Positions 1 to 64,000 of a stretch of DNA of 64,000 nt are shown here, piece after piece; the stretch's first letter is position 1; each line of letters starts with the position of its first letter. The position numbers and the translations under genes were made by a program. Source of the DNA: Naegleria gruberi (Eukaryota); assembly GCA_000004985.1 (NCBI GenBank), contig GG738895.1; one strand, 5' to 3'. The notes under the pieces were generated by a model, which did not search any database, was not told the DNA's origin, and was given only the letters and a program-made list of their open reading frames with translations.

Positions 1-275
1 ATTCCACAAAACAGTTTTGTAAGAATCATGGTTGAATTGGCCATAAACGATGCAACTAACAAATGGCACGCAAAAACAGGTACTGAAGCTCTCAAACCTT
101 CCAATACTACTGTATAAATCAAAATATTACACTCAACTAATTGTAGAACCAACTCATATAAACTTTAATTTATTTTCCTACCAAGAAGACAGAAAATCTT
201 TGCTCAACCATCAAGAAGAAAATTATCACATCAACATCATACAAAAATCAAATAATTAATTAAAATAAATAAAAA

Positions 276-680
276 ATGACTACTGCCCAAGCACCAATCA
301 AGACTTTGTCAGAAGACGAAGAAATGTATGTCGAAGCTGAAGGAAAACTCTTCGAATTATACAAACACAGATCAACAAATATTGCTCAATCCCAAGCTTT
401 GGAAAGAGAAAAGAGAATGGCTACTCTTACCTTTGTAGAACTTGATAAACTTCCTTCCGATACAATCACATACAAGGCTGTAGGAAGATCCTTCATCACC
501 AGAAAACAAGATGTTTTAAAGGGAGATATTCGTAATAATATTGAATATTGTGATGTGGAACTTAAAAAGCTTCAAGAAACGAGAATTTCTATTCAAAAGA
601 GAATTGAAGCTGAAGAGGAATCATTTAAGACTATTATTCAAAAGATTCAACTTTCAAAACAACAACCTAAATCAAATTAA
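276..680 (+). CDS. PFDN1: Prefoldin subunit 1 (beta-type prefoldin), single exon, 134 aa
   Basis: Intact 134-aa ORF with an A-rich start context. The protein is a coiled-coil beta-prefoldin of the PFDN1 size and heptad pattern (EAEGKLFELYK...LQETRISIQKRIEAEEE). Confidence 0.75.
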   Translation: MTTAQAPIKTLSEDEEMYVEAEGKLFELYKHRSTNIAQSQALEREKRMATLTFVELDKLPSDTITYKAVGRSFITRKQDVLKGDIRNNIEYCDVELKKLQETRISIQKRIEAEEESFKTIIQKIQLSKQQPKSN

Positions 681-744
681 TCATAAATTATTATTTTATT
701 AGATATATAGTACACATTTAGCAACAACAACAATAACAAACATA

Positions 745-1533
745 TTATTGGAGAACTTTGTGGAATTGATTGTAAGCTTGTTCCACATCATAGTATAATT
801 GTCTAGCTTGGTCATCATCAAGATTTTCGTGGGCTTTCATCTGGTTAAATGTTACAATCCAATCCTTTATCCTTAACTTTCCTTCAAATTCTTTAATTTG
901 TAATTTGTTCAAAGAGTCCATTAAATCTAAAAGCATTGGAGCTAATTGATCTTTAGCAACCAATCCCAATTTGATAGAATCCATGAGTGTGATAAAGTAT
1001 TGAGTAGTTTGAGCAATTTGTTTAGCTGTTGATTCTCCACTGGTGTCTTTTCCACCATGTTCAACTGTTGCAGGAACACCAACTTTCAAAAGTCTATTAG
1101 TTGCTGCTGGACAGTCCAATTTATATTCTCTCATGAATTTTTCAATATCAGGTACATCTGCGGAAACAATTGGTGTGATCGTTTTGAATTTTGCAATTAA
1201 TTTTGAACAAGCCTTTGTATATTCATCGGCTTTTATAGAATCTTTAACGTAGGCCTTTTCCAATCTCTCTACAGAATAAATTAATGAATATAATTCAGAC
1301 ATATTTTCAAACTTTTCTCTGTCCTTTCTAGTTTCAAATAATTTTACCTTTTCTTGTGATACTTTTTGTGTTGGAGATGAAGAAGAAATTGGTGATGTTC
1401 GTGTTGGTGTTGTTGTTGATGATGATTGAACAGGAGATGGACTCGATGACATTGTCGATGATGATGTTGCCATGTTGATATTGCTTGGGGGAGCAGAGTA
1501 AACATTTCCCGAGTAGCTGTAAGTTCTTTGCAT
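745..1533 (-). CDS. VPS28: ESCRT-I subunit VPS28 with a Ser/Thr-rich N-terminal extension
   Basis: The region KVKLFETRKDREKFENMSELYSLIYSVERLEKAYVKD matches the VPS28 N-terminal core, and the C-terminal four-helix domain is recognisable. Start could be the internal Met at about 1473. Confidence 0.75.
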   Translation of the reverse strand: MQRTYSYSGNVYSAPPSNINMATSSSTMSSSPSPVQSSSTTTPTRTSPISSSSPTQKVSQEKVKLFETRKDREKFENMSELYSLIYSVERLEKAYVKDSIKADEYTKACSKLIAKFKTITPIVSADVPDIEKFMREYKLDCPAATNRLLKVGVPATVEHGGKDTSGESTAKQIAQTTQYFITLMDSIKLGLVAKDQLAPMLLDLMDSLNKLQIKEFEGKLRIKDWIVTFNQMKAHENLDDDQARQLYYDVEQAYNQFHKVLQ

Positions 1534-1696
1534 TTTTTTAAAAATAGAAAAGGAAATGGAAACAAAGCGGACACAAGTTTAAAAACCTTAGATCTGATTA
1601 TTATTAAAGAATTTTGATTAATAATTATTATTTCATGAGCTTGATCCTAATAATGATTGAGATTGAATTTAATATCGATATTACATTTGATGAAGC

Positions 1697-1705
1697 TTTC
1701 GCGCC
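1697..1705. promoter_or_regulatory. E2F-like element TTTCGCGCC about 30 bp upstream of the APC11 ATG
   Basis: Direct match to the TTTSSCGC E2F consensus immediately 5' of a cell-cycle gene. Confidence 0.3.
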
Positions 1706-1736
1706 TTTTTCAAATGTTTTAAATTTTAAAAAAAAT

Positions 1737-2003
1737 ATGAAAATTAAAATTAAGAGATCGCTATTGGTTGCTAGTTGGACATGGAAGAGTCCGGATGAGG
1801 TTTGTGGTATTTGCCATTGGCCACTTGATGGTTTATCACCAGACGGAGCTTCTAAATTTCAGCAACCGGGAGATGATTGTCCTGTTGTATGGGGAAAATG
1901 TAAACATGCTTTCCATTTGACTTGTATTGCTAAATGGTTGGAAACTAAAACAACAGATGCACAAACTTGTCCAATGTGTAGAGTACACTGGGAATTCCTC
2001 TAA
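1737..2003 (+). CDS. APC11: Anaphase-promoting complex subunit 11 (RING-H2 finger), 88 aa
   Basis: The protein reads MKIKIKRS..WTWKS..CGICHWPLDG..PGDDCPVVWGKCKHAFHLTCIAKWL..CPMCR, the APC11-specific RING-H2 spacing. ATG at 1737 is in frame with the longer ORF-track frame and sits in an AAAAATATG context. Confidence 0.85.
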   Translation: MKIKIKRSLLVASWTWKSPDEVCGICHWPLDGLSPDGASKFQQPGDDCPVVWGKCKHAFHLTCIAKWLETKTTDAQTCPMCRVHWEFL

Positions 2004-2214
2004 ATTATTATTAGGAATTTATTTGATGGTTTTTAAACCATTAATTGCTTGGAAAAAGAAAATTGCTTCCGATATCATGATTGAAGAATGAAGCATCAAA
2101 GATTAAGATTGAATAATATGTAATACTCGAATTCATAAGAATCTAGAAAAATTAGTTTGTTGAAATAAATAATTTGATAAAATCAAAAGTTATTATAATC
2201 TTTTAAAATCACAT

Positions 2215-2529
2215 ATGAAAAAAATGGATATTTCTAGATTTATTGATGGACAAAAGACTTCGTCTGTTACGTCATTTAGTCACATCAATGATTCATCAAA
2301 TACTTTTCTAAAAACCCCATCCCTTGATGTTGTTGACTCAATACTTGCCAACCAAAATCCACAACTTTCCAATGCCAGCGAATATTTTAAAGTTTCTAAT
2401 ACTAAACTGGTTTCATACGGAGATGATAATCAAAAAACTGGACCATTGATGATTCTCAATCAAAATATTTCTAATTATCATGAAAAGAAAACGGAAACAT
2501 TGTTTAAATTTAAATTGTGGCAAGAATAA
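2215..2529 (+). CDS. Hypothetical small protein (104 aa), no recognisable domain
   Basis: ORF only. It converges on the katanin p80 stop only 12 bp away. Coding status uncertain. Confidence 0.2.
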   Translation: MKKMDISRFIDGQKTSSVTSFSHINDSSNTFLKTPSLDVVDSILANQNPQLSNASEYFKVSNTKLVSYGDDNQKTGPLMILNQNISNYHEKKTETLFKFKLWQE

Positions 2530-2541
2530 TACATAATATAT

Positions 2542-4406
2542 TTATTTAATTGATTTGACAACTCTCCTTGATAGTAATGCCAAATCTGTTAATTGAGAAA
2601 AGTCAGCTGATCTTCCAATAATTATCCTCTTAACTTCTCCAAAGTATTTCTTACAGGATTGGCATTTAGAAATTCTTGCCTCCAAATTAATATCAATTTG
2701 AGCATTACTGTTTGCAAGTTGAAGATTATCTTCAATTAATTGAGCAAAACAATTGTGGAGTAAATGAGTTATTTTCAGTGCTGTCGAAATATGTTCTTCA
2801 TAATTTTCCTGAACGAGCTCGATAATTATTGGAAGTAAATATACACACATATCAAGAGATATATTCTTCTTGGCTTCTGGACGAAGTAACTCGTTTAACA
2901 TATCTGAAGCTAATGGAAGATCTTTCATCTTGGCCATAGCTTTAATGGCTTCCTTTGGATCACCTTGATCAATCCACGTTCTTCTCACAATCTTGAGATT
3001 ATTTAATCTATTTGTCATTGCAACAGCCATCTTTTGATGCGACTTCATAATGCCATTAATGATATCCTCGTCACTAATCTCTGTAATTACTTCTCCTTTC
3101 TAATGAAATGTTATTGAAACTCAAATACAAAGATACTTACTGGAAGGAAGTTATCAATATCTAAATTTGCTGGCTCCTTTCTCTTTGCAGAGACAATTGC
3201 AACCTCAGGTGTTTGTCCTCCTAATTGAGGAGTTCTCCTTCCTTCGCCTGATACTTTTGTTACCGTAAATACTTCTCCATTATTTGTTGTAGTTGTAGAT
3301 ATACTAACAGGCTTTCTATTTCTAATTTCATTCAGTACATCCTCAGTTGAACTATTGAGGTTTTCATTGAAACTCTCCTGAGTAATCTGAGGTGAAAGAA
3401 TTACCTTCTTATTATCATCTCCACTACCAGTATACCAAGGCTTTACAGAATCGACTGGAATAACCCAAACACCAACATATCCATTGATATTAGGATTATT
3501 TGCAACAGTAAATACTTGATTCAATCCTTGATGTAAATATACATCTCCAACATCACTCCATCTAGCATCTACATTGTCAATACAACGCATATTCTCACTC
3601 TTCCAACTGTGAACTTTCAGTCCTTCATTGCAAATTGATAAGATAACAGATCCCTCATTTGGACTAAATTGCACAGACTTGATTGCAGAAGGGAAAATAT
3701 CAGAACGAGAAACCATATCAACTCCTCCATCAATATTGAAAACTGAAACAGTTCTATCTAAACTGCCTGTAGCAACCAAGAAATCAGATGGGTGAAAGTC
3801 CATACAAGTCAAAGCATTTCTGTGAGCTTGTGTTTGGTAGAATAATTTTCCAGCAATAACATCATAAACTCTGAGAAAACCATCCTCACAACCTGTTACA
3901 ATCCATTTTCCATCAGGAGTGAATTTTACTACGGTAACAGCCTCCTTTTCTACTTGACCTTTGTATGTTTGAACAGCTTTCCTCTCCTTAACATCCCAAA
4001 CTTTTAAATTTGTATCAAGAGAACCTGTTGCGAAATAATTAGCAAAAGGATGGTAGTCAATACAAGTAACACTTGCACGATGTCCATTTACATAAATTGC
4101 ACTGGAGTGATTTAATTGTTGTCCAGAATTTAAATCCCATGATCTGATTGAACCGGATTCAGCAGCAGCAATAAGTAAATCTTCTGTATTATTAAAAGCG
4201 AGACAAGTAATTGGACTTTTATGACCAATCAGAGACATTAAGGGCTCATCATTGGCAGCATGCCATACTTTTACTATAGCATCTTCACTTCCGGTTGCAA
4301 ATATTTGACCAGATTTTCTACCAATCCTCGAACACAACACTTGTTTTTTGTGTGCTGCAAAGTTTCTCAAATTAATTGCTCGTCCTCTCAAATCATCGAT
4401 TAGCAT
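2542..4406 (-). CDS. KATNB1: Katanin p80 WD40 regulatory subunit, 607 aa, 2 exons
   Basis: Exon 1 (4406..3141) encodes WD40 repeats with the katanin-p80 N-terminal signature (ATGSEDAIVKVWH..IGHKSPITCLAFN..). Exon 2 (3099..2542) encodes the C-terminal con80-type domain. The 41-nt intron at 3100..3140 reads GTAAGTAT...TCATTAG on the minus strand, and the joined frame gives 1824 nt. Confidence 0.85.
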
Positions 4407-4576
4407 TTTTTATTTTAAGAATTTCTGTACGTAAAAAAGGCGCCATTTTGGTTTTAAAAACAATAAACGTCAAACTCCCTTGATTGTTATTGCGAGTTGT
4501 ATAATTTGTCATACAATTTACAAGTACTCAAATGAGGAATTGTAATAAATAAATCTTTTTGAGTCTTATTAAAAAT

Positions 4577-5776
4577 TTAGAATTGAGAAGTAAGTGATTT
4601 TGGTTTGATATCCAAATCTTCAAAAGTCATAACTGTCTTCTTATAGGATGGTTCACCAAGTCTATCCAAAACTCCTTGAAGTGTCAAATCACCACCATGT
4701 TGTCTCAAAATATTGAATTGGTCACGAGTGACAGTTGGATTTGGTAACATTTGCGTACATCCAAGAATAAAATCAAAGACTGGATATGGAGTTGGTATAG
4801 CTGGTCTACTGAAAGTCTTTGAAATAATTTGACCAAAGGTCATTACTTCTGGACCTGCCAAATACAAATTCTTTCCTTTAGTTTCTTCAACCTTGGAGAA
4901 AATTGTCTTTTCGAGAGCTTCAACAACATCTTCAACAAAAACTGGTTGAAGTTTAGCACCTGAGAATGGTGTTGGTATAACTGGGAAGAATTTCAATGGA
5001 GTTCTTCTGATTCTGTTAATATAAGCACCTGATGAGTAGTTACCCTTTCTATCGAACATAATACTTGGCTTTACATTGGTTGAATTTGGGAAATTACCAT
5101 AGACAATATCCTCAGATCTGAAATTGGTATCAGACCACCATGAAGGTGAATCAAGTTCCGAGTTAAGGAAAGTAACATTAATCATTTGGTCAGCACCATT
5201 TGTGTGTGCACTATGAGAAATATTGCTTGGTCCATCAATATAAATTTCAACAAAAGTGTTATCACTTTCATAAAGGATTCCTGTAAGATTGATAACAACA
5301 TCACTTCCGTAAATAGCTCTATCAACAGAGTCCTTATCAGTGACGTCAGAATAAACAACAGTAATGTTATCTAAATAGTTCCAATTAACATTAAATTATC
5401 ATTATCAAAATTATCAAGGTTGTTTGTGTTAAACATTTTCAAGCCATAAGAGATTTGTTACATACCACCAATTCTCTTAGCTACTGGTTCAAATTCATTA
5501 TTTCCTCTACAAGCAACAATAACTCTATCGCATTGTGGAGCGATACGCTTCACGACTTCTTGTCCAAGGAAACCATTACCACCAAAGATAGTCACTGTTG
5601 GTTTAACATGTCTAACAGAGGTTGTAGCAGTGGAATAAAACTAGTTAATATCCAAAATTAAATAATTTAATATAACAAGAGATTTAAATAATAATATTTA
5701 CTTTTTGTTGGGAGGTAAGTAAATTTTTGGAGAGGAGAGATTTGTTTCCGCTGACGAGTCTCTTAAAGCTTTGCAT
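4577..5776 (-). CDS. NDUFA9: NDUFA9-like NAD(P)-binding complex I subunit (39 kDa family), 347 aa, 3 exons
   Basis: Exons are 5776..5702, 5640..5466 and 5370..4577, with introns using GTAAAT...AACTAG and GTATGTAA...TATTTAG. The total is 1044 nt in frame. The protein has a mitochondrial-type presequence followed by the Rossmann motif TIFGGNGFLGQEVVKR and an NmrA/epimerase-like fold. Confidence 0.8.
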
Positions 5777-6009
5777 TTTTTATTTTTTACCGAATGATGG
5801 CTTGCTTTTGCGATAATTTTCTTGCCAAACAATAATTTTTTAAATTATTAACAATCCGTGATGATGAAGGATGAGAAGAAAATATTAATTACATATTTAA
5901 ATACTTTCAAGGGTAAATAATGCAGAGCATTGATCAAAACACTTGTCAGTTGCGAGGAGAATTGAAAACTTGTCATTGCAGGAATAAATGTTTGTAAATT
6001 AAAAAAAAA

Positions 6010-8016
6010 ATGTTCTCAAGAGCCTCATCTTCCGCTCGCTCGCTCTTCCAAAGATCAAGCTTGTTTTTCAAAGAAAACAATGCTGGTAAGAATTTCGAAA
6101 AAGTGACAAAGAGATTCAAGTCAAGTGGTGAAAGAGAGAAATATTTCAACGAATATGGTACCAGACCAGAATATTTACAAAACAAGAGAAAGACTTCATT
6201 CATGCCTCTCTTCTTCCTTGCCGGATTCGTGCCATTGGTTTTAACGCCTATGGTTATCGATTGGTGGATTAGAAGTGATCGTCAAAATGGTGATGAAAAC
6301 TTGAAGGAATATTTGCAACAAAAGGCTGTGAAGGAAGAAATTAAAAAGGACAAAACCAATCATCATGAGGACGTTACTGTTGCTTCAGCAAAGAAGCCAG
6401 AAGTTAGTAAATACAGTATGTAGAGAAACAACATAAACAAGGTTAGGGATAACCAAGGAACTTATAAATTTTGAAATTTAATTGAATTTTCTATAATAAT
6501 AATAATAATAGAATATGTATTAATTGGTGGTGGAACAGCATCATATGCTGGTAAGTTTAGTTTTAAATTACAATAGATTTATTAACAATTAAAAGCTTTG
6601 AAGGCTATCAGAAAGAACGACCCATCAGCCAACGTTCTTATTGTTACAGTTGAGGAATATGCTCCTTATGAACGTCCACCTCTCTCAAAGGAACTCTGGG
6701 ATTCACCAAAGAGTGAGGAATTAAAGTTTGTTAATTGGCTCGGTCAAGAAACCTCAGTTGAATATGAACCTGTTTCTGCTTATGAGAAGGACGAAAATAT
6801 TACCCTCCTTACCAAGACTAAAGTAGTTCAATTGGATACTCATAACCAAACTATTTTGGCCTCTAACGGAAAGCATTATACTTATGAAAAGTGTCTCATT
6901 GCTACAGGAGGTACTCCAAGGTATGTAATTATTTCCTAAATTTCAATAATTAATTTTCATTAGAGAATTGCCAGGTAGTGACCAATTCCCAGACAAGGTA
7001 ACCACTTTCAGAACCATTTCTGACTATAAGAAGTTGGCTGAAGTAGCCAATAAGGATAATGCTCATGTAAGTTGTTGTTTCATTTTTTTTGTTGAAATTT
7101 TTGGAAACCATGTAGATTCTCATCGGTAAGTTAATTAGTAAGGATTTATTTAAATGATAACAATCATCTAGTCGGTGGTAGTTTCTTGGGTACTGAATTG
7201 AGTTATGCTGTTGCTAACAAGGTTAACAAGAAGAAGGGTTCAAAGGTCACCCAAGTTTATCTTGAACCTGATGTTTTGGCTCGTTGGCTTCCAAGATACC
7301 TCAGTGAACGTGTTAGACAAACACTCATCTCTGCTGGTGTCAATTTGAAGCCAAATACCAATGTTGTCAGTGTTGAACCAAGTAAGGGATCTGATAGAGT
7401 CATTGTTTCTTTGGATAATGGTGAAAAATTGGAAGCTGACTTTGTTGTAACTACTACTGGTATCTATCCAAATACCTATGTTGCCGAAGAAGCTGGTTTG
7501 GAAATTGATCCACAAAACAGTGGTATTGTTACCAACTCTCAATTGGAAGCTGTTCAAAACGTCTTTGTTGCTGGTGATGTATTGAGCTACTATGATGTTG
7601 TTTTGGGTAGAAGAAGATCTGAACACCACGAACATGCTGAAGCAACTGGTAGACATGCTGGTACTAACATGTCTACTAGTGCCAAGAAGCCATTCCACTA
7701 CATTAGTATGTTCTGGAGTGATGTTGGTAATGTCCACTTCCAAGCTGTTGGTGAAGTTAACTCATCTCTCGACACTTATGCTGTTTGGAATGATGTTGTT
7801 ATCAAGCAAAATGGTAGCTCATGGACTACTTCTGCTTCTCCAGTTGTTGCCTCAAACTTTGGTAGTGGTGCTGTTTACTATGTCAGAGACAAGAAGGTTG
7901 TTGGTATCTTGTTGTGGAATCTTCCAGATAAATTGGGTCACGCTCGTAAGGTTATTTTGGAAAAGAAGCAATATACCTCATTGGAAGAATTGAAGGATAA
8001 GATTAAGCTTAATTAA
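6010..8016 (+). CDS. AIFM1: Apoptosis-inducing factor (AIF/AIFM1-like FAD oxidoreductase), 575 aa, 6 exons including a 10-nt microexon
   Basis: Exons are 6010..6415, 6512..6550, 6596..6920, 6964..7066, 7116..7125 and 7172..8016, totalling 1728 nt in frame. The joined protein has a presequence and TM segment, then YVLIGGGTASYA..KAIRKNDPSANVLIV..YERPPLSKELW..KCLIATGGTPR..ILIVGGSFLGTELSYA, all AIF hallmarks. All introns are GT..AG and 43-96 nt. Confidence 0.85.
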
Positions 8017-8111
8017 TTATTTGGGTTGATTAATTTCCCTTATTGTATATACAAAACTATTTTTATAACCGTTATGAAAAGCGCTGCATATTCTTTTTCT
8101 CACCTTAAAAA

Positions 8112-10852
8112 ATGACTTCACCGTTTAGGGGTTCTCCTTTCCTCTCTTATAACAATAAGCAGAGGGGTGGTTTATCTCCAAACTCTGTGAATATCAACAA
8201 GAAAAACCCATCATCCTCTCCGATCTCATTAAAATCCTTCTACAATATAAAGCTTAAAAAACAACAAGAACCTTTTTCGCCAACAACAACAGCATCAAGT
8301 GATGAGGAGGAATATGATAGTCCAGAAAAGAAGAGAGAAATGGCCCAGGATTTATTACGAAGATCTCACCTTCGTCAAAAGAAAAAGATTAAGGAAAAAT
8401 TGGAAATCTACGTTGACAAGGATATTAGGCTATTGAGGGAAGAATCTGAGAAGCTTTCGGAAGAACGGTTCAAAGCTGTTTCCAACCAAGAACAGGATCA
8501 TGTTGACTTTGTGAAGAAAATGTTTGGTGATTTGGAAAAGGTTTATTATGAGAGGAGTCAGCGAAAAATGAGATTACTGAACCGATTAGTCTATTTGAAA
8601 GGTAAGAAATCTTTGCAATACTTGAAAATTTAATTCTTTAAGCCAAACAAATGATTAATAAGATTGCATTTGAAAGTAATATTGAGGAGAATATCATTTC
8701 AACTGATGAAATTACAGATATTGCCCATCAAAAAACAAGAGCATGGATGACAAATATTGTAGAGGATAATATTCAATCTCTGAAGGGGGATTTTATCTAT
8801 AAGTTCGAGGAATTTACAAGAATCACTCCTGAGGAGGAAATCAAGGAATTGAAGGAATCAATCTTTAAATACGTATCTCCAGTGGTAGAGAAGAAAAAGA
8901 GAGATAGTAGCATTGCAAGAAAAACACACTACCAATCTATTAAGGCATGCAAAGAAAGAGTTCTTAATGCTTTTACTAGAAATATTAAGAATAAGTTTGA
9001 GAAGAATTTTGAAGACAAGTACAATGAAAAAGTTCAGCAAATTAGTCTAGGAAAGGAAGCAGTGCAGTTAACACCTGATGAAATTATCGAATTTTTGGAA
9101 GCTGATGTTGAAGATTATGAAACTGATATTGGTGTAATTGATGCTGAAATAGATAGAATCAACAATGAAATTACTGAATGGAGGGAAAAGATTGAAATGA
9201 AGAGGGAGTATCACGAAAAACAAAAAGCTGCAATTCAAAGTCAAATTGATTATGTTTCCCAATCAAATCAAGATCTACTCAATAGTATCACAAAGCTGAA
9301 GAAACAACAACAAGCTGTTAAACTGGCAGATACAAAGTTTGTCGAATCAGTTGGTGGAACATTGTTATCAGAATTAATTGAAAAGACACATAGAATTCTC
9401 AAAAGCGATGTACCTAGACTTAAGAACATGTCATCAACCATTGAAGATGAAATTTTATCTTTGGAAAGAGTAATCATAGAAAAAGAAAACGAGGCCAATT
9501 CACTTTCTGAAAAGATGAAGTCTGAAGAAGAGTCAATGAATAATCTCTCCAAGAGACTCAGCATTCTGGGAGTTAGATTGTACCAACATGAGAAAAATAT
9601 CAAGGTACTGGAAGAGAATAAGATTAGTGCCCAAAACGAATGTGAAAAGATTAGATCCCAATTAGAAACTCTAAGAAAAACGGCTCCCAATAGACAACTT
9701 CGTTCGATGGCAAGTAATCATGCATATGAAGAAATGGCTAAATCAATAGAAACCAATTGTACAATATTTTCTCAGGACTTGACAAAACACAAGGAAAATA
9801 ATGAAATGATTATTGAATTTTTGAAAGAGAGAAGAACCAGACTCCAAGAATTGTGTGAATATAACCAACAAAAGATAAGGAAATTGATCAAATATTCTGG
9901 TTCCTTACATAGTATTTGCTCTCCTCATGTAACTCTTGAGCATTCAATTGTAACCATTTACCAAGAGGAACTCGAAAAAGCGTTCAATAACTACAAGAGT
10001 ACAATACAGTCTATCGCAAAGGAATCTGTGAGAAATGCAAACGTGGCAAAATATTTTAATGAAAGAGCCAAGGGAGGATGTGTTGTTTACAAATTCTCGA
10101 ATTACATGTTTGAAAACGACTTGTTAAGGTATGAAATGGGTGTTGATAACCCTAAAATTGAAAAATCAGAAATTGAGGCCTCAATTCAAAAGCAGTTTGT
10201 AAAAGATTCAAGATTGGTTTTATTACTAAACTTTTTACTTGAAATAACAGGTCTCAGCCAAGAATACATTATTCCAGACGGTCTAACTCCAAGTTATTCT
10301 TCACTGTTAGATATGATCCGTAACAAGAATTTCCATGATCATAATGGTATTTCAGTATGTGATTCAGCCAAATCAAAGAATGAGACCTCATTCCTGGATA
10401 ACAAAATATATGGAGAAATTAACACTATCTTCATTAACGCAATTGAAAATCAAACAGTTGTTGATAAGCATGATATAATGAACAGAATTGACCAATTACA
10501 AGAATTAGTATGTAAAAAAGAAGGTGTAAATATGGATGAATTGGAGCAGAAACTTCAAAAGAAACTTGTATTGGTTCAGAGGGAAAAAGAGAGGGCAGCT
10601 GGATTGCAGAAAGAGCTTGAAAGGATTGAAAAGAAAAACCTGGAAACATCCAATACTACTGAAAGGGAAGTAAGAATCAGAGTGAACAGTTTACCTTTGC
10701 CATCTACAGATACCGTGATATATTTTGATGAGGAAACCAATAAGATAGTGGCTGAAGAAAGACAAACTAGAAAGAGAAATTCCTCCTTTTCCCCACGTAG
10801 TTTGATTTCTAAAATTGAAAGTGCCAAGTCAAACTCTCAAAATCAAAATTAG
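8112..10852 (+). CDS. Hypothetical coiled-coil protein, about 899 aa, 2 exons
   Basis: The ORFs 8112..8633 and 8651..10852 join in frame through a 41-nt GTAAGA...CTTTAAG intron (8602..8642), giving 2700 nt. Long heptad-rich sequence with no recognisable catalytic domain. Confidence 0.5.
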
Positions 10853-11562
10853 TCTTCAGCTTCTCTGTCCTTTTCAGGTACAAATCTTGTCACCTTCATG
10901 GTGGAAAGTGTAATATTACATTTCAAAATATCTGTAACATTCTTTGAAATATCTAGATCCCCAATTATTTTGTATTGACAAATAATTAAATCCTTTTTAA
11001 CATTAACCGAAATTCTACAATGATGTTGTAGTTCTTTCCATGACATTGATTGTAAATTATTTGCTGAAATAATGCTGACACCATACTGAGCGTGCTCATA
11101 TTCTGGATTTTCTTTGTATAAAACAAAATCACAACCATATTTTGATCCAGATCTTGTTATCCATCCTCTACTTCTAAAATAATGATAAATTGCATATCTA
11201 GAAACAAAGAATTCACCTCCCTCAATTTCACAAAATATTTTGAAACAATCCTGAATTGTTTTAATTTCTCCTTTAACACTTATCCTAATACATCCAATGG
11301 CATAATATAAATAAAAAGCTTCTTGAAGTGATAAAACAGTATGTTCCTTTGGTTCTGCTTGACATGAAAAATCTTCATTTCCCGTAAATATTTCTGATGA
11401 AGTTGATGCAATAATGGAATCATACCAAGTTTTAAATAAAGGTTTGGATCTTGATAATTCTCCCTTTCCGAAAATTCCAAGGTCATACAATGATGCATTT
11501 TCTACAATGACATGATTTCCGATTAGTTTCCCAATAAATGGTTCAATACTAGTTGTTTGCAT
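10849..11562 (-). CDS. tRNA-splicing endonuclease subunit (Sen2/Sen34 family)
   Basis: The motif YHYFRSRGWITRSGSKYGCDFVLYKENPEYEHAQYGVSII followed by W..L..R.SVNVKKDLIICQY matches the catalytic tRNA-intron endonuclease domain. The stop overlaps the stop of the convergent upstream gene by 4 nt. Confidence 0.7.
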   Translation of the reverse strand: MQTTSIEPFIGKLIGNHVIVENASLYDLGIFGKGELSRSKPLFKTWYDSIIASTSSEIFTGNEDFSCQAEPKEHTVLSLQEAFYLYYAIGCIRISVKGEIKTIQDCFKIFCEIEGGEFFVSRYAIYHYFRSRGWITRSGSKYGCDFVLYKENPEYEHAQYGVSIISANNLQSMSWKELQHHCRISVNVKKDLIICQYKIIGDLDISKNVTDILKCNITLSTMKVTRFVPEKDREAED

Positions 11563-11606
11563 TTTTTTCAATTATTTAAATATTAAATTATTTATTAAAT
11601 TTACAC

Positions 11607-12502
11607 CTAGTAATCCTTTTCTCCAATAATTGTTTCAGGATTGAATAAATTAGTTTCTTTTTTGTCAGATTTGTTCGATGTAACCTGCAAAACACGTTCA
11701 AGAATAGTGTTAGTTGGGTTGACTGATTTCTTGTGTTCTCGGATTTGATTGAAAACTTTTTCTTGAAGGTTGTTCGAATCTCTGTTTAGCTGTTTTAGTT
11801 GTTCACCTAGCATTCCAAATTGGAGTACACCTACTGTGGCTCTCTGTATCGATTCATCTAGTGATTTAGTCAAATCTGATGCAACTTCTACTACAGGCTT
11901 AATATCTATTTCAGTATTGAGTTCATCAGTTTGAAGTTTAGAAAGATTATTAAGCATATGTTGATCATTTTCAAGATTTACAGAAATGTTCTTCCAAAAC
12001 ATGGATTCCTTTTCAAGTTGTGAAATTAATGTTGTATATGTTTTTTCTTTCATTCTATTCATTTCATTTTGAAAATTTGGTAGAATAACTTCTTGAGAAT
12101 ATTTCTCTATCAGTGTTGAAAGAAACTTCATATATTCTTCTCTAATTTCCGAAACTATAATTTGCATTAACATAAACTGCCAAAATGAAACTTACCAGTT
12201 TCCTCAACAATTGGGGCTTTACAGTAATTATTTTGTACATGATCAAATATTATTTCATTGAGAGAAATTAGTCTTTTAGCATCCTCCAAATCTTCTGGTA
12301 TGCCTACACAGAATTTTTCTCCAGCTTTCCTTTTATCCTTCACTTTCCTTCTCTTCTTTTTTCTCTCTGTTCTATCCCTTGATGGTTCCACCGTCGATTG
12401 TGTTGTTTCTTGATCTTTTTTCCTCTTCTTTTCTATTCCAATCGGTGATTTATATGAATCCTCTCGTGATGAAGAAGCAACAGCTTGTTTACTTGTCGAC
12501 AT
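11607..12502 (-). CDS. Hypothetical protein, 284 aa, 2 exons, basic N-terminus and coiled-coil C-terminus
   Basis: Exons 12502..12196 and 12154..11607 are joined by a 41-nt GTAAGTTT...AATTATAG intron, giving 855 nt in frame. No family recognised. Confidence 0.5.
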
Positions 12503-12552
12503 TTTTTTTAACGTTAAAATTAATATTTTTTGGTTTAAAACAAATTTATATT

Positions 12553-12561
12553 GGCGGGAAA
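12553..12561. promoter_or_regulatory. E2F-like element GGCGGGAAA in the divergent promoter between the 12502 gene and the PPTC7-like gene
   Basis: Reverse complement of the canonical TTTCCCGCC E2F site. Confidence 0.25.
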
Positions 12562-12710
12562 TTTAATCTAAACCGAAAATGAAACTCTTAATCAGTAAAG
12601 AAAAAAGATTGATTTAATTAATAATATTCTTTTAAAAGTTTAATATCTTTAATATTTAATGATTCATTCGGGCAATATTGTTGTATTACAATTTAATTAT
12701 TAAATAAAAA

Positions 12711-13983
12711 ATGCCATCATCAGATCAATCACTATCTTTATTTCCATCTTCATCTGTTTTACTTTCCAAAGCCTTCTCGATTACAAATTCTATTCGGAAT
12801 GGAATGACGATCCAAGCAGAGGAACCAAAGAGTTTGAATTTGTATGGATTTTTCTCTGCTGCTGTTGGTTTATCAAAAAGTGCCAAGGCTGCTGCCATGC
12901 AAGAAATATTTACAAAACAATCTGTTTATCCTAATATTGCTCATAGTGATCAAGTTTTTGAAAAAAGTGCAGGAGAAGATTCATATTTCCAAACATCACT
13001 TGCTTTTGGTGTAGGTTTTTATTTTGATTTAAACTTGAATTGATTTTTAGGTTGGTGACGGAGTTGGTATGTAATTTTGGATGTCATTTAAATTATATCT
13101 ATTGTATTTAGGTGGTTGGGTTAAATATAATGTTGATCCTTCCTTAATTAGTAGATCTATAACTACAGATTTATTGAAATATTTCCAAGAAAAGGAAAAA
13201 TCAATTATTGATGTTTTGAAAAATAGTAATAATGAAACTACTAATGAATCATCAGGTTGGTCTTCTTGGTGGGGAAAATCAGCTAGTACTTTTGTAATTA
13301 AGGAATCACCAGTTGAAATTCTTAGTAGAGCATATTATGGAATTAAAGCTAGTGGACAAATTAGAGCAGGTAGTACAACATTCTCAATGGTTATGCTTTC
13401 AGATATGGACAAAGGTATTGCTAAATCACTGAATATTGGTGATAGTGGCTTTGTAATTATTAGAAATGGAGGTATCATCTACAGATCTAAGCCTCAGCAA
13501 CATAGATTTAACGCTCCATATCAACTTACCATATGTCCTCCAGAAAGAAATGGAACCTGTATTCAAAATGAACCAAAAGATGGTGACTTGGTTGAACATC
13601 AATTAGCAGATGGTGATATTATTGTAATGGGAACTGATGGATTGTTTGACAATTTATTTGATTGGCAAATTCTTCAAATAATTAATCAAGGACAAGCAGG
13701 TATTGAACCATTTTCTGAAATTTTGAAAAAGGCAGCAACAGGTGATAAGGAAAGTATATTACGTGTAAATCAACAACTTCATAACAGAGCTCGAGAGATT
13801 GCCAAACTTGCCAGAATTGTTTCTATATCAGATAGTAACTTTACCTTTACTCCATTCTCCAAAGCTTACACTGAGGAAACTGGACGACACATTTCTGGAG
13901 GTAAGAAAGATGACATTACAGTCATTGTAGCAGCCTTGTTGAAGAGAAAGATTTTCGTTGATTCATTCAGTAAAAATCAATAA
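12711..13983 (+). CDS. PPTC7: PPTC7-like PP2C-family protein phosphatase, 395 aa, 3 exons including a 16-nt microexon
   Basis: Exons 12711..13010, 13051..13066 and 13112..13983 total 1188 nt. Only splicing through the 16-nt exon reconstitutes the PPTC7 signature GEDSYF...AFGVGDGVGGW. The metal-binding DG motifs (GTDGLFDN) are present. Confidence 0.8.
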
Positions 13984-14054
13984 GTCTTGTAAACACAATA
14001 ATCTAAATGGTTTTATATCTAAATTTACAATAATAATATCATACATATTTACAA

Positions 14055-14798
14055 TTATTTTTCTGCAATATTTAAAGTGATTTGCTTTTCAGCCAAGTTT
14101 GCTAGAGTCAGTGTCATACTAGCATGTTCCTCAATTGAAAATCTTCTGGCAGGGAAAGTTGTCACAATTACATAATTTTCCATATCCATATCCTTAGTGA
14201 CTTCTAAATAATCAAAAATATCACCAATGGTATCAGAATATCTAAATCTTCTCGTTAATCTTGTTGAATCAGGTAATCTTATTAAAACTTTAGCAATAGA
14301 TGATTCAGTTTCACCTGGTTCTTGTTTCAAATTGGATGCTTTTTGTCTTCTTAATCTTAATTTTTCTTCCTCTCTTCGTTGTCTTTCCTCCTCCTCTCTT
14401 TGTCTTTGTCTTTCCTCTTCACGTTGTCGTTGTCTTTCCAATTCCTCTTGTCGTTGTCTTTCTTGGTCCAATCTGAGAGATCGATTATAAGCTTCATCCT
14501 GCTCATCTCTCAATGAAGTAACAACTGGAGAATTTCCTCCCAAGTCAACCATTGTTCCTCCAGTACGTGTTGATGTGTTTCTACTAGCAGCAGTCGAGGA
14601 TGACAAATTTCTGAGTGATGCCTCATATTCTTGTCGTTGTAGCAACTGAGCAAACTCCTCATCAGTCATTCCATCATGTGCCAATTCGTGATTCTCCTGC
14701 ATAGATGTCATATCCTCATCACCAGGACTTTGTCTAGCATTAAAATCATTAGCTGCTAATCCGTGATGTTCCATCTCTTCATCAGATTCTACCATCAT
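14055..14798 (-). CDS. UBX-domain protein with Glu/Arg-rich coiled coil (FAF/UBXN-like)
   Basis: The C-terminal ~80 aa (PDSTRLTRRFRYSDTIGDIFDYL...TTFPARRF) form a UBX fold, preceded by an EEERQRQREEE repeat helix. Coordinates assume the first ATG. The ORF stays open further upstream, so a 5' exon is possible. Confidence 0.55.
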   Translation of the reverse strand: MMVESDEEMEHHGLAANDFNARQSPGDEDMTSMQENHELAHDGMTDEEFAQLLQRQEYEASLRNLSSSTAASRNTSTRTGGTMVDLGGNSPVVTSLRDEQDEAYNRSLRLDQERQRQEELERQRQREEERQRQREEEERQRREEEKLRLRRQKASNLKQEPGETESSIAKVLIRLPDSTRLTRRFRYSDTIGDIFDYLEVTKDMDMENYVIVTTFPARRFSIEEHASMTLTLANLAEKQITLNIAEK

Positions 14799-15114
14799 TG
14801 TATGATTATTGCCATCACTACTTGTGTTATGATTTTTCCAAATCGCTTTCCTCACTAAACTTCCGAAGATGATATCAATTTTGTATAATATTTAATCGAT
14901 TATATCCAATTTAATTCAATTAGCACAAATTGTTATTATAATGATAGATTAATTGTATTGTTGGTTATTTAAATATCAATCATTCATCACGTTCAACTGT
15001 TATTAATCACTAACCTTCATCAAAACATCCAAAAGCGTTGAATAGACAGGAAAACATTTTTTATAATTAGAAAATAGAAAATAATTGGATGATGTCTTGA
15101 CAAGAAGAGATTGT

Positions 15115-15881
15115 TTACTTTTTCGTTTGCTTTTGTTTTGCAATCATTTGTTTGAATTTAGATTGACTGTTACTGCTAGCAGCAGCATTGCCACCACTTG
15201 TTGGTTTGGTTGTGTTTGAAGTAGATGTGGTTGTTGAATTACCTAATATGGATGACATTTCTTTTTCAATATCTTTTAATTCGTCTGCTGATTCAATGTC
15301 CTTATTGGTAGTTAATTTTTCTTAATGTGTGGTTAGAATTTTCATTATTAAATTGTTTACAAACCTTCAACCATGTTCTTGATGACATTATTCATATCTT
15401 GTCCATATTTCTTTTCCAAATCTCTTTTCATTTTCTCAACATTCATATCCTTCTTAATATCTCTAACATTCTCATTCATTTTAGTATATATTTCAGCAAA
15501 TTGTTTGTCAACATCTTTTTTCATTTGTTTTTGATCTCGAATAGTCTTGATGAAATTTCAATTTAAAATTCAAATAATCAATCTTACCTCCAATAATGTA
15601 TTTGCAACAAGTCTTGTATAATTTTCCTTCATTTCTTCTTCCACTTGTTTCATTTTCCTTCCAGCCTTTAAAGTGTTTACAAATTCCATAATATTTCCCC
15701 ACATTGTTCTCTTCTTTTCCTCCATCGAAAATCTATTTACTGAAAAATCTCTTTTTGAAGATTGTGAGAGGCAATTCAATGTATTCCGACTAGTGATTCT
15801 ACCACAAGAACGATGAAGAAGAGCACACTGGTGATTCATTGTCAGAGATGATGAAAATTGTTTGATGATTTGTCTATTCAT
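15115..15881 (-). CDS. Hypothetical small coiled-coil protein with N-terminal mitochondrial-type presequence, 226 aa, 3 exons
   Basis: Exons 15881..15588, 15545..15365 and 15320..15115 total 681 nt in frame, with introns GTAAGA...CATCAAG (42 nt) and GTTTGT...CATTAAG (44 nt). N-terminus rich in R/S/T; rest is K/E-rich helix. Confidence 0.45.
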
Positions 15882-16091
15882 TTTTTAAAATTTATTTTAT
15901 TTTAATTATCAACAGAGAGCCGGTACGGAGCATCAACTTCTTGTTTAACATCAACTTCCTTTCCTTTACCAAATGCTCATCCAATTAATTAATCAACAAA
16001 CGCTAATACCACCAATAACAATTTGCAAGTCCTAATGTGAGAATTTTCATTGAGTGTTGTAAACAGCCTAAAAAAATTGCACTTATAAAAA

Positions 16092-18116
16092 ATGCTTCGA
16101 AACGTAAACTTTGCGCCTGTATTGCGCTCTGCCATCGCATCATCAAGAAGCAATCGTTTAGTAGTCCCTGCAACAAAACTTCAAACAAAATCATACAGCA
16201 AGGATTCTAATGATTCATTCGACCCTAGTCAACATTACGAAGTGGAGGAAGCAATGCCTTTCGTTGCTAAGAATGTAAATTTGAAAAAGACTAGAAGTTT
16301 AGTGGATTTGTTTGTTACTAAACTTGAGAAGGAAGGCGAAAAGGAAAACAAGGAGGAACAATTTTCTGAATTTGAGGCTCTTCAAAAGTCTGACAAAGCA
16401 AAGACTGTTAAAGCCCAATTTTCAAAGAAGAAAGTTAGAGAAGCTAACGATAACATCTATCAAAGAGATAGTGAGGAAGCTAAAAAATTACAACAACTCG
16501 AGAAAATTTACAATCAATCAAAGAGTGAAACCAGCAAGATACATAGACAAGATGTTATTGATATGGAAAGTAAGGAAAGAGACTCACAAACAAAAGCTGG
16601 TGATACTCTTTTGTCTTTCATGTATGAATCAAAGTCTCCACACAGAGTTGTTGAATCATGGGAACTTGAACAACAAGAAAAGGAACAAATTGCTGAGGAT
16701 TTCAAACAACACAAGAGAGATTATAAGAAACTCATCAAGAAGGACGGTTTAACTACCGAACAAGCCAACAGAAGTGAATATAACAAGCAATATGATACTG
16801 TTAGTCTCCAAAATGAAATGTTGGAAGGAATGAAGGCTATCAGCGACTACTCTTTATCTATTGATATGGACAGAATGAGTGCTTCACCAACTTCTCTCAC
16901 CGGTGATAAACTTATTCAAGTTAACAATTCTAGAAACGATCTTAAATCACCATTCTGGAATGTTCTTTCAAACCATGAAAAACGTTACTTCTTAAAGGAT
17001 GAATATCTTGAAGATATTTCAAAGAATGTTGAAAAATACGTTAACATGACTCCTGAAGAAATTGAACAACAAGCTCCATGGCTGTTGAATGATCCAAGAT
17101 GGGAAACAATAGAAGAATTGAGAAAACAAAACATTCAAGATATGTCCGAAACGACTTCTGAAGATAGAAGTAAATATGTCAGAGGTAGAATCTTTGATGA
17201 TGAAGCTCTCCGAAATCTCTATGAATCCCTCGGTTCAAAGCAATTTGATAATGTTCAAGAATTCTATGAAAATATTAAGGAAGCTACTGATGAAGAAGGT
17301 TTGCTGAGGAAATTAGAAACTGTTTTCCCAAATATTTCTAAAGATAAGCTCAAGTCAATCTTGGACAAGGTTGTTAAAACTATTCAACCAAAGTATGAAA
17401 AGTATGCTACACCAGTTCAAAGAACTATTCAACTCATCACAGACGAAATTACTGAAACTGCTAAGCCAACCATTTACACAATGGCTGATTTGGCCTCTAA
17501 ACCAAAGCCAAAGATGCAAACTGTTTTGTGGTCAATAAGACAAATTGCTACTAAGAAAGCTAAGGAAAGAGAAGTTGAATTGGTACATGAAAGAGCAAAG
17601 ACATTGAAACGTGAAGATTATACTTCTCCAATTGATCATATTTATGAAGTTTTGCGACCAATCCACGACGAATCCATGAAGGCTGGTGATGAAAAGAGTG
17701 GTGTTTCTGAATTCCATCCTGCTATCTATGGTGGTTATGTTGTTGCAACTGGTAAGAGAAAGTCTTCTATTGCCAATGTCAAGTTGTCACCAGGTACTGG
17801 TATTTTCTTGATTAACAACAAGTCATATCTTGACTATTTCAATCTTTCTCGTCATCATTACAAGTTGATGCTTCCATTGAAGTTTACTGATACATTAAAT
17901 CAATTTGATGTTGAATGCAGAGTTCACGGAGGTGGTCAAACTGGTCAATGTGACGCCATTTTCTTGGGATTAGCTAAGGCTCTTGCTAAGTTTGTTCCAG
18001 AATACGGTCCAACTTTGGAAGCCACTGGATTCCTTTTCAGAGATCCACGTTCTGTCGAAAGAAAGAAATTCGGTCAACCAAAGGCCAGAAAACAATTTAC
18101 TTTTGTCAAGCGTTAA
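16092..18116 (+). CDS. MRPS9: Mitochondrial ribosomal protein uS9m with long N-terminal extension
   Basis: The C-terminal ~130 aa (GKRKSSIANVKL.PGTG...GGGQTGQ..A...G...AL...RDPR..ERKK.G..KARK..QF.KR) are the universal uS9 domain, and the 674-aa length fits mitochondrial versions. Confidence 0.8.
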   Translation: MLRNVNFAPVLRSAIASSRSNRLVVPATKLQTKSYSKDSNDSFDPSQHYEVEEAMPFVAKNVNLKKTRSLVDLFVTKLEKEGEKENKEEQFSEFEALQKSDKAKTVKAQFSKKKVREANDNIYQRDSEEAKKLQQLEKIYNQSKSETSKIHRQDVIDMESKERDSQTKAGDTLLSFMYESKSPHRVVESWELEQQEKEQIAEDFKQHKRDYKKLIKKDGLTTEQANRSEYNKQYDTVSLQNEMLEGMKAISDYSLSIDMDRMSASPTSLTGDKLIQVNNSRNDLKSPFWNVLSNHEKRYFLKDEYLEDISKNVEKYVNMTPEEIEQQAPWLLNDPRWETIEELRKQNIQDMSETTSEDRSKYVRGRIFDDEALRNLYESLGSKQFDNVQEFYENIKEATDEEGLLRKLETVFPNISKDKLKSILDKVVKTIQPKYEKYATPVQRTIQLITDEITETAKPTIYTMADLASKPKPKMQTVLWSIRQIATKKAKEREVELVHERAKTLKREDYTSPIDHIYEVLRPIHDESMKAGDEKSGVSEFHPAIYGGYVVATGKRKSSIANVKLSPGTGIFLINNKSYLDYFNLSRHHYKLMLPLKFTDTLNQFDVECRVHGGGQTGQCDAIFLGLAKALAKFVPEYGPTLEATGFLFRDPRSVERKKFGQPKARKQFTFVKR

Positions 18117-18565
18117 ACTACTTATTTTTGTCATACTTTTTTATTTGGTAATAAAAGAAATTTTAATATATAATCTTAATAAGGAGGTGGTGGTATTGTA
18201 AAATGAAAGAGAGTGCTCGGTTAGATGAAAATCTTTGAATATTAGGAAAATAAAACTTATTTTGCCTCTTTTAAAACACTGAATAAATTGTATTTCTTCA
18301 ATAACAATTATTAATTAATTATTTAAACATAATCGCTCTAAGAATTGTTCCATGACAATGACACAAATCCCCATCATCGTTACCCAAACAACAAAACAAC
18401 AATCAACAAGAGAGATGAAAAGAGTTGAAGTGGCTCTAAAAAAACTCGGATGGCAATAAGTTTATTGAATTAAAAATTCGAAGTGAAAAAAAAATATTGC
18501 GTTTTTATCGCTACAACAGACAACCTAATATTTTGCTTCAACAAAAAAATTTATAAAACATAAAA

Positions 18566-19609
18566 ATGGCTTTCGAAGGTGGAAGAGGTGGTGGTAGAGG
18601 CGGTGGCCGTGGTGGATTTGGTGGTGGCAGAGGAGGTTCTCGTGGAGGATTCGGTGGTGGTGATAGAGGTGGCCGTGGTGGTGGTTTCGGTGGTGGCCGT
18701 GGAGGCGGTAGAGGTGGATTTGGTGGCGATAGAGGAGGATTTGGTGGTGATAGAGGTGGAAGAGGTGGTGGCCGTGGTGGTGGTCGTGGTGGTGCCAGAG
18801 GTGGTGGTAGAGGTGGAGCAAGAGGTGGCGGTAGAGGTGGTGGCCGTGGAGGATTCGGTGGTGCTGCAGGTGCTGCTGGTAAGAAGGTCATTGTCGAACC
18901 ACATCGTTTTGAAGGAGTTTATGTCGTCAAGGGTAGAGATGAATCAATTGCCACATTGAATATGGTCCCAGGTGAATCTGTTTATGATGAAAAGAGAGTT
19001 ACTGTCGAAAAGGGATTCGGTGATAGCGTCCAAAAAGTTGAATACAGAATTTGGAATCCATTCCGTTCCAAGTTGGGAGCTGGTATCATTGGTGGTGTTG
19101 AAAACATTTATATCAAGCCAGGTACTAAATTATTGTATTTGGGTGCTGCTTCTGGTACAACAGTTTCTCACTGTTCTGACTTGGTTGGTCCAGAAGGTAT
19201 GGTTTATGGTGTTGAATTATCCGAAAGATGTGGACGTGATTTAATTGAAATGTCAAAGAAGAGACCTAACATTGTTCCAATCATAGAAGATGCTCGTCAT
19301 CCTTTGAGATACAGAATGTTGGTTGGTTCTGTTGATACTGTCTTTGCTGACGTTGCCCAACCTGATCAAGCTCGTATTGTTGCTTTGAATGCTAAGTATT
19401 TCTTAAAGCCAGGTGGCAAATTCGTCATTTCCATCAAGGCTAATTGTATAGATTCAACAGTTGAAGCTGAAGTTGTCTTTGCTAGAGAAGTTGAACAATT
19501 GCAACAATTCGGTTTTACTTGTGAAGAACAATTGGACTTGGAACCTTTCGAACGTGATCACTGTTTGGTAGTTGGTACCTTGAATAATGGTGATTGCATA
19601 CAATTTTAA
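18566..19609 (+). CDS. FBL: Fibrillarin (rRNA 2'-O-methyltransferase) with N-terminal GAR domain
   Basis: Gly/Arg-rich N-terminus (GGRGGF repeats) followed by the conserved fibrillarin methyltransferase core ([39 protein letters not shown]). Confidence 0.95.
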
Positions 19610-19794
19610 TTCCACTCATTACTAAATTTTATAAAAACACAATATTCTAAATATCTAATTATCAATTTACTAAGGTGTAGAAATGTTGCATTCCGAATAG
19701 AAATGTTTATGAGTGGCAAGTTCAGCTGCTGGTTATTCTATCATGTTTGTGAATCTCTTGTTGTGTCACGTTTCACAAATCAGAATTCAAAAAA

Positions 19795-20553
19795 ATGAAA
19801 CAACGCATTGTCAAGCCAACATTTCAAACCAATTCCTTTCTCATAGAGGATGATCAAGAAGAAGATAACCTCACTACCAGTCCATCATCACCAAATCCAC
19901 CAATAGAGAATACATCTCAAGGATCAGACCCAGCAGAAAATCCAGAAAATAGTGACTTTAGTGATTGGAAGAAAAAAGAAAAGAAGAAAATGAGTAGAGC
20001 TGCACAATTCGCAAATGCCAAAGCTTCAGGTGTTTTACTATTCAGAACATTCAACAATTGTCCAGACTCTTTAGAATTTCTCTTGGGGAAACACTCCAAA
20101 ACAAACTCGTGGGAAAATTTTGCAGGTAAAGTTAATATGGGAGAAACAGTGGAAGAAGCAGCTCTACGAGAATTGCAAGAAGAAACTCTAAACCAATTCA
20201 GTGAAGAGCATGTGAAAATGGTGGCATCTCAATTGAACATTGAAAGAGCTTTTTTCATTAAAGTTAATCAATCAAATCAAGCAATGTTTCTTGTTCATTT
20301 GAATGATTTTGAACCAGATTTAGAAGAATGGAAGAGAAAAGCTGAAAGATTGAAAAGTGAAAATAGAAAGGTTGAACTTTCTGAATTTAATTTTTTCAAG
20401 GAATTTCCACTCCAAGAATTGAGAGTTCCACACCTTCAAGAATTCATCCCAAAAAAGAGAAACGACATTATGAAAATGGCTCTAGAAATAATTAAGTGCC
20501 CAACAAGGGAAACATCATCAACTAAGCACAATGTTACAAAGAGAAATAGATAA
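19795..20553 (+). CDS. Nudix hydrolase family protein
   Basis: Nudix box GKVNMGETVEEAALRELQEETL (G..E..REL.EE.G consensus). Specific subfamily not assignable. Confidence 0.6.
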   Translation: MKQRIVKPTFQTNSFLIEDDQEEDNLTTSPSSPNPPIENTSQGSDPAENPENSDFSDWKKKEKKKMSRAAQFANAKASGVLLFRTFNNCPDSLEFLLGKHSKTNSWENFAGKVNMGETVEEAALRELQEETLNQFSEEHVKMVASQLNIERAFFIKVNQSNQAMFLVHLNDFEPDLEEWKRKAERLKSENRKVELSEFNFFKEFPLQELRVPHLQEFIPKKRNDIMKMALEIIKCPTRETSSTKHNVTKRNR

Positions 20554-20632
20554 CTTTCTAATCAAGTAAAATAAAAAATAAATAAAAAATTAAAATTATT
20601 AATAGTTATTAAATTTATTTATTTTCATTAGT

Positions 20633-21385
20633 CTACTGATTCGAATGAGTAAATAATGAACGATACAAGTTATCTTTCTCTTCCATATTTGGTAATACTA
20701 AATTGTTATTGGATTTATCAAAATATTGCTTCAGTGTATTTTCATATGATAACTCTCTTGTTTTCTTTAGTTTTAATTTATATAACATTATTTTGGAAAA
20801 TGTTGTAAAAGTTAGTAATGGTTGATATCGATCCAAAAAAATTGCCATATGATTAAATGGTTCTAATAAATTAAATAATTGATCAGTGACTAGTAATTCT
20901 CTCAATACTTGATAGATTGGACAGGTTTTCAGCTTTTTAGCTGATAATTCAATAAAATTCTCATATTTAAATTCTTTAGCAGTAAATTTCTTAAAATATT
21001 CAAAAGTTGATTTCCATATTTGTGCATGAACCGTTCCAACAAGTATCATTACATTATTCTTTTCTTTACAATCTTGTGTTAACTGTAAATGCATTACACT
21101 ACAATATTCTTCAATAAACTTGTTAATATTTAAATAACTTTCGAATATATCCGCTAATTCGTTTAAATCAAACTGAAATGATTTCGGATACAAGGTAAAA
21201 AACACTCGTTTTGGATCTTTACTCAATTGTCTCATCAAACTATCAAAACAATCATTCCAATAATGATTACTTTCATTAATTATTTGATTCCATTCATGAC
21301 AAACAAGCATACAATTAATTAAATTACTTCCGATTGGAACGTAACAAAAACAATTTAATAAACAATCTGTATCTAGAAAGGTCAT
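20633..21385 (-). CDS. Hypothetical protein with F-box-like N-terminus
   Basis: First ATG in an A-rich context at 21385. The N-terminus LDTDCLLNCFCYVPIGSNLINCMLVCHEWNQII resembles an F-box. Confidence 0.4.
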   Translation of the reverse strand: MTFLDTDCLLNCFCYVPIGSNLINCMLVCHEWNQIINESNHYWNDCFDSLMRQLSKDPKRVFFTLYPKSFQFDLNELADIFESYLNINKFIEEYCSVMHLQLTQDCKEKNNVMILVGTVHAQIWKSTFEYFKKFTAKEFKYENFIELSAKKLKTCPIYQVLRELLVTDQLFNLLEPFNHMAIFLDRYQPLLTFTTFSKIMLYKLKLKKTRELSYENTLKQYFDKSNNNLVLPNMEEKDNLYRSLFTHSNQ

Positions 21386-21463
21386 TTTTCTGATATTTTT
21401 TTTAAAAGGTTTCGAATAAAAGTTCACAACACAATGAAATGTGAAATAGAGGTTATAAAGTAA

Positions 21464-23230
21464 TTATCTGATTTGTTTCGTTTCGTGCATATTATAATAT
21501 TTTGCAAGGACATATAAATCCAACATTGAATAAACCTTTCCTTTAAATGAAATCTCATAACTCAAATGTTTTGACACTAAATTCAAAAGATCATCGTGAA
21601 TTAATGAAGAATATGCTTTCGAAAGTTCTATCTTGTCTAATTCTAGACTATTTTCATTAATTAAATAGTGTGCAGTGAGATTCGAATACATTTTTTCAAA
21701 ATCAAATTTCAGGAATACTTCTCGATTATACTGCATGACAATTATAATGCTCTTTTCCAAATGAGAAAGGAATTTTGAAATATTGCATCTGTAAAGAGTC
21801 CTATCTATTCTGATAAAGAGTGGAAAATCTTTTGAACTTGCTTCAGTTGACCTAACAACTATTGCTATTATTGAATCTTTACCTTCTCCACCTCCAATGA
21901 TCGAAGCATCAGGAATTATATTCTTATTACAATCCCATATTTTACTCGAATTGGAATACTGGAATTGAAATGATCTTCCAATTCCAGTTTGTTTCCACTT
22001 TCTGATTCTTATTGGTGCAATAGTTGTATCCTTTTCAATCTCTGAATCAAACTTTTCCATATCACTAATCCTAAACCAAATTGGTTTCTTCCAAAAAATT
22101 GAATTGAAATAACAAAGAGAAGGAGGAATAGGGGTTGAATTGTGTTGTGTGTAAATGTTGGGAAGTTGACCTTCCAGTTTCTCCACCAGATTGCAAACTT
22201 CCTCACTTAGAGGCATCTCAACGGTATTCAGTTCTAGTTTCAATTCTAGCTGATAAACATGTTTCTGATCGAATGAGAATAGTTTTTTACAATGCTTATC
22301 AAAGTAATACGAATTGAATGGTTGAGGCGGATTCAGATATCCAAGAATTGATTTTGAAATACTTGGAGATGACCCATCAATGATATGTAACATTCCCTTC
22401 TTACCAATCAGGAAATTAAAATATGGAGTTTGCATATCGAAAATCATTCCACTTAAATCATCCACCGAATCAATCATCATCATTTCTTGACATATACTGT
22501 ACTCATCCCCATAGAGTTTCACAAGGGTATTGAGCCCATCATCTGCATGATTGTGTATGTAATCATAAATTCTAACATTATTTCCTGTCAGAATTATTAA
22601 TTCATTCGTATATTCATTAAGGGAAAGACAAACTGCTCTTTTTGTAAACTCATTTTCAATTTCGTATTTCAATTGCATAGATAAGCCATCTAATACAGAT
22701 ATTTTACCATCAGAAACATCCAAAACATATAATTCCTTTTTATCTTTACGATAGGTCAATTCACATTTTGCATTTAACAATCCCAAATCCGATTCTACAA
22801 TTTCAATTTCTTCCTGCGAAAGAATAAACTTTAACACATTATATCCAAATTCATGATGCATTGTTGCAAAAATCACATCTGTTTCTTCCTCCTGATTCCC
22901 TTCCACTAAACACATTCTAATAACTGCATTCTCCGATTCCAAATGAAAAGATTGCTCTCCACTCTCCAAATCATAACCATCAATTCCCATCGAATGACCA
23001 ACAAGTAATAACTTTCTCCTCTGATAGAATTTAATATCAGTGATGAGAAAATTGCTAGGAACTGGAGTTAAATGGAAAGTTTTTAATAAATTCATTGAAT
23101 AATCTCCGAGACATAAAACTGTCTTTTCAGTGGTGAATTTATTTCTTAACAGGGATTGAGTGTAGTGTTTTTCTAATGGATCAAGGAAAACCAAACGAGT
23201 GAGTGATTCCTCTTGATGATGTGGTTGCAT
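21464..23230 (-). CDS. Hypothetical protein, 588 aa
   Basis: Long intact ORF with an A-rich start context. No family recognised. Confidence 0.5.
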   Translation of the reverse strand: MQPHHQEESLTRLVFLDPLEKHYTQSLLRNKFTTEKTVLCLGDYSMNLLKTFHLTPVPSNFLITDIKFYQRRKLLLVGHSMGIDGYDLESGEQSFHLESENAVIRMCLVEGNQEEETDVIFATMHHEFGYNVLKFILSQEEIEIVESDLGLLNAKCELTYRKDKKELYVLDVSDGKISVLDGLSMQLKYEIENEFTKRAVCLSLNEYTNELIILTGNNVRIYDYIHNHADDGLNTLVKLYGDEYSICQEMMMIDSVDDLSGMIFDMQTPYFNFLIGKKGMLHIIDGSSPSISKSILGYLNPPQPFNSYYFDKHCKKLFSFDQKHVYQLELKLELNTVEMPLSEEVCNLVEKLEGQLPNIYTQHNSTPIPPSLCYFNSIFWKKPIWFRISDMEKFDSEIEKDTTIAPIRIRKWKQTGIGRSFQFQYSNSSKIWDCNKNIIPDASIIGGGEGKDSIIAIVVRSTEASSKDFPLFIRIDRTLYRCNISKFLSHLEKSIIIVMQYNREVFLKFDFEKMYSNLTAHYLINENSLELDKIELSKAYSSLIHDDLLNLVSKHLSYEISFKGKVYSMLDLYVLAKYYNMHETKQIR

Positions 23231-23548
23231 TTTTTTTTCAAATGATCTGCAGAAAAGCTAAAATTAGTGCAATTTTGAAATGTTTGTAAAGTAACTGAGA
23301 ATGTGGATTTTATAAATACAAGGAAACCAATTAAGGAGAAAGAAAATATTTGAGTAAGGCTCAGTATAGTACAATATTCTTTGGGTCTTCTAATTGAGTG
23401 TTGGTAATATCTAAATGAATTTCACCATAATTTTCGAAAGCAAACTGATCTGCTTGTTCATTTGATATTCATTTCGTTTCATTCACATCTTTCTTTGTTG
23501 TAATGCGATTGTAAATTATTTTTTTGTATAATAAACTAAAATTGAATC

Positions 23549-23620
23549 CTCCCGTGCCGGGAATTGAACCCGGATCTCCTGGGTGAGAGCCAGGTATCTT
23601 AGCCATTGGACCACACGGGA
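23549..23620 (-). tRNA. tRNA-Glu (anticodon CUC)
   Basis: Reverse complement folds as a cloverleaf: acceptor TCCCGTG/CACGGGA, anticodon stem CCTGG/CCAGG with loop CTCTCAC (anticodon CTC), T-arm GGGTTCAATTCCC. The 3' CCA is not encoded. Confidence 0.85.
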
Positions 23621-23710
23621 TTCTTGTATAAATATTGAAAATATAACTCACTATAATAAATAATCATTAAGCTGTTAAGGTGAAATCGTACGATTTCCAT
23701 AAAAAGGAAA

Positions 23711-23782
23711 GGGGACCAGTGGGAATCGAACCCACGCCCTCTCGCACCCAAAGCGAGAATCATACCACTAGACCATGGTCCC
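23711..23782 (-). tRNA. tRNA-Pro (anticodon UGG)
   Basis: Reverse complement is GGGACCATGGTCTAGTGGTATGATTCTCGCTTTGGGTGCGAGAGG.CGTGGGTTCGATTCCCACTGGTCCCC, with anticodon loop TTTGGGT. Nearly identical to canonical eukaryotic tRNA-Pro(UGG). Confidence 0.85.
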
Positions 23783-23930
23783 TTACATTACAAATCAAGA
23801 AAGAACATTCAAATTGACGCTAAGTAATTAAACTGTAGAATTACTAGCATTAATAACATTTTGGACATGTTCTTCATTTCAAGAAGAATGTAAAATCATT
23901 GAATACATTTCTAAAATTTATTTCTTGGTG

Positions 23931-24261
23931 GCATTCTTGGTAGCAACTGGTTGCTTCTTAACACTTCTGCCAACTTTTCTGGTTCCCTTGGTGGCTCTTC
24001 TAGTAATAGTCTTTGGGGCTCTTCTGGTGGATCTAATCTTTGGGTAGTGCTTCTAGTGGCAGATGGTACTTCTGGTGGAAGATCTAGTCTTCTTTCCAGA
24101 CTAATGTTTATGATTTTATTGCATTTGATGAAAATAAAAGCAATAATATTGAATTAAAAATAATTCTCAATGCTAACTGAATAACTTACAGCAGCCATAC
24201 CGAAGGAAGCAAAGCACAAAACAGCGATCAAAAGGACAGCAATAATAATTTTGGCGTTCAT
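23931..24261 (-). CDS. Possible small secreted peptide gene (signal-peptide exon plus uncertain second exon)
   Basis: Minus-strand ATG at 24261 encodes MNAKIIIAVLLIAVLCFASFGMAA, a typical signal peptide, followed by GTAAGTT. The downstream exon frame is ambiguous (a basic frame or a P/E-rich LDLPPE repeat frame). Confidence 0.2.
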
Positions 24262-24736
24262 ATTGAATGTTAACTTGTTTTTTTGTTTAATGTTCTTTGT
24301 GGGAGGTTGTGTCTTAACTCTCTGCATTCTTAATGAACATTTAAGGGTATGTGATGCTCAATTTTGTAGAAAAGAGTTGTATTGTATTAAGGGCACTGTA
24401 GTTAAATCGAAGAAACTCAAGGAAGACACAAAACAAAGCCATTCATGTGTCCACTTAGACAATGCACTTTCTCTGCAACATCTGGGAAGAAAATTATCTG
24501 CATCACACTAACAAAGTGAACATTCATAATAGGTCTTTCCACTTGCCTTCCATTGAAATTCAGTTTCCAAAGTGAGTTTATCATTCCCCATTCAGAAAAC
24601 AAGCTTTTCGCACAGATTTCCTCAGTGTAGCATCTACAATGGAAAACATCAGACACGCACCTTTAACAATCCTCTTATTTTTCATACAGTTTAATAAACA
24701 TTCAAAGTGTTACTCCTCAAGTTGCATGACATGAGA

Positions 24737-26272
24737 TTATTGTCCCTTGATACGATTGTAACATAGATGAGAATATCCACAACATTCCAACACAAAATCA
24801 ACATCATCCCAATATGTATCTCTAATTAATCCAAGAACTTGATGATTTCTCTCAATACACTTTTTCATAATATCTTTCTTTGATTTCATTGATTTTGGAA
24901 GATGTTGATATACCATTGCGTTCGCAGCCATACATTCACTAATGAATTTTACATCGCCTTTGATGCTTGGATCAATGTGAGGAAATACAGTTGGATTAAC
25001 CTTAATGGCATTCAAGAGGAGTGATCGATCTTTGATTGTGGAAATGTACTTTGGAAATTCACTCAAATAGCTCAATGACTTGCTTAGTAGAGCTTGAATA
25101 ATTTCTGTATCATCTTGGAATTCTTTGTATTTGTAAAACAAATGGTGTGATTTTGAAATTATTGTTAGAATTATTTCTCTATCCTTCTGGAATTGAGTTG
25201 GAAAAGAGAAATATGCATTTGGACACATTTCTGCAAGTTTCAAGTGGAATTGTCTACTATGCTTTAGTTTTGCACTAATTAATGGATATACACTCAAAGG
25301 ATCTGACATTATGGCTTCAAGATAAAGCTCTTCATCCTGGTCAAACAAGCAATATTGAAGAGCTCTGGGATTGGCTTTAACCATTTCTCTCATTAGATAT
25401 CCATCATTTTTTCTTTCAAAATCTAAATAGTTCAATATATTAGGTTGTACCTTTACAACACTCAATAGAAAATCTCTGTCATAGTATAATTGACTATCAA
25501 TATCAAGTAATTTTTCTGGAAATGCCTTTAAGTAATTCATAACAATCTCTTTGTCAGATTGTAATCTCTGATCTACATATACTAAATAAGTAAATATTTG
25601 AGAATGCAATTGAACTGCTTCTAAAATAATTTCTCTCCATTTCACAACATCTTTACATTGAGATATAAGCACAGGATTATTGCTCAACACTTTTAAAATT
25701 GCTTTTTTATCCATTTCCAAATCATAACAATCCAAACTATTGATTGAAGAAACTAAATATTTTACAATTTCAATATCATTTGTAATGAGTGCCTTATCAG
25801 TCACATAATCCACAACTTTACAATTATTCCTCACAGCTTCCAACACTAATTCTCGATCAGCTCTCAATTTCACATCAGCATATTTCAACAACCATCCATC
25901 AATCTTGACTAATTTCATGAATAATTGCTTATTACTCTGTAGTGATTTGTCCATGAAGGAAATTGCTGTTTTTTCATTACAAATTGCTTCATAGACAAGA
26001 GAAGCATCTCTCCGAATATTTTCATCAGCATATTTCAAAGCAATTCCCTTCTTTTTCACAACTTTGAACATCCAATCCCGATCGGAGGAGATGGCCTTCA
26101 CAAGTGTTTGCAATCCACCACGACAGTTTATCAAATTTTCAAAGAGGATGGTTTTGTAAATTTCCAATCTTCTATAATCTATGGAGAGGTACTTTTTTCG
26201 TAGCCAAAAGGACCCGAGAGGTGCATCAGAGAGAAGAATTTTCACTGGAATTTCTTCATCAAATTGTTGCAT
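24737..26272 (-). CDS. DUF4116-repeat protein
   Basis: Multiple repeats of the ~35-aa DUF4116 unit (RELVLEAVRNNCKVVDYV.., KEIVMNYLKAFPEKLL.., REIILEAVQLHSQIFTYL..). First ATG in an A-rich context at 26272. Upstream exons not excluded. Confidence 0.55.
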   Translation of the reverse strand: MQQFDEEIPVKILLSDAPLGSFWLRKKYLSIDYRRLEIYKTILFENLINCRGGLQTLVKAISSDRDWMFKVVKKKGIALKYADENIRRDASLVYEAICNEKTAISFMDKSLQSNKQLFMKLVKIDGWLLKYADVKLRADRELVLEAVRNNCKVVDYVTDKALITNDIEIVKYLVSSINSLDCYDLEMDKKAILKVLSNNPVLISQCKDVVKWREIILEAVQLHSQIFTYLVYVDQRLQSDKEIVMNYLKAFPEKLLDIDSQLYYDRDFLLSVVKVQPNILNYLDFERKNDGYLMREMVKANPRALQYCLFDQDEELYLEAIMSDPLSVYPLISAKLKHSRQFHLKLAEMCPNAYFSFPTQFQKDREIILTIISKSHHLFYKYKEFQDDTEIIQALLSKSLSYLSEFPKYISTIKDRSLLLNAIKVNPTVFPHIDPSIKGDVKFISECMAANAMVYQHLPKSMKSKKDIMKKCIERNHQVLGLIRDTYWDDVDFVLECCGYSHLCYNRIKGQ

Positions 26273-26368
26273 TTTTTCTAAAATTGGAAAGAAAAAATTG
26301 TACAAAATATTTACAAATTTATTTAATAATTTAAATTACACTCGCTTCTAACTATATACTATTAATAA

Positions 26369-27445
26369 TTATTTTCTCAAATTTCTGGAATAGGCCTTGC
26401 TAACTTGTTCCATTGAAGGTGCACAATAATTGAGTGAACCAAACGCAAATGCATCACCTGCACCAGCTCCTGTAGTATTAACACAATTACTAGCAGTAGT
26501 AAACATGAAGGGGTTACACTCGGACAAGTTTTGGCAGTTCAATAATTGCTTAGTATTTGAAGAGGTAAATGCAAAAGCTTGAACTTGAGCAATATTGAGA
26601 TTGGATGTCATTTTGTGAACTTCAGAAAGTAATTCTTCTGTTTTCATATTCTTGACAGCTTCTTCACCTAATTCCTTAATCTTAGCAGCAACAACTGTAT
26701 CCATGGCATCATCTTCAATACATCCATTGATAATTAAATTTGGAATCTTATTAGCATCTGTCAATAATAAACATTTACCATCAGTTTTTGTTGCCAAATA
26801 ATCCATAAATAATGTTAATTGTTGATCTTCTTTTGCTCTTTCACAAATAATATTGTAAAAGACTACATTCTTTTCTTGAAGTTCAGTACCAATTTTAACC
26901 CAATCAATCTTTTGGCCTTGTTCATCCAAGCAACCATTTGGGTAGCTATCACCACTTGCATTCATTCCATGTGGAGGAGCATCAGCAACCCAAACAACAA
27001 TCTTCTTACCCTTCTTATTGAATGGCATTTCATTGACAACTTTGAGTGCAGATGCCAAAGCTTCCGGATAGTCACCTCCACCTTGAGCTGACATGGTATT
27101 AATATATTCTTTGGCATTGTTAATATCCTTAGTGAAAGGGAATTCCTTAACGGCATAATCATCAGTGTGATCTCTATAACTGACAGCTGTAAATCTCAAA
27201 TCAGTTTTAAAATGTTCATGAAGTGTTGTGATAATTGTAGCGACTGTGTTCTTTGCTACATTAATTTCACCAGACATTGAACCAGTACAATCCATAACAA
27301 TAACTAAATCAACAATCTTGTCACTGTGATCTATTAATTCTTGATCATAACCATCTTGTTGTTTATGATCGGCACGAATCAATTTTCCCATTTGGGGTAT
27401 TATTTGGGGTATTGTGGAATGAGGATAAGAGAAAGAGAATGACAT
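26369..27445 (-). CDS. von Willebrand factor type A (vWA) domain protein
   Basis: MIDAS-like motif DLVIVMDCTGSMSG, then a Rossmann-like vWA fold (RFTAVSYRDH..GGGDYPEAL..KKIVVWVADAPPHG). Confidence 0.65.
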   Translation of the reverse strand: MSFSFSYPHSTIPQIIPQMGKLIRADHKQQDGYDQELIDHSDKIVDLVIVMDCTGSMSGEINVAKNTVATIITTLHEHFKTDLRFTAVSYRDHTDDYAVKEFPFTKDINNAKEYINTMSAQGGGDYPEALASALKVVNEMPFNKKGKKIVVWVADAPPHGMNASGDSYPNGCLDEQGQKIDWVKIGTELQEKNVVFYNIICERAKEDQQLTLFMDYLATKTDGKCLLLTDANKIPNLIINGCIEDDAMDTVVAAKIKELGEEAVKNMKTEELLSEVHKMTSNLNIAQVQAFAFTSSNTKQLLNCQNLSECNPFMFTTASNCVNTTGAGAGDAFAFGSLNYCAPSMEQVSKAYSRNLRK

Positions 27446-27796
27446 CTTGGTTTTATGTATTGCTATTTTTTTTTGGTTTTGTTTTATATATACGTGTTAT
27501 TACTGCAAAGAAGTTCCATGTTCAGCAATTCTATGTTTGTGAATTCCTTTGCACTGTGAGTCAATGACTCACCTAATCACTGATTGACCAATAAATTATG
27601 CTGAACCAATTACTTTTCATTCAATAATTATGTCTCTAGTGAGACTTGCAATTCTCAATTCCATTAAATGAATTACTTGAATATTCGTCAGCCTTTAACT
27701 TGTTCTTTGTTTGAGAGAATGATGGCTTATTGCTCCTTTGCCGTTTTTAAAAAAGCTTATTATCAATTGCAATCTCAATTCTCTCTCATTTGAAAC

Positions 27797-27831
27797 TTTT
27801 CCCGCCAAAGTACTTTAATGATGGCGGGAAA
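27797..27831. promoter_or_regulatory. Inverted pair of E2F-type sites TTTCCCGCC(N16)GGCGGGAAA in the divergent promoter between the vWA gene and the 1829-aa coiled-coil gene
   Basis: Canonical E2F site TTTCCCGC and its exact reverse complement, 16 bp apart. Confidence 0.35.
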
Positions 27832-27917
27832 TGTTTACTTAACTAAAAAAATAATGCAAAAAACTCTCATCTAAATTACATCAATTTTCATATCATCATT
27901 AAACCTTAGTGGATATA

Positions 27918-30900
27918 ATGTCATCATCTAGAGCAAATACTCCCTCTAAAAAGGTGCAAATGACTAACGAAGTTTATCATTCCCCTGGAGGGACTATGCA
28001 ACAATTAGTATCTATCAGTGATTTATCTGAGAAGGATCTTGCAAAAGTGTATTCTTGTTGTTTCCCTAAAGGATCAAAATTTTCGGTGGCCAGATGTGGA
28101 TGCGGATACTTGCATCCATTCATTTCCATTCCTTCTTGTTCTCTACAACAAATCTTATCCAATTCTTTGGACCACAGCTTTGAAAAAACAACAATTAATG
28201 AACATCCTCAAAAGATAATCATTAGACGTACGCCACAAAAAGAAGTCTCTGTGTTTTTTGATGCAGAAGCTGCAGATAAAAACAAAACTCTAATGCACAA
28301 TATTGATGAAGGAATAATTTATCAAAGAAATGAAAGGAAATTTAATACCAATAATCTAACAGCTAATTTGGCTTCATTGCTCGGATCAGATGATTTTCCT
28401 TTAAATCAAAACAATAATACAACACTCCCTAACCAAGTTCAGCTTCATGATCGTTCGAAAATTACCTCAGGAATGGAAAACTTAATTCAAGAATTTGAAA
28501 ATCAAATTAAATCTCTGAGGGAACAATTGGATCATATTACTTCGGAAAAGAAACTAATTGAGGTTACTACACACACAATAAGCGAAAAGGCTTCCAAACA
28601 ATCGGAAGAAATAGAAAAGTTACTTGATGAGAAAAACCAACAGAGAGAAAGAATTCACCAACTCAGAAAACTGTTAGCAAAATATGAAGAATTGAGCCAA
28701 AAGAGAGATACTGAGAAGAATGAAATGCAGAACGAACTAAAGAAACTAAAGAGTAAATTCGAAAGTGAGTCTGCACTATCTAATGACAAATTGAAAAACA
28801 CCATTCAAGAAAGAGAATTAGAGATTGAAAAATTAAGAGGTCAGATCTCAATTATCAATACTGTAGCAAACCAAGCTGCTGATACGAAACAGGAACTTGA
28901 AAAAAGAGAGAACGAGTTACAAATTCTCCAACAAGATCTCCACAATGCGCAAATGGATCTGATAGGGAAAGAAAAGGCGTTTTCTTTAATATCTATAAAG
29001 CTTGAAAATGAACAAGACTTGCACACTAGGTCAAAACGAGATGTACAAACACTTTCCAATACTATTCAAAAGAAAGAAAAAGAAAATGATCTTCTAAATC
29101 AAAATCTTGAAAAAGAGAGAGGAAATTATTCATTACTTATAGAGAAATACCAAAATTTGGAGGCAAAATTTATGCAAGACCAGAAACATCTAGCAAGATT
29201 AGAGCAAGATTTTACTCACAATGAATCTGCAATGGAGGCGCTTAAAAAGAAGTATGATAAGGTTATAGAGTTAAAGGAAGATTTAGAAAAGCAGATAAAA
29301 GCAAAGTCTCTAGAATTAACTTGTCGGGAGGAGGAATTTGTGCGGGAACTTGAGAAAAGGAAAACAGACTATGAAACTAAATTGAAGAATATTACTTCTC
29401 AGATCGAAAAGTTGAAATCTGAAAACACAGTATTAATCTCAAAAGAAGAGCAACTTTCTAGTCTTCAAAAAGAAGCTGAATCCAAGCTACAAGAGTACAG
29501 GGATAAAATAGATGATTTAGACCTGCAAATTCAAATGTTAAAGGCGAAAAATCAACAAAAAGAAAACGAATTACTGGAGACAAAACTAATTTTGGAAAAG
29601 ACGGAGATGGAAACTAGAGAACACGAACAAAAAATGATTGAGCAACAAGAAGTGCTTTTAAAGAATATTTGTGATTTAGAAAATGAAAATTCAAAACTAG
29701 TGCCAGAACTAGATCAATGGAAATCAAGTTGTCTTGGTTTTGAGGAAAGAATCAAACATCTTGAGGAGGAATTGAAGACAGCAAAGAGGAATTATACCGA
29801 AGCCTTAGAAGAAGTAAATTCAGTACAAAAGAAATTTAATGACATGAGAGAATATTCTGATGATCTGGAAAAAAAGCTTTCCGACCAAAAAGAAAACATG
29901 GAAACCCAGCTAGTGGAACTGCATAAGGAAAATAAGGCCTTGGGTGAGATGAACTCTAATTCAAAAGTCATAGCTGACCAATTAAAACAGGAGATCAAAA
30001 ATAAGATAGATACTTTAGACTCCATCACTGAATTGGTTAAACAAAAGGAAAATTCAGTCGAAAATCTATTTACTGAAATAACCAATCTAAAGAAATTAAT
30101 TGAAGAAAAAGAAAACCAATTCAGTTCAAAAGAAGAAAAGTTACAAAGTAAGGTTAAAGAGCTCAATGATGTAATTGATTCTAAAACGAAGGAAATTAAT
30201 GTTAGTGAATCCGATATGAGAGAGATGAAATCAGAACGAAATGTTTTAATTGTTAAATACCAAGAAATATCTAGATCATTAGATCAAGCGTTGGAAAAAA
30301 ATAAGGTCCAGAATGAAACAATTCGGGATTTGACTGAAAAGATAAGCACGATCGAAAAAGATATGTCTAAGAAGCAATCCTCTATCGACAATCAAGAAAT
30401 AGAGATTAAGCTTTTGAGGCAAGAAATATTTGAGAAAGATGCCCAATATCATTCTCTCAGAACCATTGCTCTGGGTGATTTGGAGCACAAACTAAAGAAA
30501 AAGAGTGAAGAGCTAGAAAATCAAAAAAAGAACTATGAACAAGATATCTATCTTTTAAAGTCTCATTTGGAAGAAAGCAAAACACTTTTCGAGAGCAAGG
30601 TTGAATTGATAAATGAGCTTGAGGATGAAATAACCTCTTTGAAAAATGATGCCAAAGAAAAAGAAAAGGAAATTACTAGCTGGCTGAAAACTTTTGACAA
30701 CGCAAAGGACAATTATCAGAAAGAAGTTGAAGAGCTTAGTTGTAGGATTAATACACTTCAGGAAGAGTTGATGATTAAAGAAAAGACATTAACTGATCTG
30801 GAGAAAGATAAACTAATTCTTGGAACAGAACTCAGCAACATGGAGGCTTCACTTAAGGTAAAGAACCAAGAATTGGAAGAATTAGGAAGCTCTATGGATA

Positions 30901-33398
30901 TTATTGACTCGTTACAACAAGAAAACGAAAGGTTAAAACTCAGCCAACTAGAACAAGCAGAAGAAGTGGAGAGATTATCATCAGATTTGTTATCAAAAGA
31001 AAATGATATCATAAAATTGCAAGAAGAAAAAACTAAACTGGATAACGAGTTGGGTGTGCTTTCCAAACGACTAGAAGAGCTTGAAGAAGTAAATGAAGAA
31101 AAGAACAATTCTATATCTTTCTTTGTAGAACAGCACGAGTTAATATCCAACGAAATTAAGGATAAAACAAAGAATATTGAGGTTTTATTGGCAAGAGTGG
31201 ATGAATTAAAAGATTCCAAAGCTTCTTTAGAAGAAACCATTAAAGAAGTTAAACAAGATCTTGCACGTAGAATTGATTTAGTTAGCACACTAGAGAAGAA
31301 CCTCTCAGAAAAGGAATCCGAAATCCAACAATTAAAGGAAGAAAGCTTAAAGGAAATGAACTCCTTGGAAAAGAAGATAATTGATAAACAAGAAGAAATA
31401 GAAAGAATATCAATACAAGCTGAAAAACAAAAGAAGAACTTGTCTTCAACAATCCAAGATTTAGAAGAATCTTTAGCAGAAAAGGAGAAAAAGGAGAAGA
31501 AGTTGATTGGATCTTATTCAGAGACGAATATTAAAATGTCAGAACTATCAACCAAGTTAGAGGCCCTTGAGATAGAAAAGAGCAAGAATGAAAATGAAAT
31601 TGAAAGATTGATGTCTGAGTTAAGCTTAAGGGATTCAGAAATTAATCAAATGAACGAGAAGAATAAGGCCCTTGTTCAAGAGTTAGAAACCTTCTCTGAA
31701 AAATTAGATACACTGGAAAAAGCGAAAAAAAAAAGCGAAACAACTTGCTCACATCTTGAGGAACAAAAAGTGCACGACGATCAAAAACTCAAAATTCTTG
31801 GAAACGAAAGGCTGGAGTTGAAACAACAGTTAGCAAGCTTTGAAAATGAGATTACTCTCTTGAAACACAAATTAAGTCTTTTTGAAAAGAATAATTCTGA
31901 TATGAAACAAGATTTAATGAACAGTTTGGAGAATGCAGATCTGATTGAACAAGAATTAAAGCTACTCAGAATGAATTTTAAGAAAGAGAAAGAGTTATTA
32001 GAGAATCAACTTATTAATGAAGTGAATGAAAGAGATGATATGATCAAGGAACTTAAGTTGCAATTAGCAACTGACTCTTCCCTCAGAATGGAGTTGGATC
32101 AAGTTAAAGAATTATCTCACAAATCATTAACATTGTTGGATGAACAAAATGAAGAAGTTAAAAAACTTCAAATTGAAATTATTCAGTACACAAACATAAT
32201 TGATCAGTTGAAACAAGATAACGATACCAAACTTTCAGAAATGAGTGTAAATAATCAATCGCAGATAGAGGAGCTGGAAAATAGAAATAGAGAATTAGCT
32301 GAAATGAAGCTGAACTATCAAAAGCTTGAATCCATGTTCTTCCAAATGGAGAGAGACTACAGAACTTTGCAGAGTCAAGATAGCGTAATTAACAGACAAT
32401 TGGAAGAAAAATGTATCCAATTACAAACCAAACTTGAGGAGACAATTGAACCTATTACAAATAAGGAAGAAGAGCTTAAGAGATTAACTAAAGAAAATTC
32501 AGACATGAAAGATCAACTTGTTGAAAATAAGCAAATTACCGAAAAGATGGAACAAGAAATAGAAAGACTGTTAGAGCAGTTAACAACATCGAGTACAGGA
32601 GGGGGCAGCTATATGGGAGGAGACTCCAGCTTACTTTCTTCCACATCTAACACACAAAATGTTAAATCCAATAGAACAACCCAATCACCTCTCAAAACTA
32701 GCCATCTTATGCAATCAGCTACAATCGACCTCAAATATTTATGGAAGCAGCTGAGATCTGAAATTGTTAGATTGAAGCAAAAGAATGTTGAACTTGCACA
32801 ACAAATAATGCAAGTAACTAGAGCTAGAGAAGATATAATTGTTAAGTATGAAAAACAACTCAAATCTACAATGGTTGATTTGATGCACTATAAGAAAGTT
32901 GCAGAAGAAGTTGAGCAATTGAGATTAGATAATACCAGGCTAACATTAACAAAGAAAGACTCTGAGGAACAAATGAATAACCTGTCCATAAAGCTTTCGA
33001 CACTTGAGGCTGAAAAGCAAAATTTGTGGAGACTACAAGACCAAACAAGAAAGGAACTCATTAACCTTAAGGAAAATGTCATTAAACTGTCAGAAGAAAA
33101 TGAAAGACTTTCCAGAATTGAATCAAAAGCTTCAAATATTGCAAATTTGGAATTGGAAAAACTAAAAAAAGAAAAGAGGATTCTAGAAGAAAAACTCTTG
33201 TTAGCCAATGATACAAACAAAACTCAAAAAGAAACATCTCAATTAATGAACAAAATTAAGGAAGCTAGAATTACAAGAGAAAAGCTTGAAAAACTGATCC
33301 GTGACCAAAGACATCAAATTGATGAAATGGATTCTACCAATAGAGAGCTTAAACTGAAATTGCAAAATTATGAAAAGGCTGTTTCTGCACAAAATTAG
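27918..33398 (+). CDS. Giant coiled-coil protein (about 1826 aa) with short globular N-terminus
   Basis: Uninterrupted 5.5-kb ORF. Almost the whole protein is heptad-repeat K/E/L/Q-rich helix, golgin/myosin-tail-like. First ATG at 27918. Confidence 0.7.
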   Translation: MSSSRANTPSKKVQMTNEVYHSPGGTMQQLVSISDLSEKDLAKVYSCCFPKGSKFSVARCGCGYLHPFISIPSCSLQQILSNSLDHSFEKTTINEHPQKIIIRRTPQKEVSVFFDAEAADKNKTLMHNIDEGIIYQRNERKFNTNNLTANLASLLGSDDFPLNQNNNTTLPNQVQLHDRSKITSGMENLIQEFENQIKSLREQLDHITSEKKLIEVTTHTISEKASKQSEEIEKLLDEKNQQRERIHQLRKLLAKYEELSQKRDTEKNEMQNELKKLKSKFESESALSNDKLKNTIQERELEIEKLRGQISIINTVANQAADTKQELEKRENELQILQQDLHNAQMDLIGKEKAFSLISIKLENEQDLHTRSKRDVQTLSNTIQKKEKENDLLNQNLEKERGNYSLLIEKYQNLEAKFMQDQKHLARLEQDFTHNESAMEALKKKYDKVIELKEDLEKQIKAKSLELTCREEEFVRELEKRKTDYETKLKNITSQIEKLKSENTVLISKEEQLSSLQKEAESKLQEYRDKIDDLDLQIQMLKAKNQQKENELLETKLILEKTEMETREHEQKMIEQQEVLLKNICDLENENSKLVPELDQWKSSCLGFEERIKHLEEELKTAKRNYTEALEEVNSVQKKFNDMREYSDDLEKKLSDQKENMETQLVELHKENKALGEMNSNSKVIADQLKQEIKNKIDTLDSITELVKQKENSVENLFTEITNLKKLIEEKENQFSSKEEKLQSKVKELNDVIDSKTKEINVSESDMREMKSERNVLIVKYQEISRSLDQALEKNKVQNETIRDLTEKISTIEKDMSKKQSSIDNQEIEIKLLRQEIFEKDAQYHSLRTIALGDLEHKLKKKSEELENQKKNYEQDIYLLKSHLEESKTLFESKVELINELEDEITSLKNDAKEKEKEITSWLKTFDNAKDNYQKEVEELSCRINTLQEELMIKEKTLTDLEKDKLILGTELSNMEASLKVKNQELEELGSSMDIIDSLQQENERLKLSQLEQAEEVERLSSDLLSKENDIIKLQEEKTKLDNELGVLSKRLEELEEVNEEKNNSISFFVEQHELISNEIKDKTKNIEVLLARVDELKDSKASLEETIKEVKQDLARRIDLVSTLEKNLSEKESEIQQLKEESLKEMNSLEKKIIDKQEEIERISIQAEKQKKNLSSTIQDLEESLAEKEKKEKKLIGSYSETNIKMSELSTKLEALEIEKSKNENEIERLMSELSLRDSEINQMNEKNKALVQELETFSEKLDTLEKAKKKSETTCSHLEEQKVHDDQKLKILGNERLELKQQLASFENEITLLKHKLSLFEKNNSDMKQDLMNSLENADLIEQELKLLRMNFKKEKELLENQLINEVNERDDMIKELKLQLATDSSLRMELDQVKELSHKSLTLLDEQNEEVKKLQIEIIQYTNIIDQLKQDNDTKLSEMSVNNQSQIEELENRNRELAEMKLNYQKLESMFFQMERDYRTLQSQDSVINRQLEEKCIQLQTKLEETIEPITNKEEELKRLTKENSDMKDQLVENKQITEKMEQEIERLLEQLTTSSTGGGSYMGGDSSLLSSTSNTQNVKSNRTTQSPLKTSHLMQSATIDLKYLWKQLRSEIVRLKQKNVELAQQIMQVTRAREDIIVKYEKQLKSTMVDLMHYKKVAEEVEQLRLDNTRLTLTKKDSEEQMNNLSIKLSTLEAEKQNLWRLQDQTRKELINLKENVIKLSEENERLSRIESKASNIANLELEKLKKEKRILEEKLLLANDTNKTQKETSQLMNKIKEARITREKLEKLIRDQRHQIDEMDSTNRELKLKLQNYEKAVSAQN

Positions 33399-33475
33399 TG
33401 CACTTGTTGAATAATAATAAACAAATAATTTGAAATTTAATTTAGATTGAAACATTAATTGAATGAAGTAAAAAA

Positions 33476-36400
33476 ATGTTGAAACTAAGACAACAACTCA
33501 TCAACACTGTCTTAAATTCACATTCTCCGACAGTGGGATTCAATACCTTGTTGTTTAATCATCAAACAACATCATTGGTAGGATCCACTACAACCTCATA
33601 TCGTGCTATTCATAATAATCGTGGTGGTAATAATAACTTTAGAAACAATGATAATGACAATAACAATAGAGGAGAATTTAAACCAAGATTCAACAAGCAA
33701 TATCGATCATCCGATGATGCTACTTCATCTTCAACAACTAACTTTAACAAGAATAGTGAAAATAGACGAGCACCATCTTCATCAAATAATTATTCATCTA
33801 ACAACAGGGCTTCGGATGGTACCAATGGATTCAAACAAAACCGTTTTGAAAAATCCAACAATAACTACCAAAGATCATCATACGACAATAATACTAGATA
33901 CGAAAACAAGTTTAAAAAGTACGATACTAATAATAACAATAGATTTAAACAACAAGGTGAAAGTCGCTTTGAAAAGTCTGATAATAAGTTTAAAAAGTAT
34001 GATGATAATAATGGTGATAACAACAGATTTAAACAACAAGGTGAAAATAGGGTTGAAAAGTCTGGCACTAACTACCAAAGACCTTCATACAATGGTGATA
34101 ACAACACAAGATATGAAAATAAGTTTAAAAAGTATGATGATAATGGTGATAACAACAGATTTAAACAACAAGGTGAAAATACAAGGTTTGAAAAGTATCA
34201 AAGATCATCCAATGAAGATAGAAATAACAACAATAGCTTTAGAAAGTATGACAGAGAAGAAAGGAGAGAAAGAGAGGAATTTAAGCCAAAATTCAAATCC
34301 ACAGTAGTTCCTTTTGATCAATACAAGAAACAAAACAAGACACAATCAAGTGACAAATTTTCAAGTGAATCATCACGTACTAGATCCAAGTCTCCTTATG
34401 GAACACAATCAAGGAATCAACCAAAATATGAAAGAAAGGAAAGATCCAATCCAATCTATGAATATGATGAAGAGATTGATACCCTTTTTGAAGATAATTT
34501 AACACAAAAATCTAGTAAGGGAAGAGAAAACACTCGATTCAAATCATCTATTGAGAATCATGTTGATTCATATATTAGTGGAAAAGAACAAAAACAACCA
34601 AGAAAACAAACCAAGATGGCCTATATTCCTGCAAATGAAAATGTTAGAAATATGATGAAAAAGGAAATGGACAATGATGATTTTGAAGATGATTTCCAAG
34701 ACCTTACAAGTGTTAAAAAGATTGATATGAAGAACGTCGATAAGGATACCAAGAAGAAACCAAGACAAAGAGAAATTAAAGATCCAATGAGTGATGATTT
34801 GAAATGGATTGATGAAGATGAATACATGGCCATTCGTCAAAAGGGAATGAAAAAGATCATGAACAGTAGAAATGATTCACTTTCTAAAGCCTCTTCTCAC
34901 ATCTTATCCCAATCTAGAAATAATGTCACAAAACCACTAAATGTTCCAAGCAATGTCACCTTTGTTATGGATGATTCCAGAAGTTTAACAAGAAACCAAC
35001 CAACAGAAGAAGAAATTGAGGATGATGATGAAGATGTAGTTTTCTATGGAGATGAAGACTTTGAAGAAGATGAAGATTTTGATTTTGAAGAGGATATGGA
35101 AGAAGAGGAAGAAGAAAAACCAAAAAAGAAGGGTTCAAAAAAAGTGAAAAAGGAGCAGGAAGAAGCTCCAAAAATTGATATTCTTCCAGATGCCATGGTT
35201 GGCAAGTATTTGAAACAAATACAAAAAGAAAAGATGTCAAAGAATAGAGAATTTAAGTCTTTGCCTGTTGTGAATGGAGTTGTAAAGGAAATTTTCTCTT
35301 GTGGGTTAGCATCGAAAAGAAGTTTGAAACAAGCTGAGTATCTTCAATACTTTACCAGTGATGAAGTTTCTAAAACTGATGAGGAAGCTCAATCTAGAAA
35401 TGCAATGGCTAACATGTTGGGCGGAAATAGGGTGATTGAAGCACAATTGAAGCGTCAACAAGTTGCCAGAAAGACAAACAAAACTAGTCTTGTCTACAAT
35501 CAACCAGAACTCAGAGCTGACTTGCAAGTGAAAGATGATGTTGTCAATTGGGTATTTAAAAATTACAAGATGAAATATATTGGTTCGATTGGACTTTCTA
35601 AGAAGGATGAAGAATTGCTTGCTAAGGAACTAGAACAAGAAATGCAAGAAGAAAATGAAGAAGAAAATGAAAAAGAAATTCAAGAAAAACAAGAAGAAAA
35701 CCAAGAAGAAAATGAGAATCAACGTCTAGATATTGACAAATTATCAAAGGAAGAGCTGGATGAAATTTTGGAGAAGGAAGAAAATCTCTATGACTTCTAC
35801 CGAAGAAATTTTGAGGATCAAGAAGAAGAGGAAGAAACCCAAGTAGAAAAGAAAGAAAAGAATGAAAAAGAAGAGCCTGAAACCTTGGTTAGAAAGCTCT
35901 ATGATATTTCTAGAATGCTTGAGAAATGCAAAGGAATTCCACAAGTGGCATTTGCAGGAAGATCAAATGTTGGTAAATCATCAATTATCAATGCAATTAC
36001 TGGTAGAAATAACCTCAAAGCATCTGAAAAACCTGGTCAAACAAAGGATTTGAATTTCCACAGATTTGGAAAACACTTTTGTCTGGTAGACATGCCTGGT
36101 TATGGTTTTGCCTTCACCAAGGACAGTTCTGTTACTCAAAAATGGTTGGATCTCATCAGAAATTATTTTGTACAAAGTAGTACTGATCTTAAGGTTGTCT
36201 TTTTATTGATTGATTCGCGTCTAGGACTTAAGAGAAAAGATATGGACATGATTTCATTCTTGGAAGAGAATAATGTTCCATACCAAATTGTTTTCACAAA
36301 ATGTGATTTGATGTATGTTGACGATTTGGCAAGAATGGCATTCAAAACATTCAAGATTGATCCACTCACAAAAGGCATGACATTCAAAAATCATATCAAG

Positions 36401-36556
36401 GATGAGGAAACAGGCGACTTTAGAATGGTTTTCGTGAGTTCCAGATCCAAGACAGGAGTTGCAAGATTAAAGGAGGATATCGTGCTAAGACATGCTAAAT
36501 TCGATGTTGAATCATGGAAAAAGAATGTTAAGAAGAATGTTGTACTATTTGTGTAG
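33476..36556 (+). CDS. EngB/YihA-type GTPase (GTPBP8-like) fused to an ~800-aa low-complexity N-terminal extension
   Basis: The C-terminal 200 aa carry G1 AGRSNVGKSS, G3 DMPGYG and G4 TKCD in EngB order. The N-terminus has a presequence-like start, N/D/K-rich tandem repeats and acidic E/D tracts. Confidence 0.75.
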   Translation: MLKLRQQLINTVLNSHSPTVGFNTLLFNHQTTSLVGSTTTSYRAIHNNRGGNNNFRNNDNDNNNRGEFKPRFNKQYRSSDDATSSSTTNFNKNSENRRAPSSSNNYSSNNRASDGTNGFKQNRFEKSNNNYQRSSYDNNTRYENKFKKYDTNNNNRFKQQGESRFEKSDNKFKKYDDNNGDNNRFKQQGENRVEKSGTNYQRPSYNGDNNTRYENKFKKYDDNGDNNRFKQQGENTRFEKYQRSSNEDRNNNNSFRKYDREERREREEFKPKFKSTVVPFDQYKKQNKTQSSDKFSSESSRTRSKSPYGTQSRNQPKYERKERSNPIYEYDEEIDTLFEDNLTQKSSKGRENTRFKSSIENHVDSYISGKEQKQPRKQTKMAYIPANENVRNMMKKEMDNDDFEDDFQDLTSVKKIDMKNVDKDTKKKPRQREIKDPMSDDLKWIDEDEYMAIRQKGMKKIMNSRNDSLSKASSHILSQSRNNVTKPLNVPSNVTFVMDDSRSLTRNQPTEEEIEDDDEDVVFYGDEDFEEDEDFDFEEDMEEEEEEKPKKKGSKKVKKEQEEAPKIDILPDAMVGKYLKQIQKEKMSKNREFKSLPVVNGVVKEIFSCGLASKRSLKQAEYLQYFTSDEVSKTDEEAQSRNAMANMLGGNRVIEAQLKRQQVARKTNKTSLVYNQPELRADLQVKDDVVNWVFKNYKMKYIGSIGLSKKDEELLAKELEQEMQEENEEENEKEIQEKQEENQEENENQRLDIDKLSKEELDEILEKEENLYDFYRRNFEDQEEEEETQVEKKEKNEKEEPETLVRKLYDISRMLEKCKGIPQVAFAGRSNVGKSSIINAITGRNNLKASEKPGQTKDLNFHRFGKHFCLVDMPGYGFAFTKDSSVTQKWLDLIRNYFVQSSTDLKVVFLLIDSRLGLKRKDMDMISFLEENNVPYQIVFTKCDLMYVDDLARMAFKTFKIDPLTKGMTFKNHIKDEETGDFRMVFVSSRSKTGVARLKEDIVLRHAKFDVESWKKNVKKNVVLFV
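33900..34205 (+). repeat. In-frame tandem repeat (about 3 copies of a ~90-105 nt unit encoding NKFKKYDDNGDNNRFKQQGEN...)
   Basis: Directly visible repeated DNA and protein units inside the EngB-like ORF. Confidence 0.5.
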
Positions 36557-36604
36557 ATAAACAACGTATATTCTATATATTTGATTCCAATAAAATTGAA
36601 AAAA

Positions 36605-37417
36605 ATGGAAACAAGTGTAATTTATTGTGAAAGTCATGATGAAAATGTTATAGTTTCTCTCATTGATTTCCGAATAATATTGGAAGATCAAACAGTTGAA
36701 GAGAATTTGATCAACATGTGTAAGAAGCAAATGCAATCTCCACGACCAAAATATAATATGAAACAAATAGAAAAGTATGAAGATTTAGAGTTGGCAAGTT
36801 TGGAATTATTGAGAGGAATTTATGAGTATGGATTTACAAAATTACCAGACCTTCACAAAAAATGTATCATGCCAATTATTTCATCAGAACCTCCAATTGA
36901 TGTTGTAGTTAATGCTTACTGTGGTACTTCTAAAACTGCTGCCTATGCTATTTCTATTTTAAATAGAATCTATCCAATAGATGATTCTACTTATTCGAAA
37001 GGATGTCCACAAGCACTCATTTTAGTTTCAACCAGAGAGTTGGCAAAAAGTGTGTCTTATTTAATTAAGAGTATAGGTCGAGGTTTGAATGTAAGTGCCT
37101 TTCCATTAATTGGAGGCACAAAGACTACAGAAATGATTGAAAATTTAAATGAAATTCATCATGTCATTGTTGGAACACCTGGTACAACATGGAATGCAAT
37201 TGTGAGGGGCTATCTGAATGTTAAATATTTAAAAATACTAATTATCGATGAATTTGAATATATTTTGGATGGAGGATTCAAGGATTGTGTTGAGGAAATA
37301 TTGAACTCGGTTAGAAAAATTAATCTTCAAATATGTTTATTTTCTCAAGATTTTAAGGAAGAACGGGTAATGAATTTCATTGAAAAAGAATTGAGAAATC
37401 CTGTAAAAATAGTCTAA
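36605..37417 (+). CDS. Degenerate DEAD-box helicase N-terminal (RecA1) domain-only protein
   Basis: eIF4A-like fold, but motif I is AYCGTSKT (not AQSGTGKT), motif II is DEFE (not DEAD), motif III is FSQD (not SAT). Motif Ia STRELA and GG are retained. There is no helicase C-domain, and the AT-rich region downstream to the next gene at 37731 has no ORF. Confidence 0.55.
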   Translation: METSVIYCESHDENVIVSLIDFRIILEDQTVEENLINMCKKQMQSPRPKYNMKQIEKYEDLELASLELLRGIYEYGFTKLPDLHKKCIMPIISSEPPIDVVVNAYCGTSKTAAYAISILNRIYPIDDSTYSKGCPQALILVSTRELAKSVSYLIKSIGRGLNVSAFPLIGGTKTTEMIENLNEIHHVIVGTPGTTWNAIVRGYLNVKYLKILIIDEFEYILDGGFKDCVEEILNSVRKINLQICLFSQDFKEERVMNFIEKELRNPVKIV

Positions 37418-37730
37418 TGTGTGGACTAATACGAAATAATTGCATGAAAATTCCGTAATTTTAATCATTGTAATAAAGTTAAAACTCAATACTGTTTTTG
37501 TTGATTTAATATTTAATTTAGTATTGTTGTAAACAATATTCGAATCTCTCTATTCAACAATGAGTGTTACTTTGTGATAGTTCAAATAGCACTTCAAAGG
37601 CAATACGAAACAATAGTTTACAAGATTTCCATAACTAATAATTGGCTTCCAGTGTGGAATATATAATATTTGGTCTCTTCATCTTGTGTCAAGTCGAAAC
37701 TTGTGAAAAAAAAACGAAACATATCACACA

Positions 37731-39461
37731 ATGGTTCTCTTAACCATTTCACTTCTTCTCATCATTCTTGCACCACTCTCTTGGTTCATCTATGATAAGC
37801 TCTACAAACCATACTTGGACTGTCAAGTGCCAATCGAACAAATTGACAGCGTACTAAATGGAAACCAGAAGAAAATTGGAGAAACTGCCATCATTATTGG
37901 TGGATCATTCTCTGGTCTCACAACAGCCATGGTACTAAGTAAATACTATGAAAAAGTCCTCATCATTGATCGTTCCAAAATTATTCCAGACGAATCTATT
38001 GCCAAAAATAGACAAGGTGAACAAGCTCACGTAATTGCCTATCGTTCAATGCTTGTCTGGGAGAAATTATTACCTGGATTCCTAGATGAATTGAAAGAGT
38101 ATCTGAAAAGAAACAAATTAAATCAAATAGTTTATCCTGCAAGTCAAATTAAATATAATTATAAGAATGGTTTGGGAGTTTCGGATCATTTGGATATGAG
38201 AAAGAATCCAATGATTATGGCATCTAGAGGTCAGATTGAAACTATTTTGAGAGATAAAGTTAAGAGAGAATTGAAAAATGTAGAGTTTATTGATGGTTAT
38301 GCAGTTTCGTCTAGTGGAATTAAAGTTGAAACTGTTTCGGATAATTTAAATGGAAAGGTGACTCGTGTTAAATCTGTTACCATTACAAAGGTAGATTCTA
38401 ATGAACAAGATCAAGCCGGCAATTCCAAAACAATTGAATGTAATTTATTGGTCAATTGTGCAGGAGCTAATTCAAGTAATTTGATGAAAAATTTAGAAAA
38501 TGAAATTTCACCAAAAAAGAAAATTCTCACCAAATCATTTATTGATTGCAAGATTGGATATCAAACTATTTTCATGGAACCAAAAGATTCATCCTATGAT
38601 AGTGAAGGTAAAGTTGCCATTTATAGAGAAGAAAAAGAAAGTGAACAGGAAAATAGAAAATTGAATGATCCTTACTATATTGTCTATTATTTATTGTGTT
38701 ATCCAAGTAGAAAGGGTATTCTATTCATGCCATACAGTGATAATACCTTCCTCATCTTGTTAACAACTTACAATGAAAAGATTAACTCAGTTGAGTATGA
38801 AAATGCTAAAGAACAAATTATGGAATTCTGTTCAAGTAATCCAAAGATGGAAAGAGATGCTAAGAATATGCTTGAAAAATTCAAAGATATTCCAACAAAA
38901 ATTGTTCCATTCTTTGAAAAGAGTGGAAGTGAATATATTCACTATGAAGATTTGAAGGGAGTGAGAGATTTCATTGCAGTTGGAGATTCGTGTGGAAGTT
39001 TAAATCCTATTTATGGACAGGGAGTTACAATGGCTGTTGATTCTGCTGTGCTTTTAGATGAAATGATTAAGAATGAATTGAGTAAGAATGATTCATCCCC
39101 ACAACAAGTTTTCAAAGCATCATTCTGCCAGGAATTCCAATCAAGAATTTGTAAATCCTATCTCGTTCCATGGTTGTTGTGTTCAAGTACTGATATGAGG
39201 TTTGATTTTGCCAAGTACACTGATAATCTTTCAATGCAAAAGTTGATTGCTCCAATTTTGGGATGGGCCACAGATAAGATGTTCATGTCTGCCAATGTGT
39301 CATCAGTTTCTAGTTTCCACTTGATGAAACTCTTATTGATGGAAGATGGATTTAGAAAAGAACTTCTCAATTTGCGTTGGCTCTTTGGTTATGTTTTGAG
39401 AAAGGAAGCTATGATTGCAACTTTCTTATCACTTTCTGTCTATATTGCAACATTGTTTTAG
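37731..39461 (+). CDS. FAD-dependent oxidoreductase / monooxygenase family protein with C-terminal hydrophobic segment
   Basis: N-terminal dinucleotide-binding motif AIIIGGSFSGLTTAMVL..IIDR and a GD-type FAD motif IAVGDSCGSLNPIYGQGVTMAV. Specific enzyme not assignable. Confidence 0.6.
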   Translation: MVLLTISLLLIILAPLSWFIYDKLYKPYLDCQVPIEQIDSVLNGNQKKIGETAIIIGGSFSGLTTAMVLSKYYEKVLIIDRSKIIPDESIAKNRQGEQAHVIAYRSMLVWEKLLPGFLDELKEYLKRNKLNQIVYPASQIKYNYKNGLGVSDHLDMRKNPMIMASRGQIETILRDKVKRELKNVEFIDGYAVSSSGIKVETVSDNLNGKVTRVKSVTITKVDSNEQDQAGNSKTIECNLLVNCAGANSSNLMKNLENEISPKKKILTKSFIDCKIGYQTIFMEPKDSSYDSEGKVAIYREEKESEQENRKLNDPYYIVYYLLCYPSRKGILFMPYSDNTFLILLTTYNEKINSVEYENAKEQIMEFCSSNPKMERDAKNMLEKFKDIPTKIVPFFEKSGSEYIHYEDLKGVRDFIAVGDSCGSLNPIYGQGVTMAVDSAVLLDEMIKNELSKNDSSPQQVFKASFCQEFQSRICKSYLVPWLLCSSTDMRFDFAKYTDNLSMQKLIAPILGWATDKMFMSANVSSVSSFHLMKLLLMEDGFRKELLNLRWLFGYVLRKEAMIATFLSLSVYIATLF

Positions 39462-39524
39462 ATAAAATCAAATTCATTTAATTTCTGAAGTTCAAATCTG
39501 GATTTGTTTTAGAATCTTATTAAT

Positions 39525-42500
39525 TTATTTCAAAAATTGTAACTCTGATTCATAAGCCTTTGGTTTGAATCGTTTTGGTAGTTCATTGGTTTTGGTATCC
39601 AATAACTTGGCATTTCCATCAAGTAACATGTTATCAAAGTGGAAAACGTTATCTTCCTTTGTCTTCTTGTTTACAATATCTGTGAATCGGTTAAATTCAA
39701 TCAATGGTTTGGCAATAACAGTTTCCAATCTTGGGGCTTCACCTAGAGCATCAATAATTTCAGAGGCAGAAATACCATTTGAGAAATCTTCAGATAAATG
39801 GCTCAAAACAAATCCAACTTGGTGTTTGGTCATTTCAGGACATACCAAAGTTCTCATTTCTTCTTGCAACAAGCCTTTTTGAACAATACATACGTCAGCA
39901 ACTTGTCTGCACATGACGAAAGCTTCTTCAGAGCTAGAGGTAGATTGTCTCAAACTGTGAATAATACCTTTAGAGTTGAACCAGTTCTCAATGAATGGCA
40001 ATCTCATCTTGATTTGAATAGCAGCATTTGTGTTCATCTTGTTTTGCAAGAAGTGGTTAAAGCATACAGCGTCAAGACCAGCAGCCAAATATTCAAAGAA
40101 ATGGTTGGAAATTCTCAAATCCACGTTATTGTTATCAAATTTGGATTTAAGTTCTGATAAACTTGCAAGAACAAATTTGATATCAGCTCCAGATTCTATT
40201 TCATATTGCTTTTCAGCAAAGAGAGCTCTAATCAACTTTTCTCTAACTCTACGAATGTGTTTCATAAGTAAATATGTGTAAGCCTTTCCTAATGTATTAG
40301 CCATTGATGTGAACAAGCTCTCCCAATTGGTAATAATTTCTTCGTTTTCTTCTCCTTCTTCAAGAGGTCTACTGAAAAGTTGTGGCATGTGTGGAGGATC
40401 GAATAGTGTTTCTTCTCCAGAAGCAGTGGTCTCTCTTGGACTTCTTAATGGACTTCTATTTCTTTGCTTCTCAAAAATAACAGCAGCATCACCAGTAGAA
40501 GTAGGTTTAAGTTGTTTGAGTGCCTTTTCAACAAGAGAGGCATTCTCCTTATCGAGTCCATGGAACATGGCAAGTAATCTACAAATTGCATTAATCCAAT
40601 AAATTAATTGATCATCATTGTGGGCATTCTTGTCTACAACATAATCAAGTGCATGAGAAACATTGGTAGCGAAAAGCTTATTTACACTCTTATTCTTTTC
40701 ATCGTTAATCTTCCACTTGTTAAGACATAGGAACAAAATTTTAACAGGAGTTGGAATTCTGCTATTCAAAACTTCAAAGGTTTGCACGTGTAAAATAGCT
40801 GACTCGACAACAAATCTTTGAACATCTAAAAGTTTGGATTGTTGAATGTAGGTGTCCATCTTTTCTTTAAGAACCTTTGCTTCTTCTTCCATCTTGGCCA
40901 TAGCTTCCTTGAGTACTGTTTCATTTTCACTCTTTTCATTAACTCCATTTTGCAAGTTATTAATTTCTTGGTTGCGCTTTTCAATAATCGAATCCAATTC
41001 ATTCATTGTAGTAACTTTTTGTTCCAGTTCTTGAGATTTTTCTGATAACTCTTGCTCCTTGGATTGAATGTTGTTAACAAGATTTTGTAAATCTTTTTCT
41101 CTAGTTTCAAGTTCTGTCTTTAGAGTTTGAATTTGCTCCTCTTGTTCAGTGACAGCTTGTGATTTTTGTACAAGTTCTTCATCAAGTTTGCTGAGTTTTT
41201 GTTCAAGTAATTCTGCTTCGGCTTGCTTTTCTTGAATCTTGTTATGAGCGTCTTGGAGTTGATTATTGAGATCAGATATTTCCTTTCCTTGTTGTTCAGT
41301 ACTTTCCAAAAGAGTACCTCTTTCTTGTTCGAGATCTCTCTTTTCTTTTTCAAGCTTTTCTAACTTTTCATCCATTTCATATTTCAATCTATTGAGAGCA
41401 TCTTCACTATTGACTTGAAGTCCCAAAAGTTCTCTGAGTTCATCTTGCTTGTTCTTCAACTCTTCGTCCTTTGATGAAATGATTCTGTCTTTTTCAGAAA
41501 TAGTTTTTTCGAAATCAGCAAGTTTTTCATGCAAACTCTCAAATTGCTTATTGAGGAATGATTGTTTGGCTTCTTCAGCGCTAGATGATTCTTCATTATT
41601 ATTGACTAAAGTACCGATCTTTGAGATGATATCTGCAATATTCTTGTTGTACTGTTCTTCTTTTTCTTCAATAACTTTGTTAAGACCTTGGGCCTTTTCG
41701 TCTTGCTCCTTTACTTGTTGTTGCAATTTTTCAACCACTAAATTGCTAGCATCCAACTCAGTGGTTACTCTTTCTTGCTTTTCTTTCAGGGTTTCAATTC
41801 TATTTTCCAGAGAAAGAACAATCTCCTTTGATTTAAATAGATCATTGATAGCTTCATCACGTTCTTGGATGGTTGTGGCCAATTGATTAGATTGTTCTGC
41901 GGAGGCATTCTTGAGTTTAGAAATTTCCTCTTCCAGTTGTTCAATACTTGCTTCTCTTTCGCTCAAAGATGCTTCAGCTCTATACTTGTCTTGGGTTACT
42001 TCGTTGAGTTGAGCTTTAGTAGTGTTGAGGTCATTATTGAGAGAATCAATTTGTTCATTCAAAGACTTAATATCCTTTTCTAAGGAGTCCGATTCTTCTT
42101 TTGCGGATACAAGTTTAGTCTCCAGAGATTCTTTTTCTTGAGTAAGACTTGAAATAATCTCTTCCTTGTGAGAGACTGACTTTGACAACAACATATTTTG
42201 GTGTTGATTGTCAGTAACATCATCTTCAAGTTTGGAGATTGATTCTCTGAGTTGAGCAATAATGATACCGAGATCCTTCTTCTCAACTTCAGCATTTTGA
42301 AGAATTTCAATCTTTTCTGATTCTAATTTTTCAAGTTTTTCAAGAGTTGAATCTTTTTCTTTGGTGATATCTTCAGCCAATTTTTTACTGGTGGCCAGTT
42401 GTTCACCAATTTCCTCCTTTGCTCTTCTTGTTTGTTTCAACTGTTCAGCAATTTCATCTTTCTCTTGATTGGCAATTTTGAGTGATTCTTGTGCCTTGTT

Positions 42501-45500
42501 CAATTCTTGGAGGAGCTTGTTGCCCATTTCTTCCTTTTCATTGATACTGGCCTCAAGAAGAGATTGTTTTTCTTTTTCTAAACTTTCAATCTTTGATTCA
42601 AGATCGATGATTTGACCCTTGTATTGTTCTCCATCTTCATTGGCATTCTTTAACTCTTGTTGAAGACTCTTGATGGTTTCTTCAAGTTGAGATTTTTGAC
42701 TTTCCAATTGGGTAACCTTGTTGCCCATAACTTCCTTTTCATTAAAGCTAGTTTCAAGAAGAGATTGTTTTTCCTTTTCCAAATTTTCAATCTTTGATTG
42801 AAGTTCAGTGATTTGACCCTTGTATTGTTCTCCATCTTCTTTGGCATTCTTGAGTTCTTGTTGGAGACTCTTGATAGTTTCTTCAAGTTGAGATTTTTGG
42901 GTATGAAGATCTGAATTGTCTTTCTCTATTCTAGAGATATTTTCATCCTTTAGGGAAATAATGTGCAACATTTCATCCTTTTGAGAGAGGGTAGAGTCAA
43001 GAAGTGATTGTTTTTCTTTTTCTAAGACTGCAATCTTCTTGTTAAGATCTGAAATTTGGCCTTTGTATTCCTCTCCATCTTCCTTGACTTTGTTAAGCTC
43101 GTCTTGAAGATTTTCAATCAATGTTTCAAGTTGAGCCTTTTGCTCATCTACTTGTTCTTTGTCTTTTTGGACCCTTTCGACCACTTGTTGTATGGTTTCA
43201 ACTTTTTGGTTTAATTCTTGAACCTTATTTTCAGCCAATAAGTGTTTCTTTTGGAGTTCTTCCAATTCTGAGGAGCTTGTTCTTAATTTCTTGGTAAATT
43301 CAAGAATTTCTAAGTCAGCTTTTTCTTTCTCTTGTTCCAATGATTCAAGCTCTTGTTCGAGCTCGTTACGTTCAGTCTTAATACCCTCTAGTTCCTTACC
43401 AAGTGATTCATACTTTTCGGAGAGTTCTGAATGTCTTGTTTGCAAAGATTCGAACCTGGACACTTGTGATGCAATTTCTTCAACTTTTTCCTTAATTTGA
43501 TTCAACAGGTCTTCCTTTTCTTCTGAATGAGCAGTTTCAAGATTCTTCTTTTCGGTCTCCAAGCTTTCTAATTGAATAATGACACCAGATAGTTTTTCGA
43601 CAGTGACATCCTTTTCTTCTCTCTCGGTAGCCAATGCAGACTTTGTAACTGATATTTCAGCCTTTAAACGCTCAATCTCTTTTTCTAATTCATCCTTAGC
43701 TGAAGCTTGTATTTCTATTTCTCTCTTCAAGCTTTTGATTTCCTCCTCATTTTGTTGGAGAAGTTTCAAAAGCTCTTCTTGTTTGCTCTTGAGTTCAATT
43801 TCCTTGTCATGTATGGCTGAGTCCTTTTCAGTAAGGAATGATTGGATAGCGATCAGTTGTTCTTTGAGATTGATGATTTCATTAGTGAGGCCATCCTTTT
43901 GATTAATTAAAAGTTCAATAACACTATCAGCAGAGTCACTATCTGTGCCAACAATCTTTGAAAGCTTACTGACCAAAGAGGTAATTTCATTCTTGTACTT
44001 AGCTTCTTGTTCAGAAAGGTTGGTGTTGAGTGTATCGATATTCTCCTCCTTGTTTTGAAGTTCAGACTTGAGGGCTTCAATTTGCTTCTTGCTTGCCTCA
44101 ACATCTCCATTCAATTCTGCAACTGATGACTCGAGCTTGGCAATAGAAGATTCCATTTCCACTATCTTGTCTTGCTTTTCTCTAATGCTTTGGACTTGCT
44201 CTTCAACTTGAGATTCTAATCCTTGTATGAGTTCTTGTTTGGCATTGATGTCAGATAAATGTTTTTCAATGGCGTCTTGCTTTTCTCTGAGAGTATTCAG
44301 GTAAGAATCATTGCTTTGATCAGTTTCGGATCTGAGCAAAGTAATTTGCTCCAACAATCCTTCCTTTTCCCTTTGGAGGGAACCAATATCTTCCTTTGAT
44401 TTTTCTAAATTGGAAATAACTTCGGTAAGCTCCACCTTGATGGAAGCCAATGATTCATCTAGTGTTTTCTTTTCCTCAACCAACTTATCAATAGAATCTT
44501 GTTTTTCATTGACAGATTTAGACAAAATAAGGGATTGATGTTGATTTTCAGTAACATCATCTTCAAGTTTGGAGATTGATTCTCTGAGTTGAGCAATAAT
44601 GATACCGAGATCCTTCTTCTCAACTTCAGCATTTTGAAGAATTTCAATCTTTTCTGATTCTAATTTTTCAAGTTTTTCAAGGGTTTCAGTCTTCTCCTTG
44701 AGTAAACCTTCATTTTCAGTGGAAATTTGGGAAATTTCTTGTTCAAGATCCTCCTTTGCTCTTCTTGTTTGTTTCAACTGTTCAGCAATTTCATCTTTCT
44801 CTTGATTGGCAATTTTGAGTGATTCTTGTGCCTTGTTCAATTCTTGCAAAAGTCTGTTACCAGCTTCTTCCTTTTCATTGATACTGGCCTCAAGAAGAGA
44901 TTGTTTTTCTTTTTCTAAACTTTCAATCTTTGATTCAAGATCGATGATTTGACCCTTGTATTGTTCTCCATCTTCATTGGCATTCTTTAACTCTTGTTGA
45001 AGACTCTTGATAGTTTCTTCAAGTTGAGATTTGTGACTTTCCAATTGCTCCTTGTCTTGTTCAATTCTATTGATACTATCATCCTTTGAGTTGATGATGC
45101 TATTCAATTCTTGAATCTTATTTTCAGCCAATAAGTGTTTCTTTTGGAGTTCTTCCAATTCTGAGGAGCTTGTTCTTAATTTCTTGGTAAATTCAAGAAT
45201 TTCCAAGTCAGCTTTTTCTTTTTCTTGCTCCAAGGATTCAAGCTCTTGTTCGAGCTCGCTACGAGCATTCTTGATATTCTCCAATTCCGTTTCAAGAGCA
45301 CTATTTGAAGTTCTAAGCTCATTAATCTCAGTATCTTTGTTTTGCATTTGTTCTAGCATGTTATTGAGCTTGTCTACAGTTGTATCTTTCTCTTCTCTTA
45401 TGGTTCCAAGTTGCTCTCTGAGTTCTGAAATTTCTTGTTTCAACTTTTCAATTTGGTCATCCAGGGTAGTATGGTGGTCGAGGGCTTGGGCGAGTTTTTC

Positions 45501-48500
45501 TTGATTGATCTTGAGATCCTTTTCTATTTCGTTCATTCTTTCCTCACGTTGAGCGATACTATTAGATAAAGATTCCTTTTCTTGTGAGGAAGATTCTCTT
45601 AGTAACTTTAAGGACTCTTCTAATTCTTCAATCTTAGTCTCTAGTAAAACTATCGTTTCTTGTTTCTTGGTATTTTCTTGTTCAACGATAATAATCTTCT
45701 CTCCAAGAGTTTGCTTGTCGGATTTTGTTTGAGAAAGCTCTTCGGAAAGAGTATTGTTTTCTTCCTTTACGTGTTTCAATTTCTCTTTGGTTTCTTCCAA
45801 CTCTTTCAACAAGGAACCTTCCTTAAGATCAGAGCTAGAAAGAAGACTGTTCTTCTCTTGAGTAAGGGTTTCAACTTGTTTGTTTAGTGAAATAATTTCC
45901 ACTTCATTCTCCTTAATTTTCTCTGAAAGCTTGGACTTCTCAGAGATATGTTTTTCTAGTTCTCTAGTCTTTTCTTCAATAAGGTTTGTCAGGTCTGTCA
46001 ACTTCTTGTCTGCATCACTTGAGAGAGATTCGAGTTCTGAAATTCTACCTGCTGAGGTTTGCAATTGTGAAGTAGACTCAGCGAGTTGATCTTCTAGCTG
46101 CTTCTTTGCTTCCTCCAATTGTTGCAGTTTGTCAGCAAGTTGATTCTTTTCGGAAAGTAATTCACTAATTTGACTAGAAAGAGTATCAGAGCCTTGACCC
46201 AATCTTTCCAATTCATCCTTAGTTCTTTCTAAACTTTGGCTTGTTTCTTCCAACTTTTGTTTGTATTCTAATACTTGTTTATCCAATTGTTCATGAGCAC
46301 TAATTTCTTTAGAAAGTTCTTGTTCCTTTTGTTGAATAGTTGCAGAAAGTTCTTTTCTCTCCTTTGTCAATAAATCTTCAATGTCGTTCTTTTCTTTTTG
46401 AATCTTTTCAATTCTTTGCAGCAATCCTGAAACCTCTGATGATGTATTTTCTTTATCACTTGTAATAAGTTTTAATTGCTCTTCTAAATTGGAAATATTG
46501 GACAAGGCTCTTTCGAGATCAACCTTGAAAGTATCTCTTTCTTGGACAGTACCTTCGAGTTCTTGTTCCTTGTCCTGTAGCGATTTGGAAACTTGTGCAG
46601 ATTTTTCTTGTTCACTCTTCAGAGATTCTTCAAGGGTAGTAACTCTGGATTTGATTTCTACCAATTCCGTTGCTAGGTTTTTCTTTTCATCGTTAAGTTC
46701 AGAGACCTTTTGTTGTGATTCGGTGAGATTTTGTTTTAGTTCCTCGATAGTGGAATTGAGAGAAGTTATTGTTTTCTCGAGGTCATCTGATTTTTGCTTG
46801 AAATCCTCAATTTGAGATTCAAGCTCTTCATTTTGTTTTCTAACAGATTCGACTTCCTGACTGACTTTGGAAAGTTTCTCATCTAATGACCCATTTTGCA
46901 CCTTCAATGATTCATATTCTTGCAACAAGTTATTCAGCTTTTCCTTATGTTCTGACAATTCTTTGAAGAATGTTTCTTTCTCCTTTTCGGTTTGAGAAAG
47001 AACTTCCTTAGTTCTATTCATTTCATTTTGAAGGTTAATATACAGCGAATCCTTTGTTTCAGAATCATTAAGATTTTGATCTTGCAAATCTTTAAGTTGC
47101 TTCTTAATCGATTCAATCTCATTAAGAGATTTTTCTTTTTCATCACGAGTTTGTTCCAATGTCTTATTAATATTTACAAGTTCTTGTTGTGTATCTTGTA
47201 ATTGCTTTTCTAAAGATAGCTTCTCGGTGGAATGCTGTTCAATAGTTGTATTGTTCTGATTAACAAGATCTTCATATTTTTGGGAAAGGGTGTTATACTC
47301 CTTTTCTTGATTGTCTTTGTTTTCATTTAGACTGGAAATAGTAGCTTCTAACGATGAAATTTGTTGAGTTAAAGAAGAAACCTTATCTTGCAAATCAACT
47401 TTTGCTTTAGTTTCGGCTTCAATCTCGCTCTCTCTGGTCTTTAACTCCTTTCTAAGATTGGATTCCTTTTCAGAAACGTCAGAAAGGTTTGATTCAAGAC
47501 TTGAAATCTTTTCAGACATTTGCTTAACCTCATTGTTGAGTCTTTCCTTCTCTCTATTTGCCTCATCAAGTTGTTGCTCTTTTTGCTTAATATTGTTCAT
47601 CAGTTCTTGTGATAAACTTTCTTGACTTGCCAAGGAAGTAGTAATAAGTTGATTCTTTTCATTCTCGAGTTGAGTAACTTTTTCATTCAGTAACTTGATT
47701 TCACTTTCAAGTTCAACCTTATCCTTTTTGACTTGATCTAATTCTGAATCAATTCTACTGTTAAACTCAACTAACTCCAAATTGGTTTGCTTGATTGCAT
47801 TTAACTTTAGAAGAAGAAGATCTGTCATTTTATGCAACTCTTCTTGAATTTGATCCGGATGAATCTTTTCAAACTCGTTACTCTTGCTATGGTTAATAAA
47901 TTCGTCACTTAATTTGGTGGCTTCTTTAATCTTCTTCTTGAAGTCATTGTCTTCAGTCACTTGAGTCATAGCTTCTTCCAGTTTCTTCTTCAGCTTGTTG
48001 AATTCTTGAATACATGACAACAAAATTTCATGTTCCTTGTTGGTCTTTTGGAGATTATGATTAGTCTTCTCAAGTTGAGTAGTAATTTCTGATTTTTCCT
48101 TCAAAATCTTTTGAATAGATTCGTGATTCTCGTTATCTTCTTTTTCTTTCAACTTCTTCAAGCTTTCAAGTTCAGATCTGATAATCTCAATATCTTTTTC
48201 TTTTGAAGATGCTTCACTTTCATAATGCTTCTTCAAGAATTATAGTGTTTCCATATTTTTTAAAACTTACCTTAAGTCTTGTGAGCTCTGAATTTAACTC
48301 TTCATTTGTATGCTTGAGTTGTTTAACATTTTCTTCGAGATTATGAGATTTATCCTCTGATGCCTTCAACTTTAGAGAAACTGATGAAACCTCCTCTTGT
48401 ATTTCCTCAATACGACCTTCATACTCACGACTAGATTTTTCCTTCTCTGCATTATTTTCCTGAATAATGTCATCCTTTCTGGAAGATTCCTGTTTCAAGT

Positions 48501-49701
48501 TTTCAATACTTTCCTCCAAGGATTTAATTTGTTTTTGAAGTGTTTCCTTTTGTTCTTGCAAGGTATCAGATTCTGCTTCCATCTTTTAACATTATTAGAA
48601 ACATTGTTAAAATGTTGAAACCTACCTCTTCAAGCTTATCTTTTGTTTGCTTGATTTGTTGTTCATACTTTTGTTGGGCTTGTTTCGATTTGAGTTGAAT
48701 CTCAAACAATTTGCTGTCTGCCTCTTGTTGGGCTTCTTGGGCACGATCATATTCTTCCCTAAGATTTTTAGCTTCCTCCTGAATAATTCTCAACTTTTCC
48801 TCGAGTTCATCTCTTTCCTTTGCAATTTGAGATACTATGGATGTCTTGTCATCCCCTTCAAGCTCTTTAATACGTTTCTGAAGGGATTCTATTTGTTCAC
48901 GTAACTCTCCAACAATATTTTCCTCAGCAAGTGATCCTCTGCTGAGTATGAAGGAACCTCCATTTCTAGGTGTTCCATAATCCTGTTAATAATAAACAAA
49001 TATTATAATTTCCAAAATCTATATGTAAACATACATTGTGAGTGGCTTCATCTTCCTCTTCTCCATTATCTCCTCCTGTATATGTACTAACTCCATCAAA
49101 ATCATCATCACTATCAACCAATATATTGATCATCATTTGTTCAATTTAAAAACTTACAGTCCGGGAACATTTTTCAAGCATCTTGAATTGATGACAATTT
49201 TAAGTTTAGCTTTTCCGACAGGTTTTGGGATAACCAAGCTGAGTTCCTTTGTTTGTGTAACTTCCTCACTTTCATTAACAAATTGACCAAGATCAAGTTC
49301 CTCCTTTACCAAAACAGTATCTTTTGATTGGTGTGTTTTGTTATTTGTAACTCTTTCCTCAAGAGTAAGTACTAAATCCTTCTTTTGAAAAACACCCTTC
49401 TTTTTGACAAGTGTACCATTAAACTTGAAAGTAGTATTCCAAGTCACTCTTTCTCTGTCAATTTTGGTGTATGGTGTTTCACCTTTACGTTTCTTACCTC
49501 TCTTCCAATGAACCTATAAACAAATATAAGAAATTCCATTTGATTATTTAAAAAACATACTGCATAAAACACATCTTCATCAGGTGTTGGTTGACGAGAT
49601 AAACTTGAATTTTTAAAATCAAAGAGGTGATCAACAGACAAATTAAATTGGAATTTAACATTTTCCTTTCCACCTCCAAGGAAAGATTTCTTTTTCAACA
49701 T
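39525..49701 (-). CDS. Giant NT-C2 / coiled-coil / DIL (dilute) domain protein, about 3315 aa, 6 exons
   Basis: Exons are 49701..49561, 49513..49158, 49110..49035, 48982..48626, 48582..48271 and 48230..39525, totalling 9948 nt in frame, with 41-52 nt introns. The N-terminus is an NT-C2-type C2 domain, followed by about 2500 aa of heptad coiled coil. The C-terminal ~400 aa look like a myosin-V-type DIL cargo-binding domain. Confidence 0.75.
42080..45300 (-). repeat. Near-identical intragenic segmental duplications inside the giant coiled-coil exon
   Basis: Stretches of 100-300 nt at about 42180-42900 recur almost base-for-base at about 44515-45050, and 43230-43380 recurs at 45128-45280. Protein blocks such as SQLEETIKSLQQELKNA.EDGEQYKGQI occur 4 times, and RSELEQELESLEQEKEKADLEILEFTKKLRTSSSELEELQKKHLLAENK occurs twice. 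Confidence 0.65.
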
Positions 49702-50133
49702 GTTGTTGTTATTGGTGGTGATTGTACTAGTAGTGTATATAAATTAATAATAAATAAATTAAAACGCCTAAATTCTCTCCAAAAATTTCCAATAGTAATT
49801 AATTCTAACTATCAACACTCCAAATGTAAAACAGAAGCGTTCTCCAGTTTCCTAAATACTCTTGATGATGATACTTAATCAAAAAGCCTACTGATGCTTC
49901 CCGATGAGGATGATGAAAATTTTTTTTAAAAAGGCTTGAAGGATTAATTTGCTTGTTGATAGCTGTTGTGATCCAAAGTTTATTTTCTGCCACTCCGACA
50001 CCTGCTATTTGGAACTCAAATAGATTTTAAAAATAAATTTAAATTTTTTTAAAATATCAAATTGGATATTTGTTTTTGGTAAAATTGCCCCTTGTCAAAG
50101 GCAAGTGACATTTTAATAGAAAATTGAAATTCT

Positions 50134-51965
50134 TTAATGTTTGTCAACAACCATAGTCTTGGCATTACACCATTCAAGAATACCTTCAGAACCACATTCT
50201 CTACCATAACCACTTTCCTTAACACCACCGAATGGCATTTCTGGGCTTGATCTAACAACACCATTAACAAAGGCCATACCACATTCAAGTTTTTCAGCAA
50301 TCTTGGAAGCTTTCTTGACATCCTTACTATAAACACTACCACCAAGACCATAGATGCTTTCATTAGCCAATTGAACAGCATGATCAGCATTTTCAGCAGC
50401 AACAACAACGAAAACTGGTCCAAAGAGTTCATTATGGAATGCAAAATTATCAGTTGTAACATTTGACAAAACAGTTGGTTGATAGAAGAAACCATTGCTC
50501 AATTCACCTGACAAACTAGCCTTAGAACCACCAGCCAAAACCTTAGCACCTTGACTAACACAGAGTTTAACTTGATCATCCAATTTGTCCATCAAATCTT
50601 TTCTGGCCATTGGACCAACATCATTACCTCTAACAAGTGGATCACCCAATTTTAAGCTCTTAACCTTTTCAGCGAGCATTTTTTCAAATTGTGGAAGAAC
50701 TTCCTTTTCAACAATTAATCTCTTAGCAGCAATACAAGTTTGTCCACAATTGTTAATTCTTGAAACAACAGCATTCTTGACAGCAAGTTCCAAATCGGCA
50801 TCCTTAAGAACAATGAAAGCATCAGCACCTCCCAATTCCAAAACGTGCTTCTTAAGATTGGAAGCAGCTTGGCTGGCAATAATTTTACCAACTTGAGTAC
50901 TACCAGTGAATGCAACACCACGAATCTTATTGTGACTAATAGTAGTACTAACTTGTTGATTTTCAAGGAAGACATTTTGATAAATCTTGTTCAATTCAGA
51001 TGGAGCACCACTTTAAGAATGATGTTAACATTTTTTGTAAAATTATAATGAACTACATACGCTTTAGCAAGAGCTTCTTCAAATAAATCTTGAATTGATT
51101 TAGCACAAGTGGGAACTTGGTGATTGTGTCTAATCATAACAGTGTTACCAGCCATCATTGCAGGAACACAGAATCTAATAACTTGCCAGTATGGGAAATT
51201 GCTAATTAAATTGAAAATAAACACATTCACATTACAGAGTACAACTACTTACAATGGGGCACATTGAAGAACTGGTCCAAGTGGTTGGTAGACAACTCTA
51301 CTGAACATCTTTTCATTATCAAAAACAACCTTATCACGCAAAACACTTTCAGAAGTCTTGACATAATATCTGATGAGAGATGCACACTTTTCAGCTTCAG
51401 CAACACCTTGAGCAACTGGTTTACCCATATCCAAAGCCATCATTTTAGCTAATTCTTCCTTGTGAGCTTCGAATGCATCAGCAAGTGGATTCATGATTTG
51501 AGAACGCCATTGAATTAATTCAGCAATTTCCTTTGGATTTTCTATTTTGTTAATTCCACAATAATTTCGTTATTATTAATTATTATTATTTGTTGTTTGT
51601 CGTTGATGATAATTTAAATTATTCACATCACAAATTCCACATCAATTTAAAATCCAAAATTCCATCATCGTCATCACAAAATAATTCCGAAACCTCTAGT
51701 ATATAAAAACGTCCTCCATCTAAAACAACCTACCTGAGTATAATTGTGGATTCCAAGCTTGGAATGACTTCCAACTTTCTTGAATAGCTTGTTCCAATTG
51801 TTGATCAGAAAGACATTCAAATTGTTTGGTCAACTTTCCGTTAGTTGGATTGATAGAATTATAGTGAGTGTTCAACTTGGAGCTAGTGGAAAAACACTTG
51901 TCATTGCTTGAAGCAACTTTTCTCAATTGATTTAATGCTGAAGAAGCCTTCTTTGATTGATTCAT
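50134..51965 (-). CDS. Aldehyde dehydrogenase, succinate-semialdehyde dehydrogenase-like, 512 aa, 4 exons
   Basis: Exons 51965..51734, 51541..51253, 51201..51061 and 51010..50134 total 1539 nt in frame. ALDH motifs: PWNFP-like FNFPYWQ, ELGG (LELGGADA), catalytic Cys region NCGQTCIAAKR, Glu region PFGGVKESGYGRE. Introns are 192, 51 and 50 nt. Confidence 0.85.
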
Positions 51966-52142
51966 TTTTTTAATTGCAATTTTTGTGGGGAGTTTTTGCA
52001 ATTCAATTTCAATTATTGCTCAATAGTTAATTGAGAAATGAGGTTGAAGATCATGTTCAAATTGAATTGTTGTAAAAAGTAACAATTTCAACACTGTAAA
52101 TTACAACCCAAATACAGCCCCAATTTTCCAACAATTTAAAAA

Positions 52143-53635
52143 ATGTCTCGACAATTACTTAGCAGTGGTGGTTTGTTGATTGGAGTTGTGTTGTTTGTGG
52201 CTACAATGTTACAATCATTTACTACTGATCAATATCATCATTCAATGGTTGAAGCCACTAAAATATCAACCAATGCATTTCCGAATAATTACAAGGAGAA
52301 AGTTGATCAAATTTGCCAACACATCATCAAAGGAGAAGAAAAGGGAAAGCTCTATGATTTATTGGCCTTCTTAACAGATACTTATGGCAGTAGATTGGTT
52401 GGAACTGAAGGTTTTGATTTGACTTGCAAACATTTTGCCAAACTAATGCAAGCCAATGGTTTTGATAATGTTCATACTGAACCTGTTTATAATATTACAC
52501 ATTGGAGAAGAGGAGAACCTGAATCATTAATCATGCATGAACCTAGATACATTCCACGTATGGAAGTATTGGCATTAGGTACAAGTCCTCCTGGTTCAGT
52601 AAAATCAGAAGTTATTGTGCTGAAGAGTTATGAAGAATTGGATCAATATGATGTTAGAGGAAAGATTGTACTTTTCAATCTTCCTTGGCAAGGTACTTAT
52701 GGTAAATCAGTAATTTTTAGAACTAGAGGACCTGCAGAAGCTGCTAAAAGAGGAGCTGCTGCATGTTTAGTGAGAAGTGTGACCCCATTCTCAATTTATT
52801 CAGCTCACACTGGTGGAACTAATTTCCAAGACGATGAAAAGAGGATTCCAGCTGCCACTATTACTGTAGAAGATGCTGACATGATTGAAAGAATGATTAA
52901 GAGAGGTCAACGAGTTGTCCTGTCATTGAAACTCAATTGTGAAAATCTTCCACCTCTAACCTCTTACAATACACTTGGTGAAATTACTGGAAGTACCTAT
53001 CCAAATGAAGTTATTGTTGTGGGAGGACATATGGACTCTTGGGATTTGAATTCTTGTCCTATGGATGACATTGGAGGAATTTTGACATTCTATGAAGGTA
53101 TGAAAACACTTATCAAACTTGGATTGAGACCAAAGAGAACTATTCGATTGGTTGCCTTCACTGCTGTAAGTAATCTGAAATTTAATTAAGATTAAATAAT
53201 TTAAAATAGGAAGAATTTGGTGGTGGTCGTTTTGGTGGTATGAGTTATGTCAAAGAGCATGAAAAGGAACTCAAAGATCATATTCTTGCAATTGAATCAG
53301 ATGCAGGACCATTTAAACCTCTTGGATTCGAATTTACTGGAGGAGAGGAAGGTAGAAAACTTGTTGAACTAATTGCCAGTACATTATTCACAAATATCAA
53401 CACAACACAAGTTACAGATAATGGTGGTGGAGCTGATGTTGATCCTCTTTATCAAGTAGCTGGTATTCCAGTAATGTCACCTAAAGTAGAAGGAAGTAAA
53501 TACTTTTGGTTCCATCACTCTAAGGCTGACACAATGACAGTTCTTAACACTGATGATTTAGATTTGGCAGCTGCTCAAATGGGTGCTTTCTTATATGTAG
53601 TTGCTGATATGGATGTAAGATTCCCAAGAAATTAA
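52143..53635 (+). CDS. M28-family metallopeptidase (carboxypeptidase Q / plasma glutamate carboxypeptidase-like) with signal peptide and PA domain, 482 aa, 2 exons
   Basis: Exons 52143..53165 and 53210..53635, joined by a 44-nt GTAAGTAA...AAAATAG intron. The N-terminus MSRQLLSSGGLLIGVVLFVA is a signal/anchor, and zinc-ligand motifs GGHMDSWD and EEFGG are present. Confidence 0.8.
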
Positions 53636-53753
53636 AAGTCTTCTTTTCGGCTCTCAAAATTTCAATACTTGTAAATTAAACTTTTTAGTGCTTCAATGTT
53701 TGTTGTATTGTTCTTTTATGGAATATGGAAAATATTTTTAGAATTAAAAAAAA

Positions 53754-54458
53754 ATGTCAGGAGACGATCATCACCAACACCATCATCATCACAGTGGAGG
53801 ATGTTGTTCCGAAGCCCATAGTGGAGATTTTCATGAACACGATCATCATTGCGAACATGATCACGGAGCACATGATAAGAATGAATTAGAAGGATTTCAA
53901 CAAACACTCTATCCATATATTGATAAAATTCATGTCCGTTGTTTGAATGAACATAAACTAAATGCTTGCCAATCAATTATTAGACCATACGATCAAAGAA
54001 AATCAAAAGATGGATATTTGGAAAGTGCTGTTGATGAGGAATTATTACTTGTTGTTCCTTTTACAGTTTCAACAAATTTAAAATCTTTTCAAATTATTGG
54101 AGGAGACAATGAGTCATGTCCAAGCAAAGTCAAAATATTCAAGAATAATGAATTATTAGATATTGAAACTGCTACACAAAAGAAGGCTGATCAAGAGCTT
54201 GATTTAACTTTTGATATTGAAGGAACTTATGACTTTTTGTTAAAGCAAAGCAAGTTCAATAACTGCCAATCTATTACTCTCTTCTTCCCTTCAAATTTTG
54301 GAGCTGAAAATACAAGGATTTCATATATTGGATTTAAGGGAGATTACTCTGATTTTAAGAGAAGAGCTGTAGAAGCAATTTATGAATCTGCTCCTCAAAT
54401 GAAGGATCATAAAGTAGATTGTGAATGGACCAATTCCAAGACAATTGGTGGACAATAA
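53754..54458 (+). CDS. PITHD1: PITH-domain protein (PITHD1-like) with His/Cys-rich N-terminus
   Basis: The PITH (proteasome-interacting thioredoxin) beta-sandwich spans about aa 45-200. The first 40 aa are MSGDDHHQHHHHHSGGCCSEAHSGDFHEHDHHCEHDHGAHDK. Confidence 0.7.
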   Translation: MSGDDHHQHHHHHSGGCCSEAHSGDFHEHDHHCEHDHGAHDKNELEGFQQTLYPYIDKIHVRCLNEHKLNACQSIIRPYDQRKSKDGYLESAVDEELLLVVPFTVSTNLKSFQIIGGDNESCPSKVKIFKNNELLDIETATQKKADQELDLTFDIEGTYDFLLKQSKFNNCQSITLFFPSNFGAENTRISYIGFKGDYSDFKRRAVEAIYESAPQMKDHKVDCEWTNSKTIGGQ

Positions 54459-54571
54459 TTTTTTAACATCTAAATCTATTAATTTATTAGCTACTACTCA
54501 TTTCACAATGTTAAAAAATATTCTACCACACTCACTATATAAAATTTGTAAATAAAGAAATAAGTATGGAA

Positions 54572-56929
54572 TTATTCTCTCAATAAGGCTTCGAATTGTG
54601 GAGCAATCTTGTTAATTCTTTGTTCGAATAATTCGTTTGCCTTATCAAGTCTTTGACTTAGCGCTTTGAATTCATTTCCAGTAGTTGTAAGTTTCTTAAG
54701 AACTGCATAACTTTGTTGCCAGAATGGGATTGCAACTTCTCTGAATTCTTTATATGGATTTTGACAACAGAGGAACATGGATTTAAAGTTCTTTGGACTG
54801 AGTTTGTCTTCTGGGGTTGACAAAAGGTAATAAGCCAAAATACCCATAATATTGTTATGGTCAACAGAAAAACCAGTGATATCTCTCATAGTAGACATGA
54901 CACCTGATAAACTTTCAGATGAAATACTACGAGACATGTATACTGCTGTCAATAATGATTCATACAAGTGAGCAATATTTGTTTGCAATAATTTAACAAT
55001 GGAATAGTAAATAGCGAGATCTAACTTGATTAATCCTGTCCAACCACTCTTAGACAATGATGTACGTCTAAATGTTAATGGAACAAGACTCAAAATTCTA
55101 GTGATCAACAATATTTCATCTTCATTTTCAATCTTTTCCTCAACTGCGTATGGTTTTTCGTAAGTCCAAGAAGCAGTAAGAATGTTCATCTTGGCTAATT
55201 CAACGAGCACAAGTGTTTGTTCTATATGAGTCTTGGCATTAGATAAAACCTTTCCTTTAGAGGACAAGATGTCTAATGATCCTTGTTGTGGTTTCTTAAT
55301 ATATCCCAAAGTTTCCAAAACTTTCAAGTGAATAAATGTTTTAACTTCATTTGGTGTGGTAAAGTTTTGCATTTGATTCTTCTTGAGAAGTGTTGGTTTC
55401 AAATTCAATACCAAGCCCAATGACATAGAGTTATTGGTATATGTAATTTTCTGTTGTTGAAGATATTTGGTGATGTTTGCTTCATTAATTTGGAATTGAA
55501 GGCCATCCATAAATACATTTACAGGTTTTCTTTCTATATAAATTGTGTCGTTAGAATTTTCATCTGAAGAGTTATATCTAACAAGCATAACATTTTTGTG
55601 TTTAAAGTAGTCATTCATTTCACTAGTCAAATAGTTCAATGATGATGTATAAATAGGTTTCCAAGTGTTGATAAATTCCTTATATTCCAAAGAATCAAAA
55701 AGAGGATTTGGTTCATAAAATACTCCATTCACTAAATTTCCGACCAATTGTGGTGATAAAATACCATGACAAATTAAAAAGTAAATTTCTTCAGGTAATC
55801 TTTCTCCAACAATTTCTTCAAAGTCTCTAGGAAGAGCATCTCTATTCATTACAACAACTGTATTTCCAATAAAATCCAAAACTGGATGATGCATAATCAA
55901 ATACTTATTTAACAAGAAAGGCACTGTAAGATCCTCACGAGAATTCATTGTAAGAATACTTTTAGCTGAACCAATTCCTTTGATATTATCAATTTCTGTT
56001 TTGAAACGATCCTCTTTCTTTACAGTATTTTGGAATGGTGAAGGAGAAGAAAATCCTTTGAAAAAATAGCTTCCTGAAAGAAGAGCTGCATCCAAAAATT
56101 GATTGCTACTAATTCTTTCTTGTGTAAGAATTGTCTTCTTTTCCACATATTGGAATGTCTTTTCATCAAAATTAAGTGAGAAAATAACTTTAGGAATATC
56201 AAACATTAATAATTCTTCATCTCCCATAACACCATTAACCAATTTAGCATCAGACATGTATGACAGTTGTCCCCAAGCTAAATATGGTGCTCTCAAAAAT
56301 TCGATATCATTTTCATTAAACAATTCAAATAATGCATTAAGAGTGTCAATTGATGCCAAAAATTGATTTCCTTGTGCTGTTTACAAAGTGTGTAATTTTA
56401 AATATTAATTAATATTAATACAAACCTCTAGAGAATAACATAAGGGCTTCTCTCTTTTGATCCTTTTCATAAGAACCCCAAGCAGATTTCAAAGAAACTG
56501 TTCTAGCTTGATATATACTTGTTGAGCGTTCCTTCTTTACGCAATTAATACCATTAAATACAAAAACTGGTGTAATTCCAGCATCCCTAAATATATTTGA
56601 AAACTATTTCTTCATCAAATACTTACTTGAATTGTTTTAAATTAGTTTGAACCAATAAAGCTAATGAAATAGGAGTACCTCCTGTAGCCATTTGGAAAGG
56701 TTCATGTTTTTCATCATATAAAACTTTCAACCAATGAAATCCATCAATTCCTATTTTACATCCACGAAGAGCATCAAGAGATTCCTTTTTAATAAAGTTT
56801 TTTTCAGATAAATAACCTATACAATCATGATGATAATAATAATATTAAAAATTCCGTAATGAAATTAATCCACAATTAATTCACTTGATGATTAATAAAA
56901 AACATACTAGACAATCCTTGAATCGTCAT
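54572..56929 (-). CDS. XPG-N/PIN-like nuclease-fold protein (MKT1 / FEN1-family N-domain), about 750 aa, 4 exons, with an apparent frameshift in exon 2
   Basis: Exon 1 is 56929..56908 (MTIQGLS). Exon 2 is 56815..56627 (YLSEKNFIKKESLDALRG / CKIGIDGFHWLKVLYDEK..TGGTPISLALLVQTNLKQF). Exon 3 is 56586..56426 (DAGITPVFVFNG...). Exon 4 is 56376..54572. The XPG-N signature (M.IQGL, IDG, G.TP, ITPVFVFNG) is clear, but the ESLDALRG and CKIGIDG blocks are in frames offset by 1 nt near 56757. Confidence 0.5.
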
Positions 56930-57046
56930 TTTGATCAAATAAATGTAATACTATTAACAAAATTTATTACAACAACAATGTTCTTGTTATTGTATTTTTT
57001 TTAATTTAAATTTAGGAAATTTTTGCTTGCCAGTTCTTCTTGCAAT

Positions 57047-57058
57047 TTTGGCGCCAAA
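57047..57058. promoter_or_regulatory. Perfect palindromic E2F-type site TTTGGCGCCAAA in the divergent promoter between the XPG-N gene and the membrane-protein gene
   Basis: Exact 12-bp palindrome identical to the classic high-affinity E2F/DP site. Confidence 0.35.
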
Positions 57059-57370
57059 TTATATTACTTTTCTATGTGATAGTGATGAACATAATCTTTT
57101 CATGATTTATAACTTTTAACTTTCTTGTTGTGAAAGGAAAGGGGGTTTGTGTGATTCTTATTAAATAAAATTAAAAAATAAAAAAAATTAAATTCGGAAC
57201 GGACATTGATGATTTAAGACTTACGCTATGATTAGATTAATAATTCATTTCAGTGCTAGTAAATAGATAGGACATTGAAAAACTCAAGTCCTCGGTTGTC
57301 CTTCATCCTATAGCCATTTGATCGGTAAACGAAATTACATTCAAAAGATAACCTTTGAAAAAAAACAACA

Positions 57371-58222
57371 ATGTCATCGAAGCCTTCATCATCATCGTCA
57401 TCACCATCAACAACAAGTGAAGGAGGTATCCGACTCTTCTCTCAAAATGAGAGTAAAGCTTGGGCTGAAAAGTTCTTTTTAATTTACGGACCAATTTGGA
57501 TGTCATACTTTTTCTATTTAATTTACTTTGAAATTTATGATAATGCATCAAGAATGGAATGGACAATGTATGGTGTAATTATGGCTACTCCATGTTTCTT
57601 ATATCCATTATTATTCCCTGGTAAGGCTGATCGTAATCTTCCGATTACTGAAAGATATTGGTTCAAGGCTAATATTTGGGTTTTCATCTTTAATTTTGTT
57701 GGAAATTACTTTTGGACTCATTACTTTTATAATCTTTTAGGTGCAACATATACTATGGATACTCATCGTATTAATGATGTTCCATATTTGATGTTTTTAT
57801 GTACTCAAGCTTATTTCACTTTCTATTTCTCATTGAGTAATGTTCTTTTGAGAATTATTTATACTGCATGGAGAAATCCATCAACTTCTAGAAGCATTTT
57901 CATTTGTCTTTTCATTTTGGCTTTCTCTTACTTTACTGCTTTTATGGAAACTTATACCATTCAATATTTCAAGTATTACACTTTCAAGAATAGAGATATG
58001 ATGTACAAAGTTGGTTCAATTGTCTATGGTATTTACTTTATTGTTGGTTTCCCAATGTATTATAGAATGGATGAAGAGGAAACAAAGAAAAAGTTCTCAA
58101 CTTTCAAATGTTGTGTTGAAAGTTTGGGCGCATGCATGTTAGTTACAATTTTGCTTGATTTTTGGAGATTGTTTGTTGGTGGTATTGTTGAAAATGTTCC
58201 TCAATGCGTTCCATGGATGTAA
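57371..58222 (+). CDS. Polytopic membrane protein (about 7 TM segments), 283 aa, possibly a lipid/sterol-modifying enzyme
   Basis: Ser-rich N-terminus followed by aromatic-rich hydrophobic helices (FFLIYGPIWMSYFFYLIYF.., NIWVFIFNFVGNYFWTHYFYNLLG..). The size and composition resemble cycloeucalenol cycloisomerase-type enzymes, but I cannot verify this from memory. Confidence 0.55.
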   Translation: MSSKPSSSSSSPSTTSEGGIRLFSQNESKAWAEKFFLIYGPIWMSYFFYLIYFEIYDNASRMEWTMYGVIMATPCFLYPLLFPGKADRNLPITERYWFKANIWVFIFNFVGNYFWTHYFYNLLGATYTMDTHRINDVPYLMFLCTQAYFTFYFSLSNVLLRIIYTAWRNPSTSRSIFICLFILAFSYFTAFMETYTIQYFKYYTFKNRDMMYKVGSIVYGIYFIVGFPMYYRMDEEETKKKFSTFKCCVESLGACMLVTILLDFWRLFVGGIVENVPQCVPWM

Positions 58223-59071
58223 AATTAGTGTGGAATTAAATCAATTTATTTATTAATTTAATATTTGAAATTATCCTAAATTTAGAACCTCATTTCACTA
58301 ACATTCCTTCAATTTATATCGTTTTTCATCATCAATTCTTCTTTGAAATAGGATATCACCATTCAGTAATTTCTCTTCTAATGGAACATTAGAGCAGGAG
58401 AGGAATTGTTTCATTGGTGATTTGAAACATAATCCCTAACTTCACTACAGCTTAATAACACAACATTGGAAATTGTTCAATTCGAAATACTCAATATTTA
58501 ATTTGAATATAGACTCAGTATTATTTAACATATATTGAAAAAAGATTCTCTGTGAAGATGCAAATCTGTTAATGGTAATATCTAAAAATCTTTTATTGGA
58601 TACCAACGCCAAATTCCTTTAGAGCGTTGCAACAGTTCATTCCCATAACTGCAACTGCAATTTTCATATTAATTTCCCAATTCAAATTCTTCAACTTTTC
58701 AAAATCGAAGAGAAAGTAAACTAAACAGCTAAACTAAGGCTATTGTACAATCATTTAAACAATGAAAACACAAACATATCAAAGCTCAAGCTTTCGCCAA
58801 TTAATATGAATCGCCAAGTATGCTTAATACCCTTTCCTTTCGTATATTCTTTCTTTGTTTCGTACAAACAAATATCATCACTATCATTTTCAGATAAGAG
58901 CTCCAAATCCACAACATTATTACTCAAAGGGCCATGGACAACCAATTTTACATAATTGGTCCTTGAGTAATTGCAACTGTTCCTGTCATTTGTCATCTTC
59001 ACAAATAAAGGTGGAAAACTCCTATCAATCTCAATACAAAAAAACATCACAAGAGCGAGTACTACTATTCA

Positions 59072-61155
59072 ATGCCAGTCTTTTCTTTCTTCAAGAAGAA
59101 GGAATCTTCTTCATCAAACACTAAACCAAATTCTGACTTGGCTAAGAAACTTCAACAAAAAGGTTAGTTTTCTATTCGAAACCAACATTAGAATAATTTT
59201 ATTGTTTTAATAGATGCTGGTTCTTGGACAGTCAATGAAGTTGGTATTTGGTTAGATTTAGTTGGTTTAGGAGAATATAAAGTAAGTTGTTGTAGTTTCT
59301 AATAACATTAAACTAAACTATTTAGCCAATATTTATTAACAATTCAATTAGTGGTCAAGAATTACTCGAATTAGGAGAAGAAGGTTTGTTGATATTATTA
59401 TTATTTCCATTAGTTTCTAATAGATATGTTGTGATGATCATTAATTGATGTTTTTATTCGAATCTTTCTAAATTGAACTAAATATCCGTAATATTATCCG
59501 TTACTGTCATCACCCATTGTTAATTCCCATCTCTTTGAATACAATCATTATACATTCATTTATAATACTTTTTACAAATATATATTTAATATTACAATAA
59601 TAACACTATTTATAATAATACTAATACATACAATAATAATACAATAACATGTACATACAATTATATAAAAATAGATATGAATCAACTTCAAGTGACAAAA
59701 CTTGGTCATCGTAAAAAGTTTAAAAAACTTGTTGAAGCACTTAAAAAGAATTCAAATATTACAAATTTCCTTGAAACACTTTCAGAAAATGATTCCGATA
59801 TGATTCCACCAACAAGTAGTAGTAGCAGTTCTAATAATATTAATAATAATAATAATGGTACTGCTAGTAATAGTACAGGTGGAGGTGGAAATTTCACACA
59901 AACAGCTCAACCATCTAATTTCCAAAATAGTAACTTGTCTGAATTGAGTGCAGGTAGTTCAGGAGGTGGTGTTTCAGCTGATTTAGTTTTTAAATGTTAT
60001 CATGCTGAAGATGTTCATTTAATTGCATTGAAAAGAGATAGAGCTACTTTTAGTGAATTGAAATTAAAGATTATTGAAGAATATAATTGTTTAAAACCAA
60101 TTATTAAATACCGTGATACAGAAGGTGATTTTATTAATATTAGAAAGGAAGAAGATTTTAATATTTGTAAACAAAATGTTCCAGTTGACTCTGCTATTAG
60201 ATTATATATTACAACTGAAAATGATGCAGATGACACTTCAAGTCAAACAAGTGGAAGTGAAATGTCATCATCAAATACTGCACAACTTCATGCTCAACGT
60301 CATACAGATCAATTTCCATCAATTTATGCCTCAGATGAAGAACCAGAAATGGATGATGGAGCTGTTTTCTTTGATGACTTTGTTGATTCTGTAATTATTA
60401 TTACAGATGATAAGATTGTTCAATATATGAACAAATCTGCTGAAAAGGCATTTGGTTATACAAAGAAGGAAGTTATTGGAAGAAATGTCAAGATTTTAAT
60501 GAGTAATACTCATAGAATTCAACATGATAATTATGTTGATAATTATTTAAGAACTGGTCAAGCTAAAATTATTGGATCTGGAAGGTAAGTTTTTATACTA
60601 TGAATAATTTCTCTCTAATACACAACTTTACATCTAATTAGAATGGTTGAAGCTCGTGCTAAGGATGGTTTAATTTTCCCAATTTGGTTGAGTGTTGCTG
60701 AATCTGCTTGGTTAGGAAGACATGCTTTCACTGCTACAATTCAAGATTTAAGAAAGGATAAGAGTAAGCATAGTAATTCTTCTGTTACTTCTCTTTTGGA
60801 AAACCTTGTTGATGCTGTCATTATTATTGATCTAAAATGTAATATTTGTTTCTTAAACAAGTCATCTGAAAAGATGTTTGGTTATAATAGAGATGAACTT
60901 ATTGGAAAGAATATTAAACAACTCATGCCTGAGAAGTATTCCATTAATCACGATTCATATGTTTCTCACTATTTGGAAACTGGAGAAAAGAAAGTTATTG
61001 GAAGAGGTAGAAAAGTTACTGCTAAAGATAAGAGTGGATCAATGTTCCCAATTTGGTTGAGCGTCAGTGAAACTAAATTCTCAGGAGAACGATCATTTGT
61101 TGGTACTATTCAGGATCTAAGAAAGGAAAACTCTTTGGACAAGATGTTGCACTAA
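59072..61155 (+). CDS. SAM - PB1 - tandem FixL-like heme-PAS domain protein, 546 aa, 5 exons
   Basis: Exons 59072..59162, 59214..59281, 59326..59383, 59675..60584 and 60642..61155 total 1641 nt in frame. The first four exons rebuild a SAM domain (W.V.EVG.WLDLVGLGEY...ISGQELLELGEEDMNQLQVTKLGHRKK). A PB1-like domain follows (VFKCYHAEDVHLIALKRDRATFSELKLKIIEEY..). Then two PAS domains: ..IGRNVKILMSNTHRIQHDNYVDNYLRTGQAKIIGSGRMVEARAKDGLIFPIWLSVAE.. and ..IGKNIKQLMPEKYSINHDSYVSHYLETGEKKVIGRGRKVTAKDKSGSMFPIWLSVSETKFSGERSFVGTIQDLRKE. These align residue-for-residue with the rhizobial FixL heme domain as I recall it (NILMPEP.R..HD.Y...Y..T...IIGIGR.V.G.R.DG..FP..L....M.SGGE..F.G..RDLTE), including the proximal His and distal Arg. 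Confidence 0.8.
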
Positions 61156-61277
61156 ACTTGTTAACACCAAACTAATGTACATTAATAAATATCTAGCTTA
61201 TTTCTATGTTGTAATCTGATTTGATGTAATGAATTAAGGAATAGTTACTTTTAATTTACTAGGTTAATTTATTCAGA

Positions 61278-64000
61278 TTATTTTTTCTTCTTCAACATGT
61301 ATGAAATAATTTCATTCAATGTATCAAAATTATGTTGTTGAGAAATGGAATGGATAAGGTGAATTGTGTCTGCTACCTTTTCACTCTTATTTTCTACTTG
61401 GGCAGAAATCCATTTACCTGAACAGTGGCAACGTTCAAGTACGTTATTGGCATTAATTTGGGAGCATCTAGAACATTGTAAATCTTGCAATTGATATCCA
61501 ACCATCTTATTTTGAACATAGTCAATTAATCTTCCCTCAATTAGAGATTTGTCAAAGTCATTCGAGCAGTGTTTACATTTAAAGATGTTTTCTGTTGTTG
61601 GTTTACCAAGCTCAAGATCACAACAAGAACTACAGAATGAACAAATCATATCAGGAACCTTGAAAATATTCTGGGATCTCTTGAACATTGATTCGGAAGA
61701 GAATTCCTTTACACCCAATAATTTCAGTAAAGATCTCTTGAGCACATTAACTTCATCTCTAATAAAAAGATCAATTGAAAGCATATGGCAAATTGCATTA
61801 ACAAACTCTAATCTAATATCTTTTTCTGATTCTAATTGTAGGGAGAGCTCTTTGAGTTGATTACTCATCACTTCCATCAAACCTTCTGAGAATTTAGTTG
61901 TCAAATATTCTTGGGCATGTTCTTCTTGGATCTTTTGAACTTCTTCTGCCTTCATTGTTGAAATTTTTTCATCCAATGATCTTCTATACTTGAGACATTC
62001 ATACATGTAAGTAGAAAGATAGAATACTAAATGTACTCTAACTGATTCTGGAAGTTCACTCAATAAATCAATGTGTGGATCAGAAGAAAGTCCAGTCTCT
62101 GTTTCTTGGTCTTCCTTAAAGCCCAAGAAGTTATCTTGATTAAACCACAACAAATTACTCCAAGTGTTTTTAACTTCAATATCAACCCAAGTGAATAACT
62201 TTTGTTGTTGAATGCTTGACTTAAGGTAGTCAGTGTAAACCTTAGCTTCATCTGTAGTATTCTTGCCAGTATCTACAATAATCTTAGTGAAGTTGGCATA
62301 GATGATTCTACATCCACACTTCTTAAAGTGAGCACAGAGTTGGAGGAAGACTTTCTTTTGAAGTCTGTAGATGAATGCTAAAATTTCAGGATGGAAAAGC
62401 TTAGCATGAGTATTACAACACCATCTATAAAGATTTGATAACAACAAATCTGGAACATCAGGACAGGTATTGTCATCATTGTGAACATCTGCGAACATTT
62501 TGGAAACAACTTGCTTGAATATTTTGAAAATTTCAGTAACAGTGGAGAATTTAGATGAATTACTAATCTTGTCATCAATTGTTTCTTCAATAAAACTACT
62601 TTGCAAAATGGCATTAATGTCCAAGTGAGAAATATCAAACTCAACACAAACTGAGTGATAGCAAGCAGAGTGATTAATAAAAGTACCACTTCTGGAATAC
62701 AATTGGTCATCACTCAACAATGCTTGTTGTTGTAGTGCATCATTTTCGCAACCTCCTAAATCTGGTTTGTTGGCCTTGCTTAACCACAATACATAGTCAT
62801 TTTGTAAACTTCTTCCAAACATCATGTCAATTAAATGCATAACAAAGTCATTTGATTCAATATTACCAATAGGAATACCACAATAGTTACTGTAGTTAGT
62901 CATATCCTTATACCATTTTTCAATAGCACAATATCTGATAAACATTTGCTTGATACAATTATTAGTCCAGTATGCTGAGAGAGCATGTTGATATTTGTTG
63001 TCTTCTTCACTGAAAGGAATGGCTACAATAGGTATTTCTTCTAACATTGGAGCGATTTCAGAGGCTGAATGAGTTTGGTATGAGAATGGAGACTGAACTA
63101 AAAGCAGAGATGATGCCTTTCTTTCCTTCGCCAAAATGTTGTTAATTTCTTTAAGTACATCAACTCTATTCTTGAAAACATCCAATTCAAATTCTTCAAT
63201 TTCTGTAATATTCAAGTTAGATTGCTCAATAATTTGATCTAATACTTCATCGAATAATCTATCAGGATGCAAACCTGTAGTTTGGAGATCAATTGAATGA
63301 ATCAAATAAATATATGCTTTCTTGTTTGCAAAAGAGAACAAACCAATAACACCTCTGACATCACAACAACTTTCAAAAAGATATAATTTTTGCAAGTTTG
63401 TTACATCTTTGAGATAAGATACACCAGGATTCTTCTTAGAATGACTTCCGTCAACTTGAACAAGATCTGAAACAGTAAGCGTATTGGCAGAGTCAATCTT
63501 TTCTCTTGACTTTGGATGTACTTGACAAAGTGAACCAATTGAAAGAACAGCTCTAAGAACAGGATCAATTTGTGTCTCATAAACACCTTGAATATGAGGA
63601 TTAGAGAATTCAGAGTAAATAGTTTGCAAGTTCTTTTGGTAGTACGACTCTAGCAACTCTTTTCTATAGAGGAATGTATCTCTCTTATTAGCTACTGAAG
63701 TTTCAACAAGCTGACTTGAGAGAATTGGTAATTTCTTATGAGGCTCCTCTGATTCACCTTGCTTTTGATAAAAATTGAGATAGACAACTCTTGGTACTTC
63801 TATCTTGAATGTTCTCATTTTACCTCCAACACTAATAAAAAGCTTGAGAAGACCTGGTGTTTCGGATTCTCTAACTTCAATAACATGCCACACGAGGTCT
63901 TTAAGTTGGTTAGAATAAAATTGAACATATGAAGCCATAGTACCATCATTGACAAGAGTGTTACCATCTGAGGATTTAGATTTCTTGGTCTTGTTCTTCT
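61278..64000 (-). CDS. POLE: DNA polymerase epsilon catalytic subunit A, C-terminal non-catalytic half (partial; 5' end beyond the window)
   Basis: The C-terminal Cys motifs (CSFCSSCCDLE..CKHCSNDF / CSRCSQINANNVLERCHCSG) are the Pol2 CysA/CysB zinc modules. The ORF is open to the window edge with no stop. Confidence 0.8.
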   Translation of the reverse strand, partial: KNKTKKSKSSDGNTLVNDGTMASYVQFYSNQLKDLVWHVIEVRESETPGLLKLFISVGGKMRTFKIEVPRVVYLNFYQKQGESEEPHKKLPILSSQLVETSVANKRDTFLYRKELLESYYQKNLQTIYSEFSNPHIQGVYETQIDPVLRAVLSIGSLCQVHPKSREKIDSANTLTVSDLVQVDGSHSKKNPGVSYLKDVTNLQKLYLFESCCDVRGVIGLFSFANKKAYIYLIHSIDLQTTGLHPDRLFDEVLDQIIEQSNLNITEIEEFELDVFKNRVDVLKEINNILAKERKASSLLLVQSPFSYQTHSASEIAPMLEEIPIVAIPFSEEDNKYQHALSAYWTNNCIKQMFIRYCAIEKWYKDMTNYSNYCGIPIGNIESNDFVMHLIDMMFGRSLQNDYVLWLSKANKPDLGGCENDALQQQALLSDDQLYSRSGTFINHSACYHSVCVEFDISHLDINAILQSSFIEETIDDKISNSSKFSTVTEIFKIFKQVVSKMFADVHNDDNTCPDVPDLLLSNLYRWCCNTHAKLFHPEILAFIYRLQKKVFLQLCAHFKKCGCRIIYANFTKIIVDTGKNTTDEAKVYTDYLKSSIQQQKLFTWVDIEVKNTWSNLLWFNQDNFLGFKEDQETETGLSSDPHIDLLSELPESVRVHLVFYLSTYMYECLKYRRSLDEKISTMKAEEVQKIQEEHAQEYLTTKFSEGLMEVMSNQLKELSLQLESEKDIRLEFVNAICHMLSIDLFIRDEVNVLKRSLLKLLGVKEFSSESMFKRSQNIFKVPDMICSFCSSCCDLELGKPTTENIFKCKHCSNDFDKSLIEGRLIDYVQNKMVGYQLQDLQCSRCSQINANNVLERCHCSGKWISAQVENKSEKVADTIHLIHSISQQHNFDTLNEIISYMLKKKK

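What the first reader, a model, noticed from the sequence alone, without database searches (positions are those of the whole stretch)
59072..61155. Eukaryotic protein joining SAM and PB1 modules to two tandem FixL-type heme-PAS (O2-sensor) domains
Both PAS domains share about 40-45% identity with the bacterial FixL heme-binding domain as I recall that sequence, not merely generic PAS similarity. The proximal heme His is retained (HDNY / HDSY) along with the distal Arg of the IIGxGR strand and the FG-loop ILMPEP-like segment. In bacteria this domain gates a histidine kinase. Here there is no kinase or other output domain, only protein-interaction modules, and the gene carries five spliceosomal introns, so it is not bacterial contamination. 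This looks like a gas-sensing (O2/NO/CO) signalling scaffold of an undescribed type. Its origin could be ancient horizontal transfer that was then domesticated.
Basis: partly seen in the sequence, partly recalled or inferred. Interest (0 to 1): 0.8.

Follow-up and report, generated by a model that had tools for sequence, protein, structure and literature searches.

The report
Kinase-less FixL-type haem sensor in Naegleria
This amoeba gene joins two bacterial-type haem oxygen-sensor domains to two protein-assembly modules instead of an enzyme. It belongs to an uncharacterised family found in many amoebae and is a candidate for how these microbes sense oxygen.

Summary
Window 59072-61155 (+) encodes a 546-aa protein from 5 exons and 4 GT-AG introns (not five). 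It has a SAM domain, a PB1 domain and two tandem PAS domains, with no other domain. For each PAS domain the best PDB and NCBIfam matches are the rhizobial FixL haem domains (E 1e-21 to 1e-23; 39-41% identity, ungapped). DosP comes next, and non-haem PAS families score far lower.

The proximal His, the distal Arg and the distal hydrophobic residues are retained. AlphaFold models superpose on BjFixLH at 1.0-1.3 A.

The gene is eukaryotic and old. Three introns and the upstream neighbours are shared with N. fowleri and Willaertia.

It is not unique. I found 37 clusters with SAM-PB1-(haem-PAS)2-4, in Heterolobosea and Amoebozoa; 88 of 91 domains keep both His and Arg. All named entries are 'hypothetical', and I found no paper on the family.

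Most likely it is a haem-based gas sensor, probably for O2, whose output is SAM/PB1-mediated assembly rather than catalysis. Haem binding and function are inferred, not shown. The bacterial donor cannot be resolved.

Verdict: a new variant of a known kind, of moderately high interest.

The parts
59072..61155 (+). Whole coding region, start codon to stop codon, of the SAM-PB1-PAS-PAS gene (546 aa, 5 exons)
   Evidence: Spliced ORF. Full-length orthologues P0001 (N. fowleri, 76-81% identity) and P0002 (W. magna).
59072..59162 (+). Exon 1 (aa 1-30 plus 1 nt)
   Evidence: The N-terminus MPVFSFFKKKE matches the orthologues MPFGFFNKKK and MPLFGFFKKKE.
59163..59213 (+). Intron 1: 51 nt, GT..AG, phase 1. 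Position and phase are conserved in N. fowleri and W. magna.
59214..59281 (+). Exon 2 (SAM, part)
59282..59325 (+). Intron 2: 44 nt, GT..AG, phase 0. Conserved in N. fowleri and W. magna.
59326..59383 (+). Exon 3 (SAM, part)
59384..59674 (+). Intron 3: 291 nt, GT..AG, phase 1, 20% GC. Conserved in N. fowleri (160 nt) and W. magna (44 nt).
59675..60584 (+). Exon 4: end of SAM, linker 1, PB1, linker 2 and the first two thirds of PAS1
60585..60641 (+). Intron 4: 57 nt, GTAAG..AG, phase 2. It splits the codon of the distal Arg376 of PAS1. It is absent from N. fowleri and W. magna, and has an in-frame TAA at the donor if retained.
   Evidence: The same intron is present in an independent metagenome contig, L001, at 99.6% identity.
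60642..61155 (+). Exon 5: last third of PAS1, PAS2, short C-terminal helix and stop codon
   Evidence: It is identical to P0065.
59162..59754 (+). SAM domain coding region (aa 31-99, interrupted by introns 1-3)
   Evidence: Pfam SAM_1 61.9 bits and SAM_2 54 bits. PDB SAM hits: liprin, caskin, Shank. A helical bundle in the AF2 model of the orthologue.
59974..60207 (+). PB1 domain (aa 173-250), carrying both the beta1 Lys179 (59992-59994) and the acidic OPCA-type motif YRDTEGDFINIRKEEDF
   Evidence: Pfam PB1 24.7/28.7 bits against a cut-off of 23.6. The family profile hits the PB1 domains of Cdc24, MEKK2/3, NBR1, PKCzeta/iota, TFG, Bem1, p40phox and p62. beta-beta-alpha-beta-beta-alpha-beta topology in AF2.
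60364..60750 (+). Haem-PAS domain 1 (aa 303-412, interrupted by intron 4). Proximal His356 codon is at 60523-60525. The distal Arg376 codon is split, 60583-60584 plus 60642.
60790..61119 (+). Haem-PAS domain 2 (aa 426-535). Proximal His479 codon is at 60949-60951; distal Arg499 codon is at 61009-61011.
   Evidence: The AF2 model of this exact window sequence superposes on BjFixLH at 1.2-1.3 A over 103 columns.

Best explanation
The gene encodes a soluble, kinase-less haem-based gas sensor. Each of the two tandem PAS domains is expected to hold one haem b, ligated by His356 or His479 on the F-alpha helix. The distal pocket is FixL-like: Arg376/Arg499 on G-beta, plus Ile/Val, Leu and Val. In FixL this pocket favours O2 discrimination.

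Ligand binding would change the PAS conformation or PAS-PAS dimerisation, as it does in FixL. Here, however, there is no attached enzyme to gate. Instead the change would alter how the N-terminal SAM domain and the type I/II PB1 domain assemble the protein with itself or with partner proteins. Both of these are head-to-tail oligomerisation modules, joined to the PAS pair by disordered linkers. The result would be an oxygen-tuned signalling scaffold.

Shown here: the domain identities, the residue conservation, the predicted fold, the eukaryotic gene structure and the family distribution. Inferred: haem binding, O2 as the ligand, and coupling to SAM/PB1 assembly.

The PAS module most likely derives from bacterial tandem haem-PAS histidine kinases. 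It has been in the lineage since before Naegleria and Willaertia diverged.
For: - Sequence: each PAS domain hits RmFixL and BjFixL haem domains best (E 1e-20 to 1e-23), then DosP/EcDOS.
- Profile: the best NCBIfam match for both is the haem-PAS segment (positions 124-239) of sens_FixL_Rhizob, at 105 and 109 bits. The generic PAS S-box model scores 66 and 84 bits, and NifL/YtvA about 22-25 bits.
- Residues: mapping to BjFixL gives H200->H/H, R220->R/R, Y203->Y/Y, Y207->Y/Y, I215->I/V, L236->L/L, I238->V/V, H214->K/K.
- Conservation: His and Arg are invariant in 8 eukaryotic orthologues and paralogues. Both are kept in 88 of 91 domains from 37 family clusters. The SAM, PB1 and PAS domains are 78-92% identical to the three closest relatives (N. 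fowleri, W. magna and an unnamed JGI sequence, P0003), while the two long linkers (100-172 and 251-303) are 39-77% identical.
- Structure: AF2 gives four separately folded domains with disordered linkers. A PAS domain of the orthologue model matches BjFixLH 2vv6_A at rmsd 1.0 A, TM 0.95. The window's own PAS2 matches at rmsd 1.2-1.3 A, TM 0.93, and the top 34 hits are all haem-PAS structures. His lies in the F-alpha helix and Arg in the G-beta strand of the models.
- PB1: the beta1 Lys and the OPCA acidic motif are both conserved.
- No other domain is present.
- Literature: Xing et al. 2023 identify the F-alpha His as the primary determinant of haem binding in the FixL/DosP cluster (PMC10468136).
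Against: - No biochemical data exist for any family member.
- BjFixL Arg206, which interacts with a haem propionate and takes part in the FG-loop switch, is Asn in PAS1 and His in PAS2. His214 is Lys in both. So the signalling switch may differ from FixL, although most of the nearest bacterial domains share these residues.
- There is no long J-alpha or coiled-coil linker after PAS2 that could transmit a signal. The PAS pair is joined to PB1 only by a roughly 50-residue disordered linker. Intramolecular coupling to SAM/PB1 is therefore speculative.
- The SAM and PB1 oligomerisation states were not tested.
- According to a pangenome paper, Naegleria must obtain haem from its prey (PMC9928731). 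This leaves room for haem-availability sensing as an alternative.
Confidence: 0.5

Rival explanations
1. Same haem-PAS scaffold, but the physiological signal is NO, CO or the haem iron redox state rather than O2, as proposed for DosP/EcDOS and for the NO responses of FixL.
For: DosP/EcDOS are the second-best sequence and structural matches. Residues 206 and 214 differ from rhizobial FixL. FixL itself binds NO and CO; structures 1DP8 and 1XJ4 are among the hits.
Against: The EcDOS-type distal Met, two residues before the distal Arg, is absent. That position is Ser in PAS1 and Arg in PAS2. The FixL-type distal Arg and hydrophobic triad are retained in nearly every family domain.
Confidence: 0.2
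2. A sensor or buffer of haem availability. The PAS domains would bind haem reversibly and report cellular haem supply in an amoeba that acquires haem from prey.
For: The pangenome paper states that Naegleria must feed on microbes to obtain haem (PMC9928731). Having two to four haem sites per chain would suit a buffering or cooperative read-out.
Against: Apart from the one-component regulator 10jx, whose mode of haem use I did not check, the closest solved relatives hold haem as a fixed prosthetic group. The distal Arg needed for O2 stabilisation, which is irrelevant for simple haem sensing, is kept in 88 of 91 domains. The family also occurs in Amoebozoa whose haem status is unknown.
Confidence: 0.1
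3. The PAS domains no longer bind haem. The protein is a plain SAM/PB1/PAS interaction scaffold, or binds another small ligand, as happened in PASK where FixL-related PAS domains lost the His.
For: Xing et al. report that 40% of sequences in the FixL/DosP cluster lack the His, and that PASK PAS domains derive from that cluster (PMC10468136; PMC11230368). A few family domains have lost the His, for example the middle PAS of P0221.
Against: His and Arg are invariant in both domains of all close orthologues and kept in 88 of 91 family domains. This conservation is hard to explain without the cofactor.
Confidence: 0.12
4. Bacterial contamination, an assembly chimera or a pseudogene.
For: The PAS region is most similar to bacterial kinases, at 50-55% identity.
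Against: There are four GT-AG introns, three with conserved position and phase in two other genera. CDS GC is 0.31 and GC3 0.17, like the host. Upstream synteny is conserved, and the flanking genes are DNA polymerase epsilon and MKT1. The reading frame is intact. An independent metagenome contig is 99.6% identical. Amoebozoan homologues are present in transcriptomes.
Confidence: 0.01

Closest known systems
Rhizobial FixL haem-PAS domain (BjFixLH 1DRM/1DP6/2VV6; RmFixLH 1D06)
   Same: Same PAS subfamily. Identity is 39-41%, ungapped. The proximal His, distal Arg, distal hydrophobic residues and Tyr203/Tyr207 equivalents are retained. The predicted fold lies within 1.0-1.3 A.
   Different: There is no HisKA/HATPase transmitter and no FixJ partner. 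Both tandem PAS domains are of the haem type, whereas in BjFixL only PAS-B is. Arg206 is Asn or His, and His214 is Lys. The host is eukaryotic, and the domains are fused to SAM and PB1.
Bacterial tandem haem-PAS hybrid histidine kinases (e.g. P0007, P0011, P0013; Burkholderiales and metagenomic)
   Same: These are the closest PAS sequences, at about 40% identity across both domains and up to 50-55% per domain. They have the same tandem haem-PAS arrangement with His and Arg in each copy, and Asn at position 206.
   Different: They carry HisKA-HATPase-REC output domains. The window protein has none.
E. coli DosP / EcDOS haem-PAS
   Same: Second-best sequence and structural relatives, with the proximal His on F-alpha.
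   Different: DosP has a distal Met ligand and GGDEF/EAL output. Both are absent here.
Chlamydomonas FXL proteins (FixL-like haem-PAS proteins reported to bind haem and O2). This is recalled from my own knowledge (Murthy et al., FEBS Lett 2012). I could not retrieve the paper here.
   Same: Eukaryotic proteins with FixL-type haem-PAS domains and no classical kinase transmitter.
   Different: A different lineage (green alga). As far as I recall there is no SAM-PB1 module. I made no sequence comparison here.
PB1 and SAM scaffold proteins (p62/SQSTM1, TFG, aPKC-Par6, MEKK2/3-MEK5, Cdc24-Bem1; SAM polymers such as Shank and caskin)
   Same: The PB1 profile matches these domains and carries both the basic Lys and the OPCA motif, as in the self-polymerising type I/II PB1 domains. 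The SAM domain matches Shank, caskin and liprin SAMs.
   Different: None of these carries a gas-sensing cofactor domain. Polymerisation of the amoeba protein is untested.
PASK, and NPAS2/CLOCK (eukaryotic PAS proteins linked to haem or to the FixL cluster)
   Same: PASK PAS domains are assigned to, or placed next to, the FixL/DosP cluster (PMC10468136; PMC11230368).
   Different: Human and most other terrestrial PASK have lost the haem His (some fish retain it), and PASK signals through a Ser/Thr kinase. NPAS2/CLOCK bind haem at non-homologous sites and are transcription factors.

Membership tests
FixL/DosP-type haem-binding PAS domain ('cluster 3' of Xing et al. 2023) | PAS fold most similar to the FixL/DosP haem domains rather than to flavin or other PAS classes | tested here: met
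   The top PDB sequence hits for both domains are FixL, then DosP. The NCBIfam FixL haem segment scores 105/109 bits, against 22-25 bits for NifL/YtvA. Foldseek gives BjFixLH at rmsd 1.0-1.3 A and TM 0.93-0.95.
FixL/DosP-type haem-binding PAS domain ('cluster 3' of Xing et al. 2023) | Proximal His on the F-alpha helix, aligned with BjFixL His200 | tested here: met
   His356 and His479 align to His200. They are invariant in 8 relatives and lie in the predicted F-alpha helix.
FixL/DosP-type haem-binding PAS domain ('cluster 3' of Xing et al. 2023) | FixL-type distal pocket: Arg220 on G-beta and the hydrophobic residues Ile215/Leu236/Ile238 | tested here: met
   R376/R499, I/V, L/L and V/V. His and Arg are kept together in 88 of 91 family domains.
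FixL/DosP-type haem-binding PAS domain ('cluster 3' of Xing et al. 2023) | Haem propionate contacts Arg206 and His214 of BjFixL | tested here: not met
   Position 206 is Asn (PAS1) or His (PAS2), and position 214 is Lys in both. The same residues (Asn 79/152, Lys 114/152) dominate in the nearest haem-PAS domains. These are therefore features of rhizobial FixL rather than of the class.
FixL/DosP-type haem-binding PAS domain ('cluster 3' of Xing et al. 2023) | Actual binding of haem b and reversible O2/CO/NO binding | not testable with these tools
   Requires recombinant protein and UV-visible spectroscopy.
FixL sensor histidine kinase (NCBIfam NF041777 equivalog) | HisKA plus HATPase_c transmitter C-terminal to the haem-PAS domain, and a full-length score above the cut-off of 850 bits | tested here: not met
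   There is no HisKA or HATPase hit. Only positions 124-239 of the 485-position profile match, at 105-109 bits. The protein is not a FixL orthologue.
PB1 domain (Pfam PF00564) | Score above the Pfam gathering threshold, and a beta-grasp beta-beta-alpha-beta-beta-alpha-beta topology | tested here: met
   24.7 bits (whole protein) and 28.7 bits (isolated segment) against 23.6. The family profile hits Cdc24, MEKK2/3, NBR1, aPKC, TFG, Bem1, p40phox and p62 PB1 domains at E 3e-9 to 6e-3. AF2 strands and helices are in the PB1 order, with pLDDT 74-84.
PB1 domain (Pfam PF00564) | Interaction surfaces: the basic Lys on beta1 (type II) and/or the acidic OPCA motif (type I) | tested here: met
   Lys179 is invariant in the 8 close relatives and present in at least 90% of 23 family PB1 segments (22 of 23 by eye). 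The YxDxxGDxIxI...D/E motif is conserved, with D220, G223 and D224 invariant in close relatives. Both surfaces are present, so this is type I/II. Binding itself was not tested.
SAM domain (Pfam PF00536/PF07647) | Score above threshold, and a helical bundle | tested here: met
   SAM_1 61.9 bits (cut-off 23) and SAM_2 54 bits. PDB hits are liprin-beta, caskin, Shank and DGK-delta SAM domains. Helices 38-98 appear in the AF2 model of the orthologue. Polymerisation capacity was not tested.
Genuine nuclear gene of a heterolobosean amoeba (not bacterial DNA) | Spliceosomal introns, host-like composition, eukaryotic neighbours and conserved synteny | tested here: met
   Four GT-AG introns, three shared in position and phase with N. 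fowleri and W. magna. GC3 is 0.17. The neighbours are MKT1-like and DNA polymerase epsilon. The upstream gene order is conserved.

The most novel reading that the evidence does not exclude
SAM-PB1-(haem-PAS)n proteins are the principal direct O2 sensors of free-living amoebae, including the pathogen N. fowleri. They would represent a new signalling logic for haem sensors: ligand-controlled polymerisation or condensation of a scaffold through SAM and PB1, instead of control of an attached enzyme. They would govern the aerobic/anaerobic metabolic switch in lineages that lack HIF.
Probability: 0.2. Interest if true: 0.85.

Novelty: new variant of a known kind. Interest (0 to 1): 0.6.

Why it matters
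How facultatively anaerobic protists sense oxygen is largely open. Amoebae lack the animal HIF system (Acanthamoeba genome paper, PMC4053784).

This family offers a concrete, cloneable candidate. It carries a well-understood bacterial O2-sensing haem domain, under strong conservation of the haem ligand and the O2-stabilising Arg. But it is wired to eukaryotic assembly modules rather than to a kinase.

The family is present in the brain-eating amoeba N. fowleri (XP_044565863) and in many other amoebae. If it is confirmed, three things follow:
- The repertoire of haem-based sensors would extend to an output by regulated protein assembly.
- It would be a clean example of a bacterial sensor module being domesticated into eukaryotic scaffolding architecture.
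- It would provide a handle on oxygen responses in Naegleria.

The key tests, haem spectra and O2-dependent oligomerisation, are simple.

Tried and rejected
I therefore modelled the N. fowleri orthologue P0001 (76-81% identical) and the window's own exon-5 product P0065.
2. Neighbour-joining trees of the 110-column haem-PAS domain, with bootstrap, were built for 150 and for 435 domains. Only shallow clades are supported: heterolobosean PAS1 at 93% and PAS2 at 73-93%. Grouping of PAS1 with PAS2 gets only 45%. The backbone has about 0% support. So no bacterial donor, no single-origin claim and no claim about the timing of duplication can be made.
3. The third homologous-protein search, with a SAM+PB1 query from which I had removed the linker, returned one irrelevant SAM fragment. 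It gave no information on other C-terminal partners of this SAM-PB1 module.
4. The afdb50 fold library was unavailable, so I could not list UniProt-annotated structural relatives or look for an N. gruberi entry.
5. The exact species of the window was not identified. The upstream ORF is not on record. The only exact match is a 1.5-kb metagenome contig. The window protein is 76-82% identical to its N. fowleri and N. lovaniensis orthologues, so the window comes from another Naegleria-like species.
6. Ten literature searches found no paper on this family and did not retrieve the Chlamydomonas FXL paper I recall.
7. Contamination, pseudogene and generic non-haem PAS readings were considered and rejected; see the rival explanations.
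8. An EcDOS-like six-coordinate Met ligand was considered and rejected, because the equivalent position is Ser or Arg.
Full report
OBSERVATION AND GENE MODEL
Joining 59072-59162, 59214-59281, 59326-59383, 59675-60584 and 60642-61155 removes four GT...AG introns of 51, 44, 291 and 57 nt (20-23% GC). The result is an uninterrupted 1641-nt CDS encoding 546 aa.

There are therefore five exons and four introns, not five introns. The model does not rest on consensus sites alone. The N-terminus and every exon-junction peptide are reproduced in the annotated orthologues of Naegleria fowleri (P0001, XP_044565863; 76% identity by BLASTP, 81% in the multiple alignment), N. lovaniensis (P0119) and Willaertia magna (P0002).

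EUKARYOTIC STATUS AND AGE
I mapped the orthologous proteins back onto their genomic loci. Introns 1-3 have the same position and phase in the window, in N. fowleri and in W. magna. All three lie in the SAM-coding part.

Intron 4 is found only in the window species. It is 57 nt long and splits the codon of the distal Arg of PAS1. It is also present in an independent 1.5-kb metagenome contig that is 99.6% identical to the window.

Other evidence points the same way:
- The CDS has GC 0.31 and GC3 0.17, against 0.33 for the window as a whole.
- The upstream neighbours are an MKT1-like gene on the minus strand and a 283-aa ORF. Both are the neighbours in N. fowleri, and the 283-aa ORF is also the neighbour in Willaertia.
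- Downstream, convergent, is the C-terminal part of DNA polymerase epsilon.

Contamination is excluded. The gene predates the Naegleria/Willaertia split.

DOMAINS
Pfam gives SAM_1 at residues 34-96 (61.9 bits), PB1 at 178-237 (24.7 bits; 28.7 bits for the isolated segment; cut-off 23.6) and two PAS/PAS_9 domains. It finds nothing else: no kinase, cyclase, GGDEF or DNA-binding domain.

A profile built from 23 family PB1 segments hits the PB1 domains of Cdc24, MEKK2/3, NBR1, PKC zeta/iota, TFG, Bem1, p40phox and p62 (E 3e-9 to 6e-3). The family conserves both the beta1 Lys (Lys179) and the acidic OPCA-type motif (Y-R/K-D-x-E/D-G-D-x-I-x-I). It is therefore a type I/II PB1, the kind able to form head-to-tail arrays.

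AlphaFold2 on the N. fowleri orthologue gives four separately folded modules: SAM about 30-100, PB1 150-228, PAS1 288-390 and PAS2 410-513. These are joined by linkers with pLDDT below 50.

ARE THE PAS DOMAINS FIXL-TYPE?
Yes, by four independent measures.
1. Sequence. phmmer against all PDB sequences puts the RmFixL and BjFixL haem domains first for both PAS1 (E 1.8e-21 and 1.6e-20) and PAS2 (1.7e-23 and 1.8e-21). DosP/EcDOS follow at about 1e-11 to 1e-13.
2. Identity. It is 39-41%, without gaps, over 103-115 residues. PAS1 and PAS2 are 51% identical to each other.
3. Profile. In NCBIfam the best match for each domain is the haem-PAS segment of the FixL equivalog (105 and 109 bits). This is ahead of the generic S-box model (66 and 84 bits) and DosP (48 and 60 bits), and far ahead of NifL or YtvA at about 22-25 bits.
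4. Structure. A PAS domain of the orthologue model matches BjFixLH 2vv6_A at rmsd 1.0 A over 105 columns (TM 0.95). A model of the window's own exon-5 product matches BjFixLH at 1.2-1.3 A (TM 0.93). Its first 34 hits are all haem-PAS structures: FixL, EcDOS/DosP and a haem-binding one-component regulator.

HAEM-POCKET RESIDUES
I numbered the alignment on BjFixL; the offset was checked on His200, Arg206, His214 and Arg220. The mapping, with PAS1 then PAS2 after each arrow, is as follows:
- Proximal His200 -> His356/His479
- Distal Arg220 -> Arg376/Arg499
- Tyr203 and Tyr207 -> Tyr/Tyr
- Ile215 -> Ile/Val
- Leu236 -> Leu/Leu
- Ile238 -> Val/Val
- His214 -> Lys/Lys
- Arg206 -> Asn/His

The substitutions at 206 and 214 are not peculiar to the amoeba. 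Among 152 related domains, Asn (79) and Lys (114) are the majority residues. The EcDOS-type distal Met position is Ser or Arg here. A five-coordinate, FixL-like ferrous haem is therefore the better expectation.

It is retained in PAS2 (QLMPEK) and only partly in PAS1 (ILMSNT).

THE FAMILY
The protein is not an orphan. Word-indexed and exhaustive HMM searches found the same architecture in the following taxa:
- N. fowleri and N. lovaniensis; the latter also has a second paralogue, P0211
- Willaertia magna, with two paralogues
- Pharyngomonas kirbyi, a deep-branching heterolobosean
- The amoebozoans Stenamoeba stenopodia, Dermamoeba algensis and Paramoeba atlantica, all from transcriptomes
- Many unnamed metagenomic and transcriptomic sequences

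Using my own HMMs for the three modules, 37 clusters show SAM-PB1-(haem-PAS)2-4. The heterolobosean members closest to the window protein have two PAS domains, and most of the others have three. Of 91 near-full-length PAS domains in these proteins, 88 keep both His200 and Arg220.

Compared with its three closest relatives (N. fowleri, W. magna and an unnamed JGI sequence, P0003), the window protein's SAM, PB1, PAS1 and PAS2 are 78-92% identical. The two long linkers are 39-77% identical. That is the pattern expected if all four modules are functional.

Every named entry is 'hypothetical', 'uncharacterized' or a bare domain label.

ORIGIN
The closest non-family sequences are bacterial hybrid histidine kinases. 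They carry two or three tandem haem-PAS domains followed by HisKA-HATPase-REC. Their single domains are 50-55% identical to the window's. This is as close as the amoebozoan family members (47-51%) and closer than rhizobial FixL (37-42%).

The tandem haem-PAS arrangement therefore already exists in bacteria. A transfer of a PAS-PAS cassette that lost its kinase and was joined to a eukaryotic SAM-PB1 module is the simplest history.

It is not demonstrated, however. Bootstrapped NJ trees support only shallow clades (heterolobosean PAS1 at 93%, PAS2 at 73-93%) and leave the backbone unresolved. The shared SAM-PB1 module argues that the heterolobosean and amoebozoan proteins are one family. Whether that reflects ancient inheritance or eukaryote-to-eukaryote transfer is open.

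MECHANISM (INFERRED)
In FixL, O2 binding to the haem draws Arg220 into the pocket and shifts the FG loop. This changes the PAS dimer and switches off the attached kinase. That is established knowledge of the family, and the corresponding structures are among the hits.

In the window protein the sensor half is conserved but the enzyme is missing. In its place are two modules whose known role is head-to-tail protein assembly. The best-supported reading is an O2-responsive scaffold. NO, CO or redox responsiveness is less likely. The liganded and unliganded states of the two haem-PAS domains would differ in PAS-PAS or PAS-partner association. That in turn would change the valency or accessibility of SAM- and PB1-mediated assemblies with downstream proteins.

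The steps have different standing:
- Shown: domain identity, conservation of the pocket residues, the predicted fold and the absence of other domains.
- Inferred: haem binding (I estimate about 0.8), O2 as the ligand, and any coupling to assembly.

One weak point is the lack of a helical transmitter after PAS2. Another is the flexible linker of about 50 residues between PB1 and PAS1.

COMPARISON WITH KNOWN SYSTEMS AND NOVELTY
The PAS domains pass the tests I could run for the FixL/DosP haem-PAS class. The protein fails the tests for FixL itself, since it has no transmitter.

Xing et al. 2023 define that class and name the F-alpha His as the main determinant of haem binding. They do not describe this architecture. 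The Naegleria pangenome paper mentions only PAS-histidine-kinase sensors, and hemerythrins as possible O2 sensors. No searched paper mentions the locus tags.

From memory, Chlamydomonas FXL proteins are eukaryotic FixL homologues shown to bind haem and O2. I could not retrieve that paper here. Eukaryotic FixL-type haem-PAS is therefore not new in itself. What appears undescribed is its fusion to SAM and PB1 with no enzymatic output, and the breadth of that family among amoebae.

I rate it a new variant of a known kind, with interest 0.6.

LIMITS
- Nothing here demonstrates haem binding or function.
- The full-length structure is of the orthologue, not of the window protein. Only PAS2, plus the last third of PAS1, was modelled from the window sequence itself.
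- The species of the window was not identified.
- The phylogenies are NJ trees on short domains.

Noticed in passing
Proteins P0121-P0163, P0200; taxa: Giant proteins of 1,650-5,490 aa score higher than the family itself, because they contain many FixL-type PAS-PAS units (typically 7-10 matched stretches, 22 in P0200). Named ones are from Rhizaria: Papus ankaliazontas (3,378 aa) and Paulinella micropora (4,799 aa). Pfam on two of them (P0121, P0125) finds essentially only PAS domains, 12-13 copies. What such arrays of haem-type PAS domains do is unknown.
   Followed up: partly
P0186 (Chromosphaera perkinsii, Ichthyosporea): A 1,211-aa holozoan protein has a long charged, coiled-coil-like N-terminal half and five FixL-type PAS domains. 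Most carry an 'NHHTY' motif, that is, an extra His next to the proximal His. FixL-type PAS domains thus also occur in a close relative of animals.
   Followed up: no
P0009 (W. magna), P0211 (N. lovaniensis), P0247; Naegleria and Willaertia have a second, more divergent SAM-PB1-PAS-PAS paralogue, about 36% identical to the window protein. It has long Asn/Ser/Thr-rich inserts, and 'HHN(E/Q)Y' replaces 'HD(S/N)Y' in its PAS2. That paralogue is not in this window.
   Followed up: partly
window 60585-60641: Intron 4 is lineage-specific, being absent from N. fowleri and W. magna. It is exactly 57 nt, a multiple of three, and sits inside the codon of the O2-stabilising Arg376. Its donor creates an in-frame TAA (AG|GTAAG). 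Retention would therefore yield a SAM-PB1 protein truncated in the middle of PAS1.
   Followed up: partly
window 59384-59674: Intron 3 is 291 nt, five to six times longer than the other three. It is 20% GC and rich in AATAATA-like repeats. The orthologous intron is 160 nt in N. fowleri and 44 nt in W. magna.
   Followed up: no
window 57371-58222 (+): A 283-aa ORF that looks hydrophobic by eye has no Pfam hit. It is nevertheless conserved as the immediate upstream neighbour of the haem-PAS gene in N. fowleri (279 aa) and W. magna (343 aa; 66% identity by tblastx). This gene pair has been kept together across genera.
   Followed up: partly
window 61156-61277 and 61278-63938 (-): The convergent downstream ORF is the C-terminal part of DNA polymerase epsilon (DUF1744 plus zinc fingers). 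Only 122 bp separate the two stop codons, so the 3' UTRs must be very short or must overlap. This downstream neighbour is not conserved in N. fowleri, where an ankyrin-repeat gene follows.
   Followed up: no
L001 (ENA ERZ929261, run ERR1078381, project PRJEB11402): A metagenome contig is 99.6% identical to window 59692-61230. The prokaryote-style gene calls on it split the gene at intron 4 into two 'proteins' (298 and 170 aa). This shows how the eukaryotic gene is hidden in metagenome protein catalogues as bacterial-looking PAS proteins.
   Followed up: yes
P0221 (Pharyngomonas kirbyi); also P0226, P0220, P0252, P0254: In P0221 the middle PAS domain has lost the proximal His while the flanking PAS domains keep it. 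By eye, the middle domains of P0226, P0220, P0252 and P0254 also lack the H-D-x-Y motif. This suggests subfunctionalisation into haem and non-haem PAS within one chain.
   Followed up: no
window 54572-56359 (-) and 52143-53189 (+): Ordinary eukaryotic neighbours: an MKT1-like protein (XPG_I, MKT1_N, MKT1_C) and a PA/peptidase M28-like ORF. Nothing here suggests a functional link to the haem-PAS gene.
   Followed up: no
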